Shown here: in pieces, positions 1 through 64,000 of the stretch | How positions within the stretch are numbered: position 1 is the stretch's first letter | Layout of the letters: each line of letters begins with the position of its first letter | Source of the DNA: Anthoceros angustus | Lineage: Eukaryota > Plantae > Anthocerotophyta | Direction of reading: 5' to 3' | Assembly: GCA_010909165.1 (NCBI GenBank) | Contig: VJWM01000117.1 | Span: forward strand, 744,001 to 808,000 | DNA length: 64,000 nucleotides | The notes under the pieces: model-generated | Databases searched by the model: none | What the model was told of the DNA's origin: nothing | Seen by the model: only the letters and a program-made list of their open reading frames with translations | Translations under genes and position numbers: made by a program

Positions 1-1371
1 TGAAAGACACCAAATCTACTCCAAGCTAGCGCAATTGCCTGAGAGCATGAGTGAAAAGTCAGGACAAACGACCAGCTGCGAGGACGAGCTGCTGAACGCT
101 GTTTGGACTCGGAAATGTTCACATTCGGATCCATTAGACCGACGGTCTGCCATGCTCGGCAATCATGTAAGAGGGAAACCGTGTCTGCAATACGGAACAA
201 GAGCAGAGCGGCATACAAATCCTGTCACTGCTATCACTTGAAGATACTTCAAGAGTTTAAATCCGCATCTGATCAGTTGATTCATCCACTTTGCCACACA
301 GCTTGTTTTGGTAGGGTAGCTTCTGCTTGACAGGCTAGCAGATGGTTGCTACAGTCTTTTCTAGCGGATAGGCTACCTGACGTGTGATGTTGTGAATCAC
401 CACAGCAATGTTCTCTGAGCTTGTAATGCTGTCAGCTCAATGCTTGAGACTCTTGCTTGCGGATACTCACAAACGCTCGATGCCAGACAGTGTTGAGTGG
501 CCATCTGGCGGTGGCTCCACTGGTATCTAGCTGGCCTCCATGTTGGCCTTCAATTTTCGTCTGCTTTCTTGCATCCGCCAGGTGGGCCTACAAGCGTCAC
601 CGTGACTCAAGCAAGATCGTGTAAGCACATGCTGCAAACCGTAGGCCGTAGAAGGTGATCGGCTAAGGATGTGCATCATCCCAACCGCTTCCCCTGCTGA
701 CCACCGAGTTATCGGACACAAGCACTGCCCGAGATCTATTCCGGCATTTACATCACAGCACTCAGCTATACAATTTTTTGTTTTACATGTGAAGAGATGT
801 CGAACCCATCCACCATGCTTCCACCATAGCCAGCTGCTGGCTTGGCTAGACCCAAGGCTCTCAGTACAGGAAGTAATGGCACCTTGGGAGGTAACGACAA
901 CAATCATGTTAAGGTGGCGGAAGAACGAAGAAGAGGAAGAGCCTCTTATAGCCATACGTATTCCGTACTTCAGATTGTTAAAAATCTTACAAAACATTCC
1001 AAATAAGATCGAGATATTTGGAAGAACAGAGCCAGACACTGGACAGCAGAGCAGGCAGCATCTCTCTCCGCATGGCTGCTGCTCATCGAGAGGCGCCGTG
1101 ATGACAGGGCCGTACACGCGGAGTCTGGTGCGTTACGCGTTTAGGGTTTCCGAGTCCTGACGACCGGACGCGCGTCATTTGCGCGCGCTGCCCCCGCCTT
1201 GGCCATCCACAGCTAGTGTGAGTCCTTGCCCCCGCCTTCATCGCTCGCAGCGCACCAGTGCCGTCGCATCGTCGCTTTGGTTTTCGTCCGCAGGGTGCGG
1301 GTCCGCAGAAGATCGCAACTCCGGTCAAAGAAACAAGGCCGGGACTGATTGGCGCCAGCGGCAGGGTGTAG

Positions 1372-2113
<742 letters not shown>

Positions 2114-2934
2114 TGCATCGTAGCCTACGCCTGCCTGAAATACTCTCTCGCATTAGCTAGGTGTAGTAGTTGAGTCATCTACTTGCTCCTCCCAGATTGA
2201 CGATACTCTTTAGATGAGGCCGGGCCTCCACCAGTTTTTTCTGCAAGCTGATACCTCCCCAGATTTTTTCCAGGATTTCCCATCAGTTGAATGGAAGTCT
2301 TCGGCTTTGCATTGCCTTAGTAAATCGTAGGGGCTATGCAGACGTCGACAACCTTCTATGACGGGGGGTTTGTACAGCCAACTGTGATATAGTGGCATTC
2401 ATTGGTCCGGTGCTTTTGGTGCACCACCTTTGGTTTTTTCTTTGAAGTGCAAAGTTATATTCTAAGCTTTCTCTGGTGGAAGTCGGACGCCCCTGGTCGT
2501 TCTTGAACGCGATTCACATGCCACAAAAATGAAAAGCTCGCTTCTGATGTAAAGTAGATCTCAGACATCTGGATTCTAACCTTTCTGAAATTCGCGATCT
2601 GCCGGCTGTCAGCGGCAGCTTGCATGAATTCCACTACAGACAAGGTAGAAATGTGCCAAAATGAAAAGTGTGCAAGGAGATGAAAAGTTTCCAACCAGGG
2701 AGGGACATCTGGCCCTAATAGCTAATCTTGTCCCTCCCGGAATCAAATACATGGGTGTAAATACCGGACCAGTGCTGAGCTTCTGAAATGATTTTACACA
2801 GGAGTAAAAAGTCTAAGAATTCAAAGGTTGCCGAACACTACATTTGAAGATGAATGCTGAACCCATAAGAAGGAGATTTTGAGCGCACATGAGTAGGTAG
2901 TGACAGGCCATGAATAGAGTAAGACACGATAAGT

Positions 2935-4250
2935 TCAAGGACTTGGTTTCAAGGCATATGACTCCATTACAGGAGTGGATGCTTTTGATACAGTCAAGTA
3001 ATTTGCTATGGATTCATACGCTTTGTTCAGGGCACCCACCTCGTCCGCCTGAGAAGAATGGCACAAAGCAGGACCCGGTTTAGCTGGCTGTAGGAGGATA
3101 TAGATGGAGAAGAGTGACATTGTCTGCTTACCCCGATTTCAATCTGAGCTTCAAATGTCTGCCGGACTTCTTCGTTGAGCTTCCGGATTTCTTCTCGACG
3201 TATCTCCAGCAGCGCTGTGGCTAAATCATTCTCAGCCTGCAGCTGTGGAAACACTTATTTGCTGAGCCATTGCATAGGTTAGGATGATGAGCAAGAAAGA
3301 TAAATAGATGATGACTTACTTTCAGGGCCCTTTCCTTGACGACTTTCACCTTGTTAGTCAAGTCTTCACGCCGCTCCTGCTGTGCAGCTTGGAGCTTATC
3401 GTGCCCATCTGACCTACAAGGGAGATGACCGTGATGCCTTCACACACAGGTTGCGTTTGAAATGTGGACGGGAGCTCATCAGGGAGGGTTTTGGGTTTCT
3501 TCTCACATAGTCACATCGTGCCCACCGCCAATACGCTCCACCTCTCCTTGGTACAGAAGAAATTCCGCCACCTGATGCACCCAGTTGCATAATCCGGCCA
3601 AGGCCATTTGCCTTTCAAGAAGATGCATTGTCTGGCACGACATTTGCTGGGCAGGGCAAAAATTGTTTAGCATAGTAGGAGCTGAGAAAAATACTTGACG
3701 TTCTCGGATAGTGTTCCACAGCTGTTTCTGCAGCAAGCAAAGAAAATGGGCAATGCTCAGTCTGCATTCAACAATGTGTACCATTGTTTGAAAGGGAATT
3801 TTGTGTTTCCAGGAGCGCTCACCCGACAGTTGTCGTCGATTGCCGCAACTACCTGCCCAAGCCATGAGAATGTTGGGCCAGGAACCACATCAGTTCCCTT
3901 GCTAGCCTCAGTGAGCATTCTCGCTCCGGAAAAGAAAGAAGCAAAAGCGCAAGCGCAATCGCGTTCATTACCTGGGTGTACAGGTTCCACAGACGCTTTC
4001 TCTGTGCTCTGCTGAAATGCGCGAAAATGTGGTCAAATTCCTGCTCGTGCCACACCCGTGCCGTCTGTCAGTGCCCAGTCGGAGTGGCAAGAAGGAAAAA
4101 GATTGAAAGAGGGCGAGGCTGAGACCTTACCTTGAGTGGACACGATGAAAGGTAGGTGTGTAATGCCAAGTGTAAGCTGCTCTGGAGAGCATCCAATAAG
4201 CGAGCCGCTTGCGGATGCTCTTGCTCCCAACCAGCCAAAGTCATGTCCAT
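2935..4250 (-). CDS. Multi-exon NNF1/PMF1-like (Mis12 kinetochore complex) coiled-coil protein
   Basis: GT-AG-bounded exons read LLDALQSSLHLALHTYLSSCPLK / EFDHIFAHFSRAQRKRLWNLYTQ / VVAAIDDNCR / KQLWNTIRERQ ... AENDLATALLEIRREEIRKLNEEV ... PSP*. The N-terminal part resembles plant Nnf1 from memory; no search was run. Confidence 0.5.
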
Positions 4251-4360
4251 TTCGCCAAAGCGAAGGAAAGGGGTGTTTGAGTGGTGGGAAAGATGAAGTC
4301 CAAAGCCTCAAGTTTGGCTGTAACCTAGACTAACCAAAAGGAAAGCAGGGGCCCCCGGAA

Positions 4361-5474
4361 ATGGCCAGTTCCATGGCGTTGTGCAGCTGGTGGTCCCCGT
4401 CCCCTGGCCTGTTACCCGATGCTGCTGCTGCGGCAGGCGAGTTGGCAATGCTCACACTTCCATCTTCCTCCTCCAACGTCGTCTCCAGATGCACTTCTGG
4501 ATCGTTGGCGTCGTGTTCCAGTGCAGCCAGGGTTTATCCACAGGGCAGGAGGAGGAGGAGGAGGAGGTTTGCTGTTGCCGTGTACGATCCCACGGGGACT
4601 GTAGATTTTCCCTTGGAAGATGAGGATGGTCTGTCTGTCTCGTGGTTGTTTCCGTCTCACTGGCAACCATCGTGTCCTTCACATTCTCATCAATCTGGCA
4701 TGTGCATGTGCAGTCAGCCCAGACATTCCTGCAGCGCCGCCACCATCTGAGGGTCGCATCGACATTGTAGTGACCAAGGAAGCAATTCGGAATCTGGACC
4801 TGTCGGCTGCCCATGCAGTCCTACGGGAATACGTTCACCAAATAGGCCAGCTCTCTGATCTCGCTCCCTCTCTCGCAAAAATTCACTCTCTCGCTCCAGT
4901 GACGGTGCTTTTGAGAGTGAACGTTGCTGCTTTCCTTTGCAGGTGACAACACCACTGCTCCAGCACAAGATCCCAAAGAGCTGCTTCAGAGGACGGTTGG
5001 CTTCATCCTGCAGTACGAGAGGGACAACCAGTTTGATCCAAGGGAGCTCTCAGAGATGCCAGATATAAGACTCTGGTTTGTGCGTCTGGATGCTGCGTAT
5101 CCTTGGTTACCAGTGGTGCTGGACTGGCGCGGGGGCGAGCTCGCCCGATACGCAGCCATGCTCGTTCCTCACCAGGTGAGGAGCTCGTCTGTCGTACAAC
5201 TTCGTCCCTAAGGTGCGGTTGCAATAGAGGGATGGGACTTCATCCCCGGCTGTGTGTGCAGATGAGCAAGAGGATGGGCCTGGTGTTCAACCCTGAGGCT
5301 CTGGAGCTCTTCGCCATGAACAAGCTCTTCATCGTGTACCAATGGTTGAAAGCCAGGCAGGTTGGCAAACCAGCTGCCAAAGCCAATGACATGATGCGGA
5401 TGCTCGGCTTCAGTATAGATGACCCACTGTTCAACCTTCTAGAAACATACCCGCACCCTCAGTCGACAAGCTAG
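4361..5474 (+). CDS. CRR6: Chlororespiratory reduction 6 (plastid NDH assembly factor), spliced
   Basis: Transit peptide, then DPRELSEMPDIRLWFVRLDAAYPWLPVVLDWRGGELARYAAMLVPHQ|MSKRMGLVFNPEALELF...MLGFSIDD, the CRR6 signature. Confidence 0.92.
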
Positions 5475-5998
5475 CCACCATACATGTAACGCACAGGTTA
5501 GCTCAGACCACACCGAGCTGCACATTAGCGAGAGCAGCGTCTGGCAAGCACTCTTGGTTGCATGTATGTATTCCACATCAAAATAGTGAACATTCGTGAA
5601 GCGCACACACAGACAGAAAGAATGATTATCACAGCAGCAGCTCGCCATTTCTGCTTAGCACAGAGATGTTGCACATGAGTGACTAGTGACACGCCGACAG
5701 TGCATCAGTTTGCAAGCAAGGATCAGCACACTCTGCTGGTCGGCTGGCTGGCTGGACTGCTAACAAGTTTCCAACTTCTCTAACAATACAATGTTGTTTG
5801 CTGCTGGCCGCACTCCTTCTCCAACGCCAAGTCTGGCTCGAAAGAAGAAAATATGCGCTGGATTGACAGCTCCGTCGCTCTCCATCCAACCACGAATCAG
5901 GCAGCCGCAGCATCGTCTTCTTCTTCCTGCCTCTGCATCATGCTCACTCTCCTTTCTGTCTCTCGCTCTCCCCCTCCCCCCCCACTCCGCCGCCATCG

Positions 5999-6229
5999 TC
6001 AGTAGGACCTGCCGCAATGGATCAAAGAGCCGGCTCCGAGGAAGAGGCCGAACACGGCCGCGCTTCCCAGCGTGGTCTGCCCGATGTAGCGCACCTTGAG
6101 CAGGCCCGGTACGCGGTAGCGGAAGGCCTCGTAGGTGCCATACACCGCCCCGATGGCCCCCCCTACGGCACCTCCCACCGCCACACCTGTCGTCACCCTA
6201 GCCAGGCAGCTATCCCTGGCCATCTTCAT
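5999..6229 (-). CDS. MGR2: MGR2/ROMO1 family mitochondrial inner-membrane protein, intronless
   Basis: MARDSCLARVTTGVAVGGAVGGAIGAVYGTYEAFRYRVPGLLKVRYIGQTTLGSAAVFGLFLGAGSLIHCGRSY closely matches the plant ROMO1/Mgr2 family. Confidence 0.9.
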   Translation of the reverse strand: MKMARDSCLARVTTGVAVGGAVGGAIGAVYGTYEAFRYRVPGLLKVRYIGQTTLGSAAVFGLFLGAGSLIHCGRSY

Positions 6230-6554
6230 GGCTGCGCCACCTGATCCCGTCCTCCCCGCCTCCGCGCCTCTTCAAGGCCCGCTCTGTGCCTCACCTCAAA
6301 ACTCCCTTCTAACCTCACACTTCCAGAGCCTCTGCGCTCCTCAGAATTTCTCAACAAAAGTGTCTTCTGAAGGAAGTGGAAAATCAGAGGAAGTAGTCAT
6401 TCTCTAGGGCTACCCTGCAGATCCCACTATCTAACGAGTAGGAAAGAAGGGCTCGCGCCCGCCTCAAGAAGGAGGGGGTCTCACACAGTGTGACAGTGAA
6501 AACGCGATCACACTGGTGTTCAATAATATGAAGCACTCTTCAGCCAGAAAGGAA

Positions 6555-9311
6555 CTATACTGCCGCTGATGACGATGACACGAGTTGAGAGTTGAGATGG
6601 TTCAGCAGCTCGTAGATTTGTGCGCTTCGAGGATGCCGCTTGTCTGCAGCAACGAACAAGGTGACTTCTTGCTGATGCTCGATCCAGCTCCGGCCAGGGC
6701 TCTTCCGCGCGCCTGCCTTCCGCCGCACTTCTTGGATCTCCTGCGCGCACTCCCACAAGCCGGCATGAGCGTACATGTTGGACATGAGCATGTAGACTGA
6801 AGGCTGCTTGGGATCCAGTTGCACCGCGGCGTCGAAGGCCCGGCGCGCCAGATCCAGGTTGCCGTGTTTGCGGCAAGAAGCAAGCAGGGAGGACCAGACG
6901 GCGGAATCAGGCGGCTCCGGCATCTCCGACAGAAGGGCCTCCGCCTGGGAGAAGAGGCCGGCGCGGCTGAGCAGATCTGTCATGCAAGCGTAATGCTGCA
7001 TCACAGGCGCGACGCCGTGGTCTCGTGCCATGGATTGGAACAGCTCCACTCCCCGCTGCACCAGGCCGGCATGGCTGCAAGAAGAGAGGAGCGCAAGGAA
7101 GGTAACGCCGTCCGGAGCAACGCCTGCATCAATCATGTCCTGGAAGCATCTCACGGCGGTGTCGCTCTCTCCTTGCCGAGCGTAGCCGGAGATGAGCGCA
7201 GTCCAAGCGCAGCGGTCGGGACGCGGCATGGAGTCGAACACGCGGCGAGCCTCTTCCATGCTCCCGCAGCTGCAGTACGCGTGAGTGAGCGCGGTGGCCA
7301 CAGCAAGGCTCCGGCCATGGCCGCCGGCCAGGAGGTCAGAGTGGATCTCGCTGCACAGGCTGAGAGCTCCGATCTTGCTGCAGGCTTCCAAGATGCATAC
7401 AAAAGCTCCCTCGTCCGGCTTCACACCTTCCGCTTGCATCTCGGCGTAGAGCTTCAGCGCGACCTCGGCCTCTCCCTGCCTCGTGTATCCAGCCATGATC
7501 GCGCACCAGGACACGACATCGCGCTCGCTCAGCGCGTCGAAGACGCTCCTGGCTTCGAGCATGCTCCCGCAGTTGGCGTACATGCAAACAAGGCTGCTTC
7601 CGACAAACGGCTGAGACGCGTATCCTTTCCGAGCTGCTTCGGCGTGTATGGCCCTTCCCTTCTCCAGCAGCTCTTCGCTGCTTGCTGCTCTGGATGCAAG
7701 GCTGCCGAAGGATTTGAGCACGCACACCAAGGTCCGAGCATCTGTACTCACTCCTGCCCCTTGCATTGCACCGTATAGCTCCAATGCCATCTCTCCTTGC
7801 TCCCTCTCCGCATAAGCGGACACCATGGCATTCCAGGAAACAACATCTCGCACAACCAGCTCGTCAAAGACATGCCTGGCATCCACAATGCTCCCACACT
7901 TGGCATAAGCATGAACGAGAGCGTTGGCAACAAACGGATCAGATAAGTAACCTCTTCTGACTACCAGGACATGCACATTTCTCACCATTTCCAGGATATC
8001 TGAGGGAGAATTCATACACTCAGAATCCACACACTCAGAATTCACACGTTCCAAATTCACATATTCCTCCCGAGCAGCAACAATGCTGCCACAAGCTTTG
8101 AGCACACTCACAAATGTTCGATCGTTTGGAATGACACCCTCCTGCTGCATTCTCTTATATAGTTGCAAAGCCTTTTGTCCTTGTGACAAGTCTGCATAAC
8201 CTGCTAGAAGTGCGTTCCACATTGCCACATTATTAGGCAGCTTGTGAGCTGTGTGGAAAACAAGCTCTGCATCAGCAATGCTCCCACACTTGGCATACAT
8301 GCTGACAAGACTGCTGCCAACATATATGTCGGATCCATAGCCCCGACGAACTGCTTCGGCGTGGATTGCCTTCCCTGTCTGTAGCAACTCTGCTCTATCA
8401 TGTTGCCTACTTTCTCTGCTGGCAAGGCTGGTACATGCCTTCAGCATGCTGACAAATGTTCGGTCGTTCGGAGCAAGGCCTTGCTTCCGCATAGCACCAT
8501 ACACCTGCAACGCCCTCTCCCCTTCGTCCAGCTCCACATATCCGGCGATCATGGCATTCCAGGACACCACATCACGGACAGGCATGGCATCAAACACCAG
8601 CCATGCATCCTGGGTGCTCCCGCAGTTGGCATACATGTCAACCAGAGCTGTGCTCAGAAAGAGATCGGATCCAAAGCCATGTCTCCGGAGATCAGAATGG
8701 ATCTCCTTCCCCGTCTCCAGGTCTGCTAAGCTGCTGCAAGCTTTGAGTAGGCCGAGAAAAGTGTGGACATTGGGAGGGACATGCTCCTCACACATTTGCT
8801 GGTACAGTCTGAGAGCCTCTCTGCCATGCCCGCCTTTGCTTAGTGCAGAAATGATGGCTGTCCACGCAAACGTTGTTCTGTGTGGCAGGCTGTGAAATAT
8901 ATGGAGGGCATCCGCAAGGCTCCCACACTTCACCATCGTCTGAAGCATCAGATTTCCCAGAAAAGTGTCAGACTCGAATCCAGTCTTGGCCATATGAGCC
9001 TGCACTCTCTGGGCCTCCACCAGAGCCTTCCTCTTCATGCATGCCTTCAACACATGGCCATATATTTCCACAGAGAGCATGCTTCGCTGCTGGTCCAGGA
9101 GTTCCAGGAAATCCACAGCCTTCTCAACCTGTCCCTCTTTGCACAGCCTTTCTATGTGCACAGCAGGTTTTCCTGTTCCCCGCCCGTGTGTGAAGCTGCG
9201 GCGAGGGCCATGCTTTCCAGCTCCCATCGTCGTCCATGTTTGCTGATCCCTGTTTAACACCACCTGCTCCCATGTCTGTCCAACAACTGCACATGGAAAG
9301 CTGTGCAGCAC
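6555..9311 (-). CDS. PLS-class PPR protein, E+ subclass (PG box, no DYW); first ATG at 9227, true start uncertain
   Basis: Repeating P-L-S triplets (DVVSWNAMIAGY / TFVSMLKAC / SSLVSMYAKCGS), E1/E2 motifs, then KSPGRSWIE...FVAADKRHP and a stop before any HxE/CxxC. Confidence 0.92.
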   Translation of the reverse strand: MLHSFPCAVVGQTWEQVVLNRDQQTWTTMGAGKHGPRRSFTHGRGTGKPAVHIERLCKEGQVEKAVDFLELLDQQRSMLSVEIYGHVLKACMKRKALVEAQRVQAHMAKTGFESDTFLGNLMLQTMVKCGSLADALHIFHSLPHRTTFAWTAIISALSKGGHGREALRLYQQMCEEHVPPNVHTFLGLLKACSSLADLETGKEIHSDLRRHGFGSDLFLSTALVDMYANCGSTQDAWLVFDAMPVRDVVSWNAMIAGYVELDEGERALQVYGAMRKQGLAPNDRTFVSMLKACTSLASRESRQHDRAELLQTGKAIHAEAVRRGYGSDIYVGSSLVSMYAKCGSIADAELVFHTAHKLPNNVAMWNALLAGYADLSQGQKALQLYKRMQQEGVIPNDRTFVSVLKACGSIVAAREEYVNLERVNSECVDSECMNSPSDILEMVRNVHVLVVRRGYLSDPFVANALVHAYAKCGSIVDARHVFDELVVRDVVSWNAMVSAYAEREQGEMALELYGAMQGAGVSTDARTLVCVLKSFGSLASRAASSEELLEKGRAIHAEAARKGYASQPFVGSSLVCMYANCGSMLEARSVFDALSERDVVSWCAIMAGYTRQGEAEVALKLYAEMQAEGVKPDEGAFVCILEACSKIGALSLCSEIHSDLLAGGHGRSLAVATALTHAYCSCGSMEEARRVFDSMPRPDRCAWTALISGYARQGESDTAVRCFQDMIDAGVAPDGVTFLALLSSCSHAGLVQRGVELFQSMARDHGVAPVMQHYACMTDLLSRAGLFSQAEALLSEMPEPPDSAVWSSLLASCRKHGNLDLARRAFDAAVQLDPKQPSVYMLMSNMYAHAGLWECAQEIQEVRRKAGARKSPGRSWIEHQQEVTLFVAADKRHPRSAQIYELLNHLNSQLVSSSSAAV

Positions 9312-9743
9312 TCGTTGGCATCAACGTCACTTCAGGGGAGCTAAGACATTGTCAGAAAGCAGGTCCACTTCAAGCTTCAAAGGTGGAACAAGAATGCAGT
9401 GGCATCACAAGCCTGTGCCAACAACAACAACACACAATCCTATCTTTTAGGACATGAAAAATCGAGCACACGCACCGGCAGAATTGGTGCCACCCAGCTT
9501 GTGAGTGTCCAAGAAGGCCAACTGGCCAGCACGGTCGGTGCTGCATTGGTTGCTCCAGGCCCAGGCCACATGACTTGGGTTTGCTGGCAGTGTCAGAGCA
9601 GCGGACCACCCGGGGCTGAAGTCGAGATGCCCACACACAGCCCGCATAGTGAAGCTGTAGCAGGGCAACAAAGTTCAGCTTACTCGCGACTGGGCGACGA
9701 GTGAGAGTGAATCCCCATCTCTGGAAGAAACAAGCGCGGGGCT

Positions 9744-12700
9744 ATGGCGAGTCCTTCTTCTGAGAGCAGTAGACTTCTGACTCCAACCCAAGGCAAGTGA
9801 GCTGCGTGCGTGTGCCGTGTGGGACGTTGCCTCAACTCCGACTTGGTGCATGCATCAGCTCCTTACGTAAATTCATACTTTGCTGCAGGTCCCGTCCTTG
9901 GATCTGTTGCGGTTATTGGGGCTGGATTCAGGTGCACATCCTCATGAAGCTGGTGCCAGCCTTGGGTTTGCAAGGTTTGTGTTGTGTACTGAGCATGTGC
10001 GGCTTGCCTTCCTCTTTGTAGTGGCCTCGCTGCAGCCTATCGCTTGCGAGCTAAGGGGGTTGCTGTCAAAGTTTTTGAAGCTAGTGAGGTGGTTGGAGGG
10101 AAGGTCAACAGTGTTTCCCAGGATGGGATCATCTGGGAGAAAGGCCCCAACACTATGGTGCTGATATCTTGTCGGACTCGTCTTTTTTTTTTGTCTCTGT
10201 CTGAGTGTAAGGTTTTAACTCCCCGATATGGCACCTTGCAGGCTGAGACGGATCCTCTCATTGGCAGATTGATCGATGAATTGCAGTTGCGACTGAAACA
10301 ACAGTTTGTGAGCTTCTCACCAGACATGGTTTGGGTATCGTGCATTCTGTCCACGAGCTAACCTTCTACCTGTTGTTGGTATGCAGCCTGTGTCACAACA
10401 CAAACGTTACATTGTCCGAGATGGCAAGCCTCACATGGTATTGTCCTGTCCTTTTTTTCTATCTGTTGTCGGGGACGATGGGATGTGACTCTCTTCAAGA
10501 CGACCCTGTCATGTGTTATGGCAGCTTCCTTCAAGTCCTCTTTCTCTGGTGGGCTCAAAACTCCTCTCGACCAAGGCCAAGGTTTGTTTGCTTTAAATCT
10601 TCTGTACCTTCTGGTGACATCTTTTTAGCATCTCTGTCATGTGTTGCACACTCTTATGTTTGTGTTTGTGATTTTCATTTGAGAGCAGTTGAACATTGTT
10701 CTGGAGCCTTTCTTCTGGAAGCGGCGAAAGGATGTGCAAGGCGAGCCCCAAGAGCCGGATGATGAGAGGTCGGCTGCTGCATGACTTCGCCTATATTATG
10801 GCGAACGTAGTCGTTGTTCATATGCCATAGGCTCGTGCACTGCTCTCTCAATAGGCACTCCTGAATGTGATGCAGCGTTGGACACTTTATGGCACGGCAT
10901 TTTGGTAGCGAGGTGAGAAATGTGGAAGCAGCATTGATTTCATGGACCTTCTGCACACAGTGGTTAACAAGTCTGTGGTCAGGTGGTGGAGTATCTGGTG
11001 AATCCTTTTGTTGCCGGCACCTCTGCAGCAGATCCGGACAGAATATCAGTAAGTTCAATCCTTCCTTTTCACTTGATGGATGCACTTGTCCACCACATTG
11101 TCGGAGACGCTTCAAGATTTTCAGATCATACACGAAGCTGTACTAAAAAATGTGTGCAGATGCGCCACACTTTCCCAGACATTGTGATGTTGGAGGAAAA
11201 GTAAGACCACGAGCTGTGGAACTCTGATGCACAACTCGGACATGTTTCAGGGCCTCAGTTGTCCTTGTATTGTGTGTGGCTAGGTTTGGTTCCATCATTG
11301 TGGGAGCTGTAAAATCAGCTTTGCAGAAGCGAAGAGCTGCTGGCAAGGAGACTGTGCCTGAGCAATGTTGGGATGAAAGTGTGATCATATCAAGCTCGGC
11401 CAAGAGACTTGGACGGGGCTCCTTTTCCTTTATAGGCGGTCTGCAGGTACCCACTCACTCTCAGTCGTCTTCAACAGCACATTCTCCACTCTGCCTCCTT
11501 TTCTTCCGACAACTTTCGTGTATTGTTTGTTGCAGACTTTAGCAAACGCTCTTGTTGACAAGATTGGACAAAATTCTCTTCAGCTGGATGCACCGCTTGT
11601 TTCCCTAGCTGGTGACCAGCAGGGAAACCCAGCCCGTGACAGCTGGAAGCTCTCATTCGCCAAGGACCCAAAGCAACAGGATCAACAGTTTGACGCTGTC
11701 ATCTTGACAGTGAGTCTCGCTTGAGACTATGTAAACGTTCCATTCTTCTTCCACGCTTGATCATCTGTTATGTCACCTTACACCTTTGAGGCTCTCTTTT
11801 TTGTGGCTGTGTGTGATACATCACAGACACCACTGCATAACTTCAAGGACATCCAGATCAGCGTTGGTGGCAAGCGATATCAAACAGAGTTCATTCCGGA
11901 GGTGCAGATTCTCAGTGGCAAGAAGTGAATGTCCTGTACGGTCATGTTCATGCCAACATCATGATCTTATTTCTTCTGCTTTTCTGCAGGTTTTGTATCA
12001 GCCTGTCTCCGTTCTGGTCACTGCTTTCCGGAAAGTGGATGTGACGCGTCCTCTAGACGGGTTTGGTGTGCTGGTGCCATCGAAGGAACAAGCAAACAAC
12101 TTCCAAACCCTAGGCAAGTGCATTCGACGACCAACTCCAACTTCGTCTGTAGACTTCGCCTGTTTAAGCGGTTCACAGGAGCTTCATGCTGGTTGCTGTT
12201 TTGCAGGCACACTGTTCTCATCCTCCATGTTTCCAGACCGTGCACCTTCAGATCAGGTAGTATTGACAACCTTCATCGGCGGGAGCCGCAACAGGACATT
12301 ACCAGCACGTCCAGTGTAAGTACTCACTAGGTGCCAGCCACATGAATGCAAGATATGTTACTATGCACACATGTGATGGATTAGCCGCGTCAAGGACAAA
12401 GACGAAGACGAGGACGAGGTTGTCAGGGTCAGCCGCCTCCTCCAAGATCTTAGAACAATGTAATGGCTTGCAGTGAGGAGTTGCAAGAGGTGGTGGTGAA
12501 GGATCTCTCACGGCTCTTGGGAGTTGCTGCTCAACCTGTGTCCGTAAGGTAAAAAGCTGTGACCACAAATAGGTGGAATGCGTTGTTTCAGAAGAGTTAT
12601 TCCCAGTTTTCATCTTCCAGGCACGTCTACTGGGAGAAGGCATTTCCGGAGTACAGCATTGGCTACGACTCGGTGCTGAAGGCATTGGAGAAGGTGGAGG

Positions 12701-12966
12701 CTGATCTGCCCGGAGTCCATTTTGCAGGTAATTAATTTTATAATTGGATACAGAACTTAACTCTTCTATTGATGAGAATAAACGTATAGGATACAAAACT
12801 TGGTAACCAGAGTTTCTCATTTCCTGGCGCAGGTAACATGCGGGGTGGGTTAGCGGCTGGTAAGGCTCTGGTGTCAGGCTACAAGGCGGCTGAGCGTGTA
12901 ATAGCTTACCTGGAAGGCTCAGGGGGCCGCAAAATCTACACAATGGCCTCAGCACAGCACGAGTAG
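9744..12966 (+). CDS. PPOX2: Protoporphyrinogen IX oxidase 2 (PPO2/HEMG2 type), many short introns
   Basis: Exons give [18 protein letters not shown]...GGKV...[21 protein letters not shown]...[36 protein letters not shown] and [24 protein letters not shown]...*. Confidence 0.93.
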
Positions 12967-13099
12967 AAGTATGTACATACATAGGTAGTCTAGTGTGAGC
13001 CAAAAAGAACACTTGTGAAGCAGCAACCAATTACATAACTGCCAGACCACAAATTTGTTAGTTGAGTCAGTCGGAAACTTCACGGAAAGACCCAGAAGG

Positions 13100-13532
13100 A
13101 TGTCGCGGGTGCCCGACTCCATGCAGCAAGAGGCTCCATCAACACCAGCAATGGATAAGGGCAGCATGCTGAAGACGGTAATTAAGACAACCATACCTTC
13201 AACCAACTCCTGTAAGCGCTCCGTCCTTGGCAAAGCCCTCATTAGAGTGTCGCGCGCAAACGCAGGTGAGCGCCAGGATCAAGGGAAAAGTGCAGGGAGT
13301 GTACTACAGGAAGTGGACGCTGCAAAATGCGCTGAAGCTAGGCTTGAACGGCTGGGTTCGGAATCGGAAGGACGGGTCGGTGGAAGCCGTGTTCTCGGGG
13401 CACAAAGACTCGGTGGACACCATGCTAGAGAAATGCAAGACGGGGTCTGCGGCAGCCAGGGTGAGCGCCATTGAGATGTCCACATGGACGGAGCCTGTGG
13501 CCGCCGGATTCGAGAGGCTGCCTACCCTGTGA
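13100..13532 (+). CDS. Acylphosphatase, two exons (13100-13177, 13266-13532); start ATG uncertain
   Basis: VSARIKGKVQGVYYRKWT...GLNGWVRNRKDGSVEAVFSG is the acylphosphatase signature (VQGVxxR, GWVRN); GT-AG intron 13178-13265. Confidence 0.9.
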
Positions 13533-13729
13533 GCCACGCTAACAAATCCACGACAACACAGCAGCAAGGAGACAAAGGCTGGATGGATTGCTCCAGAAGG
13601 CTTCTTCACTGCATCAAACGTCCTCGCGGAAGAAGCATAACACTTACTCCACCTAGAACGCAGTGAAAATGCAACCCTGTGATGTGATGGCAGCCAATCT
13701 AATCCTAATGCATCTATTTACCTATCAAT

Positions 13730-14341
13730 CTACTTCTTGGACTTGGACTTTCCTTGAACGGCAACCTTCTTCCCTTTCCTGGTGCGAGCATTGCATTTTG
13801 TATGCTGACCTCGGCAGGGAAGGTTCATGATATGTCGCTTGCCCCTGTAGCACTGGATATCCTTCAACCTCTTGATAGCCATGGCGTTGAATCTTCTCTG
13901 TAATGACACGCAACAAGAACACGCACATGCACACGCACTTGCAGGAATGAGGAAACCCTAACCAGGCCACGCTGAGAGCTCGAAACAGAGACACGAGATG
14001 GTGCGAGTGAGTACCAGGTCTCCCTCAATCATGTACTTGGACACTTCCTCACGCAGCCGAGTGAGCTCCTCCTCGCTGAGTTCCCGAGTGTGCTTGTTCT
14101 CCAGGCCGGTGTCGAGCAGGATCTGGCGCGCTGTAGTCTGGGCCACGCCATGGATGTACTGCAGGGACACCTCGATGCGCTTAGCATTGGGAATCTCGAT
14201 CCCTCCCACACGGGCGCACCGGATGCTGAGGCGCGGGAAGGTCGCAGCGCAAGGTAGTGAAGGAGAGGAGCTGCGCGGCAGCGCCGTGCCGCGCATGGAA
14301 GAGCTCAGGACCGGCGCCGCTGCCATGGCCGCTGCCGCCAT
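13730..14341 (-). CDS. RPS13: Nuclear-encoded plastid-type 30S ribosomal protein S13, intron 13898-14014
   Basis: Ala/Ser-rich transit peptide, then [23 protein letters not shown]...KYMIEGDL|[22 protein letters not shown]...LPCRGQ. Confidence 0.93.
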
Positions 14342-14792
14342 CGCTCCCAAGCTCTTCGCCTTATCTGAATCCTCCTGTTAACGACTCGTCGTGTCACCAC
14401 ACTCCCGCTTCACAAACTTCAGGATGTCATAAACTGTACTTCCGGATTGATGAAGCACAATGTGTGCTTTATGTAGATGAGTGAGGAAAATACACAAAAT
14501 TACTCCGCTGTCTCACAATTGAGATCACAAGTTCTGATTGTGTACCAGATGACTTGCTGGGAGAAGGAGAATCAGAGTCCTGGCCTAACAATAGTATGTA
14601 GTCACAATGGCTAATTTTCCCTTGCCTGTCCACACCATCTTACACTTTCCAAAGATCATGAGTGCTGCTACCTACTCCTAGCTCTGACAACCTCCCCTTG
14701 TTTATCAACCAAGCAGCATCGGATCTGATTGCACTCACTACTTGTAGTTCTGAGGGAAGAAAGAAAGCTGTGGACAGGCATATGGAAATGAC

Positions 14793-17186
14793 TTAGAAAC
14801 CTGCCCAACCGGCAGGCTGAGTCTTGGGGCGCACCTGAAGGTTATCACTCCGCTTGTTTAGTGGATCCAGGTTCGGGAAACTGGAAGATGAATCAGCATT
14901 CGTCGAGCTGAAAGTAGACAGAGATCTTGGGCTGAAAGGTGCAGAAGATCTTGGGCTGAAGGGTGCAGAAGACCTTGGGCTGAAGGGTGCAGAAGATCTT
15001 GGGCTGAAGGTGGCAGGAGACTCCATGCTGACTTGTTGAGTAGCCCAGCTGGATCCTCCGGGATTGCCACCCATTCTCCGCCCCATGGTGCCATCTTGTC
15101 TTCTGTCAGTCGCGGGACTGCGATGGCCAAAGCGGTCGGAGGAGCTAAAAACATCGCGTTTGGAAATGCGATTCTCTCCTGCAGAGCTGGAAAACGGAGT
15201 TGGAAACGGAGGCTCCTCCCTCAAGCCGGCAGATGCTGCTTCATGTCGTCTCTCAAGCAGTGAGATCCGCTGACTACTAAATCGACCCGAACTGCTGCGG
15301 ACATCGCCCTTGACAACTCCATTGTCTCCTCCGGAGCTGGAATAGGGCTGGAACAGAGGACCCTCTCCTGGCCTCCCCACCATCGTCTCCAACCCAGCTG
15401 AATGACTTTGCATGTTTGCAGCTGCTGAGCTTCCGGACATCACACTCGGCCTACTTTCCCTAAAAACTGGACTGGTAAGTCCTTCCTGAAGCTCCCAAAT
15501 AGAACCCACAGCTCTTGGACTCTCAGCCTGACGTTTATCATGCTGATTCTTGACCCCCAACTGCTCTGGGCTGGCTGCTGCCTGTGGTGCGGCAGTTGCA
15601 GACTGTCGAAACATAGTTCTCCGAGAAGTGGCTCCCCTGGCTGACTTCACGTCGTGAGCAAGGGGAGGAGGATCTTGAGTGCTTAAGTATCTGCGGTCAC
15701 CAGCCTTGGAGTCATGGTTTGTGACCGATTGCCTCATCTCGGGAGAAGATTGCAGACTCCCACCATTTCCAGTGTCACCGGACAACTTTAATCTCCCAGC
15801 CAGATTTGCTGCTAACGAAGCATCCTGTGAAGCAGAGTATCTCTCAATTGGTGGAGAAGGGGCCATCCTAGGTGGAGTAGAAGTTGGCTTTCCGATGGGG
15901 CTGGAACCCGATAATGGACTACCTTGAACACCATGAGAGTTGACCCCAACTTGTGGACTCGCGAGCACACGTTGTTGAGAGTTAGCCACAGGCTGCGGAC
16001 TGACCTGCACTTTCAGCGGACTTCCATCTCCAGATGCTGCTGAAGCAACCCCCCCAGCAGTTTGAGCATACTGGGACGACCAAAAGCTACCACCAGTTGG
16101 CAAGGGGTATGCCACGGACCCCCCTGTCGACCCCACGGACTGCCTCGAGTCCACCGGAAGCGGTGGAGGCCTCCTAGAAGGCATGGGACCTGCATTCGTA
16201 GGTCCGCTCACAGGGGGTGCTTGACTTCCACTCTCTGGCAGCAGACTAGATCTGCTTGGTAGCTTGTCCGGATGAGCTTTCTGAAGCTCAGCCGGAAGAC
16301 TCTGATTCACCCGTCGCCACACCTGACCTATATCTGGCCTAGCACCTGGACTAAGCGCAAGCATGTCCTTAATAAGCCCCGTGACTGCATCGCTGTACAG
16401 CGGCAGCTCAGGGATTCTATAGTTCCCGTTCAGAATCTGCAACTTAGAGTCACCAGTGAATGCAGAAGTGAAATAAGCCATCCGGAATAACAGACATCCA
16501 AGAGCCCAGATATCCACCTTCTCACTGATAACCTCCCTCTGATACAGATCCCACATCTCAGGTGCCCTATACGCAGGAGTGGTATGCTTCCGAATCACAT
16601 CCTCCTCCACCCCCATCTCATCGGGCTTATCAAACCGCTTATGCTTAGTCGAAGTGCTCCCAAAATCACACAGCTTCCACACACCATCCCCCCCCTGCAG
16701 CATGTTCTCCGCCTTCAAATCCCTGTGCGCAACAGGCGGCACCTGGCAATGCATGGCGCACACAGCGTTACACACATCCCGGAACATGAGCAACAGCTGC
16801 TTCTCCTCAAAGTAGCCCGCACCCCGGCTATCAAGCACATCCACCAGGTTCCGCTCGCAGTGATCCATGACCAGAAAGCACTCCTTCGTCCTCCCCATGT
16901 CATACACAGCTTGCGCATGCAGCGTCACAATATTAGGATGCCACCGCAGCTGCTCCATCACCCGCACCTCCTTCCTCACCAGATCCACCATCTCCGAGTC
17001 CGCGCAAATGATATGCTTCAGCGCATAGCTCTTCCCGGTCACCACATCCTTCACCAGGTACACACTCGACAGCCCGCCCTTCCCGATGGCGTTCCGCACC
17101 TGCAGCTTCAGTTGCCCTACATCCACCACCTTCCCCTCCAGCGAACCCCCGTGGTCCGGGTGCAGAAACTGCTTGAGCCGCCACAT
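14793..17186 (-). CDS. NAK-family (AAK1/BIKE-like) Ser/Thr kinase with long S/P-rich tail, no introns in CDS
   Basis: MWRLKQF..., YALKHI, HPNIV, PPVAHRDLKAENML, WKLCDFGSTST, TTPAYRAPEMWDLY...EKVDIWALGCLL; ends QPAGWAGF. Confidence 0.9.
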   Translation of the reverse strand: MWRLKQFLHPDHGGSLEGKVVDVGQLKLQVRNAIGKGGLSSVYLVKDVVTGKSYALKHIICADSEMVDLVRKEVRVMEQLRWHPNIVTLHAQAVYDMGRTKECFLVMDHCERNLVDVLDSRGAGYFEEKQLLLMFRDVCNAVCAMHCQVPPVAHRDLKAENMLQGGDGVWKLCDFGSTSTKHKRFDKPDEMGVEEDVIRKHTTPAYRAPEMWDLYQREVISEKVDIWALGCLLFRMAYFTSAFTGDSKLQILNGNYRIPELPLYSDAVTGLIKDMLALSPGARPDIGQVWRRVNQSLPAELQKAHPDKLPSRSSLLPESGSQAPPVSGPTNAGPMPSRRPPPLPVDSRQSVGSTGGSVAYPLPTGGSFWSSQYAQTAGGVASAASGDGSPLKVQVSPQPVANSQQRVLASPQVGVNSHGVQGSPLSGSSPIGKPTSTPPRMAPSPPIERYSASQDASLAANLAGRLKLSGDTGNGGSLQSSPEMRQSVTNHDSKAGDRRYLSTQDPPPLAHDVKSARGATSRRTMFRQSATAAPQAAASPEQLGVKNQHDKRQAESPRAVGSIWELQEGLTSPVFRESRPSVMSGSSAAANMQSHSAGLETMVGRPGEGPLFQPYSSSGGDNGVVKGDVRSSSGRFSSQRISLLERRHEAASAGLREEPPFPTPFSSSAGENRISKRDVFSSSDRFGHRSPATDRRQDGTMGRRMGGNPGGSSWATQQVSMESPATFSPRSSAPFSPRSSAPFSPRSSAPFSPRSLSTFSSTNADSSSSFPNLDPLNKRSDNLQVRPKTQPAGWAGF
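14926..15021. repeat. 24-bp tandem repeat x~4 within the kinase CDS (SSAPFSPR units)
   Basis: CTTGGGCTGAA(A/G)GGTGCAGAAGA(T/C) repeated. Confidence 0.9.
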
Positions 17187-18039
17187 GATCGCATGAGCCC
17201 GGCACCTCCACGCAGTGCTGAGGAGCACAGATCTGGACCAGATCTAGCTACCTCTGCCACACAGCGCGCCTCAGCAACCAGCAGGCATGTCCTCCCTTGC
17301 CACTGGTAGGGTATGAGGCAGACACCAGCACGTGTTCTGCCGCTGCAGAATACCGCACCCTGGTGCTCCGCAGCCGGCGCCTGTGACTCTGCTTGCCCCA
17401 CTGTTGCACTGCATGGCCCGGTTTCAGTTAGATCCACAGGTCGCACACCTCACACACTGCCTTCACCAGCACAAGCTCTCTCACAGTCCCAGCTCGCTCT
17501 TCGGCTCCGCTGCTAAAGCGCAATGCAATTTGCACAACCTCGGGGCATCGGAGCACGCAACTGTGGAATTGCTCACCATCGTTCGCTCGCACCCACGATC
17601 GGTTTCCGATTGCCCACGGGATCGCCTCCTCAACCACCTCTCCTGCGTAACGACGTTTAAGGAGCCACGCTCCTACCTTGCGCACACACTCGGGCCTTCT
17701 AATGGCTAGCCAATTGGTACGTAAACCCGTTTTTCACTTACCCTTCATTTTATCATTCATAAAGTACCAAATCGTGTAACAAAACTTAACATAGGATGCA
17801 CCTTACAACGTGAGGTGTACATAGGCTATAGGATGGACCTTACATAGCATGTAGGGTCCATGGACTTTGTGACCTTCTTTGTTTGTGCCTTATATACTTC
17901 ACATATATGTTGGCTAGGACTAGGAATCAGCCTTTGAGTTATTGCTTACTCCTATTCAATTGTGTTGAAATCTATCTCTAACTTTCATTTAAGGTGATGG
18001 TTTGGTTAAACATTGATATTTCCATTGGCTGAGTGGCGG

Positions 18040-18485
18040 AAGGATGCGCAACCAGCAAGACTCACAAGTACTCTCCTATGCAAGACGGCCATGTTTTCAT
18101 CCCCTCGCCCTCGAGACTCATGGGGCTACGGGCAAGGACTTCTCTAGGTTAATTAAGGGGTTTGCAAAAGCCTATCACAGCCACAGGAATTGGAGGGGCC
18201 TCTCCCTTTCCTCCGTGGTCGCTTTCTTCGCCTGGTTTCCATAGCTCAGACATCGCCGGCTACCATGTTATAGGACTACCACGTAGGACTAGCGGCTTCT
18301 TCGGCACCGGTGGTAGGTAGGCCCTTCATCATCCCTGATCACGATATCTTTGGTGCAGTAGGTAGTTATGGGAAAGGCATTCGAGGGGACTAGGACTTCC
18401 CCTTTTACTATTAGCCCTTTTTGGGTTGTTCCTCCTCAGACTTCAAGGGTAGATGGGATTCCCCATCTCGCCTATTAATAACGTC
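18040..18485 (+). mobile_element. 3' fragment of an RLE-type (CRE-like) non-LTR retrotransposon
   Basis: Homologous to 55050-55520 and 60300-60740 (KYSPMQ..H.FIPLA.ET.G motif with frameshifts); ends in hairpin AGATGGG-ATTC-CCCATCT followed by AATAA. Confidence 0.65.
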
Positions 18486-18509
18486 TACTCTTCCATTTCC
18501 TCATATGTG

Positions 18510-20150
18510 ATGATAGTCTGGCTGGCTACCAATGCGTTGGCGTAGTCCAACAGTTACACAACATATCCTTCCAGCATCAGTTCAAAATTACGCGGGAAGA
18601 TAGGAGGGAGCGCGGATTCAAAACGGTTATGCGAGGGAAGCAATATTCGACATATAATTATTGGTCCATCAACGAAGGGCTCGAGTTCTTGAAACATATA
18701 CCTCCTGGTCCTATGTTTGCAGCACCATTGGTCCCACTTGAAGTGAGAAGCAAGAAAGCACATGCGGAAGGAAGGGACCCGGAGAGATCACTTGTGGTTG
18801 TACGAGCCAAGTTAGAGGAGAAATTAAAAGCTGTCTTGGGTGAAGAGGAACAGGCTTGGTGGGAATCGTTTTGGGAAGAACAGGTGGCAATTGTGGAGAC
18901 CATTAATTTGCGAGCCCAACAGGATTTGAAGACTCCATGGCAATTGTACAACCGTGAGGGAGCTGAGGTTCTGTTGCGTCTGATAACAGTTCCAGATGTA
19001 TAAGTTCTTCCTCATCCACTTTTAAGGGAAGTTCCTTGCCGAGACATGTATGTTAGCAAATCGGCCACACACTTCCTTTATCGTTCAATTTGTGATCGGT
19101 GGGTTAGGAGTATAAGCATTTTCCAACACTGCAATCAGTTTTGATAGAGTGAACGTCTATGCGTGCCTCAAGACTGTAGAAAATCGAGGAAGCATCCACT
19201 TGATTATGAGTGTGGCCAACCAGTAGGAAGCCCACCTTGATCTTGTCAAACACACAGAAAGCAACCAATATATTAAGATAAAAAAAAAAAGCAAAGCATT
19301 CTTATTCTCCCGAGCCGTGTTGTCTAACTGCAAGTACAGGATCTAAGGAGGCAAACCCTTGTACTTTAATACAACATGCTGAATGACGGCGATCGTGAGG
19401 TTGGCATCGTTCCGGATGTTTCCAAACTCGATGAACAACTTTGCTGACATTTGTGTAGTTGTAAGCAAGACACCCCATTACATGGAAATCTAGATGCGGA
19501 TCCGTGTCCGCATTGTTCTTCGGAAGATGCATAAAATGTGGAAGCTGTGTCTTCTATTGGTCCATCCCGTCTATTGAAAGTCCAATATACTTTGCTGGAT
19601 TGGCATAGCATTTGACGCTGAGTTTCGTGGAGGACACCATTCAGCCCTTCCTACTCCCCCGAGTTAAGTAGACATATTACAGAGTCCTCAATGTGCGGCC
19701 CAAGTGACTAAGGCAAGAAACACAACCTTAGACCATATGCAAATACGTAGAGACAAAGCTGTCTCTTTCTAGAACAAACGCACTCACTTTACTAGCTTAT
19801 TTGCTCCCTCAAAGAACCGACCAAGGGCTCTTGAGGATTCACTAACTACTCAATGGGAAGCATTCCGTTATCAATTAGCTTGTGGATAACCACCAACACA
19901 CAAACATCGAGCACCCGAATTTGGGCTTGAGAGGAAAAAAAACAGGGCCCTTAGGAATAGTCACACAGTCCACTTTTTGGAACAAAGCTTGCCGAATCTA
20001 CAAATGAAGATGTCGATTTTGAAATTTTTTTAGACTACCTGTGCTCAAGACCAACTTGCTCGGTTGAACATGCTGGCCCTTCTCATGAAGCACATGGCAG
20101 TTTTGTTTCAATTTCTCAAACTTGGAGTTGTTCATCAGAGGTGATATCGT
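18510..20150 (+). other. Decayed coding-like sequence of unknown family (possibly TE-derived); re-copied in part at 21067-22430 and 22916-23600
   Basis: Long stretches of open frame (e.g. 18629-19003, ...KAVLGEEEQAWWESFWEEQVAIVETINL...) broken by stops; the duplicated copies are directly visible. Confidence 0.4.
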
Positions 20151-20164
20151 TTATGAAATAGGCT

Positions 20165-20890
20165 GTGTTTCGGGTTAACAACTTTCCCTTCCCAAGCACA
20201 TCTATGGTGGAAGCGGAGCGGTGCCTGAAAGCTTTATCAGCACTCGACTCAAGCACAGGGTCTCTAACACCTATTGGCAAGCTATGGCAGTTTACCCTGT
20301 CAGTCCACGCCATGCGTGAATGCTGCGTGCAGCACTTGAATCAGCTCAGAGTCTAGAGCTTTTACAACCAAAATGTGCTTCAAGTTTGTTTCTTGGCCTG
20401 TGCAGTAGCCACCGTTGCTGCACTCAGCCTTGAAAATCCACTGTTGAAAGATATTAGCTCAGCATTTGATTCTACGGGCGATCCGTTGCATGGCACTGTG
20501 CTGGTAGGTCCAACAGAAATGGATCCTGAGGTCACAGCCAGCGAGGAACCGAACACATTAGCCCTAGAGAAGGCAGAGAGGAAGTTGCGGAGAAGAGCCA
20601 TCAATGTAGCTCATGCCAAGTTTTGATCGCGGTGATGCTCTCTGCACCATGTGACCACTGCATGCTTATGGGCATTTTGCGGAGAGTGAACTGTTTTGCA
20701 AAGTGAACTTTCTACGTGAAAGGACTATGCATGGGATGTTAAAGCTCAGGCAGCAACGTCTACGGCGAGTGATGCATTTCAGTCCAGAGGCAGGAGCAGG
20801 GCCAGAAGTTGTCAGCAGGCTAGCTGAGAGTGAAACAGCCTGGAGACAACCTCATCTAAAGGTGGATGCTCAACATGAGACACTCTTGCA
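20165..20890 (+). pseudogene. Fragment of a DEAH-box RNA helicase (DHX37/DEAH13-like, HA2 region), frameshifted
   Basis: Across frames reads NFPFP...VEAERCLKALSALDSSTGSLTPIGK(A)MAVYPVSPRHARML...AVATVAALSLENP...FLRERTMHGMLKLRQQ, resembling the HA2/C-terminal region of DHX37-type helicases. Confidence 0.7.
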
Positions 20891-20904
20891 GAAAGCTATC
20901 TGCA

Positions 20905-21075
20905 CGTGAGCACGTGAGCACTGGCTAGTTCCTCATTATTTTTCTCAGGGTCGTCCTTACAACTGCAAGAACCAGCTGCAAAACGATGCACACGGTACCC
21001 ATCCCTTACAACAATGTCTCTATGTTCAAGCCTTGACATGATCTCCGTGGAACTATGGCAGTCACTGCACATGCG
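20905..21075 (-). pseudogene. 3' fragment of the DYW:KP PPR gene (CSDCH...DGYRVHRF..GSCSC)
   Basis: Near-identical to 24345-24521; cut at the GCACATGCG junction. Confidence 0.85.
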
Positions 21076-22431
21076 GAAGGAAGGGACCGGAGAGATCACT
21101 TGTGGTTGGTTATGAGCCAAGTTAGAGGAGAAATTAAAAGTCTTTGGGTGAAGAGGAACAGCTTGGTGGGAATCGTTTTGGGAAGAACAGTGGCAATTGT
21201 GGAGACCATTAATTTGCGAGCCCAACAGATTTGAAGACTCCATGGCAATTGTACAACCGTGAGGGAGCCGAGGTTCCGATACAGCCGATGTATAAGTTCT
21301 TCCTCATCCACTTTTAAGGGAAGTTCCTTGCCGAGACATGTATGTTAGCAAATCGGCCACACACTTCCTTTATCGCTCAATTTGTGATCGGTGGGTTAGA
21401 GTATAAGCATTTTCCAACACCGCAATCGCTTTGATAGAGTGAACGCTATGCGTGCCTCAAGATCAGAAAATCGAGGAAGCATCCACTTGATTATGAGTGT
21501 GGCCAACCAAGAGGAAGCCCACCTTGATCTTGTCAAACACGTAAAGCAACCAATATATTAAGATAAAAAAGCAAAGCATTCTTATTCTCCCGAGCCGTGT
21601 TGTCTAACTGCAAGTACAGGATCTAAGGAGGCAAACCCTTGTACTTTAATACAACATGTGAATGACGGCGATCGTGAGGTTGGCATCGTTCGGATGTTTC
21701 CAAACTCGATGAACAACTTTGCTGACATTTGTGTAGTTGTAAGCAAGACACCCCATTACATGGAAATCTAGATGCGGATCCGTGTCCGCATTGTTCTTCG
21801 GAAGATGCATAAAATGTGGAAGCAGTGTCTATTGGTCCATCCGTCTATTGAAAGTCCAATATACTTTCTTTGGATTGGCATAGCATTTGACGCCGAGTTT
21901 CGTGGAGGACACCATTCAGCCTTCCTACTCCCCGAGTTAAGTAGACATATTACTGAGTCCTCAATGCGGCCCAAGTGACTAAGGCAAGAAACACAACCTT
22001 AGACCATATGCAAATACGTAGAGACAAAGCTGTCTCTTTCTAGAACAAACGCACTCACTTTACTAGCTTATTTGCTCCCTCAAAGAACCGACCAAGGGCT
22101 CTTGAGGATTCACTAACTACTCAATGGGAAGCATTCCGTTATCAATTAGCTTGTGGATAACCACCAACACACAAACATCGAGCACCTGAATTTGGGCTTG
22201 AGAGGAAAAAACAGGGCCCTTAGGAATAGTCACACAGTCCACTTTTGGAACAAAGCTTGCCGAATCTACAAATGAAGATGTCGATTTTGAAATTTTTTAG
22301 ACTACCTGTGCTCAAGACCAACTTGCTCGGTTGAACATGCTGGCCCTTCTCATGAAGCACATGGCAGTTTTGTTTCAATTTCTCAAACTTGGAGTTGTTC
22401 ATCAGAGGTGATATCGTTTATGAAATAGGCT

Positions 22432-22609
22432 GTGTTTCGGGTTAACAACTTTCCCTTCCCAAGCACATCTATGGTGGAAGCGGAGCGGTGCCTGAAAGCT
22501 TTATCAGCACTCGACTCAAGCACATCTATGGTGGAAGCGGAGCGGTGCCTGAAAGCTTTATCAGCACTCGACTCAAGCACAGGGTCTCTAACACCTATTG
22601 GCAAGCTAT
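22432..22609 (+). pseudogene. Shortened helicase-fragment copy with a 57-bp internal tandem duplication and a ~614-bp deletion
   Basis: TSMVEAERCLKALSALDSS occurs twice; the sequence jumps at AAGCTAT from the equivalent of 20279 to the equivalent of 20893. Confidence 0.85.
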
Positions 22610-22922
22610 CTGCACGTGAGCACGTGAGCACTGGCTAGTTCCTCATTATTTTTCTCAGGGTCGTCCTTACAACTGCAAGCACCAGCTGCAAATCGATGCA
22701 CACGGTACCCATCCCTGACAACAATGTCTCTCTGTTCAAGCTTTGACATGATCTCCGTGGAACTGTGGCAGTCACTGCACATGCGTAGATTTTTTGTTAC
22801 CACCAGAGGTGTCCCACTCGGCGTGTTCAAGAGACCAAACGCCAGAGCTAGCTTCTCAGCATGCCCACAAAGCGCATCTTCCTTTTCCTTCTCACACAGT
22901 GGCTTCAACACCAACTTTGTGT
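22610..22922 (-). pseudogene. Second 3' fragment of the DYW:KP PPR gene (EDALCGHAEKLALAFG...GSCSC)
   Basis: Near-identical to 24345-24658; cut at the TTTGTGT junction. Confidence 0.85.
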
Positions 22923-23609
22923 AGTTGTAAGCAAGACACCCCATTACATGGAAATCTAGATGCGGATCCGTGTCCGCATTGTTCTTCGGAAGATGCATAA
23001 AATGTGGAAGTCTTCTATTGGTCCATCCGTCTATTGAAAGTCCAATATACTTTTGGATTGGCATAGCATTTGTGAGTTTCGTGGAGGACACCATTCACCT
23101 TCCTACTCCCCGAGTTAAGTAGACATATTACTGAGTCCTCAATGCGGCCCAAGTGACTAAGGCAAGAAACACAACCTTAGACCATATGCAAATACGTAGA
23201 GACAAAGCTGTCTCTTTCTAGAACAAACGCACTCACTTTACTAGCTTATTTGCTCCCTCAAAGAACCGACCAAGGGCTCTTGAGGATTCACTAACTACTC
23301 AATGGGAAGCATTCCGTTATCAATTAGCTTGTGGATAACCACCAACACACAAACATCGAGCACCTGAATTTGGGCTTGAGAGGAAAAAAACAGGGCCCTT
23401 AGGAATAGTCACACAGTCCACTTTTGGAACAAAGCTTGCCGAATCTACAAATGAAGATGTCGATTTTGAAATTTTTTAGACTACCTGTGCTCAAGACCAA
23501 CTTGCTCGGTTGAACATGCTGGCCCTTCTCATGAAGCACATGGCAGTTTGTTTCAATTTCTCAAACTTGGAGTTGTTCATCAGAGGTGATATCGTTTATG
23601 AAATAGGCT

Positions 23610-24340
23610 GTGTTTCGGGTTAACAACTTTCCCTTCCCAAGCACATCTATGGTGGAAGCGGAGCGGTGCCTGAAAGCTTTATCAGCACTCGACTCAAGCA
23701 CAGGGTCTCTAACACCTATTGGCAAGCTATGGCAGTTTACCCTGTCAGTCCACGCCATGCGTGAATGCTGCGTGCAGCACTTGAATCAGCTCAGAGTCTA
23801 GAGCTTTTACAACCAAAATGTGCTTCAAGTTTGTTTCTTGGCCTGTGCAGTAGCCACCGTTGCTGCACTCAGCCTTGAAAATCCACTGTTGAAAGATATT
23901 AGCTCAGCATTTGATTCTACGGGCGATCCGTTGCATGGCACTGTGCTGGTAGGTCCAACAGAAATGGATCCTGAGGTCACAGCCAGCGAGGAACCGAACA
24001 CATTAGCCCTAGAGAAGGCAGAGAGGAAGTTGCGGAGAAGAGCCATCAATGTAGCTCATGCCAAGTTTTGATCGCGGTGATGCTCTCTGCACCATGTGAC
24101 CACTGCATGCTTATGGGCATTTTGCGGAGAGTGAACTGTTTTGCAAAGTGAACTTTCTACGTGAAAGGACTATGCATGGGATGTTAAAGCTCAGGCAGCA
24201 ACGTCTACGGCGAGTGATGCATTTCAGTCCAGAGGCAGGAGCAGGGCCAGAAGTTGTCAGCAGGCTAGCTGAGAGTGAAACAGCCTGGAGACAACCTCAT
24301 CTAAAGGTGGATGCTCAACATGAGACACTCTTGCAGAAAG
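23610..24340 (+). pseudogene. Second full copy of the DHX37-like helicase fragment
   Basis: Essentially identical to 20165-20890. Confidence 0.7.
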
Positions 24341-24389
24341 CTATCTGCACGTGAGCACGTGAGCACTGGCTAGTTCCTCATTATTTTTC

Positions 24390-27261
24390 TCAGGGTCGTC
24401 CCTTACAACTGCAAGAACCAGCTGCAAAACGATGCACACGGTACCCATCCCTTACAACAATGTCTCTATGTTCAAGCCTTGACATGATCTGCGTGGAACT
24501 ATGGCAGTCACTGCACATGCGTAGATTCTTTGTTACCACCAGAGGTGTCCCACTCGGAGTGTTCAAGAGACCAAACGCCAGAGCTAGCTTCTCAGCATGC
24601 CCACAGAGCGCATCTTCCTTTTCCTCCTCACACACTGACTTCAACACCAACTTTGTGTCAGGTACGTGGCCTCCTTCCTGCTTCAGACGTGTATTCGTGC
24701 TCTCTACCTTAAGCGCAATATCCCCTCTTTTTTCCCCCACTAGAAACCTATGTACCTCCTTATTCACCTCAATAGTCGCCACTGCAGGTTTCTTGATAGC
24801 CCTTGCTACCCTTCTCTGTGTCTCAATCCTATTTACATCGGTCCACCGACCTGCATCCGCATAGGCATTGGCCATGAGCACATAGGCGGGGCCCTCCTGG
24901 GGGTCCAGCGACACGATGCTTTCAAAACACCAAATCGCCCTTTCTATATCCCCGTGACTTTTGCAGGCATTCAACAAACACGTCAAGCCCACAACATTAC
25001 TTTGGCCCTCACATGATAAGAGCATCCTCTCTGCCTCATCTAAATGGCCAGCACGCCCAAGAAGATCAATCATGCAGGTATAATGCTCAATAGTAGGATT
25101 GATGCCGTGCTGTTCAGCCATGGAATTAAAATGCTGGCGACCCTCCTGGACCAGCCCCTCGTGACTGCATGCTACTAAAAGGCAAGTAAAAGTAGCATCA
25201 TTAGGCTGAATGCCGGCAACTAACATCTCGTCAAAACAAGCTAGTGCTTCGTGACCTTCATCACAAGTACCATACCCAGATATGAGGGCGGTCCATGTCA
25301 CCACATCTTTCGTGGCCAAGCTGTCAAAAACCTGGCGGGCATCTTCCAGTTCACCACATTTTGCGTACATGTCCACTAAGCAGTTGCCAACCACTACGTC
25401 ATCCAGCAGTCCCCTTTCCATAATCTGTGAGTGCAGCTGCCTGCCCTTCTGTAAGGCTCCAGTGCTTCCACAGGCCTTCAGAAGGCAAGCAAATGTAACA
25501 TGATCAGCCAAAATGAGACCCGCCTCCTCCATTTGTCCATACACAACAAGCGCCTCTTGGCCGAGTCCTTGCTGTGCATACCCAGCAATCAGGGCGGTCC
25601 ATGTCACCACATCCTTTGTGGCCAAGCTTTCAAAAACCTGGCGTGCACATTCTAGTTCACCACATTTTGCATACATGTCCACCAGGCAGGTGCCGACCAG
25701 TACGTTATCCAGCAGTCCTCTTTCCACAATCTGCGAGTGCAGCTGCCTGCCCTTCCGTAAGCCACCAGTGCTCGCACAGGCCTTCAGAAGGCAAGAAAAG
25801 GTAACATCATTAGCCAAAAGCAGGCCCTCCTGCTCCATCTGTCCATACACAACAAGGGCCTCATGTCCGAACCCTTGCTGTGCATACCCAGCAATCAGGG
25901 CATTCCATGTCACCACATCCTTTGTGGCCATGCTGTCAAAACCTGGCGTGCATCTTCCAGTTCACCACATTTTGCATACATGTCCACCAGGCAGTTGCCA
26001 ACAAACAAGTTAGCAGGAATGCCACTGTGCAACACATCACAGTGCACTTTTCTGCCAGATTCCAAGTCGGCGGCAATGCACAAGCTTGAAGGCAGCTACA
26101 AAGACGTGAGCATCCGCCTTCACTCCTGACCTACGCATCTCATGGTACAGTTGTATGGCCTCATTAGGTTTCCCATGCTTAGCGTACGGAGATTATGGAA
26201 AACCACATGAAGGCATCTGGTTGCCACCTGGTGAACACATCCATGGCCTCCTCTAGCCTACCTCCACATGCATACATGCGCAAGATATGGTTCCCCAAGT
26301 ATGCATCCGACTCGAACCCAAGTTTGACACTGAGATCATGAACTCGTCGCCCCACAACCAAATCCTTCTTAGCTGTACACAGTTTTAGCACACTGTAAAA
26401 CAGAGACGGAGAAATAGCAGAGTCTATCTGCGCCAGAGATTCCAGAGCTCTAACGGCGTCAGAAAGCTTCCCCTGCTGACATAGCATGCTCACCGTTCCA
26501 GCAGTTACGACGCCCATTTCCGATCCTGCATGCCTGCCAGGTTCAGGCTTAGCCGGAGAGCTCGACTTGGAAGGAAAGGGACCATGACCCATCTGCATAT
26601 CCAAGGAAACGAGCTGCTCATCAACCCAAGCTGGCTTAAACATGTTTAACCACAGGACCTCGCCGGACCCCTTACGCCGGAAGTCAGGCGAACGGGAGCT
26701 CTTCTTATCTCGTCTGTTGTCCCACCACATGGTAGGCTCCAGAAAAATTGTTGCCACAAGTGCTCCTGCTCCTGCTCCTGCTTCTGGCAACGACCATCGC
26801 CAGAAAACCCGTCCCCACCCAAACATTTTCTCGGAAGTGGAAGTGCTGGGCTCCTTACAATGCTGCACCTGGGCTCTGTTTGCCAGGGATTCACTCCCAA
26901 AGTGAGGTGAGGAGGGGCTGCTGGTAGAATTCCTGTACATACACCAATTTGCTGTGTCCAGAAAGATTCTGGTTGCCATACTGTGGCCATCGTTCAGGGA
27001 CCGCTGTCGGACGATGAGGCTCACAACGACCATGGCAGGATGCCCAGGTGCTGTGTGTGACCACACCGTACGGGCTGCCTCCGATGAGCCCAAACCCCTA
27101 CGCATGAACATGAATGCAAGCAAGAATCTATTACATGTCTGAACATATGTAGAGCATTCTATGCAGTCCACTAAAGGCTGCGTCTCGATCTCCCAAGCGA
27201 TAAATGCTTCGCGGGTCTGGAATCCGCATGCCCAGGCCAGGGTCACACCTCTTCTCTTCAC
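24390..27261 (-). CDS. PDF(OSB)-motif + PLS-PPR + E1/E2 + DYW:KP GRP-type protein (candidate U-to-C RNA editing factor); this copy has several 1-3 bp frameshifts at 25.9-26.8 kb, so it is a pseudogene or carries consensus errors
   Basis: C-terminus KKPAVATIEVNKEVHRFLVGEK...LCGHAEKLALAFGLLNTPSGTPLVVTKNLRMCSDCH...VVRDGYRVHRFAAGSCSCKGRP* (KPAxA, HxE, CxxC, GRP end). N-terminal WWDNRRDKKSSRSPDFRRKGSGEVLWL at ~26611-26762. The frameshifts are absent in the duplicate at 27.7-29.4 kb. Confidence 0.88.
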
Positions 27262-27347
27262 ATCTTCGCATACGCATATAGGGATGGGTCGATGAATCTC
27301 TCAAGGGACCCCGACGACAGGGAATTTCATGGCAAAATGTAGAATTG

Positions 27348-27687
27348 TTAGCACGATTTCGACAGTGAAAGGGATATCGTGGTGTGCCATTCGAGAGGTA
27401 GGTGACAAAACAAATATGCGTAGAGCTGCTTGAGAGGAGTCCGGTAGGAATCGGGAATTTCCACGCTGCCAATGGCTTCCGCAACCTCCTCCTTCCCAGC
27501 ACGGGTGGCAGCCGCTCCCAAGATCGTGTAACGTCCGGTGTCCATCACTGTACCGGGCACCCAACCGGGTGAGCTCAACCCATCCCGGTGCAGGCCCTTG
27601 AATCCAACAGGGCGCAGGCATCCGGAGTGTCGCAAATTCTGGCAAGAACGGCATTCCAGTCGTCCATGGAGTCCGATGCCTCCTCCA
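27348..27687 (-). pseudogene. 3' fragment of the orphan ORF 29516-31378, fused out of place to PPR sequence
   Basis: Matches 29516-29859; junction at GCCTCCTCCA. Confidence 0.85.
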
Positions 27688-29428
27688 TTTGTCCATACAC
27701 AACAAGCGCCTCTTGGCCGAGTCCTTGCTGTGCATACCCAGCAATCAGAATGGTCCCTGTCACCACATCCTTTGTGGCCAAGCTTTTAAAACCCGGCGTG
27801 CATCTTCCAGTTCACCACATTTTGCATACATGTCCACCAGGCAGGTGCCGACCAGTACGTTATCCAGCAGTCCTCTTTCCACAATCTGCGAGTGCAGCTG
27901 CCTGCCCTTCCGTAAGCCACCAGTGCTCGCACAGGCCTTCAGAAGGCAAGAAAAGGTAACATCATTAGCCAAAAGCAGGCCCTCCTGCTCCATCTGTCCA
28001 TACACAACAAGGGCCTCATGTCCGAACCCTTGCTTGGTGAACCCAGCTATCAGGGCATTCCATGTCACCACATCCTTTGTGGCCATGCTGTCAAAAACCT
28101 GGCGTGCATCTGTCAGTTCACCACATTTTGCATACATGTCCACCAGGCAGTTGCCAACAAACAAGTTAGCAGGAATGCCACTGTGCAACAGATCACAGTG
28201 CACTTTTCTGCCAGATTCCAAGTCGGCGGCAAGTGCACAAGCTTGAAGGGCAGCTACAAAGACGTGAGCATCCGCCCTCACTCCCGACCTACGCATCTCA
28301 TGGTACAGCTGTATGGCCTCCTTAGGTTTCCCATGCTTAGCGTACGCGGAGATTATGGAAAACCACATGAAGGCATCTGGTTTACCCACCGTGGTGAGCA
28401 CATCCATGGCCTCCTCTAGCCTACCTCCACAAGCATACATGCGCAAGATATGGTTCCCCAAGTACGCATCCGTCTCGAACCCAAGTTTGACACTGAGATC
28501 ATGAACTCGTCGCCCCACAACCAAGTCTTTCTTAACTGTACACAGTTTCAGCACAGTGTAAAACAGAGACCGAGAAATAGCAGAATCCGTCTGCGCCAGA
28601 CATTCCAGGGCTCCAACGGCCTCAGAAAGCTTCCCCTGCTGACATAACATGCTCACGGTTCCAGCAGTTACGACGCCCGTTTCCCATCCCTCACGCCTGC
28701 CAGGTTCAGGCTTATCCGGTGAGCTCGGCTTGGAAGGAAAGGGACCATGACCCATCTGCATATCCAAGGTAACGAGCTGCTCATCAACCCAGGCTGGCTT
28801 TAACATGTTTAACCAAAGGACCTCGCCTGACCCCTTACGCCGGAAGTGAGGTGAACGGGAGCTCTTCTTATCTCGCCTGTTGTCCCACCACATGGTAGGC
28901 TCCAGAAAGAATTGTTGCCACAAGTGCTCCTGCTCCTGCTCCTGCTTCTGGCAACGACCATCGCCAGAAAACCCGTCCCCACCCAAACATTTTCTCGGAA
29001 GTGGAAGTGCTGGGCTCCTTACAATGCTGCACCTGGAGGCTCTGTTTGCCAGGGATTCACTCCCCAAAGTGAGGTGAGGAGGGGCTGCTGGTAGAATTCC
29101 TGTACATACACCAATTTGCTGTGTCCAGAAAGATTCTGGTTGCCATACTGTGGCCATCGTTCAGGGACCGCTGTCGGACGATGAGGCTCACAACGACCAT
29201 GGCAGGATGCCCAGGTGCTGTGTGTGACCACACCGTACGGGCTGCCTCCGATGAGCCCAAACCCCTACGCATGAACATGAATGCAAGCAAGAATCTATTA
29301 CATGTCTGAACATATGTAGAGCATTCTATGCAGTCCACTAAAGGCTGCGTCTCGATCTCCCAAGCGATAAATGCTTCGCGGGTCTGGAATCCGCATGCCC
29401 AGGCCAGGGTCACACCTCTTCTCTTCAC
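27678..29428 (-). pseudogene. Duplicate 5' two-thirds of the PDF-PPR gene (open 29157-27760), lacking E/DYW
   Basis: EHLWQQFFLEPTMWWDNRRDKKSSRSPHFRRKGSGEVLWLNMLKPAWVDEQL in frame with PLS repeats; truncated where it joins the orphan-ORF fragment. Confidence 0.85.
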
Positions 29429-29515
29429 ATCTTCGCATACGCATATAGGGATGGGTCGATGAATCTCTCAAGGGACCCCCGACGACAGGGAATTTCATGG
29501 CAAAATGTAGAATTG

Positions 29516-31378
29516 TTAGCACGATTTCGACAGTGAAAGGGATATCGTGGTGTGCCATTCGAGAGGTAGGTGACAAAACAAATATGCGTAGAGCTGCTTG
29601 AGAGGAGTCCGGTAGGAATCGGGAATTTCCACGCTGCCAATGGCTTCCGCAACCTCCTCCTTCCCAGCACGGGTGGCAGCCGCGCTCCCAAGATCGTGTA
29701 ACGTCCGGTGTCCATCACTGTACCGGGCACCCAACCGGGTGAGCTCCAACCCATCCCGGTGCAGGCCCTTGGAATCCAACAGGGCGCAGGCATCCGGAGT
29801 GTCGCAAATTCTGGCAAGAACGGCATTCCAGTCGTCCATGGAGTCCGATGCCTCCTCCAACGGGATCACATCCGCGAACCCAACACACAGATCCTGCACA
29901 ATCCGCCGGCGAACGGATTCCAAGAAGGTTGCAACCCAGATGCGGCACATGGGCTGTGTCACCAGCGCAAGCCTGCGGCGGAGATCGTCTGCCTCCCGAT
30001 CGCAGCCCTCCCCCCGGCTGTGAATCATGTCCTCCCGGCCGCGCCAGGTCTGGAGAGCGTTCTGGGCGGAGGCCAGGTCCTGCTCCTTGCATTCCAGGGC
30101 TGTCTTGGAGTGTTGCAGGGAGGAAGCCTGCTGCTTCCCCCGCTCCTCGGATGCCCGCACAAGAGCCCTCAGCCTGGCCGCCTCCTCTGCCCCGGCCCCC
30201 GCCGCGGCCTGTAGCCTGGACAGCATGCCGGGGAGCAATCCCTGGGCCGAAGGGTGCAGACCACGGTACGATTCGCAGCGCTCGCGCCACAATGCGGCCA
30301 TGGAGTTTTCGTGGAGACGGAGAAGGTGAACGAGCTCCTGGGTTGCGTGGCTGATGTGCTTGAGGGTGCACCGGAGCTGGGTGATGGAGCTCGAGAGGGG
30401 CTGGCTATGGCGTTTAGGGTTCAGGACGATGGCCGCGTTGGTGAAATTCTGGAAGGCGCTGGCGGCTCTGTCGAGCGGCAGGCTGGGGATGGTGAACCAG
30501 TTGTAGGTGGAGGGGTGGAACTCTGGCAGGCCTCGGGGGATCAGGAAGCGGTCGATCTGTTGGTGCATCAGAGTAGGGATTTCGTGGATGGCCAGGGCTG
30601 CGGGAGGATGGCGGACGTCCAGTGTCTGCATGCAGTCTGTGTAGATGAAGGCGCACTGGATAGAACTTCCTCTGTCGGGGTTGGGTTTGTCGCTGTCCGG
30701 TGCCGTGGCCGGGTCTGGTACCTCCGCCAGCTCCTCATTGTGGGTTAGCTTCTGCTGGATTTGGGTGTAGACTTCCCTGATTCTGCCCACAACGTCCATC
30801 TCGTGTGACATCCATGTGGAGTCCTGGTCCTCGGAGCTTAGCGGGTGGTGGGTTTCCTCCGTGTACACCCTCGGCCTCCCGCAGCCCATGCATTTGAGAC
30901 GACTCGGGTCTGAGGAGAAGAAGGAACGCGTTTCCCACTCCTCTTTGGTCTTGGCTGCTGTGGCCTCTTTCTCTTCAAGTTTGCGCAACTTCAGCTTCTG
31001 TTTCTCGATCTCCTTGTCCCTATCTGCTACCTGCTGGATCACCTTGCCGACTTCCTTGTGGCCATCTCGAATCTTTGGTTCTAAGCTCGCCGCCTGCTTG
31101 ATTCTGTCGTCTATTTTCTGCTGCAAGCCGGCCAGATCCTCTTGTGCTTTTGAAGTCTCCTGTTTCAAGGAAGCGAGTTCTCGCCTCAGTTGCACTACCT
31201 GATTCTGGGGCCCGTCGGGGGGTTTCGGGGCTTGGGAGAAGGACACCACCCGGTGCAGCGCTGAGGTTCTTGAAGGCTGAGGTGAGGAATCGGTGGAAGG
31301 TGCAGGAGTCGGGTCAGGAGGAGTCTGTGCAGGTTCAGGTGCTGATGCTGATGGTGCAAGGTTTTCGGCATCCACCAT
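29516..31378 (-). CDS. Orphan intronless ~620-aa protein with a Pro-rich N-terminus and two predicted coiled coils
   Basis: Uninterrupted ORF of >1.8 kb, GC-rich with coding-like composition; heptad-like segments LRRELASLKQETSKAQEDLAGLQQKID and LRALVRASEERGKQQASSLQ. No family recognised. Confidence 0.6.
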   Translation of the reverse strand: MVDAENLAPSASAPEPAQTPPDPTPAPSTDSSPQPSRTSALHRVVSFSQAPKPPDGPQNQVVQLRRELASLKQETSKAQEDLAGLQQKIDDRIKQAASLEPKIRDGHKEVGKVIQQVADRDKEIEKQKLKLRKLEEKEATAAKTKEEWETRSFFSSDPSRLKCMGCGRPRVYTEETHHPLSSEDQDSTWMSHEMDVVGRIREVYTQIQQKLTHNEELAEVPDPATAPDSDKPNPDRGSSIQCAFIYTDCMQTLDVRHPPAALAIHEIPTLMHQQIDRFLIPRGLPEFHPSTYNWFTIPSLPLDRAASAFQNFTNAAIVLNPKRHSQPLSSSITQLRCTLKHISHATQELVHLLRLHENSMAALWRERCESYRGLHPSAQGLLPGMLSRLQAAAGAGAEEAARLRALVRASEERGKQQASSLQHSKTALECKEQDLASAQNALQTWRGREDMIHSRGEGCDREADDLRRRLALVTQPMCRIWVATFLESVRRRIVQDLCVGFADVIPLEEASDSMDDWNAVLARICDTPDACALLDSKGLHRDGLELTRLGARYSDGHRTLHDLGSAAATRAGKEEVAEAIGSVEIPDSYRTPLKQLYAYLFCHLPLEWHTTISLSLSKSC

Positions 31379-31869
31379 CTTCCTCAGCACTCTCCTTTCC
31401 CTTCCTTCCTAGAGATCATTTCACTGCAGGTACAAACCCTGGCAATCCTGATCGTGGACGTGTCACAGTTGATGTGAGCCTTGCTTGTGCCAGAGCTCCA
31501 GATTGACGCACCTTTGCAAGTGCCTGTATATCAACCTGACTCCTGCTGGGACAGTCGCGTCCCTTGGATGGGGCTCCATGAGCGTGTCGCACCATGCTTC
31601 GGCTTCTCTTGAAACTGTGATATCATCATCTTTGTGCCATACAGGTGGCAGTTGTGCCATCTGCCGTGTTTCTTCACATGTCCACACAGGGAACCTGCAT
31701 CCAAACTTCGATTCTTTACAAAGAAGGTTGTGGGTGATTTTGGGCAGTTGGAAGTGTCTTGGCAAATGCAAGTGCTTGTCCTCTTCAGCAGAGGAATCAA
31801 GTTACTGATTGTGGAGGGCACAACCATCGAGTGAAGGTCTCAGGAGAGCACCGATGAGTTGCTGGTGAC

Positions 31870-34044
31870 ATGCCTGCTGTAGAGCTTGGAAGAGGGCTCT
31901 TGTGGAGGGCGTTTCTTTGCACCCGGACCCGACAAGCTTGTGGGTTGCCACAGTCGGTCGCGGACCATACACCCTTGCAACGTGTGCCGAATTACTCGTC
32001 TTCGCCTGGCTGGCCAGATGATACGGAGCCTCTCAGCCCTGCAGGACACGAATTTGAAGTGAGCGCTGAAACAGTGCGCAATCTGTGTCAGCAGGGGCAG
32101 CTCCATGAGGCCGTTGACGCTCTGGAAGGTCTGTTACAGGCAGTGCAGGCTGACTGTCGTGTTTCCAAAACTCTCCTCTACACCGTCCTCAAAAACTGTG
32201 CGGTTAGGAAGGATGTGGTTCTGGGCCGCCGTCTGCATACTCTGATGGTGAAAATTGGGTTTCATTTGGACACGTTCTTGTGCAACCACATTTTGCGGAT
32301 GTATGCTTCTCACGCCAGCTTGCAGGAAGCGATGGCTGTGTTCACCTCGGTTGCCACACCAGATGCCTTCATGTGGTCGTCCATCATTTCTGCCCATGTT
32401 AGACATGGGCAGGCTGTGCAGGCCATAGAGCTGTATCATGGGATGCGCAGGTCGAGGGTGAAGCCAGACGGGCATGTGTTTGTCTCAGCGCTACAGGCCT
32501 GCGCGAGAGCAGCAGACCTGAAATCTGGGCAGCTGGTCCATGCTGATGTGCTGGCCGCTGGTGGTGAGCCAGATGTGTTTGTTTGCAGTTGCTTGGTGGG
32601 CATGTATGCAAAGTGCGGGAGTCTGGAGCAAGCCAGGAGCGTGTTTGACAGGCTTCCTGAGAAGAATGTGGTGACCTGGACCTCTTTGATTTTAGGCTAT
32701 TCCCAGCAGGGAATGGGGCAGGAAGCCCTTCATCTTTACAGTGATATGCGACATGAAGGTGTGGCTGCACCCAATTCGGTGACATATGTCTGCCTCCTGC
32801 AAGCATGTGCAAGTGTGGGCTTCACGGCTCTGGAGAAGGGGAAGCAGCTTCATGCACAGATTGGAGAGCAAGGGCTTCATGGTAATATGTTTGTGGCTAA
32901 CAGTTTGGTCAACATGTATGCAAAGTGTGGCAGCCTAGAGGAGGCCCAGAGCCTGTTCGATGGACTGCGTCGGAAGGATGTCGTGACGTGGAATGCCATG
33001 ATAGCAGGATATGCCCAGCAAGGCATGGTTCAGGAAGCCCTCCGTCTTTACCGTGCTATGCAGCAAGGAGGTGGTGCATCACCTAATTCGGTGACATTTG
33101 TGTGCCTCCTGCAAGCATGTGCAAATGTGGCAGCTTTGCATCCAGGAAAGCAGCTACATGCTGAGATTGTGCAACAAGGGCTCCAGGCTGATGTGTTTGT
33201 AGCCATCAGTTTGATAAATATGTATGCAAAGTCTGGCAGCATGCTTGATGCACAGGTGGTGTTTGATGCCTTGCCCGAAAGAGACGATGTCGCCTGGAAT
33301 GCACTGATTGCTGGATACACTCGTCAGGGAAACAGTGCCAAGGTCTTGGACCTGGTCCACAGAATGAGAGAGGATGGGTTGCGGCCAAATGGCATCACGT
33401 TCCTCAACGTTCTAACAGTGTGCAGTCACGCGGGTCTTGTGACACAGGGGCGGGAGTGCTTTGAGGCTATGAGCAGACACTACTGTATCCCTCGCACCAC
33501 AGAGCATTATGCATGCATTGTGGATCTCCTGGGTCGTGCCGGCCATCTTGACGAAGCACTAGCAGTGGTGAGGGCCATGCCCCTAGTGCCCCATGCTGCA
33601 GTTTGGCGCACTCTATTAAGTGCTTGCCGGAAGTGGGGCAACGTGGAGGTGGGACGCCATGCATTTGATGAAGTAGTAAAGCTAGATGAAACAGATGCTG
33701 CTCCATACGTATTAATGTCAAACTTGTACACCAGTGTCCACATGTGGGAGCAGGCAGAGGAGATGCAGGCTAGGAGAATAGGCATTGGGGCATGGAAGCA
33801 GCCAGGCCAGAGCTGGTGGACAGACATCCATGGAGAGGTGCACAGCTTTCTGGTTGGGGATAAAAGCCACCACGAGAGTGAAGGGATATATGCACTTCTG
33901 CAACACCTGGTTCCCAAAATGAAGAACCAGGGGTATGTCCCATATCTGGAATCTGCTGCACTGCAGGACACATACGATGACATAAGCAAGGTGGTCATTT
34001 GTGCCGGCACAATGAAAGCTGGTTGTGCCCAATGCTCTCAATAA
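31870..34044 (+). CDS. PLS-PPR with PGxSWW (WW-type) C-terminus; DYW domain frameshifted and truncated
   Basis: PLS repeats, E1/E2, then KQPGQSWWTDIHGEVHSFLVGDKSH...GYVP. An out-of-frame C-R-H-N-E..L remnant at ~34010-34070 is followed by unrelated sequence. Confidence 0.88.
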   Translation: MPAVELGRGLLWRAFLCTRTRQACGLPQSVADHTPLQRVPNYSSSPGWPDDTEPLSPAGHEFEVSAETVRNLCQQGQLHEAVDALEGLLQAVQADCRVSKTLLYTVLKNCAVRKDVVLGRRLHTLMVKIGFHLDTFLCNHILRMYASHASLQEAMAVFTSVATPDAFMWSSIISAHVRHGQAVQAIELYHGMRRSRVKPDGHVFVSALQACARAADLKSGQLVHADVLAAGGEPDVFVCSCLVGMYAKCGSLEQARSVFDRLPEKNVVTWTSLILGYSQQGMGQEALHLYSDMRHEGVAAPNSVTYVCLLQACASVGFTALEKGKQLHAQIGEQGLHGNMFVANSLVNMYAKCGSLEEAQSLFDGLRRKDVVTWNAMIAGYAQQGMVQEALRLYRAMQQGGGASPNSVTFVCLLQACANVAALHPGKQLHAEIVQQGLQADVFVAISLINMYAKSGSMLDAQVVFDALPERDDVAWNALIAGYTRQGNSAKVLDLVHRMREDGLRPNGITFLNVLTVCSHAGLVTQGRECFEAMSRHYCIPRTTEHYACIVDLLGRAGHLDEALAVVRAMPLVPHAAVWRTLLSACRKWGNVEVGRHAFDEVVKLDETDAAPYVLMSNLYTSVHMWEQAEEMQARRIGIGAWKQPGQSWWTDIHGEVHSFLVGDKSHHESEGIYALLQHLVPKMKNQGYVPYLESAALQDTYDDISKVVICAGTMKAGCAQCSQ

Positions 34045-34084
34045 GATCCCCAAGGCGATCCCCACCATGTGCCTTGTGAACTAT

Positions 34085-34186
34085 GTGTGTACAGGCTACA
34101 TACAACAAGGCATGCACATTGTGCACAGCAACGCCCAATAACGCCACTGTTAACAGCATAAGCATGGAAAGCATCCTAGCTGCCAC
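34085..34186 (-). pseudogene. 5' remnant (signal peptide) of a duplicated papain-like protease gene
   Basis: AARMLSMLMLLTVALLGVAV parallels MAAAMLSLLMMLTVALLGVAV at 35611. Confidence 0.7.
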
Positions 34187-34429
34187 AATCAGATACGAAG
34201 AGAACTAATATAAAGCTGAACATAAGCATCCATCTTTGTGCAATAAGGAGAACATATGCATTCTGAGGCAATGAACTTTCTACTTACATACCTTTCTTCG
34301 TGTCGGCTCTTGTGTGTGTACCAAAGAGACTTTGAAGTTGGTTACACATACATAGACATGCTGAGAGATAGACACACAACTTCGTGGTTCAGCGCCTTGG
34401 CCATAAGCAGTACATACTGAGTGGAGCTC

Positions 34430-34850
34430 CCTATGCCCTTACTCAACTGCCTAGGTACTTAAGTCCTTTCCGTATGCTTTTACAAAGATCTTGGAATCAA
34501 GTATCTCCTATGGCTTTCCTAATGTCTTCGAATCACAAACCAAATGTCGAACATGGCTTTGCTCAAGTGGACTCCCTCTGCCTTTACTCAAGTCTTGGAA
34601 TCAAACATTGATTTTCAGAGAACATGGTTTTCCTGCACATGTCTTTGAAGTACTCAAGTCTAAGTAGATTTGAGGACATGTGGCTTTGGAGTACGAGAAG
34701 ACAAGGGGACGAGGGAGGCGGGATCGGTGGGTTTCCAAAGACAAGAATGAGCATTTGTTTGGGGATGGGTTGCTCAAATCTTCGAATCAAATTGGTATGA
34801 GTTTTCGGAAACATGGCTTTGCAGTGGCCCTGTGCACTACTAGGTATGCC
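34430..34850. repeat. Diverged direct repeat, colinear with 36190-36530 (upstream regions of the two protease copies)
   Basis: Shared ordered motifs CTTTACTCAAGTCTT..AATCAAA, CATGTCTTTG(A/G)AGTAC and AAACATG(G/T)CTTTGCAGT(G/A)GCCC. Confidence 0.65.
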
Positions 34851-35033
34851 ATAGCCTCCTCCTCGTGATACGAAGCGAGACCCAAAGCGTGTAAAATTCA
34901 ATCAATCACTGTAGAGTAATTTCAGATCTTTAAAGATATCATCGGCAGCTTTTGCCAAGTGAGGCGTGCGAAGAGATGGAAGATGCTCTCAATTGCTATG
35001 AAGAGATCAAAGGATCGGATTCATACAAAATTT

Positions 35034-35611
35034 TCAAGGAAGAGAAGCAAATCCGGGCGGCCAGTAGTACATTCCACACAGCCCCGCGGTGTTGCTTGGA
35101 TATCGCAGCATGCACATGAATCCGAGCTCTCCCCACCAGGTGCCCCACGAGTTCTTGAGAACCCAGAAATTTTCCTCGCTGCTGGCGTTGGTGCCGTATC
35201 CGACCACCAGCATGGCGTGATCGACTGTGGTCCCGCACGGGCCGGTGAACACTCCTCCTGCGTAGTGCTGGCGGTGTCGATCTTGCTTGCCGACATCGCC
35301 TTGAACTCGGGGTTTGTCATGTCCGAAAATTGGTTCAGTCCCAAGTCGTATGCGGCTTCTCGATTCCGAGAGTGAATGTAGAAGAAGTTGTCGATGAAGA
35401 TAGAAAACCGACACTTCCTTTCTTCATGGCTTTGATACACACGTCCGTGTTGCATCGCCCACTTATCGAACAACGCTTCAAGTGATTCTGCAGACTTGAC
35501 ATCGTCTCCGGTATATCCATGAAGAGCCTTATCAGCAACCACCTTGGCCACAGCAACGCCCAACAACGCTACTGTCAACATCATAAGCAAGGAAAGCATC
35601 GCAGCTGCCAT
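35034..35611 (-). pseudogene. Papain-like (C1A) cysteine protease with an internal deletion removing the catalytic Cys region
   Basis: Signal peptide and I29 prodomain (EERKCRFSIFIDN, GLNQFSDMT) join with a frameshift and no splice sites to QHYAGGVFTGPCGTTVDHAMLVVGYG...FWVLKNSWG. No QGxCGSCW motif. Confidence 0.85.
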
Positions 35612-38058
35612 ACAAAGAAAGCTAATAGAAATCTGAACTCAAGGATGTCTCTTTGTGCAATGAGGAGAATGCATTCGACGGCCTACGCCTCATAGTGGCC
35701 ACCTCCACCAAGTAAGAGAAAGAGGCTTGATAAGAAAGTAAAAAGGTCTTCAAGCCAGACCAGTGGTTTTTGTCTGGCTCTACCGAAGTCTTGGGCTCCT
35801 GGTTGGAAAAGCTGGCGGCGTCCTTCTTGCCTATAGTAAAGGATGGCTTCCTTGTGTTTTATTTTTTCGTCTGTCTTTAGGAGCTACACAAGCTGTGTGT
35901 AACTTGGGTACACAAGGACATGCTGAGATGAGAACTGCGTGGTTCATCAAACTTGGGCCCAAATCAGTACATGATGAGATTCGGAGCGAGATCATACTGT
36001 GCTCCTTTGGGGATCCGGTTGCTGATATTGTGTTCCCTTGGGGGAACGGATTGTTGTTACTGTGACCCCTACCGTTCCGTTCCGTTCTCGATATTGCTAT
36101 CGTTCTTCAGGAAAGCTCCACTCTACATACATATCTTTCACAGTTCAGATCGCTTTACTCAAGTCTTCGAATCAGATGCTATGCAGTACCCTAGGCCATT
36201 TCGCAATTGTCCAGGTACTCAAGTCGATTCCGTGTGCCCTTTACTCAAGTCTTAAAATCAAATATTTTCTATGCCTATCCCTCATTTTTATATATTTTTA
36301 AACTTGGCTTTGCGGTTATCAATTGGACTTCATGTGCCTTTACTCAAGTCTTCCAATCAAATATTAACTTAAAAAAAAATTGGTGTTCCAGCAAAGGCAT
36401 GTCTTTGGAGTACCTACTCAAGTTAAGTTGATTTCAAGGGAGCATATGGCTTTGCAATATTCATAAGTCTTTGAATCAAATGGGTAGATAAGTACGTTTC
36501 AAAAACATGTCTTTGCAGTAGCCCCACTAGGCTCCTAGTGGGATATTGCATCACATTTTGGGTATCACTCAACATTTTTGCACATCTGGGGCAAAACCTG
36601 TCTGTCACAGTTATGAATGATACATGATAATGATCAGCTCATTCTAATATTCTTGAATTTTGTATCAATAAATAACTTATTCTTTAGTCACCTGAGTTGA
36701 AAGAAATCTTAGGGTACAAGTTACCTTGGCCATGTTCTAGACCTTGTTTAAAGTATTATAAATTGCAATTAGGGATCTGTGGAAGAAGATCAAAAGATGA
36801 GGTAATATAAATAAAAGATGTACATAATTTTTAAGATATGAGGTAAACGTGAGATAAAAGACTCGTTTTGAGTGAATTCAACAATATGGGGTTAATTGCG
36901 TGTGCTTGCTAAGCACATGGGTTCGTCCCCAATACTTCGGATTTCAAACATTCATTCATTCAAATGATGAATCTCTTTGGGAGTGCCCGCTGAGTTCTAG
37001 GAGTGTGCCTCCTAAGCACATAGCTTCGCCTACGGGAGTTCAAATTTCTTAGGCTGCATTTACTGTTGATGTATCTATACCGTGGTTAATGGAATTTCTT
37101 TCCTCAAAAGTGAAGTTTTATCTCAAAAGAAGTCTTCAAATGAAACAAGTGTTAATTTTTAGGAAGTACATAAGCCTTAACAATAGTGTTTTATGGCATG
37201 CGTTAAATATTCTTAATTAACTCTAGAAGCTCCATAGTTGGAAAACAAAAATATTCTTAATTAACTCTAGGAGCTCCATCGTTGGGAATGAAACTCGTTC
37301 GCGCTAGTTAATTACCCCCGTGGAATGTTACAAAGTTCTTTAAGAAACTTGAAACCAATATTTAAAATAGACTCAAATAATAATTATATATGAATTTTTA
37401 ATCTCATACAAGGCATGTTTGGACGTCAAGTTCCAATCCCGAATACATGAGGTAACTTTTAACTTCGCTTCCTGCTGCCTATGAATGTAGTGAATACAAA
37501 ATGACCAAGCCAACATCAAGTCGACTACATTTGTTGACAATGTACATTTCACAGCTTACAATGAAAGAAAAGTTGTAAGAAGATGTTTGAACTGTGAACT
37601 GCATTTGGTCTCTATATGGCTCACATTTTGCCTATTATTTATAATAATATCAGACTCCATCACGATCCTAGAAACATGTGCGGTATCTCCTGGATAGAAT
37701 TCCCAACTGCTTTTAACATAATCTGCCTAAAAGAGATAGGTTCTTGCTTTGATTTTTTAGCTTTGAGTTTTATAACATCTTTGAATTTCTGGCCTCAAAC
37801 TTTACAATAAGTAGACCATAGTGGAGGAAGGTATGGAATCTTTTCTACTGATAATTTTCATAAAGGTTAACCAAATAAATGAGTTCAATTATTTTTATGT
37901 TTTATGTTTTATATTTATAAAGCTCATAAATATCCTAAATTATCTTTCTTTTATTTTGCTCCAACTTCCAACCTGTGTGGTTTAATGAATCCATTCATTG
38001 TCTGATTGATTCCACATTTAGGTATTTGGCATCCGACGATCAAAGATAGGTGATCCCA

Positions 38059-38844
38059 TCAACTGTTGTGTGGAATGTGTGTAATCTCGTAGGGGTCGCC
38101 GTAGACCTTCCAGTGAAGCGGCAGGTTGAGATCAAAGTTCTTTTCGCGGAGGAAAACGAGCTGCTCGGTATCGACGCGGCTGGTATCCTGGTGAGCGGCC
38201 TCCTTACGCATCTCCTTCTTGCGCTCGTCCAGAAACACGCTCAACCAGACGGTCTCGTCGCCGCGGGCAGAGGGCGGATGCGCTCTTTTGAGCGCGCGAG
38301 CCCGGATGGCCTCCATTCCGTCGGCTCCATGCATCACGGCCGCGTCGTAGTACGCGAACTGCCCCAGCGGACGGAGCCCGTCCCGCTCTCCTTGCGCGAC
38401 CGAGGGATTGAAGTACATGCTGTCGCGCATGTCGTCCTGCGCCTTCTGGAACACGGGGTCCTTGGCCGCCGTCCGCCAGTCGCGCGGGAAGAAGGGGTCC
38501 AGGCCCTTGTGGGAAGGGCTCCCTTCCGCGGCCAGCTTCCGCAAAGCCGGCAGGTACCTGGCCAGCACGTTGCCCTCAGGTTTCCGATTCGCGTAGAGCT
38601 CCACCACCTGCACCATGTCCCCTGTGCCCGAGCAGAACCCTACGATCCCCGCCGTGTAGCCTCTCCCATCCCCGATGTCCTCGATGTACGCGTACTGAGC
38701 TCTCCAGTTCAGCGACGAGTTCTCCGCGCTCGACACCAGCTCCTGCGCGATCTCCTTCAGTTTCGGGTCGGCCAGCGATGGCCCGCCGGCCCCGCAAGTG
38801 CGTAGCGCTACTAAGAGCAGCAACAATGCGCCCCTGAACTCCAT
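38059..38844 (-). CDS. csn: Secreted GH46 chitosanase, intronless, 261 aa, actinobacterial-like
   Basis: Signal peptide MEFRGALLLLLVALRTCGAG, then KEIAQELVSSAENSSLNWRAQYAYIEDIGDGRGYTAGIVGFCSGTGDM...LGQFAYYDAAVMHG...FLDERK...AAHQDTSRVDTEQLVFL...WKVYGDPY. Colinear with Streptomyces N174-type chitosanases; catalytic Glu (SAENS), Asp (GDGRG) and Thr (GYT) present. Confidence 0.93.
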   Translation of the reverse strand: MEFRGALLLLLVALRTCGAGGPSLADPKLKEIAQELVSSAENSSLNWRAQYAYIEDIGDGRGYTAGIVGFCSGTGDMVQVVELYANRKPEGNVLARYLPALRKLAAEGSPSHKGLDPFFPRDWRTAAKDPVFQKAQDDMRDSMYFNPSVAQGERDGLRPLGQFAYYDAAVMHGADGMEAIRARALKRAHPPSARGDETVWLSVFLDERKKEMRKEAAHQDTSRVDTEQLVFLREKNFDLNLPLHWKVYGDPYEITHIPHNS

Positions 38845-38914
38845 GACTAGTTCCTCCTTGATACACCCTGAAAGCGAGCAGTGATGTCGTTCGAACACAA
38901 TCTGTACTACAAAC

Positions 38915-39545
38915 CTAGGCACGGAGGCAAGCAAAGAGCGAGATTGATCAGTCTTTAAAAAACACCAGTACTACAATCCTAGGCACAGAGGCAAGCAAAG
39001 AGCGATTTGATCACTTTCAAACACTCCAGTACCACAACCCTAGGCACAGAGGCAAGCAAAGATCAGACATGTCAATATGATGACTAGCCTATGCAGGGAG
39101 GCACGCAAGGGCTGATGTCTTTCAGACACAGAAGCAAGCAAAGACTAATGTCTGCCGGACACGCGCATTACTTCTAAACCCTATGCAGAGCTCGAGGCAA
39201 GCGGAGACTGACATCTTTCAGACACGTTTACTACTTCTAAAGCCTGTGCAGAGAGGCAAGCAGAGATCGATGCCTTTCAGACGCTTCTTCCAAAATCCTT
39301 ATGCAGCGAGGCAAACAGAGACTGATGTCTTTCAGACACATCATTACTACAGTGCTATCAGCTACTTAGCCTAAGCAGAGAGGCAAGCAGAGTCTGATGT
39401 CTTTCCGACACATCACTACCGTAGTGCCATCTGCAGCTACCTAGCCTATGCAGAGAAGCTGATGTCCTTCAGACACATCACTACTACTGTGGCATCGCTA
39501 CTTAGCCTATGCAGAGAGGCAAGCAAAGGGTGATGTCTTTCAAGC
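38915..39545. repeat. Degenerate tandem array (~10 units of ~50-75 bp) immediately upstream of the chitosanase
   Basis: Recurrent core AGAGGCAAGCA(A/G)AGA...TGATGTCTTTCAGACAC and CCTAGGCACAGAGGCAAGCAAAG. Confidence 0.85.
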
Positions 39546-39689
39546 ATATCAGGTCACTTAACCCTAATATGAGAGACGCATGCACACAGCAGGAACGTTG
39601 TTGAACTGCCTCGGATCCGACAACAGCGGTGCAGACTGCCTCTCCAATGCTGTCGAGGCTGGGACGGAAACGCTTCTTGTCTGGATCCT

Positions 39690-40030
39690 AATGAAGAAGT
39701 CAGCACCCGGACCGTCACCTACCTGGACCTCTGGACAGCTACTGGCGGCACTTGCAAGGATCCCAGATTTCAGGATTACAGGGAAATTGTTGAAGTGCTC
39801 CACAAGAATTGGCGGTGAGCATGAGCTCTCGCCGAGGACTTCTTCGGAGGCCGATCGATTTCTGCACCTGGTCAAGCTGAACTTATAACTGCTTCACTGT
39901 CACAGCTGGAAGAAAAGCATCCTCGATTTCAAGGATTCCAGAGATGTTCAGAGATTCCAAGGATCCATGAGCTTGATTTAGAGTGAATCTTGCTGCCAGA
40001 CGAAAGCCTGCCGCTGGAACTTGCTGTTGG
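39690..40030 (+). pseudogene. Possible decayed leucine-rich-repeat (NLR-like) fragment
   Basis: Frameshifted pieces TYLDL(S), ARIPDFR, LHLVKLNL..C and ELDL resemble LxxLxLxxC repeats; weak. Confidence 0.3.
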
Positions 40031-40525
40031 CCGCTTGATCACATCGTCCACAGTCGGCGCAATTACGTCCCCAGATAGGTGACTTCGCCTCGGGTTGTCG
40101 CTCACCAGGTCATAAAGATCATCACATCGGTAGGTCCGAAAGCCGCCAGGAACATGGATTTACGCTTCCTACTCGCATCTCCTTCACAAACCTTGACAAG
40201 AATTGGTCGGTAAATCCATGTCCATCTCTAGCATGAGAGATGCCGATGAACCGCTTGCAATTTTGCATGACAAACATCAATTCTACTCTACTAGACGAAC
40301 ACGTATAATCCTCATAACTGCGCAGGAGGTGAAGAACAATGCTGCTTGTTATGGCCGAAAGGAGCTGACAAAGCAAGATTCCAAGCAAGAAGATTGGACT
40401 TGCAGCATGCTACAAACACGTCAAGTCCAGACAACGGAACGATCCACGGAAATAGTCAGTTCGACTCCATCCCTTCAGCATTTACAGTCCTCTTCCATGC
40501 ATACATTACTCGTCAAGACCCCTTG

Positions 40526-43500
40526 CCATACATCGCTCGTCGATACAAATTTAACCCCTGAATGCCGAATGGGTTTTTGGCCTATTTTCGCCCACATCAC
40601 GATTCCTAATTTTCATTATTTCATGGCGCTGCAAAAATTCAGTCCCTTCACATGGCAAATACGAGTTTACTGCCCTTTATGCGGTGGTGTGTGGAAGAAA
40701 ACTACTCCACTACTTTCTTTCCTTACCAAATTTTGGAAGCCATGGCCATGCCATGATCATAGGCACGTCAAAAACTTCACCACTTCGCTATAATCGACTC
40801 TAGTTTTTCTTATTTGCTATGATAGAGAAGTAATAGATAGTTGCAAATTAAATTTTTTTACTATACAAGGAGTAATAAAATTTTTATTAACCCTCCATCA
40901 AGAAATGTTTTTCTTCTAATTTATTCAATTTTCCAAGAATATAAAATAAGTTTTCACATTACCCCTCACACTTTTGGTTTTTGATGGATGTTTGAGCTAC
41001 ATGAGCAAGACCCTCTATCACCATTGGGCTCATTATCTTGCACTTGGAGTTGAGTATGTTTGCTCATGCTTATGAACATTATATTTATGCATTTGTTGTT
41101 GAACATATTGCTCATGTTCAAGCACATTATACTTATACATTCGTGTTGAACATATTGCTCATGTTCATGAACATTACACTCATGCATAAATTTGTTGTTA
41201 AACATGCTGCTCATGCTCATGCACATTACACTGTTGTTGAACATATTGCTCATTTGATATAGTATGTACATTTGATAGAATTTGAGCTATATACGCAAGT
41301 TTCTCTTTTATTATTTGGCTCATGATCTTGCGTTAAAGTTGATACTCATCACACCTATGCATTTGTTGTGAAACATAATTAAGCGCATTTAATTTCTTGA
41401 TAGAAAAGAAGAAAGTTTTTATGTACAAGACCTTAGTGGAGTAGTAATATTATTCTTATTATTATAATTACATTATTAATAAAATAATAAAGAAGTATCG
41501 ATTGCAAACCAAGGTTCTTTTACTATAGAAAATGCTTTATAATAATAAAATCTACTTTTTATAATAAAACTTTGAAAATTATGTAGCTAAGAGATAATAA
41601 TGTAGTATTAATTAATTAATATAAAATAATAAAGAAGTGATAAATCAAGTTAATCTATAAAATAATTAAACTTTATACAAGAAGAAAAAATAATGTAGGA
41701 AACTCCATCAAGTTTAGGTCCTAGCCCTTTGCACCTTGGAAGCTCTCGTGTTAAGTGCCTACGACCTACTTCTTGCTCTAGTGTAACTGTTTTTTGAAAA
41801 TAGAGTCTTTCAAACTATGATGCAAAGCAGGTAAAATCAAATTTCCTAGTATTAGGAAATCTGTCCTCATCAAGCCGCAAATTCTTGCGAGGCATGGTGC
41901 AGCAATTTCATAACCGGCAAGATTAATTCATCAAGAAACATCTATATGAAAGCATGGTTTGGTGGTACACTTCTGTACCATATGGCTGTGGTACACTTGG
42001 TTACTTTTGAGAGATGAGAGAGAGATGTGAGAGAATGATGTGAGAGAGTCCAAGTTTCACTAAATTAATATTTTACGTTTTATATTTAACTATATTTTAT
42101 TTCATTAGTCGATTTTTATCTTACTTTTAACTTATCTTTTTTAACTCGCTTTGAGGTCAACGACCGCCACCTCCGCCTCACCACCTCCGCCTCCTCCTCC
42201 CGCCTCCACTGCTACATGTGCCTACGAACTTCGACGGCTGGTCATCTTGACCTCATCGCCGGTCTTGCCCTCTGCTGGTCTTGCCCTCTGCTGTTGCTAG
42301 TCTCGCCTTTTGCCGCCCGGCCGGTCCTCCGCCTCGCTGCCACGTCCCGCCGTTGCTGCTGGTCTCGCCTTTTGCTGCTGCTGGTCTTGCCCTCTGCTGG
42401 TCACGCCTCTGCTGCTGGTCTCGCTGCCGCCGGTCCCGCCTGCTGCTGGTCACGCCTCTGCTGCTGCTGGTCTCGCCTCTTCCGCCGCTCGCTTTCTGCT
42501 CCTCGCTATCACTGGGTCCCGCCTGGCTCTACCGCTCTGGTCCTACCTTTGTCGCCTCGCCTTTGCTCATCTTTAAGATGAATCTTTAATGAAGATGAGA
42601 ATTAAATGCAAGATAACTCAAGAACAAGATCATTTGATCCTCGCTTTAATACCATGTATCATTTGCTAACACATAATACACACCTAAGCTCCCATACATC
42701 GCTCGTCGATACAAATTTAACCCTGAATGCCGAATGGGTTTTGGCCTATTTTCGCCCACATCACGATTCCTAATTTTCATTATTTCATGGCGCTGCAAAA
42801 ATTCAGTCCCTTCACATGGCAAATACGAGTTTACTGCCCTTTATGCGGTGGTGTGTGGAAGAAAACTACTCCACTACTTTCTTTCCTTACCAAATTTTGG
42901 AAGCCATGGCCATGCCATGATCATAGGCACGTCAAAAACTTCACCACTTACTGGCTATAACTGACCTCTAGTTTTTCTTATTTGCTATGATAGAGAAGTA
43001 ATAGATAGTTGCAAATTAAATTTTTTTACTATACAAGGAGTAATAAAATTTTTATTAACCCTCCATCAAGAAATGTTTTTCTTCTAATTTATTCAATTTT
43101 CCAAGAATATAAAATAAGTTTTCACATTACCCCTCACACTTTTGGTTTTTGATGGATGTTTGAGCTACATGAGCAAGACCTCTATCACCATTGGGCTCAT
43201 TATCTTGCACTTGAGTTGAGTATGTTTGCTCATGCTTATGAACATTATATTTATGCATTTGTTGTTGAACATATTGCTCATGTTCAAGCACATTATACTT
43301 ATACATTCGTGTTGAACATATTGCTCATGTTCATGAACATTACACTCATGCATAAATTTGTTGTTAAACATGCTGCTCATGCTCATGCACATTACACTGT
43401 TGTTGAACATATTGCTCATTTGATATAGTATGTACATTTTGATAGGAATTTGAGCTATATACGCAAGTTTCTCTTTTATTATTTGGCTCATGATCTTGCC

Positions 43501-44878
43501 GTTAAAGTTGATACTCATCACACCTATGCATTTGTTGTGAAACATAATTAAGCGCATTTAATTTCTTGATAGAAAAGAAGAAAGTTTTTATGTACAAGAC
43601 CTTAGTGGAGTAGTAATATTATTCTTATTATTATAATTACATTATTAATAAAAATAATAAAGAAGTGACTGACGATTGCAAACCAAGGTTCTTTTACTAT
43701 AGAAAATGCTTTATAATAATAAAAATCTACTTTTTATAATAAAACTTTGAAAATTATGTAGCTAAGAGATAATAATGTAGTATTAATTAATTAATATAAA
43801 AATAATAAAGAAGTGATAAATCAAGTTAATCTATAAAATAATTAAACTTTATACAGTAAGAAAAAAATAATGTAGGAAACTCCATCAAGTTTAGGTCCTA
43901 GCCCTTTGCACCTTGGAAGCTCTCGTGTTAAGTGCCTACGACCTACTTCTTGCTCTAGTGTAACTGTTTTTTGAAAATAGAGTCTTTCAAACTATGATGC
44001 AAAGCAGGTAAAATCAAATTTCCTAGTATTAGGAAATCTGTCTCATCAAGCCGCAAATTCTTGCGAGGCATGAAAAGCAATTTCATAACCGGCAAGATTA
44101 ATTCATCAAGAAACATCTATATGAAAGCATGGTTTGGTGGTACACTTCTGTACCATATGGCTGTGGTACACTTGGTTACTTTTGAGAGATGAGAGAGAGA
44201 TGTGAGAGAATGATGTGAGAGAGTCCAAGTTTCACTAAATTAATATTTTACGTTTTATATTTAACTATATTTTTATTTTACTGTAGTCGATTTTTTATCT
44301 TACTTTTAACTTATCTTTTTTTAACCTGTTTTGAGGTCAACGACCGCTTACCTCCGGCCTCACCACCTCCGCTTCCTCCTCCCGCCTCCACCTGCTTACA
44401 TGTGCCTACGCGAACTTCGGCTTCTGCTGCTGGTCATCTTGACCTCTACTGCTGGTCTTGCCCTTTGCTGCTGCTGCTGGTCTTGCCCTCTGCTAGTCCG
44501 CCTTTTGCTGCTGCTGCTGCTGGTCCCGCCCCGTCTCGGTCATTGCCTGTGTCCTTTGCGCCGCTGCCCCGCCTCGCCATCGCTGGTCCCGCTTTACCGC
44601 CGCTGGTCCCGCCTGCTGCTGGTCACGCCCTCTGCTGCTGGTCTCCGCAGCCCTCGCCGTTGCCGCTGGTCTCGCCTCTTCCGCCGCATCGCTTCTCGCA
44701 CGCCGGGTCCGCCCGCTTCACTGGTCCTACCTTTGTCGCCTCGCCCGCTCATCTTTAAGATGAATCTTTAATGAAGATGAGAATTAAATGCAAGATAACT
44801 CAAGAACAAGATCATTTGATCCTGCTTTAATACCATGTATCATTTGCTAACACATAATACACACCTAAGCTCCCATAC
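40526..44878. repeat. Head-to-tail 2.17-kb duplication of a mostly AT-rich, probably TE-derived segment
   Basis: 40526-42691 is approximately 42692-44878; the junction falls at CCATAC. Internal TGTTGAACATATTGCTCATG repeats and a GC-rich CTG/CGC low-complexity tract. Confidence 0.9.
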
Positions 44879-47800
44879 TAGAAGATGAGAATATATATAG
44901 CACAAAGAGGAGAACATTTATAACTTCATAAGTCACAAACGGTTATAACTACCTAACCTAAGTAGCCTAACCCTAGGATACTAAGAAATGTATAATAACC
45001 GTGTGAGTTACTTTTAACAATTAATAAAATATGTCCATCGAACAAAAATTATGAAGGGACAGCAATGGACACTTGAGTTCATCGCAATTAACTCCAACTC
45101 CAAGATCCCAACTACTTTAGACCCTAATTGCCTAGGTAGTTTCTTGAGGAGTCATTTTGTTCTTGAGGGTCTTCTGTCAGGCTTTCAGGAGATTGGGCTC
45201 ACAAGTCAGTGCCATGCTTTAGATGGCCGCGGGAAGCCCTTCAATTTTGTCCGGCCGAGTCGTTTTGTTGTACTTGGCTAAAACTGGAAGCTCATTTCCA
45301 AGATCCTCAACTTGAATGGGAAACAATTCAAAGGGTCTTTTTCCACATGGCTAGTGGCAGCCCCATTTTTAAATGGGTGGGTGTTCCGAAGAATGTGCAT
45401 GAGCTGTGCATGTTCTATAACTGCCGCTTGATTGATGAATTGTTGATGTGGAATAGTTTGGGCATTTGTTCAAGTACAGCAGGAACAAGACCATCGATTC
45501 CTACATGTTAGAGCGTGATGGAGCAGAAACCAAATGACTTCTTGGAGTTTTGGGGAAGCGGTTGGAAGGTCGAGAGTAGTACATATTATCGATCATGGCT
45601 ACAATATTGCAAATACAACCATCTGGCCTTGGGTCGTCTATTTGGAAAACTTGTATCAGGCATCAGAAAAGCTACAGTTAGAAGCTTTAAAAATGAGCTA
45701 CCGTGGAAAGCAAGGTGTGAGGCACACTGTGGCCCCCTTCCGTAAAGAGGGAGGGTCAAAGTTTGCTAAGGGGTAAGGGACAGTCCTCTCGTTAGAGGAG
45801 TGAAAGTTTGCGATACATATGTATTAAATTTAGATAGATCAATTTACATAAATCAATTTACATCAATCAATTTTCGTATAGCTGAGGTCTTAATATGAAG
45901 AAGAAGCTACAAGAATACAACAAAGAGGACCTGAGTAAGAAGCCAATCTTGCCTCAGAGTCCTTCCGGCAGACATAAGTTGATCAAATCTTAGCACATCA
46001 TAGATAAAAAATTAGATGGTAAATGCCTCAAATTTGTCAAGAAAACCTTACGCCATGGTCGTTTTTAACTTATCTTTTAACTCGCTTTGAGGTCAACGCA
46101 CCGCTACCGCCTCACCACCTCCGCCTCCTCCCGCCTCCACTGCTATACGTGCCTACGAACTTCGCTTCCGCCGGCCGGTCATCTCGACTTACCGGTCTTG
46201 CCCTCTTTGTCTTGCTCTTGCGCTTAGTCTCGCCTGGCTGGCCGGTCCTCCCGCTTGCCATATCGCTGGTCCCGCCTGCTACATGTGTCCCGCCTCGTGC
46301 CGCTGGCTGTCCGCCCGCCTATCGCCGTCCCCGCTTTACCGCCGCTGGTCTCGTCACTGGGCTGGTCTCGCCTGCGCTGGTCTCGGCAGTTCTTCCCGTT
46401 GCTGGCTGGTCTCGCCTCTTCATACCGCCACGCTTGTCTCATCACCGGGTCTCGCCTTTACCGCTGGTCCTATCCGCCTCGCTTTGTCGCTTTTCATCTT
46501 TAAGATGAATCTTTAATGAAGATGAGAATTAAATGCAAGATAACTCAAGAACAAGATCATTTGATCCTCGCTTAATACCATGTATCATTTGCTAACACAT
46601 AATACACACCTAAGCTCCCATACTAGAAGATGAGAATATATATAGCACAAAGAGGAGAACATTTATAACTTCATAAGTCACAAACGGTTATAACTACCTA
46701 ACCTAAGTAGCCTAACCCTAGGATACTAAGAAATGTATAATAACCAGGTGAGTTACTTTTAACAATTGGGGCTGAAATACGATGTCCACTGAACAAAAAT
46801 TATGAAGGGACAGCAATGGACACTTGAGTTCATCGCAATTAACTCCAACTCCAAGATCCCAACTACTTTAGACCCTAATTGCCTAGGTAGTTTCTTGAGG
46901 AGTCATTTTGTTCTTGAGGGTCTTCTGTCAGGCTTTCAGGAGATTGGGCTCACAAGTCAGTGCCATGCTTTAGATGGCCGAGGGAAGCCCTTCAGCTTGT
47001 CTGGGTCGTTTTGTTGTACTTGGCTAAAAAACTGGGAAGCTCATTTCCCAAGATCCTCAACTTGAATGGGAAACAATTCAGTGGGTCTTTTTCCACATGG
47101 CTAGTGGCAGCCCCATTTTTAAATGGGTGGGTGTTCCGAAGAATGTGCATGAGCTGTGCATGTTCTATAACTGCCGCTTGATTGATGAATTGTTGATGTG
47201 GAATAGTTTGGGCATTTGTTCATACAGAGAACAAGACCATCGATTCCTACATGTTAGAGCGTGATGGAGCGTAAACCAAATGACTTCTTGGAGTTTTGGG
47301 GAAGCGGTTGGAAGGTCGAGAGTAGTACATATTATCGATCATGGCTACAATATTGCAAATACAACCATCTGGCCTTGGGTCGTCTATTTGGAAAACTTGT
47401 ATCAGGCATCAGAAAAGCTACAGTTAGAAGCTTTAAAAATGAGCTACCGTGGAAAGCAAGGTGTGAGGCACACGTGGCCCCTTCCGTAAAGAGGGAGGGT
47501 CAAAGTTTGCTAAGGGTAAGGGACCCTCCTCTAGAGGAGTGAAAGTTTCATATACATATGTATTAAATTTAGATAGATCAATTTACATAAATCAATTTAC
47601 ATCAATCAATTTTCGTATAGCTGAGGTCTTAATATGAAGAAGAAGCTACAAGAATACAACAAAGAGGACCTGAGTAAGAAGCCAATCTTGCCTCAGAGTC
47701 CTTCCGGCAGACATAAGTTGATCAAATCTTAGCACATCATAGATAAAAAATTAGATGGTAAATGCCTCAAATTTGTCAAGAAAAAACCTTGCTGCCATGG
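44290..47800. repeat. Overlapping ~1.75-kb tandem duplication including decayed retroelement-like coding sequence
   Basis: ~44300-46060 is approximately 46060-47800; both carry MKGQQWTLEFIAINSNSKIP... and ...FWGSGWKVESSTYYRSWLQYC. Confidence 0.85.
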
Positions 47801-47909
47801 CTGTCTGCCCATGGCATTTGGTCTAAATTAGGGTGCAATAGGTCGCTAGTTCGATTCTCGCAATGTCCCGTTGGTATGTTCGTCAAGGAATATTTCTATC
47901 CTTTGCATT

Positions 47910-49400
47910 TTCACTAGAGTGAGAGATTTTTCTATGCCAATTTCAGCCATATAAAAAGTTACCTATTCATCCTTTACATTTTCTCTAGAGTGAGAGTTTT
48001 TTCGGTGCCAATTTCAGCCATATAAAAGTTACCTATTCACCTGTGTAGTGAATTATGAAATACCGAAGTCATCACCGGACGGCTTGTGTGTGACAACTTT
48101 TTTTTCGCCAGTATTCTACACTTAGATGCCTCGGCATCTTCACGATTCCTTCGTCTTATACGAGCCACATCATCACATAATGCAGCCGTATGCGGCAGAA
48201 AACTTTTTGTCTCACAACTTGGGCTCTGGTGTTCGAATGTTGTCATTCAGGTTTTTTCCTGCCGTTTAGGTTTTTTCCTGCCGTTTAGGATTTTTGCTGA
48301 AGGCTTCTGAAGGTTTGCTGAAGGTATGCTCAAGGCTGCTGAAAGTGTGCTCAAGGCTGTTGAAGGTGTGCTCAAGATTGCACGTGGATGTTGTAGAGAA
48401 GAAGAAGAAGAAGAAGAATTTTATTTGAGTCCACTAAGGACGGATTTCCGTCATGGGACTTGGTACTTGACAACTTGTACCATGGTGTGCCTAAGCTACT
48501 TGCACCAAGGGCATCCACTCCCTTTAGGCACCCCATCTAAGTACCGATCTAGGCTCAGGATGCTTAATCACGGCGTTCTTATAAATGTGTGTCCATTTGG
48601 CCTAAGCCATTTGGACGCACATTTAGAGGCTTATGGGTCTAAAACTTTGTGGCTAAGGTTGAAGCTTGCAAGGGTTAGCCAAAATTTAATGGGTGCTTGC
48701 AAGAACGTGCAAGAGCCAATGTTCCCACAACCCTAGCTAACAAAGAAAAACATGTGTATCGTATGCAAAAAGATTATTAACACACCTCCTGAATCGCTAC
48801 ACGGGGGCAGGCCCGCTCGGCCGATGTTGTCAAGTGTGTGACCAGAGAAGTTTCCCGCTGTGAAAAAACTTTTTATGTAACCCTCGATAAAAACCCCTGA
48901 TGACTAGTGTCAGGGTAACAAGTTTGGTATTCTATAGTGAATACGATGTGGACAGCTAGTAATAGATTTTTTTATTATAATTCCGGGCATAAGAAAAAGT
49001 TACCTATTCAAATAAAAATATTTTCACTAGAGTGATAGATTTTTCTATGCCAATTTCGGCCATATAAAAAGTTACATATTCACGTGTGTAGTGAATATGA
49101 GCGGCGGAAAACTTTCTTAGGTAACCCTCGATAAAACCCCTTGGTGTTAGGGTGACAAGTTTGGTATTCTATAGTGAATACGATGTGAACAACTAGTAAT
49201 AGATTTTTCTATTATAATTCTGGGCATAAGAAAAAGTTACCTATTCAGATAAAAATATTTTTATTAGAGTAATAGATTTTTTTGTGCCAATTTTGGCCAT
49301 ATAAAAAGTTACCTATTCATGTATGCAGTGAATTTGAGGTGGACATCTAGTGATAGATTTTTCTATTATAATTCCAGGCATAAGAAAAAGTTAACTATTC
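47910..49400. repeat. AT-rich element with many internal repeats (probable non-autonomous TE)
   Basis: AAAAAGTTACCTATTCA and CTAGAGTGA(G/T)AGATTTTTCTATGCCAATTT recur; 48870-49010 is approximately 49110-49260. Confidence 0.6.
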
Positions 49401-49578
49401 AAGTATGTACCAAATATGAGGTGGACAAGGCAATTGTGCTAAGGGTGGGATAGAAGTTTCTGAAAGACGAGTCTAGACCATCCGCTTGCCGCTTTCCTGG
49501 CTGGGTTCAAGTTCAAGTTGTATTTATATCACCGTGCCTCCTTTCACCTTCCATCATACTCTAGAGTGTGAAGTCTAG

Positions 49579-50349
<771 letters not shown>

Positions 50350-53300
50350 ACTTCATTGTAGAGGATGACAATTTTCAATTTTGTGAATACAATAGTGGGG
50401 TTAGCTTCCAATGGTAGTCTTTCGAAGGAAATGACTAGATGCGCATTGCATTCAGTTGTGAGTATTTGAGATGTACGGTCCTTGTCCTCGTGAAATGCTA
50501 ATTGACGGCTCCGTGAGAGGTGGTTTGTAAACCCTCATTGTCAATACTTCAGTGGATAACAAAATTTTGTGAATAGTAGGGCTAGCTTCCGAGGGTTAGT
50601 CTTTCAAAGTAATGACCACATGCTCATGGCACAGAATAAAATATGTCTTGTAAACACCAATGTACTCATTAGAGAGGCTTCACAGTTTTCAGTTTCCATG
50701 CGAAAACCTTCTTGATAAATAGCAGAGCGCAAAACAGGCTGCGGGAATCCTGTTTGACTGCCAAAATACATTCTTGTTTGACCGCCAAAATAGGCTCGGT
50801 AGGTTCATCCGGGATGTTGCCCCGTTTGTCACTTGAGTTAGGGTTAGGGTTTGTATGAGGGTTCTTCAGTTTGCCACAAACGAGTACACAAAGGCATTGG
50901 CTCGGGCTTATGGAGAACGAGATGGGACAATTACGTCATGATCTGTGATTATTTGGACCAGCCTGATTAATTTGCAGCTTTATTTGGTCAACAAAGAGGA
51001 CGAAAATTGATATCAAATTTTTATGGTATTACATCTTTGAAGAGCCCTTGAAACGAGCTTTCATTTAATTGCTTTGTCAAAGTTTAAGTTTAAGTTTAAG
51101 TCTGTCTAGGTCCTTCATTGCAACCTTGTCATGACGCCTCTTGGTGATAGGTGGTGGTGGAATTGCAGTTGACAAGCCTGCAGACATTGAACGAGGGGGG
51201 GCCAGAGGAGAAGAAAAGATTGGAGGGTCTCCGTACGGTGGGAAAAGACCATTATAGCCTTGTGCCTGAGATGCAAGAGTGGGAGGAGAAGCCTGTCCTC
51301 GGAGTATAGGTTGTGATGCGGATGGAGGGAAGGGAGCACCTCGTGTGAGGTATGAAATGAAAGACACGTTGGAAATGCACGGCCCCAGAGAGAAAAGAGT
51401 TGACCTTCCTGGATAAATGAAGGAATCATGTGTTCGTTCTTGGCGTCCCTTTGTACTTCCATTTTAGCGGGCAAACGAGAAAGATCGCGGGCGAACGATG
51501 ACGGGCAAACAAATGAACGCCATGTTTGAGTAATTTCACAGATGCTTGGACACACGCCATGACAAGGGAGGGGCTCTTGGTTTGGGGTTACTTCGAAGTA
51601 AATTGAGTGAATAATCATGCCTTGTGGCAGCATATCATAGAACATAAAATATCATCGGCAGGTGTTCTGCCGAGTTCGAAACTGACATCAGACATATGGT
51701 ATTTTGGCTGGCCGAGCTCATGGTGTAAATGACATGAAACGATGTCGGCGAATTACAACGTCGGGATTTTTCCTCCACCAACCTATGTGAATCCACCCTT
51801 AAAGTCGTTAGCCCAATCCTATAGGAATCATAGCGTCAAAGGCATTTATAACACCTTTTTCAAAAAAATAGAATAAAATATCCTAATTTTTATTGGGAGC
51901 AACAAAAAGCTAGTTTAGTATTGAAGAAAAGGAATGGAAATGGAGATTCGCTGTGGGGCTCGGCACTGCGTCACCCACAGCTGGCACATGTTATGTGATG
52001 GACGTGCTAGAACTAGAAGAAACTCTAGTCTTGATTGACATTTCATTTGTTATTTTCCACCTAGAAAATTCGCCAGAGGGCTCCATCATCTTGGGACTAA
52101 GGGGTCTTTGGTTTTTTCCCACAATGGTTTTCATGACAGCCGGGTACTGTGACAAAGGTTAGGTCAAGCCGACCATCGATCTGTTCAGGGCAGTAATACC
52201 AAGGCATCCTTCAGCAAGCAATAAGATGGCCTATGCTGGCACCCAACTTTGGGTCAGCAATGATGGCAAAAGCACAACAGAATAGTGGTCATGTTACGCA
52301 ACAGAATAAGATAGAAAACGGCCGTTAGTCAGCACTTCTCGGATACACGACTAGCAACTGAAAACAATCGGAAGGGGGCAAGCTTCAGAGCCTGCCCATT
52401 AGTAACAACATTCACTTGACATACACATAATAGAAAGAAAACTTGGATGCCAAGGGCAGGTCTACTTTCCAAGCCAAAGTGTAACAAGGGGCCCAAAAAG
52501 TGTTACATAGCCCCAAAATTGCAACACGAGTGTTACATCCAGGGGTCCAAATCTTAACATAAAGTGTAACATAAGTAGGCATTTCTAGTACGGATGGCTA
52601 ATAGCCACGGCTGAGACCTGAGCAAGGATATCGGCGAGTCATGAAACAATTGCAGTGTTGGACGGGACACATCCGCCGACTTGTTATTGTTTCCCTGTGT
52701 CGGGATGTTTGTGTTGCCCGAGCAATCGCTGAAGGCAAAACCATAGTGAGTGGCCTTTAGAAAGGGAGCAATGTCAGTGGCCTAGCCGCGACAACGGATC
52801 ACACCTGGCCTGGCCATTAGTGGCCTAACCCCGACGGCCTCATCGCGGCCGACCAGTCTTGAAAGAACTGCGTCTGGCTCCGTGCATGAAGCTAGACCTC
52901 CACTTCGGTACCTTGAGCTAGGTGCCCGGTGTGGGAAGTTCGGCATTCTATAGGAGTAGGTGTGAGAGTACCGTCATACATATAGGAGTAGAGAGGAGGT
53001 AAGGACCGTACCTTTGCACAAAACAAAAGAAGGTCACAAACAGGTTTCCCTAAACTTGTGGGTGATGATAACGGTATTCCATACTGGAGGACTATAACAG
53101 AGTCTTCAAATTCCGTAAACAATATACATTCCAATGTAAGTGCTTTTGTTGCAATCATGTTGCAAGGGTGTTGCAATTATGTTGAGATGAAGTGAGAGGT
53201 GCTTTTGTCCTCTCTCAAGATTGCAACAAGATTGCAACAAGATTGCAACATACCTACTGATTCATGTCGTTTTGGGGCTATTCCGACAGTGGGGTAGATG

Positions 53301-55049
53301 AGTCTTCAGATGTAGAGTAAGACTTCTCACAGTCCCTTGCATCATGTGGACTGTATTTGGCGGAGGAGGTAATGGGAGTGTCTGGTTCTGCAAGAATGCA
53401 GGGAGGACAATCTTTTTGCTTTTGCCCTATGGAATACCAAGTTTTACATAGTCGTTACTACTACGCCCATCAATACCACCACATATAAATGCCCGTATCA
53501 ATACGTTCTTTGTACTATACGTGTATCATTTACATATATACGATATCGTATTTTTAATGATATATATTCATATTATATTTTATATATAATAAATATGTAT
53601 ATCATACGAGTTACGTATGTATGCTGGTCTGTACATGTTTATTATATGGTACTTTGTATTTACCATTTGTGCAAATCTTGACGCATCTTTATGCCCCAGA
53701 TTTCTAGCACAACTGCCTATTTTTCTCTATCCAGTGCCTCCTAAAAAGGCACATCTTGAATTTCATCGACTGCCTCCTCTTCTGCCTCCATCTTCTCCTC
53801 TGCGTCACCGCCATTACGTGCCCTCCCCACGGCCACGAACTGTCGACTTCCCCTGGCTCTCTTTTAACGCACCTGAATGTTCCCCCCCAAGTCCTCCCTC
53901 CTTCTCTCTCCCCCTAGACAACTGCCTCATGTCCGTTACGCCTTTTGCCCCTCGACCATGGTCATGTTGGTCGCCCACTCCTGTCCTCCCTTTGCCACCC
54001 GCCTCTTCCACTCCCTTGCGTTGTTTTCATTGTCCTCCCTCCTCCTCCTCCTCATACATAATCAAGTAAAAACAAGAGTTTCAGCTGTGTATGTGGAGCT
54101 TAAAAACAAAACCAGATCTAGACACAAGGGTGCATTGAAGAGGGAAGGTAGATTATAAACGCATAGCTATGCAAAGGAGGCAAAATGGAAAGAGAATGAC
54201 AGCCAAAGGGAGAGAGATAGAGTCCCTGGTTACTGTCATGTAGGAAAAGCAAGAGGGGAAGAATAAAATAGTAGTGTGAGAGGGGAGCTCATTGTCACAG
54301 TCATGTTGCAACACAAAGAGGGAAAAATTATAAAATGGGTGTCATACTGAAGCATTAACTAGGAGTGAGAGGTGACAGGAGAGACCAGAAGCAGGTTGTT
54401 AAGATGATGAGAGAAAGTGGAGAAGAAAATCACAAACTTAACACCAAGCCAACTAACTTAATGCGTGTTGCCAATGGAAAGTATTACATGAAATTGTAAC
54501 AAAGGACTATAACATAAGCAGGTTTTCATAGTATATGTTTGAAATCATAAACAATGCTATACTTAGGAGGGTGAGGTGATGAGAGAGAGAGTCAGGTTTG
54601 TGTGAAGATGGTGACAGCATGAGAAGGGAATAGTGTCAAACTTAATACCAAGCCAAGCATGTTGCAATTTGGAAGTGTAACATAAAATTGCAACAACGAC
54701 TGTAACATAGGCTGCCTTTTCTAGTAGGGTATGCCTTGAGCTCTGTCCTTTGGAGTCCGGTGTTTGCTCTCTCTGGGCGCTCTCAGTCATCGAGCCAAGT
54801 GGTGCGCCATGTCGGCATAATAAGTCACACAAGTTTTCTCGCGTGGGTGACGAGAATGGTATTCCATACTCCAACAGCTCATTCCCTGGGACTTATTAAT
54901 CGGATTGCGACTTCATGGAGCCCAATGTTCCAGCTTGCACACAAAGAATACATATTTTATGGCTAGCCTGCTCACTTATGGAAAAAATAAATACACTTCG
55001 CATGGAAAACCCAAACAGTACCTACTTGGGATTCCGTCATTGAGCATGT

Positions 55050-55520
55050 GATCCTCAAACGGGGTGGGTAGCGGAGGGATGTACCATGGCGAAGGTTTGC
55101 AAGTACTCTCCTATGCAGCAGGGGCACGCCTTCATCCCCCTCGCCATCGAGACCCATGGGGCCATGGGCAAGGCTTTTCTAGGTTCCTTAAGACCTATGC
55201 TACGGAGTATCACAACCGCAGGAACAGGGTTGGCCTCCCTCTTTTATGTATCGTGGCTTTCTACAGGCAACGGATATTCATCGCCCGCAACGGGCATTGG
55301 CCAATGCGGTATATAGGACAACGGCGAGCGTAGGGCAAGCGGTTTCTTCGGCACCGATGGTGGGTAGGCCTTTTGCATCCCCAATTTTGATATCCTTATT
55401 GCAATAGGCAGTTACAAGACTAGCGACAATGGGGTTAGTCCCCCATGGTCTGGTGCCCTCATAAGGGGTGTTCCTCTTCTCGTGGGTAGATGGTTTCCCA
55501 TCTCTTTTCATAATAAAGTC
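55050..55520 (+). mobile_element. 3' fragment of a CRE-like RLE LINE
   Basis: KVCKYSPMQQGHAFIPLAIETHGAMG; terminal hairpin AGATGG-TTTC-CCATCT followed by AATAAA. Confidence 0.7.
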
Positions 55521-55879
55521 TCCTGTTTCCTACTTAGGGAAATATATGCCAGTTAATCCACTTTTGCTTGGCCTCCCTTACATGATTATGAAAGTGCTGC
55601 ATTGGGTACTGTAAGAGCCATGGCGGTCTGGAGCTCTACAGGCAAAGTGCAATTGGACCCACAGCTTTGTTTGTGGGCTCAAGAATGTGGTGGGCTTATG
55701 GGCCCGGGCATTCTAGGATGACCTTGCTGGCCCGCTCGCCCAATTTCCAGGAGCCGAGCATTGGCCCAGTATCAATTTCGGGAGGTGCAGCACCCCTAGC
55801 TGTGAGAACGGCAGCCAGTGTGCCTGACGGTGGCTTACCAACGGCTGAAATGTTGGTCATGCTATGTCATGAAGCCCAG

Positions 55880-56590
55880 GTTAAAAAGATGTGGAAACCT
55901 GGCCTTCAATGATAGCAGGGTATTCCCAGCAGGGTACGGGGCGGGAAGCCCTTCGTCTCTGCACTGCTATGCAAGCAAAAGGCTTCGCTGTACCTGATTC
56001 TGTGACTTTCATCTGCCTCCTGCAGGCATGTGCAAATGTGAGCACCCCAGCTTTGGACAAGGGAAAGCAGCTGCATGTGCAAGCTAGAGAACGAGGACTC
56101 CGATGTGATGTGTTGATTGCCAACAGTTTGGTGAACATGTATGCATAGTGTGGCACCTTGGAAGATGCTCAGAGACTGTTTGACGCTCGTGGCCAAAAGA
56201 ATGTGGTGACGTGGACTGCCATGATTGCAGGGTATTCCCAACAGGGTACATCGCGTTTGCAGCTGCAGGAAGAAGGCCTGGCTGCACCTGATTCAGTGAC
56301 ATTTGTGTGTCTCCTGCAGGCATGTGCAAATTTGGCCGCTTTGCATCTCGGAATGTAGCTACATGCGCAGATAATAGAACAAGGGCTTCAAGCTAACGTG
56401 TTTGTAGCTGCCAGCTTGATCAACATGTACGGGAAGTCCGGGAGCAGCGTTGATGCACTGGTGGACAGACAAGGACGGCATGGTGTATAGTTTTCTGGTT
56501 GGGGATGAGAAACATCTCCAGTGTCAAACAAGGCTGAAGCAATCTTCCCCGAAATGAAGAGAGATGGATATGTGCCACATGTAACCTCAT
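55880..56590 (+). pseudogene. PLS-PPR (WW-type) pseudogene, related to 31870-34044
   Basis: In-frame stops (VNMYA*CG, LHLGM*LH) and deletions; jumps from MYGKSGS..DA to WWTDKDGMVYSFLVGDEKH...GYVPH. Confidence 0.85.
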
Positions 56591-57053
56591 AGCACTGGCA
56601 GCCACCATAGGACTCCGGTACAGCGGGTCATGAACTGTTTGTTGCTGGAACAGACGCCAAAATCAGGGTACCATTGCTGTCCGCAGAATTGCAGTAGCCC
56701 TTTGTGGGTTCTGCCATAGTGGAATCCCTGCAAGAAGGGAAGGGCCTTGCTCCTAAGTAGTTTGTCATACAGGGAAAATCGAGGCTGGATGTAAGCCAAA
56801 GGGGGTGGTGAAGGAGGTTATCCCTCCATAGCTGCCGGCAGGTTAGGGCTAGACGAGGCCTAGTTCACATGTAAGAACGCTCTACTTGTGCTGCTTCTGC
56901 CTGTTTCTGGCTTTTGGCCATGCCGGACGGTTTCTGCCGATGGCGTGATTCTGAGGCCTCGCAGCCTTCTGGATTACAATGAAGCTTGGCTCGGAGGTTG
57001 AAAGCAAAAAGGCCTGAAAAAGCACTGAAAATCCCAGCTCCGATTATGCGGTA

Positions 57054-58364
57054 ATGAATTTACCTGAAGGAAGAACGCATAATGAGATGCTTTCGGTAGA
57101 CGCAATTCTGCAATCTGCTGTTGGACGGAGGCGAAGGGTTGAAGCGCCCAGAAGGGATGATGGCCGCGAGGAGGGCGGTGGCGCCCTCCCCCCTCTGTTC
57201 CTGGAGGTCATCCTACGCCCGGCGGAGCCAGGCACCCTCGGTGATTCGCGGGTGCGCCCAAGGTCGCATTCATCGCAGGTCCGAGATGCATGTAGCCTCC
57301 TCGGTATCGGATGGCGGGCTCCCGCGATTCCTGTATGCTCATCTTCTTCTTGTAGTGTCTGCATGGCAGCTGTGCAGAATGGAAGCAAGGAGCTCGTCAC
57401 GGACGTGAGTAAGAGACCACACGAGACGCTTCAGTCGGGTCTCAAGCTTCTCAATGTTGTCTTGGTATCACCTCAGGTATGTAGCTCCATTCAAGCTTTC
57501 TTCACTCATTCTTCTGCTACGTGGTGGTCATGACCAGCTTGCTCTCAGATCCCCGGCAACACAGGCAGCATTGCCAGGACATGTGCCGCTGCGGAAGTCG
57601 CATTACACTTAGTCGAGGTACTCCCAGTCTCTTGGAAGCAGCTGAACTGCATCCTCTACTCGTGGTTGCTTGGCATAAACCTATCCTCCGTGTCTGTGTT
57701 CCAGCCTCTAGGGTACCAGATTTCAGACGCAAAGCTCAAGCGAGCTGGCTTGGATTACTGGCCGTATCCTAACCACAGGCTAGGGCCTGCCTTTCTTCTT
57801 CCTCCCTTGCTCATTCTGTTCAGGAGCAGCTTGACCTAACCTGCTACAGATACGTTGTAGTTCGGATACACCCGAGCTGGGACGAGTTCTTCCAGTACTT
57901 CCTGAAGCAGGAAGGTGAAAAGAGATTGGTGGCGTTCACCAAGAGAGGCACGACGTTGTATACGGTACACTCGTGTTACTCTTGTCTGCTCTTCACAGGC
58001 TGTAAGGTGGTGCTGTGGTGGTGCTGTGGTGGTGCTGTGGTGGTGCTGTGGTGGTGCTGTGGTGATGCTGTGCGTGTGTCGGACTGGCCAGGATGTCACG
58101 TACAGGCCTGGGGACTGGTTATTGTTTGGGTCGGAGGTTGATGGCCTTCCAAGTGCAGCCATTCGAGAGAGCACCGATGGAGTGCATGCAGGCGGTGCGG
58201 CTCGCATTCCCATCTGCGAGACCTACGTCAGATGCTTGAACCTTTCAGTGTCTGTGGGGATTGGAGTCTACGAAGCACTCCGCCAGCTTGATCAAGTAGC
58301 TAGCCTGGACAGGTCCGGACGAGATGAAGAGCCGGCCATGGTAGATGGTGGTGGCTTTGTGTGA
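57054..58364 (+). CDS. trmL: SPOUT tRNA (cytidine/uridine-34 2'-O)-methyltransferase, TrmL-like; start uncertain
   Basis: Exons give LNVVLVSPQ|IPGNTGSIARTCAAAEVALHLVE|PLGYQISDAKLKRAGLDYWP|YVVVRIH...|...LLFGSEVDGLP...RIP...VRCLNLSVSVGIGVYEALRQL. Confidence 0.92.
58005..58065. repeat. 11-bp tandem repeat (GGTGGTGCTGT)x~5 in a trmL intron
   Basis: Directly visible. Confidence 0.85.
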
Positions 58365-58999
58365 ATCTTCAGAGTCCAATTGCAAGCGTGACACTCTGGA
58401 ATGCTGCTTTGCGATCGAATCATATGGGACGTGAAGGTCATTGCCTCTTAGGCCCTGCAAAGAACTCCACACTGCAAACTCTGGCGTTGGTTGAATTTAA
58501 ATTACCATTTAATTTACCGTTATCAGTCATGTATCTGTAGTGCGCGTAAAGTCCAATCCCTGCTCAACATGACCTCATACATAGGTTGCTCACACTCGTC
58601 ACGATACCGATGACTCTTACACGGTTTTTATGGGGGAAATGAAGACTTTATGGGTACCTATTCGATGTTACCGGCTTGACACGACATGCTTATTTACCAG
58701 CCTAGCTAGCTGTCATTCTGATGTTTTATCCCGTTATGTTGCACGGGCTTCCCGTCCCGTCCATTCTGTCAGTTTCTCCCGTTCCGATATATTTTTCGGA
58801 ATTTCCCGTTTCTCCCGTTAAATAATAACGGGTTCTTGAACCACGCCGTTCAGTTTCAACGGGCTTTGTATTTATAGCATTCAATTCACTATTATCAGAA
58901 ATGTACAGTGCACTTAAGACTAACCCCAAGTTGACATATTGTCAATACTTGAAAGAAAATTAATGCTGGCTCGCGGAATAGGAAGACCACAGTTATTAT

Positions 59000-60740
59000 T
59001 TGTCGGTAACGGTACAGATCCGCATGTTGGGCCTTTCACATCGACGACGACAAAAATGCTCTCTTGAGGACGAGTTCTTCTCACATGAGCTCTCATTGCA
59101 AGGATTGAGGGTCAAGCTCTCCAAGTGCAGAGTTTGGTCTCCGTCGAGGCCCCTACTTTACAATTCCTCGCTCGTAAGATTGCTTCTGCTCCAAGGTTAT
59201 GGATTTTGGTTGCCCCATTTGGATATCTCAACTTTGATGGGAGCTTTTCGGACCAGGCATTGGCAGATGACCTTTCCCACATCAAAGACCTTCCTTTGCT
59301 GGAGGACCCTCAAGTGGCTTTTGGCATTCTCTCCTCATGCTTTGCCAAACGCCTAGGTTACCTTATCCACACATATTGCCTCTTTCTGCACTTCTTCTAT
59401 TTCGTCTAAAGGAATTCGATAAGAAGATCATGGGTGTCTTGGGACAAATTCTAGGCCCAAAGGCTTTTGAGTGTGCAGCAGGAAATCTAGCATGTCGGCA
59501 AGCATCCTTGCTGATAGCTTATGGCGGGACAAGTCTGGTTTCCATGGAGAAATCCTCGCCATCGGCGTTTTTGGGCAGCTGGGCTTTGTCTGCCTTTGCT
59601 CTAGCCTCGCGTTCTTGCTTCAGAATAAGCCCTTTTTGGAAGACTTCGTATCAAGAGTTGAAGAAGAAACCTTCTCTCTTCAAGTGTCCCGAAGACAAGC
59701 TAGAGATATGTTATCAATGAAAGCAAGACAACTCTTCCCTCCTTTCATGACCTTCCTCAACTATGGTTTCAGGGGGTTGCAAGCATCCTTACTTCACAAA
59801 CAACTTGGCCAGGCTTTCCAGTCCATCCTTTCAGACCCTTATATTCCAAGGAACACAAGAGCCCATCTCTGCTCTTGTTATGGGAAGGGTGTAGAAGCTT
59901 GACTATTGGCTTGTCCATGCATACGGGGATTTCACATCGCACCTACAACCTTCACTACAACGATGCGCTTCCGTCTGGGCTTCGTTTAGCCAGTGGCTTT
60001 GCCTTGGTCGCATCTGGAGTGCAGCTTGCTCGTTGTCATAATGGAGGTCAATGTATTGCCACCCATGATGCCATTCATGACGTTAGGTTTACAATGGCTC
60101 GTGAAAGTGGTTATATGGCTTGGAGGGAGCGTTGGTATGTTTTACGTACATGAAAGACGGTCATAGCCCGACTTGTACCTCGTCCAGAGTAACCAAGTCT
60201 CAGTGGCAGACGTGGTGGTTACTGACCCTACACGGGAATCCACCTCTGAACAGGTTATCCTAAACCGTCCAGGCTGGGCGGCAACTAGAGCGGCGGCTTT
60301 CAAGGTTACTAAGTATAGGGGAATGCAGTCAGGTCACCTATTCATTCCGCTTGCGTTGGAGACTTATGGACATTGGCTAAAGACTTCAATAAATTTATCA
60401 AGTCCTCTGCCAAAACATACCATGCAAGGAGATATGGAGTGGGACTACCTCTCTCCTATTTCACAACGTTCTTTCGGCAAGGGGAATCCATTACCCTTCA
60501 AAGGGCACTTGCAGGGGCTATCTTATAGACAATAGTGACTGCTGGAGATGCATCCTCGACTAGTTCAGTGTGTAGGCCATTCAATCTCCTCAGTTATGAC
60601 ATTATAGGTCCTATATGTGACTTTAGACATGGGAGCTTAGTTGCTCCTTCTTTCCCATGACCCTTTGAAGGAAGGAGTTCCGTTGCGGGTCTTCCTTTAG
60701 TAGATGGGTTCACCCATCTCCTGTTTCCTTAATAAAAACT
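59000..60740 (+). mobile_element. Decayed, 5'-truncated CRE-like non-LTR retrotransposon (post-RT region, Cys/His knuckle remnant, restriction-like endonuclease)
   Basis: Remnants RQASL...GG, C.H.GG...THD, PDLYL...VADVVVTDPT...AATRAAAFKVTKY...LFIPLALETYG; terminal hairpin and AATAAAA at 60702-60737. Confidence 0.7.
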
Positions 60741-61365
60741 ACTGCAGCTTGGAAATATGAACCCATGTGCTACTACGCTCTTAGAATTCAGCTATGGGCA
60801 AATGGACAGTTTGCTTCGTATCCAATATAGCACATATATGTACATGGGCTTCTTGGCCGCGCATGCCGGTTTAACCACCTAGTTCTTGGTTTTCTATACT
60901 AGACGTTAGGTTGTCGGGTTGACTACGAAGGGCCTGTGGCCGGCGTCCTGTTTCACCATGGACGCATATTACGTACTTGGGGCTTCCGATATCGAGCGAA
61001 GGCAAAGAAGCTCACAGAACCCGGAAACCGAGAACGTGGACCCTGGTTGGTGGCCGCCTTGCCCTAACTCTCTCCCATAACGAAAGACGCACCTATGTAA
61101 GGGGCCGCCCGTACTCCTTTCTCCGGGTAATTTGTAGTACTTAGTTTGTCCCTTGTTATTAGGGAGCTCTTTGTTCAAGTTTGCTTCCATTTCATCACCT
61201 ACCGGTTGTGTTGATCCATAATTGGTGTGAATGGTGTTGTGAAACCAAAGGGTTTGGCGGTTTGGTTTAGGTCTAAGGTTTTGGGTTCGCTGCTCTCGCT
61301 GGGTGGACATGGTCCAGGAGGGATGATGTGCGAGGGGGGCGATAGTTCAGGCGGGAAAGCTTATC

Positions 61366-63681
61366 ATGTGGTGCAATGTGCACTGTAGGCGAGCAGCAGG
61401 CAGACTGCTAGGCAAGTTCAGGGCTAGCCAGCAGCAGTATGACAATGGATCAGCTGACTTGCCTCCCATATTGTCTCCGCTTCGAATGTCAAAGCAGTAT
61501 CATACCTTGATGTACCTCAATGCTGCCAGTGTTCTGAGGAGGGAAGCACATTTCCTGAACTGTTCATATCAACTACTACTGCCTTCGAATGGTGGGGAGT
61601 CTTTGCAGAAGTGGGATCCGTGTTACAGGTTTCTAGGAGGACGGCATGTGGGAACCAGAGCACAGCCTGATACTGTGCTTGATGTCCAGGCCCCGAGAGT
61701 GTTGAAGATCTTCACATATGAGATAGAAGCAGGTGCTGATTGTCTGCAAAGCTACCTGGAATATTGCAAGAATGTCAACCCAGCGTATACTGCTTTCATA
61801 ACCAGGAACGCTCCAAGTTTTGTCAGAAAGCTAGTTTCAGCTGTAAAGCATGATCAGGTGTTTCAGGAATTGCTACTGGATTGTAAGGGGAAGAACAGCA
61901 AGACTGATTTGCTACGGCTTTGTACTGAAGATTACCTCAATAGACATGACATAAATGAGGTAGAACCGTTTCTAGAGAGCATTGGCCTGGATCCCAGGAG
62001 AATTGCTGAGACCTTGGCTACGACATCCTTTGAGCTGGACGGGGATTGTGGCCTGCTGGCCCTGGCAGCTGAACTGGAAAGACATGGACTACCTATGACC
62101 AGCTTGTGGCAACTAATAGAGAAAGACAGCATGACACTTCTGAAGTGCACTCCTGGTGATCTGCGGGAGAGGATTTTGTCCCTGCAGAGGCTGGGAGTTC
62201 CAACCCATCATGTGGTGGACGTGTTGCAAGTTTGCCCTAGGGTTCTGAGGACCAATTTAGAAGAAAAGCTGCAACCTTTGCTGCAATGTGTAGAAAAAAT
62301 TGGACTGGGTAAGGAGGTCATTGGATCCCTCCTGAGGTATGATCCTGAGGAAGTGATTCGAGACAATGGAAGCAAAGCATCTGACAATATCCAGTTTCTC
62401 TGGGACGTGGGGGTGTCCACGTTGCAGATCTCGAAAACATTACAAAGCCACCCACAATTGGTAGTGAAGGGCCATCTGGCACCCCAGGTGGAGTATCTGC
62501 AGACGTTTGGAATTGATATCAAGAGTATTATTGCCTCTAACCCATCCTTTCTTGGCAGTAGTCCTGAGAAGAATCTGCAGCCCAAGATAGAATTCCTGGA
62601 GAAAATTGGTGTCCCGAGGAAGAGACTATCTTCAATATTCCAGCGGTGCCCACAAATTCTTGGTCTCAGCATTGCAAAGATTTTGCTACCTAAACTGCAG
62701 TTCTTGCGTGACAGAGGGGTGGCTGAAAGTAGTATTGGTTCTGTCATTGACCGTTGCCCACAACTTCTGTATTACAGCATCCAAAAGAACATGATGCCTA
62801 AAGTTGCGTACCTAGAGAGCCTAGGTGTAGACATCAAAAGGGTATTTGAAAAGGCCCCAGGCATTATGGAGTTGAGCATTGAAAGTTCTATGGTCCCTAA
62901 GGTTGAGTTCCTGTTGTCCATTGGGATTGAGAAACAAGTGGTTGGCAGGATGATTTCATCATGCCCAATTCTTATGTTAAGAAGTGTGGAAGGGTCGTTG
63001 AAGCCAACTTTGGATTTTTTCCGAGGGATAGGGTTGCAGGATGATAAGTTGTGCAGACTGGTGGTTAGCCGACCTCGTGTCTTTACACATGCTGTGGATG
63101 GAAGCCTTGCAGCATTGGTCAAACTCCTGCTGGATTTAGGTTTCCAGGAAGGATCAATTGCTATGGGCAATGGTGTAGCATGCTGTTTCAGCGTTGGTGC
63201 CACTACAGTGAGAGCTCGATACCAGCATCTTTTAAGCTTCGGGTTTTCTAGGTCTGATGTCACATCCTTAGTTATGCGGCAGCCTTCCATTTTCCATGTG
63301 AAGGAGGATTGCATTACAGACAAGATGAATTTTTTCAGGGACATAGGGCTTCCTTTGGCTGCCATAGTCCGCACTCCAGCATTCCTAAGCTACAGTCTTG
63401 AACAGCGAATGAAACCTCGATGGAGAGTGATTCAATGGCTCAAACAGACGGGGCACTTGAAGAGGGACTACTCCTGGGGGACAATTTTTGTGGTGTCGGA
63501 GAAGTCGTTTGCTGAGCAATTTCTGAGTTGTCATCCTGAAGCTAATGCTGTGTTTATAGGCATTTCTGACGAAATCTTGTGTAACCAGTCACCATTCGAT
63601 TGTCTTCACAATTTGCAAATGGAGACAGATCCAGAGGTTGATAGTGATTCCGAGGGTCAAGTTTGCGCAGCTGCAGGATGA
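61366..63681 (+). CDS. mTERF family protein, 771 aa, no introns in CDS
   Basis: Organelle-type N-terminus plus many ~30-aa mTERF repeats (P.IL..S.EK.L.PK..FL...G; PAFLSYSLEQRMKPR). Confidence 0.92.
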   Translation: MWCNVHCRRAAGRLLGKFRASQQQYDNGSADLPPILSPLRMSKQYHTLMYLNAASVLRREAHFLNCSYQLLLPSNGGESLQKWDPCYRFLGGRHVGTRAQPDTVLDVQAPRVLKIFTYEIEAGADCLQSYLEYCKNVNPAYTAFITRNAPSFVRKLVSAVKHDQVFQELLLDCKGKNSKTDLLRLCTEDYLNRHDINEVEPFLESIGLDPRRIAETLATTSFELDGDCGLLALAAELERHGLPMTSLWQLIEKDSMTLLKCTPGDLRERILSLQRLGVPTHHVVDVLQVCPRVLRTNLEEKLQPLLQCVEKIGLGKEVIGSLLRYDPEEVIRDNGSKASDNIQFLWDVGVSTLQISKTLQSHPQLVVKGHLAPQVEYLQTFGIDIKSIIASNPSFLGSSPEKNLQPKIEFLEKIGVPRKRLSSIFQRCPQILGLSIAKILLPKLQFLRDRGVAESSIGSVIDRCPQLLYYSIQKNMMPKVAYLESLGVDIKRVFEKAPGIMELSIESSMVPKVEFLLSIGIEKQVVGRMISSCPILMLRSVEGSLKPTLDFFRGIGLQDDKLCRLVVSRPRVFTHAVDGSLAALVKLLLDLGFQEGSIAMGNGVACCFSVGATTVRARYQHLLSFGFSRSDVTSLVMRQPSIFHVKEDCITDKMNFFRDIGLPLAAIVRTPAFLSYSLEQRMKPRWRVIQWLKQTGHLKRDYSWGTIFVVSEKSFAEQFLSCHPEANAVFIGISDEILCNQSPFDCLHNLQMETDPEVDSDSEGQVCAAAG

Positions 63682-64000
63682 TACTGTTTGATGTTTTAGT
63701 CCACCATGCGAAGCAACTGGTTTTGTTCCGCAAATTATATCGTGAAAGGGAAAAACTCGGATGCAGGCTTTAACGTCGAGATGCCATTTAATACCCAGGT
63801 GACGGTTGTCATAGCCTGCGGAATGCTTATCTGGACTACCCAAGGCTATGTGAGGTTCCCAGACACGGGATGGAAACAGCAGAATATGGCAAAGTCTGGG
63901 GTTCTCAATCTCATGTTCCCAGACAACTTATTTCCGCTAAATCCTCTACCCACTGCGGTATCAAACTCCATCCCTGTGCAACCAGGCTCCGTGGTACAGC

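Follow-up and report, generated by a model that had tools for sequence, protein, structure and literature searches.

A putative GH46 chitosanase gene of actinomycete type in a chromosome of the hornwort Anthoceros angustus

Introduction

Plants degrade chitin with chitinases of families GH18 and GH19, and many fungi evade them by deacetylating their wall chitin to chitosan. The fungal partners of hornworts, the Mucoromycota, have walls rich in chitosan. Apart from the candidate considered here, we know of no land plant that owns a true chitosanase. Among the actinobacterial chitosanases of GH46 cluster A, the closest described enzymes are CsnN174 of Streptomyces sp. N174 (PDB 1CHK) and SACTE_5457 (PDB 4ILY). 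In CsnN174, Glu22 acts as the general acid and Asp40 as the general base, while Arg42 and Thr45 position the water.

Transfers of GH46 genes into eukaryotes have been described for the mycoparasitic oomycete Pythium (PMC7720654), for astigmatic mites (PMC9113151) and for the fungus Lichtheimia (PMC4663542), and GH46 enzymes inhibit fungi with chitosan walls (PMC4663542). Bacterial GH46 has also been put into plants by engineering: as cited in PMC4663542, a Streptomyces enzyme was active in transgenic tobacco, and transgenic rice carrying Cho1 of Bacillus circulans MH-K1 had better resistance to blast. For bryophytes, the A. angustus list of horizontally transferred genes includes a GH26 enzyme, a glucuronyl hydrolase and a glyoxalase (PMC7027989), and a bryophyte super-pangenome is reported to contain 1,809 such families (PMC12513842).

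Here we analyse 64,000 nucleotides of the A. angustus assembly (contig VJWM01000117.1, positions 744,001 to 808,000; "the window"), in which a sequence-only reading had noticed an intronless frame resembling a Streptomyces chitosanase. We conclude that this is very probably a nuclear plant gene derived by horizontal transfer from an actinomycete GH46 cluster A chitosanase, and that its product would be secreted, would cut chitosan and would serve in antifungal defence or in the control of fungal partners.

Results

An intact GH46 gene

The gene lies on the minus strand and runs from an ATG at 38844 to a TGA at 38059-38061, 261 codons without interruption or intron (Table 1). A mechanically called ORF starts at an upstream TTG (38934), but neither the homology nor the GC-rich block extends beyond the ATG. 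A plus-strand ORF at 38050-38805 (251 aa) was considered as a gene and rejected, as GC-rich coding sequences commonly have such an ORF on the antisense strand. Residues 35-243 of the protein match the Pfam profile PF01374 (Glyco_hydro_46) over its whole length (positions 1-210 of 210; E 2.6e-92, 308.7 bits against a curated cut-off of 27 bits). A phmmer search of the PDB gave the Streptomyces chitosanases 4ILY and 1CHK as best matches (E about 1e-93), which align over residues 19-254 without large gaps; identity to the solved Streptomyces enzymes is about 65-70%. Both searches confirm the complete, intronless frame, colinear with actinobacterial GH46, that had been described from the sequence. 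An ESM Atlas look-up returned GH46 and nothing further.

Table 1. Features of the GH46 locus and of the downstream plant neighbour (positions in the window)
Feature	Position	Strand	Basis or remark
Multi-exon papain-like cysteine protease, I29 propeptide and C1 pieces	34200..35611 (start approximate)	-	Pfam PF08246, E 1.9e-15
Probable 3' UTR with AATAAA at 37950-37955	37950..38058	-	sequence; polyadenylation putative
GH46 chitosanase CDS	38059..38844	-	261 codons + TGA; ORF translation, Pfam, PDB matches, AF2 model
C-terminal tail, 7 residues past the bacterial domain end, plant-specific	38062..38082	-	alignment
Glyco_hydro_46 catalytic domain, residues 35-243	38116..38742	-	holds E41, D59, R61, T64
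Catalytic T64	38653-38655	-	= CsnN174 T45
Catalytic D59	38668-38670	-	= CsnN174 D40
Catalytic E41	38722-38724	-	= CsnN174 E22
Signal-peptide-like segment, codons 1-20	38785..38844	-	by inspection; alignment; low pLDDT
AAGGAGG, perfect Shine-Dalgarno-like heptamer	38853..38859	-	8 nt before ATG
Tandem array of 60-72-nt units (about 10), immediately upstream of the gene	38889..39570	-	repeat search

The catalytic Glu, Asp and Thr had been called intact, and so they are: E41, D59 and T64, together with R61 (equivalent to Arg42 of CsnN174), are invariant across our alignment of plant and bacterial GH46 proteins. Further equivalences, with the hornwort residue given before that of CsnN174, are D76=D57, W47=W28, W123=W101, D167=D145, R208=R190, E215=E197, R223=R205 and W245=W227. 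The substrate-binding residues D57, E197 and R205 of CsnN174 are thus all kept, as are the structural Trp residues and the Arg/Asp network. The sole change among the key residues is that of D201 to Q219, at a site that holds Ser in 4ILY and is therefore variable in bacteria too. Homology with CsnN174-type enzymes predicts that the mature protein is an inverting endo-chitosanase (EC 3.2.1.132). The sequon N42-S-S adjoins the catalytic Glu and might receive a glycan along a eukaryotic secretory route; like the change at D201, it speaks against the predicted function.

An AF2 model built on a shallow alignment of nine sequences (pLDDT 77.9, pTM 0.80; pLDDT below 50 at residues 1-19) has a predicted lysozyme-like, two-lobed and mostly helical fold, which Foldseek matched to 4ILY, 1CHK and 4OLT with TM scores of 0.79-0.89.

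Plant genes on the chromosome and contigs across the junctions

Gene density in the window is high. Several of its genes encode PPR proteins of the PLS class with E, E+ and DYW motifs; others encode an mTERF protein, a protein kinase, polyubiquitin and a papain-like protease. The PPR gene at 24390-25931 has a KPAxA-type box and a GRP end, which mark the DYW:KP variant, not known outside hornworts, lycophytes and ferns; together with the gene density, this points to a hornwort. The papain-like protease, in whose ORF pieces C1 motifs can be seen, is the nearest recognisable plant neighbour downstream. In a word search, the relatives obtained for the mTERF protein (from a liverwort and from Pistacia) were only 28-29% identical. 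On the upstream side, a Pfam search of the ORFs at 39.9-44.8 kb gave nothing significant. No bacterial neighbour genes were found around the ORF in the window, and an Rfam scan of the whole window had no match. The window also holds a tandem duplication of 2.17 kb, found by the repeat search and unrelated to the gene.

The public run X1 (organism A, probably DNA) covers 36800-40300 at about 99-100% identity, with a depth of 14-17 across the flanks and the coding sequence. Its contigs bridge both junctions, one leading from the AT-rich flank into the coding sequence (37692-38255) and another from the coding sequence into the upstream region (38229 to past 40300). At a few sites, among them a CA repeat at 38076 in which 2 bases are deleted, X1 departs from the window, so it does not simply repeat the assembly, although the same species or sample may still be its source. 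Pieces of a second copy, more divergent (about 83-88% identity) and apparently shortened, are present in X1 as well. The gene is integrated in the plant nuclear chromosome and is not a contaminant: its embedding there, as first proposed, is borne out by the flanking plant genes and by contigs of even depth across both junctions.

Plant-side relatives under selection

Among 5.8 billion proteins searched, the closest match was P0001, a protein of 262 aa from the Logan assembly of SRR33208241, which is 86% identical over the full length. The 2.5-kb contig that encodes it, L001, can be aligned with positions 39077 to 38031 of the window. This span takes in the coding sequence (about 90% nucleotide identity), about 28 nt past the stop codon and an upstream 61-nt tandem repeat, present in about eight units in L001. 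Organisms B and D have copies of the coding sequence at about 93% nucleotide identity, along with a conserved segment at 39.8-40.3 kb. Orthologues, which the sequence-only reading had suggested looking for in other hornworts or bryophytes, are thus present in L001 and in organisms B and D. The database searched takes in NCBI and UniRef, and the best 120 of its 5,833 hits contained no other plant protein.

Different methods put dS between the window and L001 at 0.22-0.36 and dN/dS at 0.18-0.35, and 40 of the 79 differences fall at third positions. These values, the copies themselves and the repeat that they have in common point to vertical inheritance in related plants under purifying selection.

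Termini of the protein

The first 20 or so residues resemble a short hydrophobic signal peptide. By inspection, there is one Arg in the n-region, a 10-residue core of Leu, Val and Ala, and small residues before the mature start; inspection revealed no twin-arginine motif in this segment, which agrees with the earlier description and is compatible with a eukaryotic host. The segment is conserved in P0001 and cannot be aligned with the longer bacterial signals; homology to the bacterial proteins starts at about residue 21. At the other end, the few extra residues noted from the sequence form a tail of 6-7 residues that varies between relatives: it differs in L001, and its frame is shifted in X1 by the 2-base deletion in the CA repeat. 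For both reasons the tail looks unconstrained. Alignment with bacterial GH46 shows plant-specific insertions of 1 and 2 residues, and neither the hornwort protein nor P0001 has the 4-residue insert typical of the Streptomyces/Kribbella type.

Flanking sequence and base composition

Directly upstream of the gene is a tandem array whose units each carry a CTTTGCTTGCCTCTGTGCCTAGG-like box, most of them also with the palindrome TGTCTGAAAGACA. The array occurs only at this spot within the window. The same repeat stands upstream of the homologue in L001, and in organism D the array is replaced by 26 nt. The repeat search found no inverted repeats and no flanking direct repeats or target-site duplications around the gene.

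The heptamer AAGGAGG just before the start codon could be a relic of the ribosome-binding site of the donor, in which case the start codon and signal peptide used by the plant would likewise come from the donor. We give this possibility little weight. There are 21 copies of the heptamer in the window, counting both strands; the chance of one falling at this spot is about 1e-3, a figure judged post hoc. Moreover, the heptamer is not conserved, having been lost from L001 through a 14-nt deletion. Beyond the stop codon, about the first 28 nt are conserved in L001, the contigs of organisms B and D reach to about 37967 and some tens of bases further, and an AATAAA 104-109 nt past the stop is a putative polyadenylation signal.

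The coding sequence has 63% GC, against 33% in the downstream flank (37-38 kb) and 49% in the upstream flank (39-40 kb). The gene had been described as a GC-rich ORF between very AT-rich DNA; its GC-richness stands, and only the downstream flank deserves the second part of that description. GC at third codon positions (GC3) is 0.82 in the hornwort gene and 0.81 in L001, as compared with a mean of 0.96 (range 0.89-0.99) in 79 bacterial homologues and 0.49-0.71 in eight neighbouring plant genes. The base composition has shifted part-way from the bacterial to the host value, that is, it has been partially ameliorated. This shift, the low dN/dS and the existence of relatives with the same upstream repeat all favour the domesticated bacterial gene that had been proposed.

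Actinomycete origin

Beyond P0001, no hit exceeds 72% identity. Of the best 120 of 5,833, those named to organism are all from Actinomycetota, the rest being unnamed metagenome or Logan proteins. A scan of 185,579 bacterial and archaeal species, each represented by a single genome, gave 599 relatives, of which the best 80 all belong to Actinomycetota, headed by Planosporangium thailandense at 70%. Three trees were built: a quick one of 129 rows including distant representatives, a careful one of 56 rows, and a named tree of 97 rows. In all of them the plant pair, with support of 100/100 and a long stem of 0.38-0.59 changes per site, is nested in actinobacterial GH46, as was anticipated for a gene transferred from this phylum.

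In the second tree, the plant pair falls in an 18-row clade supported at 96/94 (the nested clades have 96/94 and 96/95), whose named members are all Actinomycetota. It contains Planosporangium, Actinoplanes, Micromonospora, Krasilnikovia, Kitasatospora and soil-metagenome proteins, while the Streptomyces CsnA group forms a separate clade at 99/95. The third tree places the pair in a 29-row clade (SH-aLRT 95) of 19 Micromonosporaceae, 2 Streptomyces and 8 unnamed sequences. One unnamed tree neighbour belongs to a cluster of proteins from Cryptosporangiaceae MAGs. The phylogenetic evidence is that the gene descends from an actinomycete GH46 cluster A chitosanase, and our best guess at the donor is that it was Micromonosporales-like. 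An attempt to exclude a Streptomyces donor failed, since an AU test does not reject a tree with the plant pair in the main Streptomyces clade (difference in lnL 3.6, p 0.456). For this reason we identify the donor no more closely than as an actinomycete that had a cluster A enzyme. The label "Streptomyces-like" is too narrow, as the best trees favour Micromonosporaceae, Cryptosporangiaceae and soil metagenomes and the 4-residue insert is missing, although a Streptomyces affinity is compatible with the AU test.

Expression

In the run X4 (organism B, guessed to be RNA), a contig of 936 nt spans 37967-38887 at a depth of 40, with adjacent contigs at 9.6 and 14.5, a pattern which suggests a transcript rather than DNA. 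The ends of this contig (about 37967 and 38887) were rejected as proof of transcript ends, as its 5' end lies where the tandem repeat begins, a place at which an assembly of DNA would break too. A contig of the run X19 (organism D, also guessed to be RNA) continues into the upstream region, and the one RNA-like run of organism A, taken as the window's own organism, yielded no contig at the locus. Transcription of the GH46 gene is therefore no more than suggested and is the weakest part of the case.

Discussion

An intact gene that stands among plant genes, is common to related plants and is kept by selection indicates a real transfer from bacterium to plant. The transfer would have been into an ancestor common to several related plants, most likely hornworts. 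We envisage that the hydrophobic N-terminus of about 20 residues routes the protein into the secretory pathway and that the enzyme, in the apoplast or in mucilage, cuts partially deacetylated chitin (chitosan) by an inverting endo-mechanism of the CsnN174 type. Such cutting would damage the walls of fungi that are rich in chitosan or that deacetylate their chitin, and the chito-oligomers set free would be perceptible to plants. In sum, the enzyme would serve either to defend against fungi or to keep fungal partners in check. Export is implied by the signal-like N-terminus, and the only plausible extracellular substrates are partially deacetylated fungal chitin and possibly material from arthropods or associated with oomycetes. 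With these two points, and with the known inhibition of chitosan-walled fungi by GH46 enzymes, the proposed role seems a reasonable one.

Other histories of the gene have to be weighed against this. An actinomycete ORF wrongly joined to plant DNA, whether by bacterial contamination or by chimeric assembly, might be suspected from a GC content and GC3 that differ markedly from those of the flanks and from a protein 66-72% identical to enzymes of soil actinomycetes. However, the contigs of X1, which may be the source sample, bridge both junctions at the depth of the flanks; homologues elsewhere are accompanied by the same upstream repeat, which is non-coding; bacterial sequences reach at most 72% identity among the best 120 of 5,833 hits, against 86-93% for the plant-side copies; GC3 lies below that of every one of the 79 bacterial homologues; and bacterial neighbour genes are absent. 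We therefore consider such an artefact hardly credible. Equally hard to credit is vertical descent of an ancient streptophyte gene that most plants have lost, or an arrival through a fungal or viral intermediate. GH46 is known in chloroviruses, in some early-diverging fungi and in mycoparasitic Pythium (PMC4663542, PMC7720654), but the plant pair sits inside actinobacterial cluster A and not with the viral cluster C or with fungal sequences, no other plant protein is among the best 120 of 5,833 hits, and GC3 is still far above the level of the host.

If the transfer is accepted, the gene could still be a neutral relic, intact by chance and unexpressed or unused. The lack of a contig at the locus in the RNA-like run of organism A would fit this, as would the unconstrained C-terminal tail with its frameshifting 2-base indel in X1, and the more divergent and apparently shortened second copy in that run. 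A relic is nevertheless improbable in view of a reading frame that is open in both the window and L001 despite a dS of about 0.22-0.36, a dN/dS of 0.18-0.35, the retention of all catalytic and most binding residues, and the CDS-sized contigs in guessed-RNA runs of two organisms, that of organism B being deeper than the flank contigs. It is also unlikely, in our estimation, that the target of the enzyme changed after transfer, from fungal walls to the wall glycans of bacteria or cyanobacteria or to chitin-derived signals of symbionts. Here one may point to the lysozyme-like fold of GH46, several doubtful members of which have putative peptidoglycan-binding modules (PMC4663542), to the long stem branch leading to the plant pair (0.38-0.59 changes per site), and to the plant-specific insertions of 1 and 2 residues and the D201Q change. 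Against this, the residues with which CsnN174 binds GlcN (D57, E197, R205, W28/W101/W227 and the D145/R190 network) are unchanged, and overall identity to proven chitosanases is 65-70%. A transferred chitosanase acting on fungal chitosan thus remains our preferred reading.

Our search of full-text literature on chitosanase or GH46 in connection with hornworts, bryophytes or land plants found no report of a land-plant GH46. Neither GH46 nor chitosanase is named in the examined text and supplements of the A. angustus HGT study (PMC7027989), or in those parts of the Anthoceros agrestis/punctatus paper that were consulted. The "glycosyl hydrolase" gene AANG004297 of the A. angustus study was rejected as a prior report, since it is a GH26. 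The gene may already be listed in an HGT catalogue. It is possible, although we advance it tentatively, that this is the first natural GH46 of a land plant, captured by hornworts, possibly together with the donor's ribosome-binding site, start codon and signal peptide, and now a secreted effector directed toward Mucoromycota or chitin-deacetylating pathogens.

The hornwort chitosanase provides a concrete hypothesis, namely that it limits, permits or signals fungal colonisation, and a transformable hornwort would allow this to be tested. As a case of a bacterial gene becoming a plant gene it is clean and well bounded, with part amelioration of GC3, a possible Shine-Dalgarno relic, a short signal peptide, a free-running tail and a lineage-specific repeat. 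Bacterium-to-bryophyte transfers are now counted in hundreds, so that this one, a transfer of a carbohydrate-active enzyme (CAZyme) in a well-known family, is an interesting addition and not a new principle.

Comparison with known systems

The hornwort enzyme is like CsnN174 and SACTE_5457 of cluster A in mature sequence, in catalytic and binding residues and in modelled fold. It differs from them in lying in a plant chromosome, in having an N-terminus of 20 residues where the bacterial enzymes have Sec or Tat signals of 30-40, and in a GC3 of 0.82 as opposed to about 0.96. In addition, the hornwort protein has no 4-residue insert, has insertions of one and two residues, has Gln in place of D201 and ends in the tail of 6-7 residues. 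The GH46 proteins of Micromonosporaceae (Planosporangium, Actinoplanes, Micromonospora), of Cryptosporangiaceae MAGs and of soil metagenomes are the nearest, at 66-72% identity: three trees place them in one clade with the plant pair, and at the 4-residue site they agree with it in indel state. Whereas many of these bacterial enzymes add a CBM32 (discoidin), CBM2 or ricin-type lectin domain, the hornwort protein consists of the catalytic module only.

As in Pythium, mites and Lichtheimia, a chitosanase of prokaryote or virus type has become fixed in a eukaryote that deals with fungal walls. However, the Pythium GH46 groups with chlorovirus cluster C, while for the hornwort gene the donor would be an actinobacterium with a cluster A enzyme and the recipient a land plant. 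With published transfers into bryophytes the gene shares the form of an intronless or intron-poor CAZyme gene, a GC content above that of the host, flanking plant genes and, as far as the best 120 of 5,833 hits go, restriction to one lineage. The GH46 tobacco and rice likewise have a bacterial enzyme in a plant, but these are engineered, and the hornwort gene is their natural, evolutionarily fixed counterpart. If the protein is indeed a secreted effector, it would be nature's version of the transgenic chitosanase plants.

Sequences upstream of the chitosanase gene

The short motif preceding the plant start codon may be a remnant of the ribosome-binding site that the gene had in bacteria. The motif is absent from L001, a 2.5-kb Logan contig from run SRR33208241 encoding a plant-side GH46 homologue with 86% protein identity (P0001), where a 14-nt deletion has removed it.

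Beyond this motif lies a tandem array, in which every unit conserves a CTTTGCTTGCCTCTGTGCCTAGG-like box and most units also carry the TGTCTGAAAGACA palindrome. We found no further occurrence of the array within the window; the same array is present 5' of the GH46 homologue in L001, and organism D, a related organism with a GH46 copy, has 26 nt in its place. Possible readings of these repeats are a promoter-proximal minisatellite or a regulatory array.

Further upstream, a segment with approximately 94% conservation in organism D and in organism B, another GH46-carrying relative, is found in the RNA-like runs of both. No protein family is recognisable in this segment, which might represent either a conserved regulatory region or an exon from a neighbouring gene that has not been annotated.

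Features of the window upstream of the chitosanase gene and elsewhere
Feature	Window position	Strand	Description
Perfect AAGGAGG	38853-38859	minus	8 nt 5' of the plant ATG
Tandem array	38889-39570		about 10 units of 60-72 nt, immediately 5' of the chitosanase gene
Conserved segment	39804-40300		upstream of the tandem array
2.17-kb unit	40570-44880		two near-identical tandem copies
CTG/CCG-repetitive ORFs of the 2.17-kb units	42.15-42.6 kb and 44.33-44.78 kb
PLS-PPR editing factor, DYW:KP type	24390-25931	minus	KPAxA-like box, C-terminus GRP

Variant and additional GH46 copies

On its 3' side, the GH46 homologue of L001 is followed by sequence unlike the downstream flank in the window. Positions 1833-2094 of L001 instead match window 55015-55271 weakly (67%), 17 kb away in the window. 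This suggests that the region has been rearranged, that a repeated element is involved, or that L001 comes from a paralogous locus.

In run X1, a public and probably DNA run of organism A, we see a second, divergent GH46 copy, with pieces matching window 38148-38361 and 38698-38777 at approximately 83-88% identity. Its depth equals that of the main copy. Internally it apparently lacks approximately 243 nt, and ahead of the 3' end its sequence departs from that of the main copy; organism A probably carries it as a decayed paralogue at another genomic site. Run X1 also differs from the window at 38076, six codons ahead of the stop, where a CA repeat is 2 bases shorter. With this deletion, the C-terminal tail would be read in another frame and become longer; the difference is either a true polymorphism or an error of assembly in run X1 or in the window data.

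Other features of the window

The 2.17-kb tandem pair looks like a very recent duplication, each unit combining an AT-rich part that contains a 47-nt repeat with a GC-rich ORF; neither unit has a Pfam match. Elsewhere in the window, the DYW:KP type of the PPR editing factor is a sign that the plant belongs to a lineage performing U-to-C RNA editing (hornworts, lycophytes or ferns).
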